From contig NEEC01000021.1 of the NCBI GenBank assembly GCA_002189035.1, forward strand, positions 124,001 to 188,000: a stretch of DNA of 64,000 nucleotides, written 5' to 3'. The position numbers were made by a program, and so were the translations under genes. The notes under the pieces are model-generated. The model worked only from the letters and a program-made list of their open reading frames with translations. It did not search any database and had not been told where the DNA came from. Shown here piece after piece: positions 1 through 64,000 of this stretch (positions are counted from its first letter, which is position 1; each line of letters opens with the position of its first letter). This DNA is from Utricularia gibba (taxonomy: Eukaryota > Plantae > Magnoliophyta).

Positions 1-12559: not shown

Positions 12560-14820
12560 TAACATGCACATATAATATATTTATAAATCTATATGGGAGG
12601 CCATTGTCAGAAACATACCTTACTCATAAATACGAGAGGATTGTTGTTTCTTACATTCTCGCTGCTGTCGCTAAAAGAATCTCGCAGTATCTAATTATTA
12701 TATTCCCATCATATCAAAGATAACACACATATTTAAATTGCAAAGGTCAAGCATATTTTACACTCGATAACTCTAATATAGTCTTATTACATAAAAAATG
12801 ATGTGATATTTATTAATTAAAAAATAAATTTAATGAAATATTTTTTTAAAAAAGGCAAGTCAGGTCGTGCAAATTTGATTAATTTGCATAACCAAACCTT
12901 ACAAAATTATTAAAAAAATTCTTCTTCATCATTTCTTTGCATTTTTTTAGTAGACGAGCACTGAAACACACGTGTGGGACTAGTGGTTTTTTTAGTTTTC
13001 TATAAAAAAAAAAGCATAAGCATCGCAACTTGTTTTGTTTTTTAAAAATAATTTTCCTAAAAAATATTAAAATTATCAATCCTAAGTTATTTTGTTTCTA
13101 AAAATAATTTTTTCATAAGTGTGTATGCATCGCAAATGCACATTTGCAGTAATTATATTTTTTAGTATTTATATAAACAACGGACGCACCACAATGCACG
13201 TTTGTGATGCTAGCAAATTTTTTTGATAAATGGATAAGCATCATTGATGCACATTTGCAATGCTTGTGTAATTACAAAATTGAGAGAATCCCCCAATTTC
13301 TTTTTTCTTTAAAATAATTAGTTTTTTACAAATGGGCTGGCATTGAAAATGCATAATTGTATTGTTTGTGATATTTTTATTTTTATATAAAAAAGTATAA
13401 GCACCACAATGCACATTTGTAGTACTTGCAATTTTTTATATAAATGGACAAGCACAACAAACTCTCATTTGCAGTGCTTGTAGTATTTTTAATTTTTTAA
13501 TTAAAAATATATACGCACCACATTGTAATTTTTTTTAGGAAAAATGGAAAGGCAGTTCTATTGTGGTTGAAAATCGGTATTAAGATGGAAACCAATTTTC
13601 AAGTTGCAGACAAAAATGAGCAAGTTCCATCCGATTTAGATGTTAGTGGTTTGAATGACGTAATGTGGTTGACTGAAAGGAAGAAAGGTGGAGATTTTAG
13701 CATGGAAACCGTCGGAGGATGGAAAAACTATAAGTTATCGGACCTCGCCAAAGAATGATTTCACTAAATAAAGGTTGAGGGAAGATACAAGTTAGAGTAC
13801 CTGGAGCTCAACCCTCTCTTTTTTACATTTTTTTTGTATTTATAGAAGAGACTAATCTGATCGAATTCTCAATTCTATAGATGTTGTCTATTTTCTATGC
13901 CTGCCAATTGTACAGTGGCCCTGCAATCGGATAACCGCCGACTGTTCTTACATTTCCATAATTCAGCTACTTTTCAAATTGTCCAAAACGATCGTTGCTA
14001 ACAAACTCTGACATTTATCGATTTGTTGACCTACGTCAATTTGTCAGAATACCTTTTGGCTCATTTTCAGTGGTCGATTAACTCAGTCCGATTTAGATCC
14101 CATCAAGTTCCAATGCACATTTGTTATGATATTTTAATTTGAGAGAATGGGGTTGTGCGGTTTCTGAGCCGCAATGTATTTAAAAAAAATCAATTTTTTT
14201 AATAATTTACCCTATTGATTTACAACAAAAACATTTGAAAGAGTTTAGATGAAATCTTTGAAGTTTCCCATTTAATTATAAGGGAAAGAAGAATGTAATT
14301 GTTTGGATTTGGTCATCACATTTGCCAATACAGTGCATTGGGGCCTATTAATAATTTGAGAAAATGAGGGTCGTACAATCCATGAAGCTAATAAAAAATA
14401 TACAGACCTTTAGGCTTTGTTTGGTTTATATATTTAGATATTGATGTGTTTACATTATTTATGTTTAGACAAATCCAAATATGTAGGTGTAAAAGTACCC
14501 ATACCTCTCTTTGGGTATAAATATATCCACATATGAGGGTATAATTATATATACATACTAAACAACATAATTTTATCAAACCCATTATAAACCCAATTTA
14601 TACTTTCATATCAAACAAGACTTTGGTGTTCATCACACCATGCATATCATTCCCCTTCTTGAAGCATTAAAAAAGGTTAACGACATGAAACTAATGAAAG
14701 CATCAACATATCCAATAAACTTTTCACTTGATTGGTGAACTAGCTTCTGAAAGAACTATCAAAGCCAAAAGAAATTGAGAACTTCCTAAATGATCTTTCA
14801 GTCATAAGAGATGACCTGTG
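12560..14820 (+). repeat. ~2 kb repeat family block 1, with palindromic ~50-bp minisatellite
   Basis: Shares ordered sub-blocks with 16030-17997 and 33500-36000. One example is aaacatttgaaagag...gatttggtcatcacatttgcc, seen at ~14230, 17348, 17570, 34018 and 35877. Arrays of gcacatttgcagtgcttg lie at ~12950-13520. Confidence 0.85.
13559..14105. mobile_element. Solo LTR (probably copia) inserted in a minisatellite monomer
   Basis: Perfect 5-bp TSD AGTTC (13554-13558 and 14106-14110) with TA(from TG)...CA ends. Removing it restores the host motif ggaaaggc-agttc-caatgcacatttg. Homologous to 52757-53350 (tatttatagaagagac..atctga.cgaat). Confidence 0.8.
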
Positions 14821-16029
14821 TTGTGTGTAATTTTCTCAATAAATTTTAGTTATAAAAACGCAAAACATAATTAAATGTAATACGAATGTTGACCACATGC
14901 AGTTGAGTTTTGTGAAAAAATGCTTTGTGTTAAAGTATTACAAATTATTATGGATTTGTAAAAAGTTTAAAATACTGAATTATGAAATATGATGTAAGTA
15001 ATGAACTTTGTTTAAGAAAGCTATTTCGAGGAAAGAGAATCTGTCTTCTTCTTTGTTTCTTATTACTTAGGCTTTCATCAGTTTATTTCAAATAATCGTT
15101 ATACGAGCAAAGAACAACCTACTATTTTTTGTATTCTTTTACAGTGAAGCAAAGAAATAGCCTCATATTATTTTTCTTTGAACGATTGAGAGGGCAAGAA
15201 AATTGCCATCAAAACCGAATTCTATGCATGTGTCCAACTATTGCTAATGACCAATGATTGGGGTACGAGGTCACTACTTGCTTATCAACAAAGTATCCCG
15301 ATCACAGATAATTCGTTATCTCTCTTGAACCAATATAGTTAGAGATGATATTATTCACTTTGCTCTAAGAGAGCGTTACAGAAAAACTGTAACATTACAT
15401 GGGAAAATATATGAAATCCAAATGAAATTTAATGAATAAGCGAGAGTTGTCCTCAAGATATTTAAGGAAACTTCATCAATTCATAGAAATTAAGAAGTTT
15501 TAACTACAAATGACCATGACAAATAGAAACGAAAATGAGAAAAGGAAAGACTTATTCCTCTCTATGGTGGAGAGGAAGAACAAAAATTCTACAAGTTCAA
15601 GTGTCAAGTGAAAAAGAGTTCATTTTAATCCATTCAAAGTCTGTTTTAATTCACATCCCATAGTTTATTTAAGTCTCATGTCCCTCTTCCTTCATTCCTT
15701 CTGCCTTCATCTTTTCCATGCGTGCAAGTAACTTCTATAATCATCATAGCAGATTCTGAAACGTTGCAAAACATGGATGATGAACAAATCTTCCACCCAT
15801 CATATATCTAGGTTGGGTACAAGTTACATAATGATAGTCTTTGTCTGTCATTCTTGGATGAAAATACATGAAAGCATAACACAAAAATATATAATAACAT
15901 AATAATAATAATATTTTTTAATAAAAATATAATAATTATTAATATAATTCTTAATTAGACAACTTAATCCTAAATTAATACTTAGAAATACATAATAATC
16001 ATATAGAAAATGATAATTAACAACCTGTA

Positions 16030-17997
16030 TTATGCTTGAGATACAAAAAGAATTCACGATGAACTGATTTCAAGAACAAATGAAGAGTGACGCACCATAA
16101 AGGATCCCCATACTTGATACCAGCCATGAATTCGAAAACAACACATTTCTCATATAACATGTTCTTGTTTGATAAGTAAAATGTAAATTTAATAATAACA
16201 TAAATCACATTTTTTTCATAATAACACAATGTCTTTTTCAAGAATGGTCCTTAATTTCTTCTACAACTTTATCCAAATAAAAGCTAGATTAATTGAATTG
16301 GGAGGTCATTGTAAGAGAATGTTCAAGAATGACACATTGTTTTATTGATGATGTCCGTTGCAGCTTTCGCCTGATCGCTCCCGACCACTTGAATGTTAAT
16401 GGAAGGCTTGTTAGAGATATACCTTGCTCATCAAACATGTTAAACAGTCTCACAGTATCTAATCACCATGACCTATATATTCATACCTTGTCATCGTGAA
16501 CACAAAGCACATATTTAAATTTTAAAATACAAGCATATTTTGACTTGGCTTAACGCCCAATAAATCCAACACAACCTTGTTACTTAAAAATTGTTTTCTA
16601 GCATTTTTCGAATAGATGGGTAAGCGGTGCAAAGGTGCATTTGCAGTTCTTGGATTTTTTTTTATAAAATGACCAGGCACTTAAAACATTGCAATATTTG
16701 CGATTTTTTTTGTTTTTTGTTTTTCTAAAAAAGCATAAGCACACAATACACATTGTGGTACTTGCAATTATTTTTTAAATAGGCAATCGTAGGAAATGCA
16801 CATTTGCAATATTTGTGATATTATGAATTTGAGAGAATAGGATCGTGCAGTTTAGTGCATTCTGCACAATCTCAACTTATTTTTTTTAAATAGTTTTTCA
16901 TAAAAGTACAAACATTGCCAATGCACATTTGCAGTGGTTGCAATTTTTTCAGAAAATGGAGAGGCACCATCAATGCACATTTGCAATGCTTGTGATATTA
17001 CCAAATTGAGAGAATCATATCGTGCGGTTTAGTGCAATCTGCACGATACCAACTTATTTTTTATAAAATAATTATTTTTTTATGCATAGACAAGCACCTA
17101 AAACGCGCATTTGTATTGTCTTTGATTTTTTTATAAGAAAAATGTCAGCATCGGAATGCACATTTGCAGTGCTTGTGATATTTTTAATTTTTTTATAAAA
17201 ATTTATAACCACCGCAATGTACACGTAATTCTCACATTATTGGAAAAAATTGGATGCCCCACCAATGCACGTTTGTTTTGATATTTTTAATTTGTGAGAA
17301 TGGGGTCGTGCAGGTTAGCGCAATTACCATCTTGACTTATAAGAAAAACATTTGAAGGACCTTGGATGAAATATTTGAAGTTTCTCATTTAATTGCAAGC
17401 GAAAAGAATGAATATAAGGTTTGGATTTGGTCATTGCATTTGCCAATGGATCAATGGATTACTAATTTGAGAAAATGGGCTTGTGCAGTTTAGTGCAATC
17501 CATACAATTGTTATTATTTTATTAAAAATATTTTTTTAAAATGTGTCACCATGTTGATTTACAAAAAGAAATTTGAAAAATCTCATATGAAATCCTTGAA
17601 GTTTTGCTTTTAATTATAAGAGAAAACAATAAATACAATTGTTTGGGTTTGGGCACCGTGTTCACCTACGCCAGCGCTTGGAGGCCAATGAATGGTTAAT
17701 TTGAGAGAATGTAGTAGTGTGGTTTGGTGTAATCCATGAAGTTAATAAATGTAAACAGACCCTTAGATGTTCATCATAGCATATACATCATTCCCATTCT
17801 CAAATCATTAATAAAAGTAAATAACATGCAGCTAATAAAAAAACCAACATATCCAATGGAGTTATTACTTGAATAGTGAGCCAGCTTCTGAAGGAACTAT
17901 TAAAGTCAAAAAAGATTAAGAACTTACTAAATGATCATTTAGCCATAAGATAGACAAAACAATTAACGATGAACTGATTTTGTGATCCAACGAAGAG
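16030..17997 (+). repeat. ~2 kb repeat family block 2 (interrupted at 17998 by an Athila element, resumes 23827-23885)
   Basis: Same sub-block order as blocks 1 and 3. The sequence after 23826 (aagaataacactccctcaaggatctc...) aligns with the uninterrupted copy at ~16083 (aagagtgacgcaccataaaggatccc...). Confidence 0.85.
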
Positions 17998-20092
17998 TGA
18001 TAAGTGATTTTGTGTACTCCCCCACACTTAGATATTATTTGTCCTTAAGCAATTGTTCAAGGTATTTTCCTCTAAAGTAGTAAATTGCAAATAGAAGTAA
18101 GGCTAGCAAAATGCATGAGTTATTCAATAGTACACCATCCACTAGCTCTCCTTGCACGTAGCTACTCCTCACAGGTCATTCAATACGCTCAACAAAAGAA
18201 ATCCATAAGAGGGTGAAATGAAAAGAGGTTTGCTCAATACCTGAATATAGGCGAGTTAGTAAACTTGCGTAAGTGATCCATTAGTTTCAGCAAGCTTGCG
18301 CAATCATGAGGTCTTTTTTTTGGGTTGTAGCGTGGAAGGAGCTTGGGACGGGTAGGAAATTCAGCTGGAGGCTCCATTTCATGGGTAATAAGGAGTGAGC
18401 ATCCATCAAACAATTCTGTCATGCTTGCCTTTTGATTTTCGTACTCTAAGAAACTCCTTCTCTTTCAATTTTGTGGCTTCTTTTCAACACTTCAGCCTTT
18501 TTTCTTTCTTCTTCTTCTTTCTTTTTTTCGAAATCAGTCTCTCTCTCTTGGACAGAATGTCTGTTGAAAATCCCTTCATAATTTGTTGAGAGAGAGCTTG
18601 ATCACTAAGTTGACAATTGCTCTCAACTTTTCTTCTTTTGTAATAGAGCTCTTGGTTCTCCAACTTACGCAAGCAAATGAACAAAACTGTTCTCCAGATG
18701 CTCCTTCCTTGGGTCAAGAGAAATTGCAGTTGGCTATAATCGTAAAAATGGATTTGGCTTCTGATGTAGTGATTCAAATAAAAAGGTTTCAGGCCAAGCG
18801 GGGCTCACTAAGTGGATTCAAGGTGGGATATTAGAGATAAACAAGGGCAAATCCTAATGCCTCAATCCCTTGGCACAAGACCTGTAGAATAACCTAGCAG
18901 TATACACAAGAACAAGCCCATGATTGCAGTATATTCAGGTCACTCATAAAAAAAAGAGAATAAAAATGGTTTCCTCACCAAGAAACTAGGGCTATGTAGC
19001 TTGTGCAAGGAGTACAAAATGAACAACATGTAAAAGAATACCTTAGCAAGAAGCATGCCAAAATTCTAATGCATAGCAACGATTTTGAAGAAATAATACC
19101 AAAAAAAAAGTTTAACTTCCAGAAAACTACCAAATGTAAGGTTGTGATAAGTCAGTAAATGAAATCACATTCCATTTGAAGAAAAAATGACAATGATCCT
19201 TCTCCCCCACACTTGAATAAAAACTTATGTGCAAAAGATTGAAAAAAAAATCTGACCTGGGTCATGTATTCTAAAAAGTGGAATTTTCCTCATCTGGTCA
19301 ACCTATATAAGTTGCATGACATGTGCATTTTCGTAGTCATTCATATCAGCCTGTTCGCAACTTTTAAATGCAGAAACGTCATTGCCCAAGTTGCAATGAT
19401 ACTTGCGCAAGCATACAGGACATATATCAAAACTCATATGAAAATTCAGATGTTATCCCTATAAAACCATCTCTCAACAAATTTATTAGAAAACCGAAAC
19501 TATCTAAAACATAGAGATTTATCCTACTCAAACCTATTTCATTGAAAGTAAATAAAATAAAACAAATCAAACAAACCAACTTGTTTTTGAATGGCAACAA
19601 GTAAACCATACCTTGGTAAAAGATTAACGTGGTCGGTATGGAAATGTGTGAAAGCGAAGAGCAAACCTCTTGAATTTTCCATGAAGTTTCTTCCATTTTC
19701 TATTGCTCCAGAATTTATTTTAAAAGAGCCTCTTGGTTGCACAAATCACAGTCCATCTTGATTTGAAATGTCCTACAAAAAATTGATGGTTTGAAAACAT
19801 TACTAAAAATTCATCACCTTTTATGCGGCTCATCTTGTGCAAGTGCCTATCACTCCATGTTCTCGTTTGCTCTTTGTATAACTCAAATAGAAAGCTCCAA
19901 AGCATGGAATCAATGCATGGAATTGTGATCGAAGCTTCCTTGAGTTGCTGCATTCTACATAAGAAATCTTTATCAAAAACACAAACATATTCTTCAGCTA
20001 AATTCTTACTCGTAATGACAAGTTCCTCTTCCTTCAAATACTTTTCTGTGAAGCTTAGGAACCTTTGAACCGCCTCTTGATGCGTGTATTAG

Positions 20093-21549
20093 TGTATGTG
20101 TTCTAGAAACAATCAACTCATTGGCAAATCTTATCCTTTGATGTTTACCTTGAATTGTGATCAAGTTTACATCATTGATAAAATCCTCTACTTGATCTAT
20201 GTGCTATAGAAATTATGATGAGATCATAATGTGCGATTCTTCAAGCATTTATGTTCAAGTTAAAAACTCTCTAGCTAGAGTGTTTGTGAAATGAGGATAT
20301 CACAAATACGGATAGGCTGGCGCACATTGAGTTCTCTAAATTGTTTAGGCAATGGTTCTCACAATTGATGTAATGAGATTACTAGAACCTATGTGTGGGT
20401 GTCGATTAGAAAATCGATTCACTGGATGACTCATCTTTGAGATGCCTATGGGAAAGCTAACCAAGTGTCAGTAGCAAGATCTCGAGTATGATAGTCATGC
20501 AAGTAAGCTTAGACTTGAGGTTAACAAAGTTATCTTGATCTTAAGCTCACATTTTCGCTCATTACTAATGGAAGCCTAACCATGGCTTGCATAGTATGGA
20601 TTAGTAGGGATGTGACTTCTTAAGGTTGGAGATAGTTGATTGATCAATAAAAAATTTCATTACTCATGTTAGCGATGAGATCATATCTCAAGTAATTGCA
20701 TCAAAGCCTAACAGTAAGTCCTGGCCCCAAGGTAATGACACTCGAATTGTTTGAGTAGGTCATTAAGTGTTAGTGTTTGAATGCAATTATAAGTTTGATA
20801 CATCAGAAAGACATACACCCATGTCCTGGTATCGAATGAGATATAAGTATGATGAAAGCTGTTCATTGCATGGTGGCTGGTCATGGAAAGCCTCAATCAG
20901 TTCACCTGATTATTCTTTAATCTTGAAGATCATGATATGTTGCTAGACATCACTCATGATCGATAATGATGGATTTGATTAATTAAGAGTTAATTAACAA
21001 ATCCATTATTACGGTCTTGATTGAAGAAGCCTATAGGGTCACACACAATAGTAGAGTCACTTATCGATGTAAAATAGAATGACAAAATTACATAAGATGT
21101 AATTGGTAAAGTGGATAAATTAAATAGAGAGCTATTTTGAGATTAATATTGATTAAACTCAAAATAAAAGATCTCATATAGATCTTGATGGAGATATGAT
21201 TTGATATATCACAAAATATCTATAAAAAAGATTTAGATCTTGAAATCTGCTCCAAGATCTTTATGCTCTCTGAGACCGATCCACAAGGAGGCGTTTTTCT
21301 CTACTAGCACCTGAGAAATTCGACCAGCATTCAAGAGCCTTGAGAAGGTTATCGACGGAGTGCTCCACGTGTGGATACCATAGAGGCCGTCTGCTATTGG
21401 TGGTTGGTGAACAACGGAGTCATCTGAAAGGTATTTTGAACATCCCTTCGTCTGATGTATACCGTATTCCGAGATCTGCGTTTGGGGTTTCCCAAAATTT
21501 TTAAATTTTGCTGCTTATTAGACATACGATGTCTACGAGAAACCCAACA
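20093..21549 (+). mobile_element. Copia LTR (Angela-like) replacing the RT-RNaseH part of the Athila element
   Basis: Termini tgtatgtg...aacccaaca and the Angela-like motif cgtgtggataccatagagg at ~21368. It is the reverse-complement homolog of 41430-43118. No TSD, which suggests an accompanying deletion. Confidence 0.7.
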
Positions 21550-22676
21550 GTGTGCTTTGATCAAATAATTCGTGAGTGTGGTCCTCAAAAAGATCTGTTG
21601 CTTGCAAATGTTCATGTATAACACAATCTGCTTCTGTAGCTTGCGCAAGGTCAGGGACACACATTGTTAGAACTCTATCTTCAGTTTCAATATCCTTGCG
21701 TCTGGTGGGGGTCTCTTCCAATTGAAATGAATACTATGATGTGCAATTGATCATGCATGTCATGCACTCCTTTCATTTGATCTGAAAATTCTTCTTTTAT
21801 CTCCTTGATTTGTTCAACAAATTCTCTATTCATCTGCTCTTGCATCTCATTGATTTGACTCAATAGAACTCTGAGAGATGAGCATTGAGGTTGTCTCCAA
21901 TTCTAATTTGAGTTCTATTGGTTGTCAACCCAATTTGGATAACTTTCTCCTTGGGCAAGTCTACTATGAGACCTCATGAATTTCTCTTCTAACTCTTCAT
22001 CTTCAGAATCACTTCCAAAATCATTGTCCTTTGATTCTAATGATGAATGAGATTGATACCTGGTGTATTGCTGCTTTTTGGACCTCCAATCTTTTTCGTA
22101 CCCAACATCATTTCAATAGGCATGAAATTCATTGACAATCCTTTCTCTGGTGTAGTAATAATTTGTTGTTGGAAGCGTGCTTCATTTTTTTGGACGTGCT
22201 TGCGTAAGTATCAATTGATCCCTGTCATACTTGTGTTAAGGTGTCAAATTTGAATATGATATCAAATGACTTACCTGATGGTCATGTGATTTGTGCACAA
22301 GAATGCATCTTCCAACACGTGATTCTTCAGGATAAAACAAGTCATCCATCTTCCGAGACTGCATTCTAGAATCTGCCACCTCATTCGCCCGTCAATTTTG
22401 ATCTAATTCGCCTGTCAATTTTGTCGAATTCGAGATTAAAGGTTACATCTCGATCAAGTCTCCTCATATCTACACAAGCAAATGATGAACGAAAATCGAA
22501 AAAAAGGATTTTTTTTTCTTTGCCTCCTTTTTTTATATGGAGAAGATCAGTTGCTTGCGCAAGTACGCAAATAGAGAAAAACTATGAAAATAACAGAAAA
22601 ATAAAAAATAACCTAAAACGAAATCATAAAAGAAAATCTAAAGGAATACAATTCCCCTGCAACGGCGCCAAAAACT

Positions 22677-23826
22677 TGATGGTGATTCTGCAAGTGAATA
22701 GAAACCGTCGAAGTAATAAAATAAGATCGTATCCATAGGGAATTAATATTGGAATTTTCTTTTCAAACAAAGACTCAGAAAAACTGAAAACAAAAGAAAG
22801 ATTTGGTTTTAAGAACAAGAAGAAAAGTGGCATTGAATCTAGGATCCACTTACTTAAAATTTGCTCAAACTTGTGTGTGTAAACCTTGAGAACTGACTTA
22901 CTTGTGCAAGTTCTATGGATGTTATTCTAAAATAGTACTGATCGGTGACCGTTTTAGCACCGCCCCTCATTTAGTGGGATTATAGAATCAACCTCACCAC
23001 CAGAGCCATTTCACCTCCTCTGATAACCTATGTTTTCCCCACACCCAAATCTAACTCCTACACCTCACACCTCGTAGACAAATTAGACAGAATGTTTTTT
23101 ACCGACGATGTCCGATTGAGCCCTTCTCCTTAGGTGCTTGAGGCCAACCTTTGATTCTCTCACACTGCCTTTGGGTTATGTGATATTAAAGAGCACGTTA
23201 GTAAAGAAAACGTTGCGAAAAACATAATCAAACCTCAATTTAAATGTTGAGAAACATAGTAAAACTGTGACACGCGTAGGACTTGCGCAAGCAAGGCTTC
23301 ACCGCAGATCCTTAGCTGCAAGCGCCTATGCACTAGACTCGATTCTAACATGAAAATAGACACGAAAATAGGAAAAATACAAAGGAAAAGTGGTCAAAGG
23401 ACGTCTCTAATGGTTGAAAGAGTAAGGTATTTACAGGAGAGTAGATCCAAGTCTTCATATTGGGCTTGTTTGATGAGCTTGGATAAGATCTTCTATCTAA
23501 ATCTTTTATCCAAATCTTCCAAGATCATCTTCATATTTTTATCTTATCCATGAATTTTGAACCAAAGCTTCATTGTTTGATTGAGTCTTGGGATGAGATT
23601 CGTGGTCCATCACGTCCATAATTTGATGGATCTTGATTTCTTCTCAAATAGATCCAAAAGTGCTCTAAAAATCCACAAAATACACTTTCTCTCCAAAAAG
23701 ATCAAAGTAGCATGAAAGATGCATAATCAATTGAGAATAATGAGAAACTGCAGTTTAAGATAAGTAAAAACAACATTCATGAGTAATGGAATAACATGTT
23801 TTGGAACAACACAAAATTACTTATCA
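22677..23826 (-). repeat. Athila 5' LTR (~1150 bp)
   Basis: On the minus strand it starts tgataagtaattttgtg and ends gcagaatcaccatca, directly before the PBS. It is collinear with the LTR at 61604-62790. Confidence 0.88.
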
Positions 23827-24804
23827 AAGAATAACACTCCCTCAAGGATCTCTTTCCTTGATATCATCCATTGATTCCAAAATCGAACTTATCCTTCAAA
23901 TTAATATGGTAAACATTGGAATCAGTAATTTGTCATATGAATTGGCAAGTGAATCACTCTTGTTGGAGCATGCTTTCTTTCTTTTTGGAAGATGTGAACT
24001 GTTGTTGTTCTCCCGATTCAAATGAGTGTACGCTTGCTTCATTGGAGGAGTACAGAAATCGTAAAGGGAAGGTGCTAATTTGGCGTTCAAACCTATTTCT
24101 TCACCCATTTCTACGTCTTCATCGTTAATTTCATATGGTAGAATTCCTGAACTTGCATTGAATCTGCTCAACCAAACGCGATAATGTCATCAATTAGTTG
24201 CTTTTGCAATTCCTTTTAAGGTGGGGGTTCTTCACGAATCTCTTTGGCATCATGATTTTTCTAAAATATCACATCTGGAAATTGTTAAGGAGCAATTATG
24301 CTGCTGACAATTTCAGATTCCTAAGAGAGATTCCTACATTCTTCAAAGAGCCAAAAAGAAAAAAACATCCGACTTGATTACCTAAGATGTTAGACTGCCT
24401 AAATTTATCAATATGCCCATTAAGACTTATTAAAAATAAAGAATTCAATGAGATCACAAAGCGGCAGAATTATGTTTTACAACTGAAACCCTTGCTACTT
24501 AAGTTGATAGCCTACCACATCATAAATGCACATATATTAATCCTTTACTTTAAGAAACATGCCAGCATGGACAGAATACTTCATGGAAAACCAACTCACA
24601 ACAAGCTTTAAAGACAAACAAAATTCGTTTTCATCTTCTTTCTCCATGTTGATAAATAGAACTTGTAAACATGTTTAGAATAGAATGTTGAAACCCCAAA
24701 TTATCACTTCAAATATAAAATATGACAGTACCCACAATTCTTTCCACCCACAACTCATCATCAAGTAGGATTATATTTTTGATTGAATCCCATCCTTTTC
24801 CATC

Positions 24805-27320
24805 CAATCCTTTTAAACACATTATCGGGGTGCATGCATATTTGAAAAAAGCCTGAACGTAAGTCAGGTTTGGAAAAGCAAGTAGCACCATATAATTCAT
24901 CAAGTAGATCATCGACCAAGGGAATTGGGAAAAGATTCTTTACCGATATGGAGTTGAGATACCAATAGTCGATGCACATGAGCCAACCACCATCTTTTTT
25001 CGATACAACTAATACGGGAGCAGAAAAGGGGCTTTGGCTTGAGCGGATGAAACTGGAAGTGAGTAATTCGGTTATAATAGATTCGAACTCGGATTTCAAG
25101 TGGTGTGGGATACGATATGGAGGGGACTTCCGTGGTGTGGTATTGGTGAGAAGGGGAATGGAATGTTGGATAGATCGTCTAGGGGGAGTTGGGAAGGGAC
25201 TCGGGAAGACATCATCATAGGTGGAGAGGAGAGATTGGATGGAGGAATGAAGAGTTTTGAGGGATGAGTCGGCGGGAGGTTCGGTAGCAACAAACCAGAT
25301 TTGGGCTACCCAACATGAAGGAGTTTTACGAATATAGGAAGTAGCTGTGTCGGCTGAAATGAGAGATAGAGAGGCAGAGAGTAAAAAGCACTGGAGATGC
25401 ACTAGTTTAGAATCTTGATGAATAGTGAAAATCATCTTAGAGTAATCTTCTCCAGTGGGGCTGTGTTGGTGAAGCCAGTTGCCACCAAGGACCATATCGT
25501 ACTCCCTGTTGAAATTATATGCCCTAAAAGAGAAACAAAAAGGTAAGTTGTGCACAATCCAGCAAAAATCAGTGAATAATTCTTGGTTGATGAGCTGAGT
25601 TTTTCCGCCGGCTGTGCGAATAAAAATGGGGGTGGTAGGTTGGGAGATGAGTCCAAGAGATTTGGGGAAGGAAGAATCGAGGAAACTACTAGTGCTGTCA
25701 TTATCGATGAGGATAAGAAAGTCTCTATTGTTAAAACAGTTGTATAAACGGAATTGGTTGTCTATGGTTTCACCAATGATAGCATGCATTGAAATGGTTT
25801 CCTCTGGGTGGGAGGGAGTGATGTCGGGAGAGGGGGTGGATTTTCTTCTGCTTCTAAGCTGGTTTCATCATCGTCAGAGAGAAGAAAAATTTTTCGAGAA
25901 GAGCAGCGGTGATCTCTAGAGAAAGGGGCACCACACTTGATACAGAGGTATTTTTCAAGGCGTTCACATACCAAGTCATCAGGGATATGAGTCCTTGGTA
26001 ATTTAGGTAGAGGACGGGGGCTTAAGGATTGAGGTGGTTGCAAATCCACCGAAATTTTAGGAAGATATTCTTTATGGGGATGACGAGAATCCATTTCCAT
26101 CTCCTTAGCCATCACAAAGTGAAGAATCTTTGATTTAGTTTTGAGTTGGGCAAAGAGGACGGCTGCCTAAAGATCCTTACGTAGCCCACTGGCAAAGGCT
26201 GCTGGGAAGTTGGTGGCCAAAAAGTGGGGTGAAGGCTAATAATTTGGGAGCGAAGGATTTCATATCGCTCAATGTAATCTGCTAGAGAACCGGTTTGGGT
26301 GATTTTCATGAACTCTGCTAAGACTTGAAGGGGATTAGAATCGTCGAAACGTTTTAGAAAATCAGTTGAAAAGTCCTCCCAACTAGCCAACGGGTTCAAA
26401 GACTTATATCCGTCCAACCAAGCATCGGCTGAGAAGTTATCTCTGATTTATCTCTGTGTTAATGCAAAGAAGTAGGGAAATTGGTAAGGGGGTGGACCGG
26501 TGGGGGGCCTAGAATAGAAGTTGAGGGGGAACCATTGAGGAAAGGGGTTCAATAGGAGGTTTGATGAGGGAAGAGAACTCCCGGTGAATGGTTTCTTTTA
26601 GTGAGAGTGTGACCGCCTGGAGGGAGTCGGTTACATGTTGCTCATGCTATTTACGAGAGAGTTCCAATGATTGAATAAGGGAGAGGAGTTGTTGTGCTTG
26701 CGATTGGTGAGATGCTTCAGACTCCTTAAGGGAGTCATTGAGTGCCTTCTGATTTGCTTCCAAAACTGCTAGGTGGGATTGGTGTGCTTCAAAGGAGTTA
26801 CGCAGATCCAACTGAGAGGTGAGAAGTTGACGTAGCCGGAGGGTAAAAGTATCTGGGTGAGGGATTAAATCAGCATAATCTGATAAATCATCTCGAGGAT
26901 GGGATCCTTCCATTATAATATTTTGGGGAGAGTATTTGTTTCGTTCCCTACAACGGCCTCTTCTTTGCGGACCCAGTGTGCGCTCTAATACCAGATGTGA
27001 AGATACGGGATCGAAGGGAAAGGGGAAGAGGTAAGAAAGAGAAGGGTAGTCAATACTCGATACCCATAGTTTCACAATAGGGGTATAAATACACCCTTTT
27101 GCAATGGCTATTTCCTACAAAATAGCTTAGTCATAGACCAGCTAAACAAAAGGTGGGATAGCATAGACTAACGGTCATCAGGGATTAAGGTGTTGGGTTA
27201 TCTTCATTTTGGGCTTTATCCTTTCTGGACTTATCCTTCTTTGGATTTCTCCTTGAGTAAACCTTGATTGGATCTGCTGGATTATTTGTCAATGAGGGTG
27301 ATCCAATTGGGATCGTGACA
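24805..27320 (-). mobile_element. Chromovirus-type Ty3/gypsy, 5' half (LTR-PBS-gag-protease-partial RT)
   Basis: ~325-bp LTR at 26996-27320 with TG..CA ends and tRNA-iMet PBS tggtattagagc at 26982-26993. gag SWEDFSTDFLKRF..QTGSLADYIERYE and CIKCGAPFSRDHRC; protease LILIDNDSTSSF; RT PPYRIP..SPFSAPVLVVSKKDGGWLMCIDY..DLRSGFFQI, truncated at ~24810. Confidence 0.92.
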
Positions 27321-30300
27321 TATGCCCACTGTATATGCAATGTCAACTCTCATGTAGTTCATAAGATGCATTAAGCTATCCATAATTTGTGCATACTCAT
27401 GTTGAGCTATTGAATCTCCTTTATTTTTATATAGTCCCATGTTGGATCACACAATGTTTTCACAGGTTTCACCTCGAAGTAATTAAATTTCCTCAAGAGT
27501 CTTTCCACATATTGATCCAATATTAACATGAAACCTTGATCATATTTTATGATCTTAACTCCAAAAATACATGAAACATTACCCATATCTTTCATATCAA
27601 ACCTTGAAGCTAATAATAATTTAGTATTGATAACAACCTGAATGTTGAAATCAAATATAAGGAAATCATTCATATATAAGTTAATTATAATACAATTGTT
27701 ATTGATTAACTTAGTATATGTGCATTTCTGTACTAACAATGTTGAAAATTCAGATGATGCTAGTACATCATTGAATTTTTTAAGCCCCTATTTGGATGCT
27801 TCTTTTTAGCCATATAATAACTTTCTCAGTTTACAAATTTTGTTTTCTTATCTTGTAGTTGCATATCTCTCAAGTTGGACTATATAGATTTCTTCTTCTA
27901 ATTCATCATTTAAAAAGACTATCTTTATATCCATTTGGTTAATCACTAAGTTCTAGATATAGGCGAGTGACGTTAGTGCATGGACAGAAGAGAATCGCAT
28001 CATTGGAACAAATATATCGAAATTGTCAACATTGGGCTTTTGTGTGAACTCTTCGCAATCAATCTGGCTTTGTGCTTATCAATCGTACCATCTAGATATA
28101 GTTTCTTCTTAAATATCCACTTACTTCTAGATGGATTTGCTCCTTGTGGTAAGTCTATCACCTCCCACACTTAATTTATTTATAAGGAATCAATCTCACT
28201 CTTAATAGCCTCTTTCCACTAATTTGAGTCAAGGGAAAAAACACTTCAATAAAGGTTAAAGGCTCTCTATCTATGAGATATATGTATAAGTCATCATCAA
28301 AGGTAGTTTCAATCCTTTTCATTTTACTTCTTATCAAGGTTAAATGACTGCATATCATTTGTGTCTATGGTGTTATTAGCATGTGTCAAGCCATCTCACC
28401 TTTATTTTCCCTAGGTGGGAAGATATTCTCAAAGAATTCGGTATTGTTCGTTTCCAAAATAGTGTGATGATTATCACACTATTTAATACAGGGAACTCAT
28501 ATGCGACATTTTTATTAGCATATCCCATAAACAAAAAATTTGATGTTTTAGACCTAGTTTTACTTTTCTTCGGGTCAGGTAGCATCACTTTTACTAAACA
28601 CTCCCACATTGTCAAATATTTTAGAGTGTCGCCTTTTCATATCTCATATGGAGTTTTCTTGGTTTCTTGTGTGAAGCTCTATTTTAGATATGACATGTGG
28701 TTAAAATACCTTCCCCCAAAAGTTATTAGGAGAAGCATAACCTATGAGCATTAAATTCATCATTTCTTTTAAAATTCTATTTTTTTATTTCTTCTACCCC
28801 ATTCAACTCATCAAATAATACATATTCCCCACCTCTATCTGATCGCACTCTCTTGATTTTTGTATCAAGTTGCTTTTTGTCCCATCTTTAAATAGCAAAA
28901 ATTTATCAAATGATTTAAATTTGTGTTTTCTATAAATAAACATGATTATCAGTAAATTTAACAATAAATTTATTGACCCCTTAGATATACACATTTTGAA
29001 ATTACATACATTTAAATGAATCAAATCAAGCAATTTTGATTCTCTAGTCACATGATAACATGTTTTCTTAGTCAATTTTACCTCTAAACATATATCACAT
29101 TTCAGTCCTAAGTCATGAAATTTAAAAAAATGAAATTAAATCTTACTTTTGCATTTGTTTTATGCACTCAAAATTTACATGTCCTAATCTAGCATGCCAT
29201 GTATTAAATGAAGATAGGACGTAATAACAAGTAGACATATTTTTAGTCATGATTGATGTAGACATAGTAGTAAACACAAAAACATTCAAATTCATTGCAT
29301 ACAACCCTCTAGGTGCTATATAACCCTTTTCCATAAAAACATCGTTTTGTGTGATAATGGCAGCTCATCTACCAAAGGAACCTTGAAGCTAGCATAATCT
29401 ATTTTGATTGTAGAGATAACGTTTGATGGCACATGTTTTCTCTGCATTTTATAATGTAAAATTATTATATTTTACCTTTAAAACATAATTTCATTTTTAT
29501 AGGCTAGGTTTGTGTTGTTTTTCATGTTTCATGTGTTCTTTAGCTTAATTTCATTTTTAGATTAAAAAATGAACTAAATCCTTTGATTTAGTTCACCTTG
29601 CGTCACTGATGATTACTTAAGTCCAGTAGGAGGATTCACATCAAATCAGACTCACAAATGTGTGGAATAAGTAGAAAAAGGCACAACATCCAAAGGAAGA
29701 CAAAGAGTACTATTCTGCCGCTTGTAGCCTGCAAGTTCAAGCCAAGTATATTACCGGTGTTAGGAACAGTGCATTGAAGTAAAGGAGGGAAAATATTTTT
29801 CAAAGGAGAGAGAGAATGAGGAGAGGAGAAGACTTTCAGTGAAACACAAGAAAGAAGCTCCTCCAACAATGAACACGAAATAGAAGGAAAAACAGGGGGA
29901 ATCTCAAGAAGGAGACCCTCCAATCTGAAGAGCCGCACTAGAGCCCAGTTCACTACTACTGTTCCGAGCCGTGAACAGTAGCAAACATGCATCAGAACAA
30001 TCTTTACTTCCTTTTCGTTTACTGAATGTTTTGAGTTTCTGTATCTGACTTACTTACAATGCTGTTATTTTCGCTGCATTATCTAAATGAAATCATGTTT
30101 ATCTTCCAAGTATGAGTAGCTAAAACTTTAGAGATGCCTTAAGATAAAGTATGGTGGTGTGGATATAGGGTTAATAATGCAATTTATATTTGTTTCTTAG
30201 TTCTTATTTCTATCATTCCATTGGTAGACCTATGGAGGGGACAAATAGCTTCGCAACTCAGATGCTTGATTTAGAGGTAGAGCAACAAATACAGGTGGGA

Positions 30301-31230
30301 GCAATAGGTATTAGGGTAGAACCAATAGCATCGGGTAGACCTAGTTCTATATACTTTACATGTAGGTAAACCTAATTGCAATGTTGATGATGATATTGGG
30401 GACTAGCTTAGCTGAAAATATTATGAATGACCTAGGTAGAATTAGGTTGTTTGGAGTTGTAAGCATAGGAACATGATAAATTAAATTAGAGACTTTAGTA
30501 CCACATCACTTGTATACCCTTAAGGCATCTTAATATTACTCTTTGTTAGAATCAATATTTGTTACTTTCAGCGTAGAGGTTTAATCTTATTTACTGAATT
30601 TGGTTACTACTATTAGTTTGAGCTTAGACTAAGAACTATTGTTATTTCGAATTCTACATCTGTTGAGACACTTGATAAGTACTGATCGATCTCGAATTCT
30701 GCTTTATATTTTGTGTTTAATTTGTATTTTATGAGGATTAGGGATTACAAATTTATTTGAGATGGATCTCTGTTTTTATTGCAACAATAATAGGAATTTT
30801 CATTTATCAATATTTGTCTTTATTGTAGGTGCAAGTAGCGCATCTTTCAGAATGACTATTTTTTCAGCGGTGAGCTTTAGAGTAATACCCCTTATCCAAG
30901 CATAGGAATGCTAGATTCATCTCCAAACTATATCAATTTCTATGCATTTCCCTCAAAAATTATATACTTGGAAAATGATTTTTTATTTGCACACACATGA
31001 TGTGTAGCTCCAGATTCCAAGATTCAATCATCATTCGAACTAATTAAGTTTTAATGGCTAATTATACCAATAAAGTGTTCATTCTCTGCACCATTAGCAA
31101 TTGTGAGCTTGGCTTTGGGGGGGGGGGGGGGGGGAGCACATCTCCATTCTTTCATGCTTTTATGTATCTCCATTGCGGTCTATGGTGACTTGGTTTTCCA
31201 TATACAAAACATTGTATCTTTTTCTTCTTA
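27321..31230 (-). mobile_element. Degenerate Ty1/copia internal region, split by an LTR insertion and cut by the chromovirus
   Basis: Minus-strand order: zinc knuckle CFVYGKPSHHRPQW (~31190), protease ILESGATHHVCA (~31010), KLTAEKIVILKDAL (~30870), GAG-pre-integrase TWHARLGHVN (29143-29334), integrase LLDLIHLNVC (28803-29075), RT QMDIKIVFLNDELEEEIY (~27930) and LYMNDFLI (27407-27739). Confidence 0.88.
29421..30786 (+). mobile_element. Gypsy (Athila-like) solo LTR inserted in the copia element
   Basis: It interrupts the copia pol between protease and GAG-pre-integrase, contains atgagtagctaaa at ~30116 and ends ttgcaaca. Possible TSD ATAAC/ATAAT. 30110-30786 is the reverse-complement homolog of 52030-52740. 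Confidence 0.7.
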
Positions 31231-31847
31231 AAGGGCCAGTTTGGTAGAATAGAATTCCATGGTTTTATTTGAATGGGAAATACAACTTATTTGTTTGGTA
31301 ACTGGGATTTATTTAAACCCTCTTCGAATGTGAACGTGCAATTTCTGAAATTGGTGAGTTCTAGTGAAACCCACCATATTGATGGGTTTATTAATATCCA
31401 GACTTTGCATAATTGCTTTTGACATTTTTAACCTTATTATTGATAAATTTCTATTATTCTTCTTTAACAAAATCTCAAAACCCTTATCTCCAAAGCTAGA
31501 TGTTATACTAACATCCTCCATAATACTAGCCAAGGACCCTTCAACATCATCTTTTCTTTCCATCTAGTTCCTCATTTTGCATGAATACACCAGGGTATTC
31601 TTGTAAAATATTCTTGTCCCCATCTCTCCCTTCACTCAAAAGCACAAATTTGGCACCTTTTCTTGAACTCCACTCAGATTTACAAACAATTTTATTACCA
31701 ATTGCTTCACTTCTTTGTGCAAAGCCCAAACAAAAGTAAAGTTACATCTTAATCTTTTTATGTTGTTTTACTTATTGTTTTTTGGATTATGTGAATTATC
31801 TTCTGAAAAAATATGATTTTATTGCCGATATCTTTTACAGATAACAT

Positions 31848-32090
31848 TATGGATAATAATATAGAAGAAGTCATGGCTATGATTGCTGTTAGAATTATAG
31901 CACAAAATTTGCTATTCATGAAATATATCATTGAAAAATATGTAAAAGAAATAAATGAGAATGATTTATATGAAATACTTGGAAATAGAAAGTATTCTTA
32001 TCCTTAAAGTTCCAAGAAAAATGGAAAGACTCAATAGATTCGTGTCTGATTTTAATAATACTACATTCGAAAGTTTGAGAATCTAAACAG
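31848..32090 (+). pseudogene. Harbinger transposase N-terminal fragment
   Basis: KVPRKMERLNRFVSDFNNTTFESLRI aligns with KIPRQIEYINRLVSDVNSAFIENLRI of the transposase at ~59240. Confidence 0.7.
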
Positions 32091-32169
32091 AAAGTAAATA
32101 AATATAAGTCTCATTATTCATAGGCTCATATTAATTTGCATAACAAAATAGATCAAGCATGAAAATGGA

Positions 32170-33130
32170 TAACAACGTTAGAATCTAAAGGGTAGCACTA
32201 ATATCTTTCACCATGACCATACGTTGACATTCCTCTACTCTCATAAATAATTACATCTTAACTTGACTGGACGTTATCAATTCACCAACCCTCATAAGTG
32301 TTGAATCATCTATTTTAAGTGGTAATGAAAAAGTATTACCAGCAACTTGTTCATAATTTCCATGATTTATGTACCATGACCAAGTCTCAATCCAAGTCGA
32401 TCTACTGCTTTAATTGTAACATCAGTCATTGTTTCCATTTGGGCTGCTAGTTCTGCACTTTTGGAAGATTCAATCTTCCTCTTCACAGGCAACTTGGTTT
32501 TTGATGCAGATAAGTTATATGACACATCACTAGAATGTTCTAAAAACATTGGCTGCACGGGAAATGATTCAATATCATTAAGATCAATAGAAGGATTATC
32601 CTAATTACTTTCATGAACATCTTCAACAAACTCATTGCATACATTTGTGAATTCTCTAGTTGTGCAATCTCGTCCAAATATTTCTTCCCAATCTGGAAAC
32701 AATGGAAATGCTTTATACCTCAACTTTGTCAATTTTGGAGTATTCTGCAAAGATAAATAAACATATAACAATCAATAATAATTTATTTAATATCATACTA
32801 TCTAAAATAAAAATTTATACCTGAATTATTTCTTGTCAAATTTCTAGTGTGACATCAATTACACAATTTGACGCATTCCAACTTATTTCAGAACGATTTA
32901 ATAGCTCTAAAATATCATAGTATACCTTTTTCCATGGATGATACTTCGAATCAATATGAGGGACTGCACGTAAATCTGATTGAGGACAGAATTTCAAAAA
33001 AATTCCACTTCAAGCTCCTTAAGATATCCTGGACGAAATCTATTTTCAGTCTTCCACCCAATTGATATAATTGTACGATATGCCAATATAAGAAATAACT
33101 CTTCTTGCATTGTCCAATCATCGGCCTTAT
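32170..33130 (-). pseudogene. Harbinger Myb/SANT-like ORF (Myb_DNA-bind_3 type), spliced
   Basis: WTMQEELFLILAYRTIISIGWKTENRFRPGYLKELE..DLRAVPHIDSKYHPWKKVYYDILELLNRS, then an intron (~32750-32820), then KLRYKAFPLFPDWEEIFGRDCTT. Confidence 0.85.
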
Positions 33131-33499
33131 CATATTCTTTGACATTTAATGTAAGGTATAATTTTGTTTTTCACAACGCTTTCTTTATTAATGTGCTCTT
33201 TAATATCATATAAATTCTAAGGGTATGTGAGAGAATTTTGGATTGGCATGAAGCACCTAAAGAACATGGCTCAATCATAAATCATTGGTAAGGCACATTT
33301 CATTTAATCCGTTTGCGAGATGTGAGATGTAGGGGTTAGAATCTAAGTGTGGGAAAAATAATTAATTATAACTCCCACACCAGTAAAAAAGTCAAGGATT
33401 CCCTAAAGAAAATAATCCTATTTGTCTATTGTACATTGCTAACATCAAGAAATGAAGTAATTGAGAATCTTGGGAGATCAACCATGCCTAAAAATTAGC

Positions 33500-36000
33500 T
33501 AAAGTTGTGATGAATCCTGTCTTAGAGATACTATGATGAGAAAATGCACAAGTATTAGCTATAACAAATCCACAATTACAAATTTGAAGAATGAGATCGT
33601 ACAGTTTAGTGCAATGTACACAATCTCAATTTATTTTGTTTTTAAAAATATTTTTTTCATAAATGTGGTATTACTAAATTGGGAGAATCCCCCAACTTCT
33701 TTTATAAAAAATATTTATTTTTTATAAATGGGCAAGCATGGAAAATGCGCATTTACATTGTTGGTGATATTTTTTATAAAAAAAAAAAACATAAGCACCG
33801 CAGTACACATTTTCAGCGCTTGTAATATTTTTATTTTTTTATATAAAAAAAACATTAGCACTGCATGGTTACTTTTTTTTAAAAAAAATGGGAACGCACT
33901 TCTAATGAACATTTGCTGTGATATTTTCATTTTGAGAGAATTGTGTCGTGCGGTTTATTGCTGCCCAATGTTGTTAAAAAAATTTTTTTTTTAACAAATC
34001 ACCATCTTGATTTCAAAGAAACATTTGAAAGAGCAATGATGAAATATTTGAAGTTTCCCATTTAACTATAAGGGAAAAGAAAAATGCAATTGTTTGGATT
34101 TGGTCATCACATTCGCCAACGCCGTGCATTGGGAGCCAATGGATTACTAATTTAAGAAAATGGGGGTCATGGAATTCAGTGCAATCCATGAAGCTAATAA
34201 ACATATATAGACCCTTAGATGTTCATCACATTATGCACATCATTCCTATTCTAGAAGCCTTAGAAAAGGTAAACAACAAGAAACTAATGAAAACATCAAC
34301 ATATCCAATTTACTTTTTACTGGAGTGGTGAGCTAGCTTCTAAAGAATCGAAGCCAAAGGAGATCGATAACTTGCTAAATGATTGTTCATCCATAATATA
34401 CGACCTGCATCAGAAAAAAACAATCAGAAGAACTGGTTTTGTCAACAAATGAAGAGCAATGCACCATGAAAGGATGTTCTTAATACCATCCATTGATTTT
34501 AAAACAACATTTCTCATATAACAAACATATTATTGTTTGAGTAGTGGAATGTAAATTTAATAATAATATAAATAACATTTTATCATAATAACACATTTTA
34601 TCCAACTAAAAGCCAGATTATTTGAATTGGGAGGTCATTGTTAAAGAACAATGTTTTATTGATGATCCCGTTAGAGACCTATCTTGCTCTTCCAACGTGT
34701 GGTGGTTGTTGTTTCTTACTATCTCGCTCATCTTCTAAACAATCTCACATATTTATACCTTGCCATCCAGAAGACAAAGCACATATTTCAATTGCAAAGG
34801 ACAAGCATCTTTTGACTTGGCACACCTTTAAAACGGATAAACTGTTACAATCTAATTACATGAAAATTGATGTGATATTTTTAATTATAAAAATAAATTA
34901 TATAAAATGTTTTTTAAAACAACAAGTCTGGTCGTGCAGATTTCATTAAATCGGATGACTCAAACCTTATTAATTATTAAAAAAAAATTGGTTTTTTGAT
35001 TAGTTATTAAAAAAATGTTGCTTGCAATTTTCTAATAGATGGGTAAGTACTGTAAAGGTGCATTTTGCTTGGATTTTTTTTTATATAAGAGCAAGCACTT
35101 AAAACAAATAGCAGTGATACTTGCTATTTTTGTTTAGTTTTTTTTTTTATAAAAAAGCATAAGCATCACAATACACATTTGTGGTACTTGTAATTTTTTT
35201 TATAAATAGGCAAGCATCACAAACACAAATTTGCACTGTTTATGATATTATAAATTTTTTTATAAAAAAATTTAAGCACTACAATGTGTATTGGTGGTGC
35301 TTGCAACTTTCTTTATAAATAGACCATCAGGGCAAATGTGCATTTGCTATACTTGTGATATTTCTAATTTTTATATAAAAAAGCATACACACCATGACGC
35401 ACATTTGTGGAGGTTGTAATTTTTTTTATATAAACGGGCAAACACCGCAATGCACATTTGCAATGCTTGTGACATTTTTCAAATTGAGAGAATTGGATCG
35501 TACGGTTTAGTGCAATCTGCAATCCCCCAGCTTATTTTTCAAAAATAATTATTTTTATAAATGGTCCAGCTCCGAAAACGCACAATTGTATTGTTTTGAT
35601 ATTTTTTTATAAAGAAAATTATCACCATCGCAATGCACATTTGTAGTACTTGCAATTTTTTGTTGTAAATGGTCAAGCACTACAAAAAAATGTAGTGTTT
35701 GTGACATTTGTATTTGTTTTATAAAAAAATTGAAGCATCGCAATGCACATATTTGCGATTATCACAATTTAAAAAAAATGGGAAGGCACTGCCAATGCAG
35801 GTATGTTTTGATATTTTTAATTTGCGAGAATGGGGTGGTGAAGTTTAGCGCAATTACCATATCTATTTACAAGGAAAACATTTGAAGGACCTTCGATGAA
35901 ATATTTGAAGTTTCCCATTTAATTATAAGGGAAAAGAATGAATATAAGTGTTTGGATTTGGTCATCACATTCACCAACATGGTGCATCGGGGGTCAATGG
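33500..36000 (+). repeat. ~2 kb repeat family block 3 (about 1.3 tandem units)
   Basis: The block aaacatttgaa...gatttggtcatcacattc recurs at 34018 and 35877 (period ~1.86 kb). Minisatellite arrays at 33600-33950 and 35000-35830. Confidence 0.85.
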
Positions 36001-38090
36001 ATTACTGCTATCCATACCTTTTCCCATTGTGAAGCACACCGGGATCCCATTGTTGCTCTAGTTTATTACTTTCCTTTATACATTCATGTATACAACTAAA
36101 ATGAAGTAAAACATCGGAGAAATAAGAATAATGGATGTAGAAAGCAGAAAACTTTGGAGTCAATTAATAATGGTAGTTTTGATACAGAAGACATATTATT
36201 AGATGCAGAAAGCTGAAAATTTGACATTAATGTTATACTTTCTTTTGGTTTTTGAATGTTTAGTTTTTACATGAAATAGAGTTGTAGTAATATTCCAGAA
36301 GAAAATGACTATGTTATCCATTTGAATTAATAGTTTTGATAGTCTTAACAGAATTTATGTTTCCATGCACAAAGATGAGCTAAACCAATGATTTGATCTT
36401 GAACTCTACAATCCAGCAACTATTGTTCGAAGCTAGAAGCGATATTGCGTCATGAGAGCACTTCAACTGTATGACATAGGCAAGATTAGAACATTTATTT
36501 CTATTTGACTTTTTGATTTTCAAAACATTACTAAGAACATATTTTTACTATGGTTTATTGAAGTTATTTTTCTCAGCTTTAGCATGAATAGCTAAGATAG
36601 TCATTATGACTTCGGAAGAAATTGGAGGGTATGCTCATTTAGTTTTGCACTAGATTGGCAGTGTGCTTATTTTTTATTAAAAAATAGTGGTGCATCTAAC
36701 TTAAATGTAGTCCAAAAGAGTTGAGGTATGGATAAATAGGTAGATTTTCTGGAATACAGATTAATAAAATCAAGTAGATTTAGTCTTATGTAATTTTTTA
36801 AATAATAGATCTAAGTATATGGTGATTTATGAAATTCAGAGGAATGAATACCAAAAACTCAAAGGCGCGGTCTGGTAGATTTATGTTATTTAGAGTTAGT
36901 TAGCACGTTAGAGAATTAGAGTTAAATAGCATGTGAGAAGTAAGCTCAATTTGGTAGATTAAGTGAACATACTACCCCTATAATCCTCTAAGGCACCTCA
37001 TTAGTGTTTGTTGATTTTACAGTTATGATCTTTTTGTACTAAAACTTTCATTATTGTAGTTGTTATTAAATCCCTATTAATTTTAATTTAAAATAACATT
37101 TATGTAAGAAAATGCATGAACATTTACACTACAGGTAACAATTTTTTGTGTTTGACTACAAAGCCACTATGTACATTATTTAGACTTGTAAGTTGTGTGC
37201 ATTAAAATTTATAAATTTATTTGATATGTTATGAATGGAAGCTTTTATAGGTTTCGTAAGCCTAAAGATTTTTCTCATAAAAATTAATTTGTATTCTGAA
37301 CATACAAATCGACATGTAATTCACAAATAAATTAATATAGTAGTAGTAAATCTAAGTTGATCTACAAAGAGTAAACATTTTATAATGATAGGTCCTATGT
37401 GTAAGTTGGATTAAATAGGGAGATTGGTCCAGAAGTTAGTCACTACTCTAACTACAATTGATAAAATACTTCTATTGGCTCCAAAACTACAAACAGAAAA
37501 CAAAGTACATAAATCGGCATTACAAGCAACAAACAGTGATTACTGCACTTAATTTGAGATTAAATTTGTCCGAGAATGGATTAAAATTCATCATCAGATT
37601 TCTGGGTTCTAAATGTGCATGCAAAAACAGTAACGATAATAGTCAAACAAACATGTTTAGATGATGTGGGCATTCATGCAAGTTAAACATTCAAATAGGA
37701 AACGTAAATCACATGGAAGTAAAATCCAGAAATAAAGTTTGTAGAAAATAAAATATTAGGCAAGATTCGCCAGTATTTTTCATTTTTTTCTCAAACAGCA
37801 TGGTTGCAAAACTTATTTTCCTTCTGTATTTGTGTCGCACTTGCGTGGCAGAACTTCTTAATGTTGAAGTTTTGTTCCAATGTCATGTAGAAACTTCCCT
37901 TCCCTTCTTGTCCATGGAAAATGCAGTTCATCGCTATCTCGATTCTTCTCCTACAAAAGTTATTGGAAATTCTCGTTCTCTTATATTTGGGTCTCAGCTA
38001 TACTTTTGAATGTCAGAGATTAGTTCTGTTGTCATACTGAAACTTCTTTTTCCTTCATCCTTTTCAACAAAGTCCCCCCTACCTCCCCCC

Positions 38091-51291: not shown

Positions 51292-52029
51292 GGAGTGTAA
51301 ATATACGCCATGCCAAACGTAAACAGGTTTCTTCGAGTGTAAACAGATGTATTAGATTAGTGAAAGAAAAATAGAGTGATGGATATTTATAGAATTTCAT
51401 TGAGATTAATTGTGTGACAATATTAAACTGCTGGAGAGTAATGGAGATCTTTTGCATGGTTTTAAATAATAATTCATTCCATACGGGACCAGGAGGAATA
51501 CTTCCATATTTATTCCTTGTTCTTACACCAATTCGTTTTGATTCTATGTATTGTTTATCCACATCTTTCAAATGAAAGGAATCAAGCATGTAGCTCCCGA
51601 ACTTGGAGCCTGATTTCAACACCTATGAACTACAGGTTTTGTTTTTATGTAAGCTAAGTGTTGAGATTTTGAGGTGCTCTAGACAGAAAGATTTTCCATA
51701 CATTATTGTGTTTGCTATTAAATATTTATAGATTAAAATATTAAACTAGCCATTGTGTAGTTATTGAGTATTTCCCACTCACTATTCTGTCCTTTAGTTT
51801 TTGTGACAACATCAAGTGATGTGCTTGAATGGTTTTGAGTCTTGGGTTTTGATTTCTTTACTTTGTATTATTTATTTTGGACCCCTTTTCCTTTGCAATT
51901 CAACACAGCTTAATTCAATAGATCCATCTTTCTTTCATGTTCTTCCTCTTCAACGTAGACTTCCAATCCAAATTCAACAGTTTCGGTCAGTTTCACAAGA
52001 TTTGCAAGGATCAATTCATCATCTTTGAT

Positions 52030-52756
52030 AAATGAAAATTTCTTTAAATCATTGCATAAGATGAAATCTTCGTATCAAATAAATCTATAATTCTTAATAT
52101 ACACAAAATACAAATTCAAAACTTGCATAATAGATTTCGAGGTCGATCAAGGAGCAGGTGCTTGCAAAGTATTTTATCATATGTAAAATTTGGAATAAAT
52201 TTTGTTTTAATCTAAGTTCAAACTAACAGTAATAGGCAAGTTCAATATGTAAAATCAAGGCTCGATGTGGAAAATAACAAATACTTGTTCTAAGTACAAA
52301 GTAATATTAAGATGTCTTAAGAGTTTGCAGGTAATGCTATAGTAAGGTTCCTGATTTAATTTACAATGTTTCTATAATCAAAACCTCAAATAACCTAAGT
52401 TTATGGAGGTCATTTATTATGTTTTTTTATTAAGATAGCCCTTAATGTCATTACCCATTCCATACTTAGGTCTACCCATGTACAAGAAATATAGAACTAG
52501 GTCTATCTAGTTCTCCTGATTCTATCTAGGATAAACACCTACTATTTCCACCTTCATTTATTGGTTTATCTTTAAATCAAACATCTGAGTTGCAAAATTG
52601 TTTGTGTCACCCCTTAGGTCTATGCGAGGAATGATAGGAATGAAAGCTAAGATACAATTATCAATCATATTATGAACTCTAATCCACATCACCTATCCAC
52701 ACCTTAGGGCATCCCTAAGGTTTAGCTACTCATGTGTGGGAAATAAGCTATGATAT
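52030..52756 (-). mobile_element. 3' part of a gypsy LTR (family of 29421-30786)
   Basis: Collinear reverse-complement match to 30110-30786, e.g. atatagaactaggtcta versus tagacctagttctatat, and tttagctactcat versus atgagtagctaaa. Confidence 0.75.
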
Positions 52757-53358
52757 TGTTAAAGGTGAAAATCGGCGTCCGAGATGAGGCCGATTTGTTG
52801 GCTAAAAATGCGACCAGAAATATCACGCCTTGTTATGCTTTTTTGCGATTTGTTCGATTTGATCAACAGAAATAACGGCAGGCATAGATTTTTACGTGGA
52901 AACCGTCGTAAGACATAAAAAACCACGGAGCTGTCGGAGGTCGCCGGAAAAAGTCCTTACTAGACAGAGGTGATGAAGAAAGGTACAGGTTGGGAGGCTT
53001 AGGGTCGAACCCTTTCTCCGTTATGATTTCTTTTATTTATAGAAGAGACCGATCTGACCGAATCATGAGTTCTGCTGGTGTCGGCTACCTTTTTGTACTT
53101 ACTGTGATCTTGTTTTTCAGGTGATTGCCGCCTGTTCTGCCATGACTCGACCACTTTTCAGACTATGCCATACTGCTGCTGTCAAATCTGTTGGTATGAG
53201 TTGTCTCATCAGGACTCCTTTTGGTAGACTTATAGATTGCTTGCATGAAATCCTTGTAGGCTTTCCTGATTTTTGGAACTTGGTGCTAGACTCAAAAAGG
53301 ATTAATAACATGGAATGGGTTAAATCAAAAGATTTAGTCCATTTGTACACATAATTCA
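52757..53358. mobile_element. Copia-like LTR (family of 13559-14105)
   Basis: Shares tgaaaatcgg, tggaaaccgtcg and tatttatagaagagac..atctga.cgaat in order with 13559-14105. The right end is approximate (flanks GATAT/TATAT). Confidence 0.6.
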
Positions 53359-53709
53359 TATATTCCCTAAATTTATCATTTTCATATCATAAAAATGGAA
53401 AAATTTGTGTGTTTTCAATCTTCTAATACCAAACACAAAGATATATTGTTTGCATTAAATGATAGTATCTATGGGATTGGGCGCATCCATGGGGTGTTTT
53501 ATCATGGCTGGGGGGAGAAATTACCAAACACCAAGCATTCCATCCCATCACACTTGGTGCAAACGAGGTTTTTCAGTTGAGAGAAAAACAAAACCTATGC
53601 CTTTGCCTATGAATATCAAGTAATATTTTTCACATCAAGAAATTCATTGAACATTTTTCTCTTTATGGATTTGATAGATTTGAAGTTTTAAGTAGAGAGC
53701 AAAATGTGA

Positions 53710-53962
53710 GAAGAAGTTTAACGAATTGAAAGTTGTTGAAACTCATTGGAAGATCAATCGGCCAAAATAACCATGAGGCATGAGCGCCTACAATATTTAT
53801 AAGTTTCTTCCTCTGGACCGAATTTGTAACCTTCATGAGCAGATTCATTTGGTGTGGTTTCCCTGATCAAACTTGAACTTACTGAATTATGAAGAGCACT
53901 AAATAGGGAGCAGCAGAATCCACCAGCTACACCCAACACGTGAAATGGACGTATAAGGTTGG
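53710..53962 (-). pseudogene. psbA: Plastid psbA (D1) internal fragment (NUPT)
   Basis: [50 protein letters not shown], then after a frameshift [14 protein letters not shown], versus D1 [72 protein letters not shown]. Confidence 0.96.
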
Positions 53963-54701
53963 CGTTAATTTGAAATATGCCCCCATCTCTCTCCATCTAA
54001 ATTTGAGAGATGGGTACCCTCAAAAAATTCGTTGCAAATTGGTCATCATTCGCTTATAATTATTTTATAATTTAGTAAGATAAACATTCTTTTGAAAATG
54101 TTGTTGGTACGTGCATATCATTTGAAATCCAAATTAATAACGTTTGGATAACTTATTTAGCATAAACACTGAGTTTTAGATCATGTATACTATGTAATTG
54201 ATTGTTCACTCTTTCGGTTACTTCATTAACCAAAAGATTGCATGTTCATGTTTTATGAGCATAACATATTTGAAAATTTAATATTTTATATCAATCTGTA
54301 TAATATTATGTAGTTAAATAAAAAAATAATGAAATATCAATTTTTTTTTAAATAGCTAACTACTAAAGGCGCGGTTGGTTGTTGTGTTTGGCCTAAACCC
54401 AGGTTTAGTTTATTTGGGTTTAGGTAACCCGGTTTTATGGGTTTAAACGGTGTAAATCATGTTTGGTTGATGGATTTGGATTATTTGTGTTTAAATGAAT
54501 ACACGTTTAGTACGTGGGTATAAAATTTGATTTATGAATAATTTTCAAATAAATTTACCAATATAGTCTTCCCCAACAATAACTACTCCTCTTTATTACC
54601 GTTTGTTTTCCCCTTCGTCCATCGACTTTCACACCCGGTTGTCGCGGTGCTGCCGCGTGACGAGATCTCTCGATTTCACAAGTAATTGAGAGTGAAGAGC
54701 C

Positions 54702-55860
54702 ATGGGTAAGTCCAGATTGTATACTCCCTTCGTTGTGCATAGTTTCTCATTTGAAAGCCGTTGAATTTTGAGTCAATTTTACAATTTACTTGTTGTAAGT
54801 GCTTGGTGTAGGTGCTTTGTTCTTGTTGTTTTCTTTCCTCCAGAATAGAATGCAGGTATGCACAACCCAATCGTGGTGGAAAACTCTCACAAAAGACTTG
54901 TTGCACGCTTTGAAGCAGATAGTGAAAGAAGGCTAGAAAATTGAGAATGGTTTTAGGGGTGGGTATCACTAAGCGTTGGAGAAAGAGTTCTTGAAACTCC
55001 GCCCTAGAACCGACATCCGTCCACACCCGCATATATCTAGCAAGGTGCATACCTGGAAAAAAGACTACTACCTCCTTGTAGATTTTTTATCAAGGTCAGG
55101 CACTAGTTTCAGTGAGCTGACCTACACCGTAGACGCAGACGAGGAGGTTTGGAAGGAGATTGATCAGGTAAGTATGCCTTGTTTTCGTGGTGTTATATCC
55201 GGTGCTTACTGTGTTATTATGTCAGCACGCAGCCAGGTTGCGCGTCCTAAGACACAAAGCATGGCCGTATTACATGGAGTGGCAGGAAATCTTTGGAAAG
55301 GATCGGGCTACAGAAGATAATACGATGAGCTATATAGCCGCGACCAGGAAGAGGAAATTGATGGAAGATGTTGAGGAGAATTTGGAAGCATCTTCGAATT
55401 GCCCTCTGGACCCAGATAGCACTGGATAGGATATGAACTTCTCATATGCTAGCACACCTTGTGACCCTTTTGGTTGTGCTGCGAAGGGTGTGCGCCTTGT
55501 AGGGACTCCGAGTCACACAACAGCACCGACTTCTCGCGGTAGACTGGACGAAGCGGACGGGAACTGAGGGGAATCGATGATGATGCGCAGTTCCTCAAAG
55601 AAATGAAGGAGCTGAACATGCGCACATGCGAAGAGCTTCGTCACTCGGGATTAAAAGTGGTGAGGCAAGCATGGGAGTTGGTGGACAATCAACGTCAGGC
55701 ATGGGAGATCATTAGAGGTATGCCATTACAGTTAACTGCCATCCAATGTTTTACCATAGCAGAGATGATTAGTTCCAACCCTTCGAGGTTGTGCTACTTT
55801 TGGGCTGTACAATGAAAGTAAACAGTCATTGGGTGCAAGATGGTGGAGAATGAGGGTGAC
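54702..55860 (+). pseudogene. Harbinger Myb/SANT-like DNA-binding protein (ORF1)
   Basis: ATG-G|GTAAGT at 54702. LLHALKQIVKEG*KIENGFRGGYH*ALEKEFLKLRPRTDIRPHPHISSKVHTWKKDY, then a GT-AG intron at 55168-55225, then HAARLRVLRHKAWPYYMEWQEIFGKDRATED. Premature stops present. Confidence 0.9.
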
Positions 55861-55871
55861 CAGAACCTCAC

Positions 55872-56419
55872 TGGGTTGTGTAGTGACGTGTACGGCACAT
55901 CATCGATGAGTAGCGTATTAAGACGGTGACATGAGTCAAAAGCTTAAACTTAACCGCGTTGTTCCTATTGTCATGCACCGGATAACCTATGTCCAATGTC
56001 CTGGATCCATCCCATTGGAAGAGGAGCTTGCTGGCGACTGCAGGCCCTCGTAACCATTGGACCACATCGTGCAATTGTTCACTGAAACATGTTGTCAGAA
56101 AAAAGAAAGGTTAGCATCGTGCAGATCCCAATGCCTGCTAACTAGTCAATCTTACCATCCGCTGGAAGACCAGATGGAGACGCCAAAGTGTTCCATGCAA
56201 AACTGTATCAACTCACGTGCACCTGGTCGAAGATACACTACAACCACAACAAATAGTACTGAAACATGCACCAAATATTACACGCATATCAAATACACCA
56301 ACTCAGGATCTTCATTCGTACTCTTACGTTGTCTACGGTGTCGAGGGGTTCCACACCACAGATGCTGTGTCCTAGGGGCATTGATAAAGGGGGGCAAGAC
56401 GTCCTCTAGTAACTTTGTT
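55872..56419 (-). pseudogene. Cargo gene 3' part: NIF/FCP1-homology (HAD-family CTD-phosphatase-like) domain, three exons
   Basis: Exons 56419-56328, 56237-56156 and 56081-55872, joined by GT-AG introns of 90 and 74 nt, splice in frame. Product: TKLLEDVLPPF..RQLYLRPGARELIQFCMEHFGVSIWSSSGCEQLHDVVQWLRGPAVASKLLFQWDGSRTLDIGYPVHDNRNNAVKFKLLTHV//NTLLIDDVPYTSLHNP. This matches the plant NIF-family pattern KRP..EF..FC.E.FEVGIWSS..KLLF.WD...GY..LENR..P..FK.L..NT..IDD.PYKAL.NP. Confidence 0.85.
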
Positions 56420-56554
56420 CTGCAAGAGAACAAATTCACAAACCCCCTTCTTGCATGTTTTGGCAATACCTCAATGCCGACAACGACAACAACAAAGCAC
56501 ATGAGTACTATTGCAGACGATGTTAACATATTCGAAGTAATTTTTTGTGACTAC

Positions 56555-57053
56555 CTGATGGGTGTCAAACGTTCTCTGACACTGTCAATGTTGTTGCCCA
56601 TTCTGGAGCGGTGGGTGGGCATACCCATACAAAACTAGTCTCCCAATCATCATATGCGCTTCTAACGTCTGTAACCAGAACCACGCCAGATTTTCCATGA
56701 AGCGAGTAGTGCGGACTCCCCTTATGTTGCACACTAACATAAACCTCAAAGAAAATTCACATTTCCAGGGGGTATATCCTCCTCTTCATAGATCTACAGA
56801 AATGCAAGTACGTGCACCACATAATGTGGTGTGAGGTGGGAGAGTGGGATCTAGAGTGCGGCAAGTATCTGCACCAAGAAAAGGGGCGGAGCAGTCGCAA
56901 TCCACACTGAAAGTGCTGGGTGCTGACGGCAAATCCCGATGCTCCAACTCTAGGCGACGGTTCGGCGTCGGACGTTTTGCCTGGTTGTTTATCCCACATC
57001 ACATAACCGTCGGGAATTGAGAAGCGGGCAGGTAGTTTCTCACACGTCAACAT
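56555..57053 (-). pseudogene. Cargo gene 5' part: probable Transposase_28-like (gypsy extra-ORF type) domain
   Basis: With two frameshifts: RFSIPDGY..FQCGLRL/PPLFLVQILAAL*IPLSHLTPHYVVHVLAFL*IYEEEDIPP/LEM*IFFEV..HYSLHGKSGVVLVTDVRSAYDDWETSFVWV. This resembles the pattern F..GLRLP.HPF..LL....P.QL.PN...F...W...FFFV. It ends at a GT donor at 56554. Confidence 0.55.
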
Positions 57054-57364
57054 CTACGAAAAACAACAGACGTCTTACTCGACGAACACAATGAAGAATT
57101 TGAAATGCTGAAGGCAAAGGTTCCTATCGTCGCAACGCTGTTCTGATGAGGTTTTCAATGATTTTATTGTCGCGGTGCTGCTGTGCGTTTGCAGAATTAA
57201 TGAAGTTGTTTTGGAAAGTGTTATATGTCAGGCACCTTTATTATGCACAGGGTGGGTATTAATAGCGGTGGGCAGTTGTCAACCGCCCAACGCATTTAAT
57301 ACTTGATAACTGCAGTATTTTATAGCAATTTTTTTTTGAAACTCAGAGCACCTGATTAGGCGGC

Positions 57365-57722
57365 ACGTGGTGCTATGTTGTGCGTAGCGTAGCACAGGCA
57401 TTTAGAAGCATTGTATATTACGGATCGCGGTGTTTGGTCAAATGGAGTATTATTGTACTACCAATCACCCTCGCTAATATGCACCAGCTTCACACTCATC
57501 TACTTCACATATTTTGACAGCACCGGATACGATGAAACACGCGGTGCTGCGCTGTGCACAGCGTAGCCTAGGCGTTTTGAAGCACCAGATATTACGGATC
57601 ACGGTGTTTGGTCAAATGGCATATTGGTGTACTACCAAATACCCTCACTACTACGCACCAACTTCACACTCATCTTCATCATAAATTTTGACAGCATCGG
57701 ATACGATGAAACATGCGGTGCT
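57365..57722. repeat. Tandem duplication, 2 x 174 bp
   Basis: ttacggatc.cggtgtttggtcaaatgg at 57418 and 57592; gatgaaaca.gcggtgct at 57531 and 57705 (offset 174 for both). Confidence 0.9.
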
Positions 57723-58039
57723 ACTAAAAACTTTGGTGTCGTACAAGCCTCCGCAGCACCTCGTCGGGAGATCGCGGTGCTGGCTCCAATGATCCACCAT
57801 GTGGTACCATGTTACCCTATGGTAACACATGACACTACGGTTCAATCTCAACACCATTTGCAGCAACCACCAAATACGATGCATACAGGTGTTCAAGTTG
57901 GAGTATCAACTGGAGCTTAACTTGTTATGACTTTGCAATGCAAACAGTTGTGCTTAACAAATCCAGTACAATCGACATGATAGGTTCTGAACGGGAATTT
58001 AGTAAAACAACTAGCTTGACAATGTCTAAAGCAGTGCTA

Positions 58040-59370
58040 CATTAGCGGCGTCTGTGGGATGCTAGCCACTCGGTGTACATCACCTCAGCTTGCTTGTCAC
58101 GTCACCTATTCCATGCGTGATTTCCTACGGCAAATGTCGTTACGTCTTGTATATCACTCGTGTCCCCACCTTCATCCTGGAAGTCCAATGGGACCTGATC
58201 CTCCAGGGGATCAACCACCATCTCCTTTTGAATGAAGTTATGGAGCAAAGCACATGTCAATACAATGCAATTCAGTGTGTCTACCGAATAGTAGCTAGCC
58301 ATCCGTAGTATACCCCACCACATCTTCATCAAGCCCCAAGCTCGTTCGATCACATTTCTGGCTGATGCATGCCGGATGTTGAATAGCTCCTTCGCATTCT
58401 GGAGGTACTCCATTTCCCTGTCTCCACTCCTTCAAGTGATAACGGACTCCACGGTATGGTGCCAAAAAGCCCTCCCTATTGGCATATCCATTTTCACATA
58501 GGTAATATGTTCATGTGTCATCACGTATACATGGTGCATAAAATCATTGGAATCACATGCGCAAAGGCTAAACAAGTGAAATACCTGGGCATACACGGAA
58601 GCCGTCGGATCGTGATAGTGCATCGTTTAGCACCCGACTATCTGCAGCAGACCTCTCCCACCCAGCAAGCAAATATATAAATTTCATTTGTTCATCACAT
58701 ACACCCAACACGTTGGTGGATATCACACCCTTTTGATTTATGTACCTTGCAGCGTCACATATCTTAACTCGTATACCAATGTATGTACCATCTATGGCCC
58801 CGACACAACCCTGCAAATGCATAATCAATTTTAGATACATTCTTAAAAATAAGTACGAAAGATGTGTCAACCTAGAAGTGTTTGAACTTTTCTTCGGATG
58901 CACGTTCTCCAGCAGCTACTGGGGTCTCTAAGAGTACCTCATGAAGGCAAAGCACCGCATGCAACACCTTTTGGAAGCACCGAGACTGTCTCAGTGCTCC
59001 TCCCGTAGACATGCTTCTACACCCGCATTCTTTTATGGTGACCTAATATTCCTAAAAACATGCAAATCATCTTCGGAACCGTTACATATTTTCCAACCTT
59101 TAAACTAGAACGATTTTCTAATAGGCTACATAAAATACCCAACGCATCTCGGCTAATTCTCAAGTTCTCAATGAATGCGCTGTTCACATCACTCACCAAC
59201 CTATTAATATACTCAATTTGTCTAGGAATCTTGTGTGTAAGTGAATACCTGCGTCTCACCCTATATCCCCTACGCTATTTTTTCTAATGTAAGTATACTA
59301 ACACATTCATCTGCATCAAGTATTTGGTTAAAACTGCCGCATCCGAACTCAAGATGACATGACCCTCCAT
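58040..59370 (-). pseudogene. Harbinger DDE transposase (DDE_Tnp_4 type), two introns
   Basis: N-terminal ENLRISRDALGILCSLL..VTVPKMICMFLGILGHHK. Exon 58810-58585 gives GCVGAIDGTYI..NVLGVCD..FIYLLAGWERSAADSRVL. The last exon gives YYLCENGYANREGFLAPYRGVRYHL../ELFNIRHASARNVIERAWGLMK..LHNF. The second catalytic Asp reads Glu, and there are frameshifts and stops. Confidence 0.95.
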
Positions 59371-60018
59371 GAAAAAATCCATATCCTCTCAACAGTAGCA
59401 AAAATCGAGCAAAATAAATCCACACACACAGCACAATGGATTTAGACATTGGAAAATCACAGATAAAAACCCACTATGCGGTGCTGCTGTGGTTGGCCTT
59501 ATGTAGTGCTACCATGGACCAACCCACCAAGAATAGAAAGCACACTTACCGAAAGACCCACCCTTTTTGCACCCAAAGAACACCCGACGCCGTCGGCAAA
59601 TCACGAACAATGTCTGGTTTGTAGATATGCATTCAAATGTGGTTCACACGAGGATAAAATTGGAAGCGACGAGTCTTGTTTAGCTAAACCGACCCCCCTC
59701 CCATGGGTTTAGCCAAACCCAGCTTGGTAGGTTCCTGCCGGTTTATGGTCAACAGGCAGGTTTATTTTTACAACCTAAAACCCACGAACCAAATGTGGGT
59801 TTATATCTAAACCTACGCCGCAACCCACCTAAACCCACCAACCAAACGTGCCCTAAGTGAAAGATTACCAATTTGCGAAGGTACCCAGCAGCGGTAAGAC
59901 ATAGCATGCAAGCATTATCTGGAATGCTTGGGTGTAAGGCGTTTGTAAGGCGAAGGTTGGCTTTTAAATATAGTATTTACTTAATCTCATAATCCCTTAT
60001 TTGCTATAACTTGTAAAG

Positions 60019-61156
60019 TGATAACACATATTTTTGAATAATTGAATACAAGGAAATAACTCATATTTTCTATGAAAATTAAGTTTTATTGCTCAATTCT
60101 ATATTTTTGCACATAGTACCGTAGTTGTATTGTTTTAACTTTACTTCTAATAGTTTTCTTTGAGCAATGCAGCGATTGACAGTCAACACAAATCCCAAGA
60201 AGTCGAATATGAACACTGCAATAGCAGAGGATAAGGCAAAAGTCTGAAAAGGAGTACACAAAATCGAAAAAAGAGAAAAAAGAGGATTTTGGACAAAAGG
60301 TGGACAAGATGGGGGGAGAAAAAATATCTCCTCCATTGGAGACACAAGGGACATTCTTTCTGGAGAATTTTATGAGGTGGAAGAAGGAAGGGGACGACGA
60401 CCCTGAAAAACTAGTTTTTCTTTGAAAATTTTCTTTTGTTCTTGATAAACTGTTCCTAATTGAGATTAGTTTTCGATTTACTACATGGACAATTTGACTT
60501 TTCTATTTCTATTATGCACTGCTTGTTGTTGTTTAACTTTGAAACCAGAATGTGGCTTAGGATATGCTATGAAAACGTTTTTCTTTCCCTTGTTATGAGT
60601 GGCTAAGAATTTAAGGGGTGCCTTGGGATGAAAGAGAGAGAAATGTGCTAATCAATCTTTAGACCTAATCATCCATAACTCAACCACTTCCTTAACAAAC
60701 CAAGATAGATTTAGGAGGGGAAGTAGTAAAACCCAGCTTAATAATCCTAATTAGAGATAGACCAAAGATTAGGGGGAAAAAAGAAGTCTGGGTAGACTTC
60801 GATTTTATGTGTTAGTTGTTTGATTTATGATTTATGTGAACTTGTTTAGTGATAAGCATACATGTCCTAAGAGTCGCAAAACATCACCCATTTCATTCCA
60901 GTAATATTCAAGTTCAGAAACTTGTTATTTTTCTTTACTGTATTTTATCACAATTCTGTCTTAGTCCTAGTTAAGACCAAATCTATCAACGTGACATTAA
61001 TTTTATACATTGACAATCACATGACAAGCACCTGCTCTTCGTGTTCGACCCTAATCACTATGCTCATAATTGTATTATGTTTTAATGTGTATTATTTTAT
61101 AAATTTATTTAATGGAAGATTTACATTTTAACAACGTGTAATTTTTTTGTTTATCA
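60019..61156 (+). mobile_element. Gypsy solo LTR (1138 bp) with TAAAG TSD
   Basis: tgataac...tttatca ends and a perfect TSD TAAAG at 60014-60018 and 61157-61161. Homologous to 39572-40748. Confidence 0.88.
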
Positions 61157-61603
61157 TAAAGTACCCATAAATATTAATGAAATTATCAAAAGTATAATAA
61201 TAAAAAACTATAAAGTTGCTTTTTGAAATAAAAATAAAATAAAACACTTATTTAAGTATATCTTTAGTTTTTTATTTTATATATTTATCATATAATAAAT
61301 GCATAAATACTAGTTGTTTATCATTTTAACAAACCGTAAAGACAGTAGCGGTTAGCTCATAAATAAAATAATTCGCTTCATAAATATAATAGTTATATAA
61401 TTATTAATAATAAGTTTATCATAATAATAATTGACAAACACAAAATAAATAAGATCAACGAATGAGATCATTTACAACTAATATCATCTGTCGTTTCTAA
61501 CAAAAAAATATTTTGTTTGCATATATCATGCCTTTTTTAATCTATTCTTATTTCTGTAGAACATAAAAAAAAATCAAAAACTTTGTATTGCTTTACATCA
61601 TAA

Positions 61604-63500
61604 TGATAAGTGATTTTGTGTCACTTATATTTGTGGTTTTATAACTCTCTTAGATGAGTTTTGCATTCTTTTTATCCTACTTTCTTTATGTTTTTAGAAG
61701 AATTTTAAATCTTTCATACCATTTTGATCTTTTTGGAGGGAAAGTGTGTTTTGAGATTTTTCAGGACGAATTTGGAATAATTTGGAGGATTTTCGAGCTA
61801 CTTTGATGGAGGCTAAGATTTGGTCTATCCGGAGATGAAGACTCGGTCGAAGATTCTCGGATAAGATAAGATTTGCATCTTATCTTGGAAAACTTGGATC
61901 TCATCCTAGAAGATTTGTATCAAATCTTCAAAGATTCGGATAGAAGATTTGATGCGAGCCCATCAAGAAAGCCCAGCAAATCCCCACCATTATATAAAGA
62001 TCCAAACGCGAAGACCTAAGAGAGGTGGTGGACGACCAGAGAGTCAATCTAGGGTTTAGAGTCGAGTCTAGCATGTTTTGGATTCCTTTCCTTTCGTTTT
62101 TCATCAACTTTTATTGTTTTGAGTCACGCATGCGCGTGTGAGCACTTGCGGTTGAGGATCTGCTGTGAAGCTTTGCTTGCGCAAGTCCTGCACATGTGAC
62201 TGTCTTACTATATTTTTCAGCATTTAATATGAGGTCTGATTCTGTTTGTCGCAACGTTTTCTTCACCAACGTGATCTTTAGTACCATATAACCCTAAGGG
62301 AGTGTGGAAGAATCAAAGATTGGCCTCAAGCACCTAAGGAGAAGGGCTCAATCGGACATCATTGGTAAGACACATTCTGTCTAATTTGTCTGCGAGGTGT
62401 GAGTTGTAGGGGTTAGATTTGGGTGTGGGAAAACATGGGTTATCACAATAGGTGAAATGGGTCTGGTGGCATGGTTGATTCCATAATCCCACAAAACAAG
62501 GGACGGTGCTATAACGGTCACCGAGTAGCACTACTTTTGCATAACACCCCCAAAGCTTGCGCAATTAGGTCAGTTCTGAAGGTTTGCACACAAGCAAGGG
62601 CGAGTTTCAAGTAAGGTGGATCTTAGATCCAAGGCCACTTTTCTTATTGTCTTCAAAAACCAAATCTTTCTTTTGTTTCCAATCTTTTTAACTCTTTGTT
62701 TTGAAAAGAATATTCCAATAACAATTCCCTGTGGATACGATCTTATTTTATTACTTTGACGGTTTCTGTGCACTTGCAGAATCACCATCAAGTTTTTGGC
62801 GCCGTTGCCGGGGAATTGTATTCCTTTGGAATTTCTTTTCTGATTTCTTTTCTGATCATTTCTTATTTTTCTGTTATTTTCGAGACATTCTTTTTAGCGC
62901 ACTTGCGCAAGCAGTTGCTTTTAATCAGTCTTGCATGCACAGGCACAGGGCTTCAACCGAGCTGTACCCGCTGGACCTAGAAATTGACCAGACCTGTCGG
63001 AGAATCAGGTTCGAAAGTCGTCAAGCACAAACGCAACGCAGGGAAACCATGTCTAGAAGGCATTCTGGACATGAGGAGGACTATCTGGTGATGTCCGAAC
63101 CAGATAGCGAACAAGCACGGACGCCAAGACCCCAGCCAAACAGGGCAACTGTATCAGCCTTGCTGATAAATGAAGGAATAGGTATAGGCAGATCTGCTGC
63201 TGATCGTGCAGGGTCATATCGAAGGCGTAGCGATGGATCCGATCAAGAGCCTACACAAGAACGAACAGCAGCAAGATTGACACGTGAGGAGTCTTCAAAG
63301 ATTTGGATCCGATCAAGGCGTAGCGATGGATCTTGCTGAAAATCTTGGGGATGAAATCACTTGAGGAGTTTGATAAATTACCTGATCTAAGACCTTTTGT
63401 TGACAGAGGGAGTGTTGAATCTGATCCAGCTGAAAGTGGACTTGGTGGAGACAAAGCCGGAGAAGATGAACGTGAAGCAGAAATGGCTTAATATAAAGGG
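61604..63500 (+). mobile_element. Athila element 5' end: LTR (61604-62790), tRNA-Asp PBS, gag start; truncated
   Basis: LTR tgataagtgattttgtg...gcagaatcaccatca, PBS tggcgccgttgccgggg at 62797-62813, and gag N-terminus ELYPLDLEIDQTCRRIR at ~62960. No further gag-pol before AT-rich DNA. Confidence 0.88.
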
Positions 63501-64000
63501 AAAAAATATTTAATAGACCTTTAATTTTTTTTTGTTTGACACGTGTGGTAACGTGGAAGCTTGTTAAACATATTGTGTGTGACTTTGTAAAATGACTTTT
63601 CACTTTTTGAATGAATCGAGAAGTGTTGTGGTGTTTCTTAATCTTGAATGCTAGATTTAAGATAAATGAATGCTTCTATAACAAATCTTAACAATCAATG
63701 CATCTTCCCTTTTTTTTGAAACAATTACAGAAAAACTCTTTTTACGATATTGAGTGGAAGAAAAGGGATTAAAAAATGTAGGATATATAGAAGACAAAAC
63801 AATTTAAAAGTTGAGAATAGATATAGTTGAAATAATAAGGATATTATTATATTTTCATAAGTGATAAGTATTAAGAGTTAGTATTGAGTGTAAGAGCATA
63901 GTGCATTTCATATGTGCATTGAAAAAGAGGGTGTTTAGCATAGCTACTTATTTAAAAAACACCATAATTACTGATCATTTCTTCTTATTCATTGTGAAGC

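Follow-up and report, generated by a model that had tools for sequence, protein, structure and literature searches.

The window analysed here, a stretch of 64,000 nucleotides, contains at 54367-59853 a PIF/Harbinger element of 5,487 bp. It is probably an old, dead copy of a high-copy family whose founder carried a third gene with a Transposase_28 (TRP28)-like and a NIF-like part. PIF/Harbinger elements are textbook two-gene transposons, which encode a Myb/SANT-like ORF1 and a DDE transposase. The founder would have held the third gene in addition to these two. This gene would lie on the same strand as the transposase gene and downstream of it, tail to tail with the Myb gene, and would join a TRP28-like N-terminal part to an intron-containing HAD domain of the FCP1/NIF type. 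Because introns are retained, the captured material was presumably host genomic DNA (transduplication) and not a processed transcript.

To judge from the reading frames, all three genes are damaged in the window copy and nothing at the locus should be able to work. This is explained by the frameshift and truncation of the NIF-like part and its lack of DxDxT, the stops in the TRP28-like part, the lesions in the transposase gene and the truncation of the Myb gene. The locus is a fossil which displays the gene content of its family; the window copy contributes anatomy only, namely the positions of exons and introns and the mode of gene decay.

Termini and transposition genes

The element is flanked on both sides by TAA, read directly from the sequence at 54364-54366 and 59854-59856. 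The left terminal inverted repeat (54367-54391, plus strand) begins with AGGCGCGGTTGGTTG; the right one (59829-59853, minus strand) begins with GGGCACGTTTGGTTGG in reverse complement and pairs with the left in an end-to-end comparison. A first reading of this DNA, made from the sequence only, had described intact terminal inverted repeats with a TAA target-site duplication. The duplication is there on both sides, but the repeats, while recognisable, are imperfect: left and reverse-complemented right agree at 12 of 15, 15 of 20 and 19 of 25 positions. A 3-bp TAA duplication with short terminal inverted repeats is what is found in PIF/Harbinger elements. The left boundary can also be seen in other copies of the element, represented by short contigs from sequencing runs of the same species that were aligned to it. 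Here the contigs lose their match, and their loose ends before 54368 agree with one another only at 0.52; this is expected, since different copies have different flanks.

The gene for a DDE transposase of PIF/Harbinger type lies at 58057-59259 on the minus strand. It matches Pfam DDE_Tnp_4 with E 1e-8 and 35.4 bits, over the cut-off of 24.8, and Plant_tran with E 5e-5; tblastn with plant homologues places it in the same class. The alignments of these homologues switch frame at 58415-58419 and also read through a stop, in keeping with a frameshift near 58403-58415 and a stop codon at 58102-58104. The family majority has one base fewer at 58403, and at 58102 it has a C which turns the stop into Trp; consequently, both lesions are private to the window copy or to a minority of copies.

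A piece of the transposase found six homologous proteins, with plant Harbinger transposases at 64% identity or less. The only long contig among the six is from Camellia sinensis, to whose Harbinger transposase the window transposase is up to 64% identical. On this contig, two equally oriented Harbinger copies are separated by about 10 kb (contig positions 1-1908 and 9360-12002), and a third gene is absent. In both copies the transposase gene, the N-terminal part of which is annotated as DUF8040, is followed by a Myb_DNA-bind_3 gene. In contrast to this adjacent tandem of Myb and transposase genes, the two genes of the window element are convergent and the third gene stands between them.

The Myb/SANT-like gene (ORF1 type) is found at 54898-55798 on the plus strand. 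Its match to Pfam Myb_DNA-bind_3 (E 7.9e-4, 20.8 bits) does not reach the cut-off of 23.6, and a homologous-protein search with the ORF gave no match. By tblastx it matches the Myb gene beside the C. sinensis Harbinger transposase with E 1e-15. The profile match, just below threshold, and the tblastx match together identify the second gene expected in a PIF/Harbinger element. Its 3' end has been lost to a deletion at 55798/55799; past 55799, the contigs of other copies continue with different letters.

With a DDE_Tnp_4 transposase, a Myb_DNA-bind_3-like ORF and TAA on both sides, the element is what the sequence-only reading took it for, a PIF/Harbinger transposon with Myb and transposase genes around an extra gene. 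It resembles other plant PIF/Harbinger elements in the TAA duplication, in terminal repeats of the GGGC..GTTTGGTT type, in the DDE_Tnp_4/Plant_tran transposase and in the Myb_DNA-bind_3-like second gene. It differs from these two-gene elements in the third, chimeric gene between the Myb and transposase genes. Between the 3' end of the transposase gene and the TRP28-like part of the third gene, a 174-nt unit is repeated in tandem about 2.5 times (57364-57791). The units of this array are 83% identical by self-BLAST; one unit is skipped in some other copies (joint 57363-57538).

Exon structure of the NIF-like part

Three minus-strand exons belong to the NIF-like part. Exon A (56328-56419, containing ..KLLEDVLPPFINAPRTQH..) covers the putative motif-I region without DxDxT, and lies between an acceptor ..CTCTTGCAG at 56420-56421 and a GTAAGA donor at 56327. 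Exon B (56156-56258, containing ..VYLRPGARELIQFCMEHFGVSIWSS..) is the sole part with a direct family match, to Pfam NIF. Exon C (55872-56081) has a TTTCAG acceptor at 56082-56087, a GTGAG donor at 55871 and a net 34-nt deletion inside. The A-B and B-C joins are in frame across GT-AG introns, with GTAAGA donors and TTTCAG-type acceptors. The spliced product reads ..KLLEDVLPPFINAPRTQH..RRQLLFVVVVVYLRPGARELIQFCMEHFGVSIWSS..CEQLHDVVQWL..KLLFQWD..FKLLTHV. The three exons, their peptides and both in-frame GT-AG joins had been proposed earlier, and all are present. At 56411 in exon A the majority letter differs from that of the window copy, giving S in place of L.

The continuation NTLLIDDVPY..LHNP had also been read as in frame with the rest of the product. 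It is in a different frame from FKLL: in the window copy, the frame of exon C shifts between ..FKLLTHV and NTLLIDDVPYTSLHNP. A closer comparison with the contigs over 55790-56270 places the site at 55924-55928, where other copies have 39 letters and the window copy has 5, so that what had looked like a junction is a net 34-nt deletion with a frameshift. With the letters of other copies, exon C becomes a single frame reading ..FKLLTHVWGTNTEFKGKYHHLNTLLIDDVPYTSLHNP. Six variants of the missing 11-13 codons are found, and all of them are open in the frame of the gene. A third intron leading from FKLL to NTLLIDD was considered and rejected, as there is no AG between the two and other copies carry extra letters at this place.

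The same reading had let the domain stop at NP. In fact NP precedes the GTGAG donor at 55871, and the next exon starts at 55804. In other copies this last exon reads PKNAIFPTTFKY, in phase with ..LHNP. In the window copy it is a stub at 55798-55804 (minus strand), preceded by the acceptor ..TTTCATTGTACAG (..TGTACAG), which ends at 55805; the deletion at 55798/55799 has removed the exon after 7 nt. At this point contigs arriving from either side continue with unlike letters, and depth falls. Since the Myb gene is convergent with the third gene, the same deletion takes away its 3' end as well.

An antisense ORF of 193 aa (56057-56638) lies over the exons, as had been noted. It was rejected as a gene; it has no Pfam family match.

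Resemblance to NIF phosphatases

On their sequence, the exons can be called NIF-like with moderate confidence, and they are not filed here as a member of PF03031. The curated cut-off of this Pfam family is 21.8 bits. Exon B matches NIF with E 0.008 and 16.3 bits over model positions 38-62, and matches no other Pfam family. Spliced B and C together match with E 0.001 and 19.2 bits over model positions 37-76; this alignment crosses the splice junction, and residues 29-40 of the spliced product carry it on to model position 76. The matching stretch thus consists of exon B and about 12 residues of exon C. When exon B is given the family-majority letters, it also reaches E 0.001 and 19.2 bits. A higher score for the majority than for the window copy is expected if the window copy has decayed from a NIF-like ancestor. 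The earlier assignment to NIF is upheld insofar as NIF is the sole family found for exon B, but at 16.3-19.2 bits every profile score stays below 21.8.

A protein-language-model search (Atlas) agrees with the profile. The top match of exon B is a NIF cluster, with a score of 0.89 and 189 of 256 features shared; 61 of the 100 matches are NIF and the remainder are HAD phosphatases. Exon A has no family match in Pfam or NCBIfam, and the C-terminal exons have no NIF match in these two libraries even with the letters of other copies filled in. For exon C, phmmer against 1.84 billion representatives gives just two spurious repeat proteins, and Atlas gives no match. PDB sequence searches with four pieces find no phosphatase. 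A homologous-protein search with exon B gives no match, under a length filter which left out full-length relatives of short exon pieces.

In FCP1/SCP-type NIF phosphatases of the HAD superfamily, a collinear counterpart can be found for the RPG..FL..hydrophobic-WSS segment (model positions 37-76). Downstream of it come three segments ordered like HAD motifs II, III and IV: one that contains K, then LLIDD.PY, then NP..N.IFP; we take the last two segments to fit the order of C-terminal HAD/NIF motifs. The window copy differs from these phosphatases in its scores below the cut-off, in the missing DxDxT and in a domain that is interrupted and truncated. This domain is joined to a TRP28-like part, and not to BRCT, ubiquitin-like or other host partners. 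The position in exon A that is collinear with the first motif, DxDx(T/V), reads LLEDVLPP, and the absence of DxDxT had been correctly noted from the EDVLPP of this region. Plant FCP1-like proteins include a subgroup with a DxN first motif. There is no complete collinear NIF domain in one frame, owing to the frameshift at 55924-55928 and the truncation at 55798. The sequence-only reading had suggested that the copy is catalytically dead or a passive capture; it is indeed broken and reads EDVLPP, and it is not a clean spliced gene.

The Transposase_28-like part

The upstream part of the third gene, at 56555-57053 on the minus strand, is TRP28-like and is spread over two frames with stops. Both GLRL..RPF and ..LSHLTP.. 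can be read in these frames, together with a segment ..W.TSFVWV... Atlas gives PF04195 in 76 of 100 named matches at a score of only 0.69, which is a lead only. No PF04195 profile match is found in Pfam with stop-free pieces of 56555-57227 at E up to 10. The stop TGA at 56565-56567 is private to the window copy, as the family majority has GGA.

The published occurrences of TRP28 are in Retand LTR retrotransposons, in antisense ORFs that lie beside tandem-repeat arrays (PMC11963269). DNA binding is predicted for it, almost all active Retand elements have kept it, and it is stated to have no similarity to other known transposable elements (PMC11963269). The window part resembles the Retand ORFs in its PF04195-type Atlas matches and in the GLRL..P and LTP motifs. 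In the POL-3'LTR regions of Retand a tandem array adjoins TRP28, and in the window element the 174-nt array adjoins the TRP28-like part. The window part differs from its Retand counterparts in lying within a DNA transposon, in being apparently fused to a phosphatase-like domain, and in having no Pfam match.

Other copies and decay of the window copy

Between 1,170 and 3,665 contigs per DNA run align to the element at 80-99% identity, the NIF-like part included. Since these contigs together span the element from end to end at this identity, the extra gene is family-wide, with the linkage of the three genes in other copies read from overlapping short contigs only. A one-off capture, present in this copy alone and nearly identical to one host gene, had been named as the outcome that would speak against a family-encoded function. 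The contigs show otherwise; the capture is old and family-wide.

Differences between the contigs and the window element are dominated by C>T and G>A. Compared with the family majority, the exons of the window copy have 5 synonymous and 11 non-synonymous changes, at the same density as the introns; after insertion, the window copy thus appears to have decayed neutrally. In the largest run, X12, the third gene has about 20-60% of the depth seen on the Myb and transposase genes. It may be absent from some family members, or it may simply be more diverged.

Contig depth over exon B is 3-5 times that of the neighbouring sequence in all runs. At four sites in exon B (56188, 56190, 56219 and 56232), run X13 has G>A in almost all of its depth (about 2,900-4,800), and runs X12 and X8 have almost none. 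Run X13 is dominated either by a very high-copy subfamily or by a different accession.

None of the RNA runs listed contains the stretch. An RNA-labelled run has two contigs on the element at less than 90% identity, one at 55039-55743 in the Myb gene and one at 58648-58733 in the transposase gene. The Myb contig is 716 nt long, about 87% identical and unspliced; no contig of this run lies on the third gene. The two contigs could come from transcription of another family member or from DNA carry-over.

Comparison with known gene-carrying transposons

Among Mutator-like elements, those with VANC or Ulp1 are known to encode a transposase and to carry a captured enzyme domain as well (PMC13317346). 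The KI-MULEs and VANDAL elements, which carry VANC and transduplicated Ulp1, resemble the family described here in being a transposase family with an extra gene, a captured host enzyme domain and many copies (PMC13317346). In those elements a Mutator transposon carries a Ulp1 protease, whereas here a Harbinger transposon carries an FCP1/NIF-like HAD domain. Anti-silencing activity has been demonstrated for VANC; the gene in the window copy, in contrast, is broken, and any role of that kind would be hypothetical.

Pack-PIF elements are PIF-type elements which hold captured host DNA (PMC8903248). They belong to the Pack-TYPE transposons and have PIF-type termini around host-derived, intron-containing coding DNA, as does the window element (PMC8903248). 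Pack-TYPE elements are short, non-autonomous and without transposase genes, and usually hold gene fragments, whereas the window family has its cargo plus both transposition genes. The window element is therefore not a Pack-PIF: both transposition genes are inside it, although broken in this copy.

At the level of the family, this is an uncommon form of gene capture by a transposon. In the literature searched, no paper links Harbinger with NIF, FCP1, NLI-interacting factor or Transposase_28 in a transposon context. Few DNA transposons carry accessory genes, the known examples being Mutator-like elements with VANC and Ulp1, and a three-gene Harbinger family would add to them. Its third gene would unite TRP28, otherwise published only from Retand retrotransposons, with an FCP1/NIF-like domain. 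If active copies exist, the unexplained TRP28 domain would gain a testable partner.

Alternative explanations

A sceptical explanation denies any homology to phosphatases: a short hydrophobic-RPG segment of non-coding transposon DNA would have matched NIF by chance. In its favour, all scores stay below the Pfam cut-off and the remaining exons have no match in any library. Coincidence is nevertheless highly improbable: NIF is the only Pfam match, in a family that had been predicted beforehand from the sequence, and its score climbs both with the intron taken out and with the majority letters of the family put in. An independent feature search ranks NIF clusters first and otherwise finds the HAD phosphatase superfamily. 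The phases of the exons, and the way other copies continue them in frame, suit a coding gene. If the block is coding, it could still have come from another mobile element, either a Retand-type accessory region or a Mutator-like element with the same gene, and have landed in one Harbinger copy that then multiplied. The published place of TRP28, in Retand antisense ORFs beside tandem arrays (PMC11963269), fits such an origin, as do the 174-nt array directly upstream of the TRP28-like part and a depth of the block below that of the two core genes. On the other hand, the block is unbounded by inverted or direct repeats, Pfam finds no LTR, gag or pol remnants inside the element, and the block sits neatly between the two genes on the strand of the transposase; an origin of this kind is very doubtful. 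A nested element inside the Harbinger is likewise unlikely, since no termini of its own delimit the third-gene block; a repeat search found no internal termini and no inverted or direct repeats that bound it.

The preferred explanation remains a dead copy of a family whose founder carried a third gene, presumably acquired by transduplication of host DNA. It is unlikely, on present evidence, that the family-level gene is a working or recently working accessory protein of which the window copy is just a dead member. The TRP28-like module would then act as a DNA-binding tether for a catalytically altered FCP1/NIF-like domain, which would bind or dephosphorylate RNA polymerase II CTD-type substrates and so promote transcription of the element or counter its silencing, much as the sequence-only reading had suggested it might. 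This is consistent with the retention of the block in copies that are 5-20% apart, with the preservation of splice sites and phases, with the six open variants of the 11-13 missing codons, and with the coverage of exon B, the highest of the region and 3-5 times that of the adjacent sequence, as would suit a conserved stretch. For TRP28 itself DNA binding is predicted, and nearly all active Retand elements retain it (PMC11963269), and there is precedent for captured domains in VANC and in Ulp1-carrying KI-MULEs (PMC13317346). Against it, no listed RNA run contains the stretch and the RNA-run contigs lie only on the Myb and transposase genes at less than 90% identity; moreover, the nearest relative with an annotation, that of Camellia, lacks a third gene, and motif I is missing in the window copy. 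A more specific proposal is quite improbable: that younger members encode an intact TRP28-NIF fusion which works for the transposon, its DxN-type, substrate-trapping or weakly active domain altering RNA polymerase II phosphorylation or silencing. If true, this would be the first such accessory gene in PIF/Harbinger and the first functional context for TRP28 outside retrotransposons.

Surroundings of the element

The insertion is surrounded by a 23-nt inverted repeat (54034-54056 and 59854-59876) with 20 of 23 positions in agreement. The right TAA forms the first three letters of its right arm, and 310 bp separate its left arm from the left end of the element. A small MITE-like element may have received the Harbinger at its inner edge.

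Plastid-like sequences occur at two places in the window. A decayed psbA-like fragment (53757-53996, minus strand), which matches Pfam Photo_RC with E 1.4e-7, lies some hundred bases to the left of the Harbinger and is probably plastid DNA inserted in the nuclear genome. At 8044-8111 on the minus strand, a match to the Rfam Plastid-clpP 5'UTR RNA exceeds the gathering score with 61.7 bits, and is another hint of plastid-derived DNA in a window rich in transposons. Retrotransposon remnants are found at 2846-3292 on the plus strand, with an integrase-core ORF (rve, E 7e-6), and at 24761-25789 on the minus strand, where a 342-aa ORF has no Pfam match and a protease/RT-like look.
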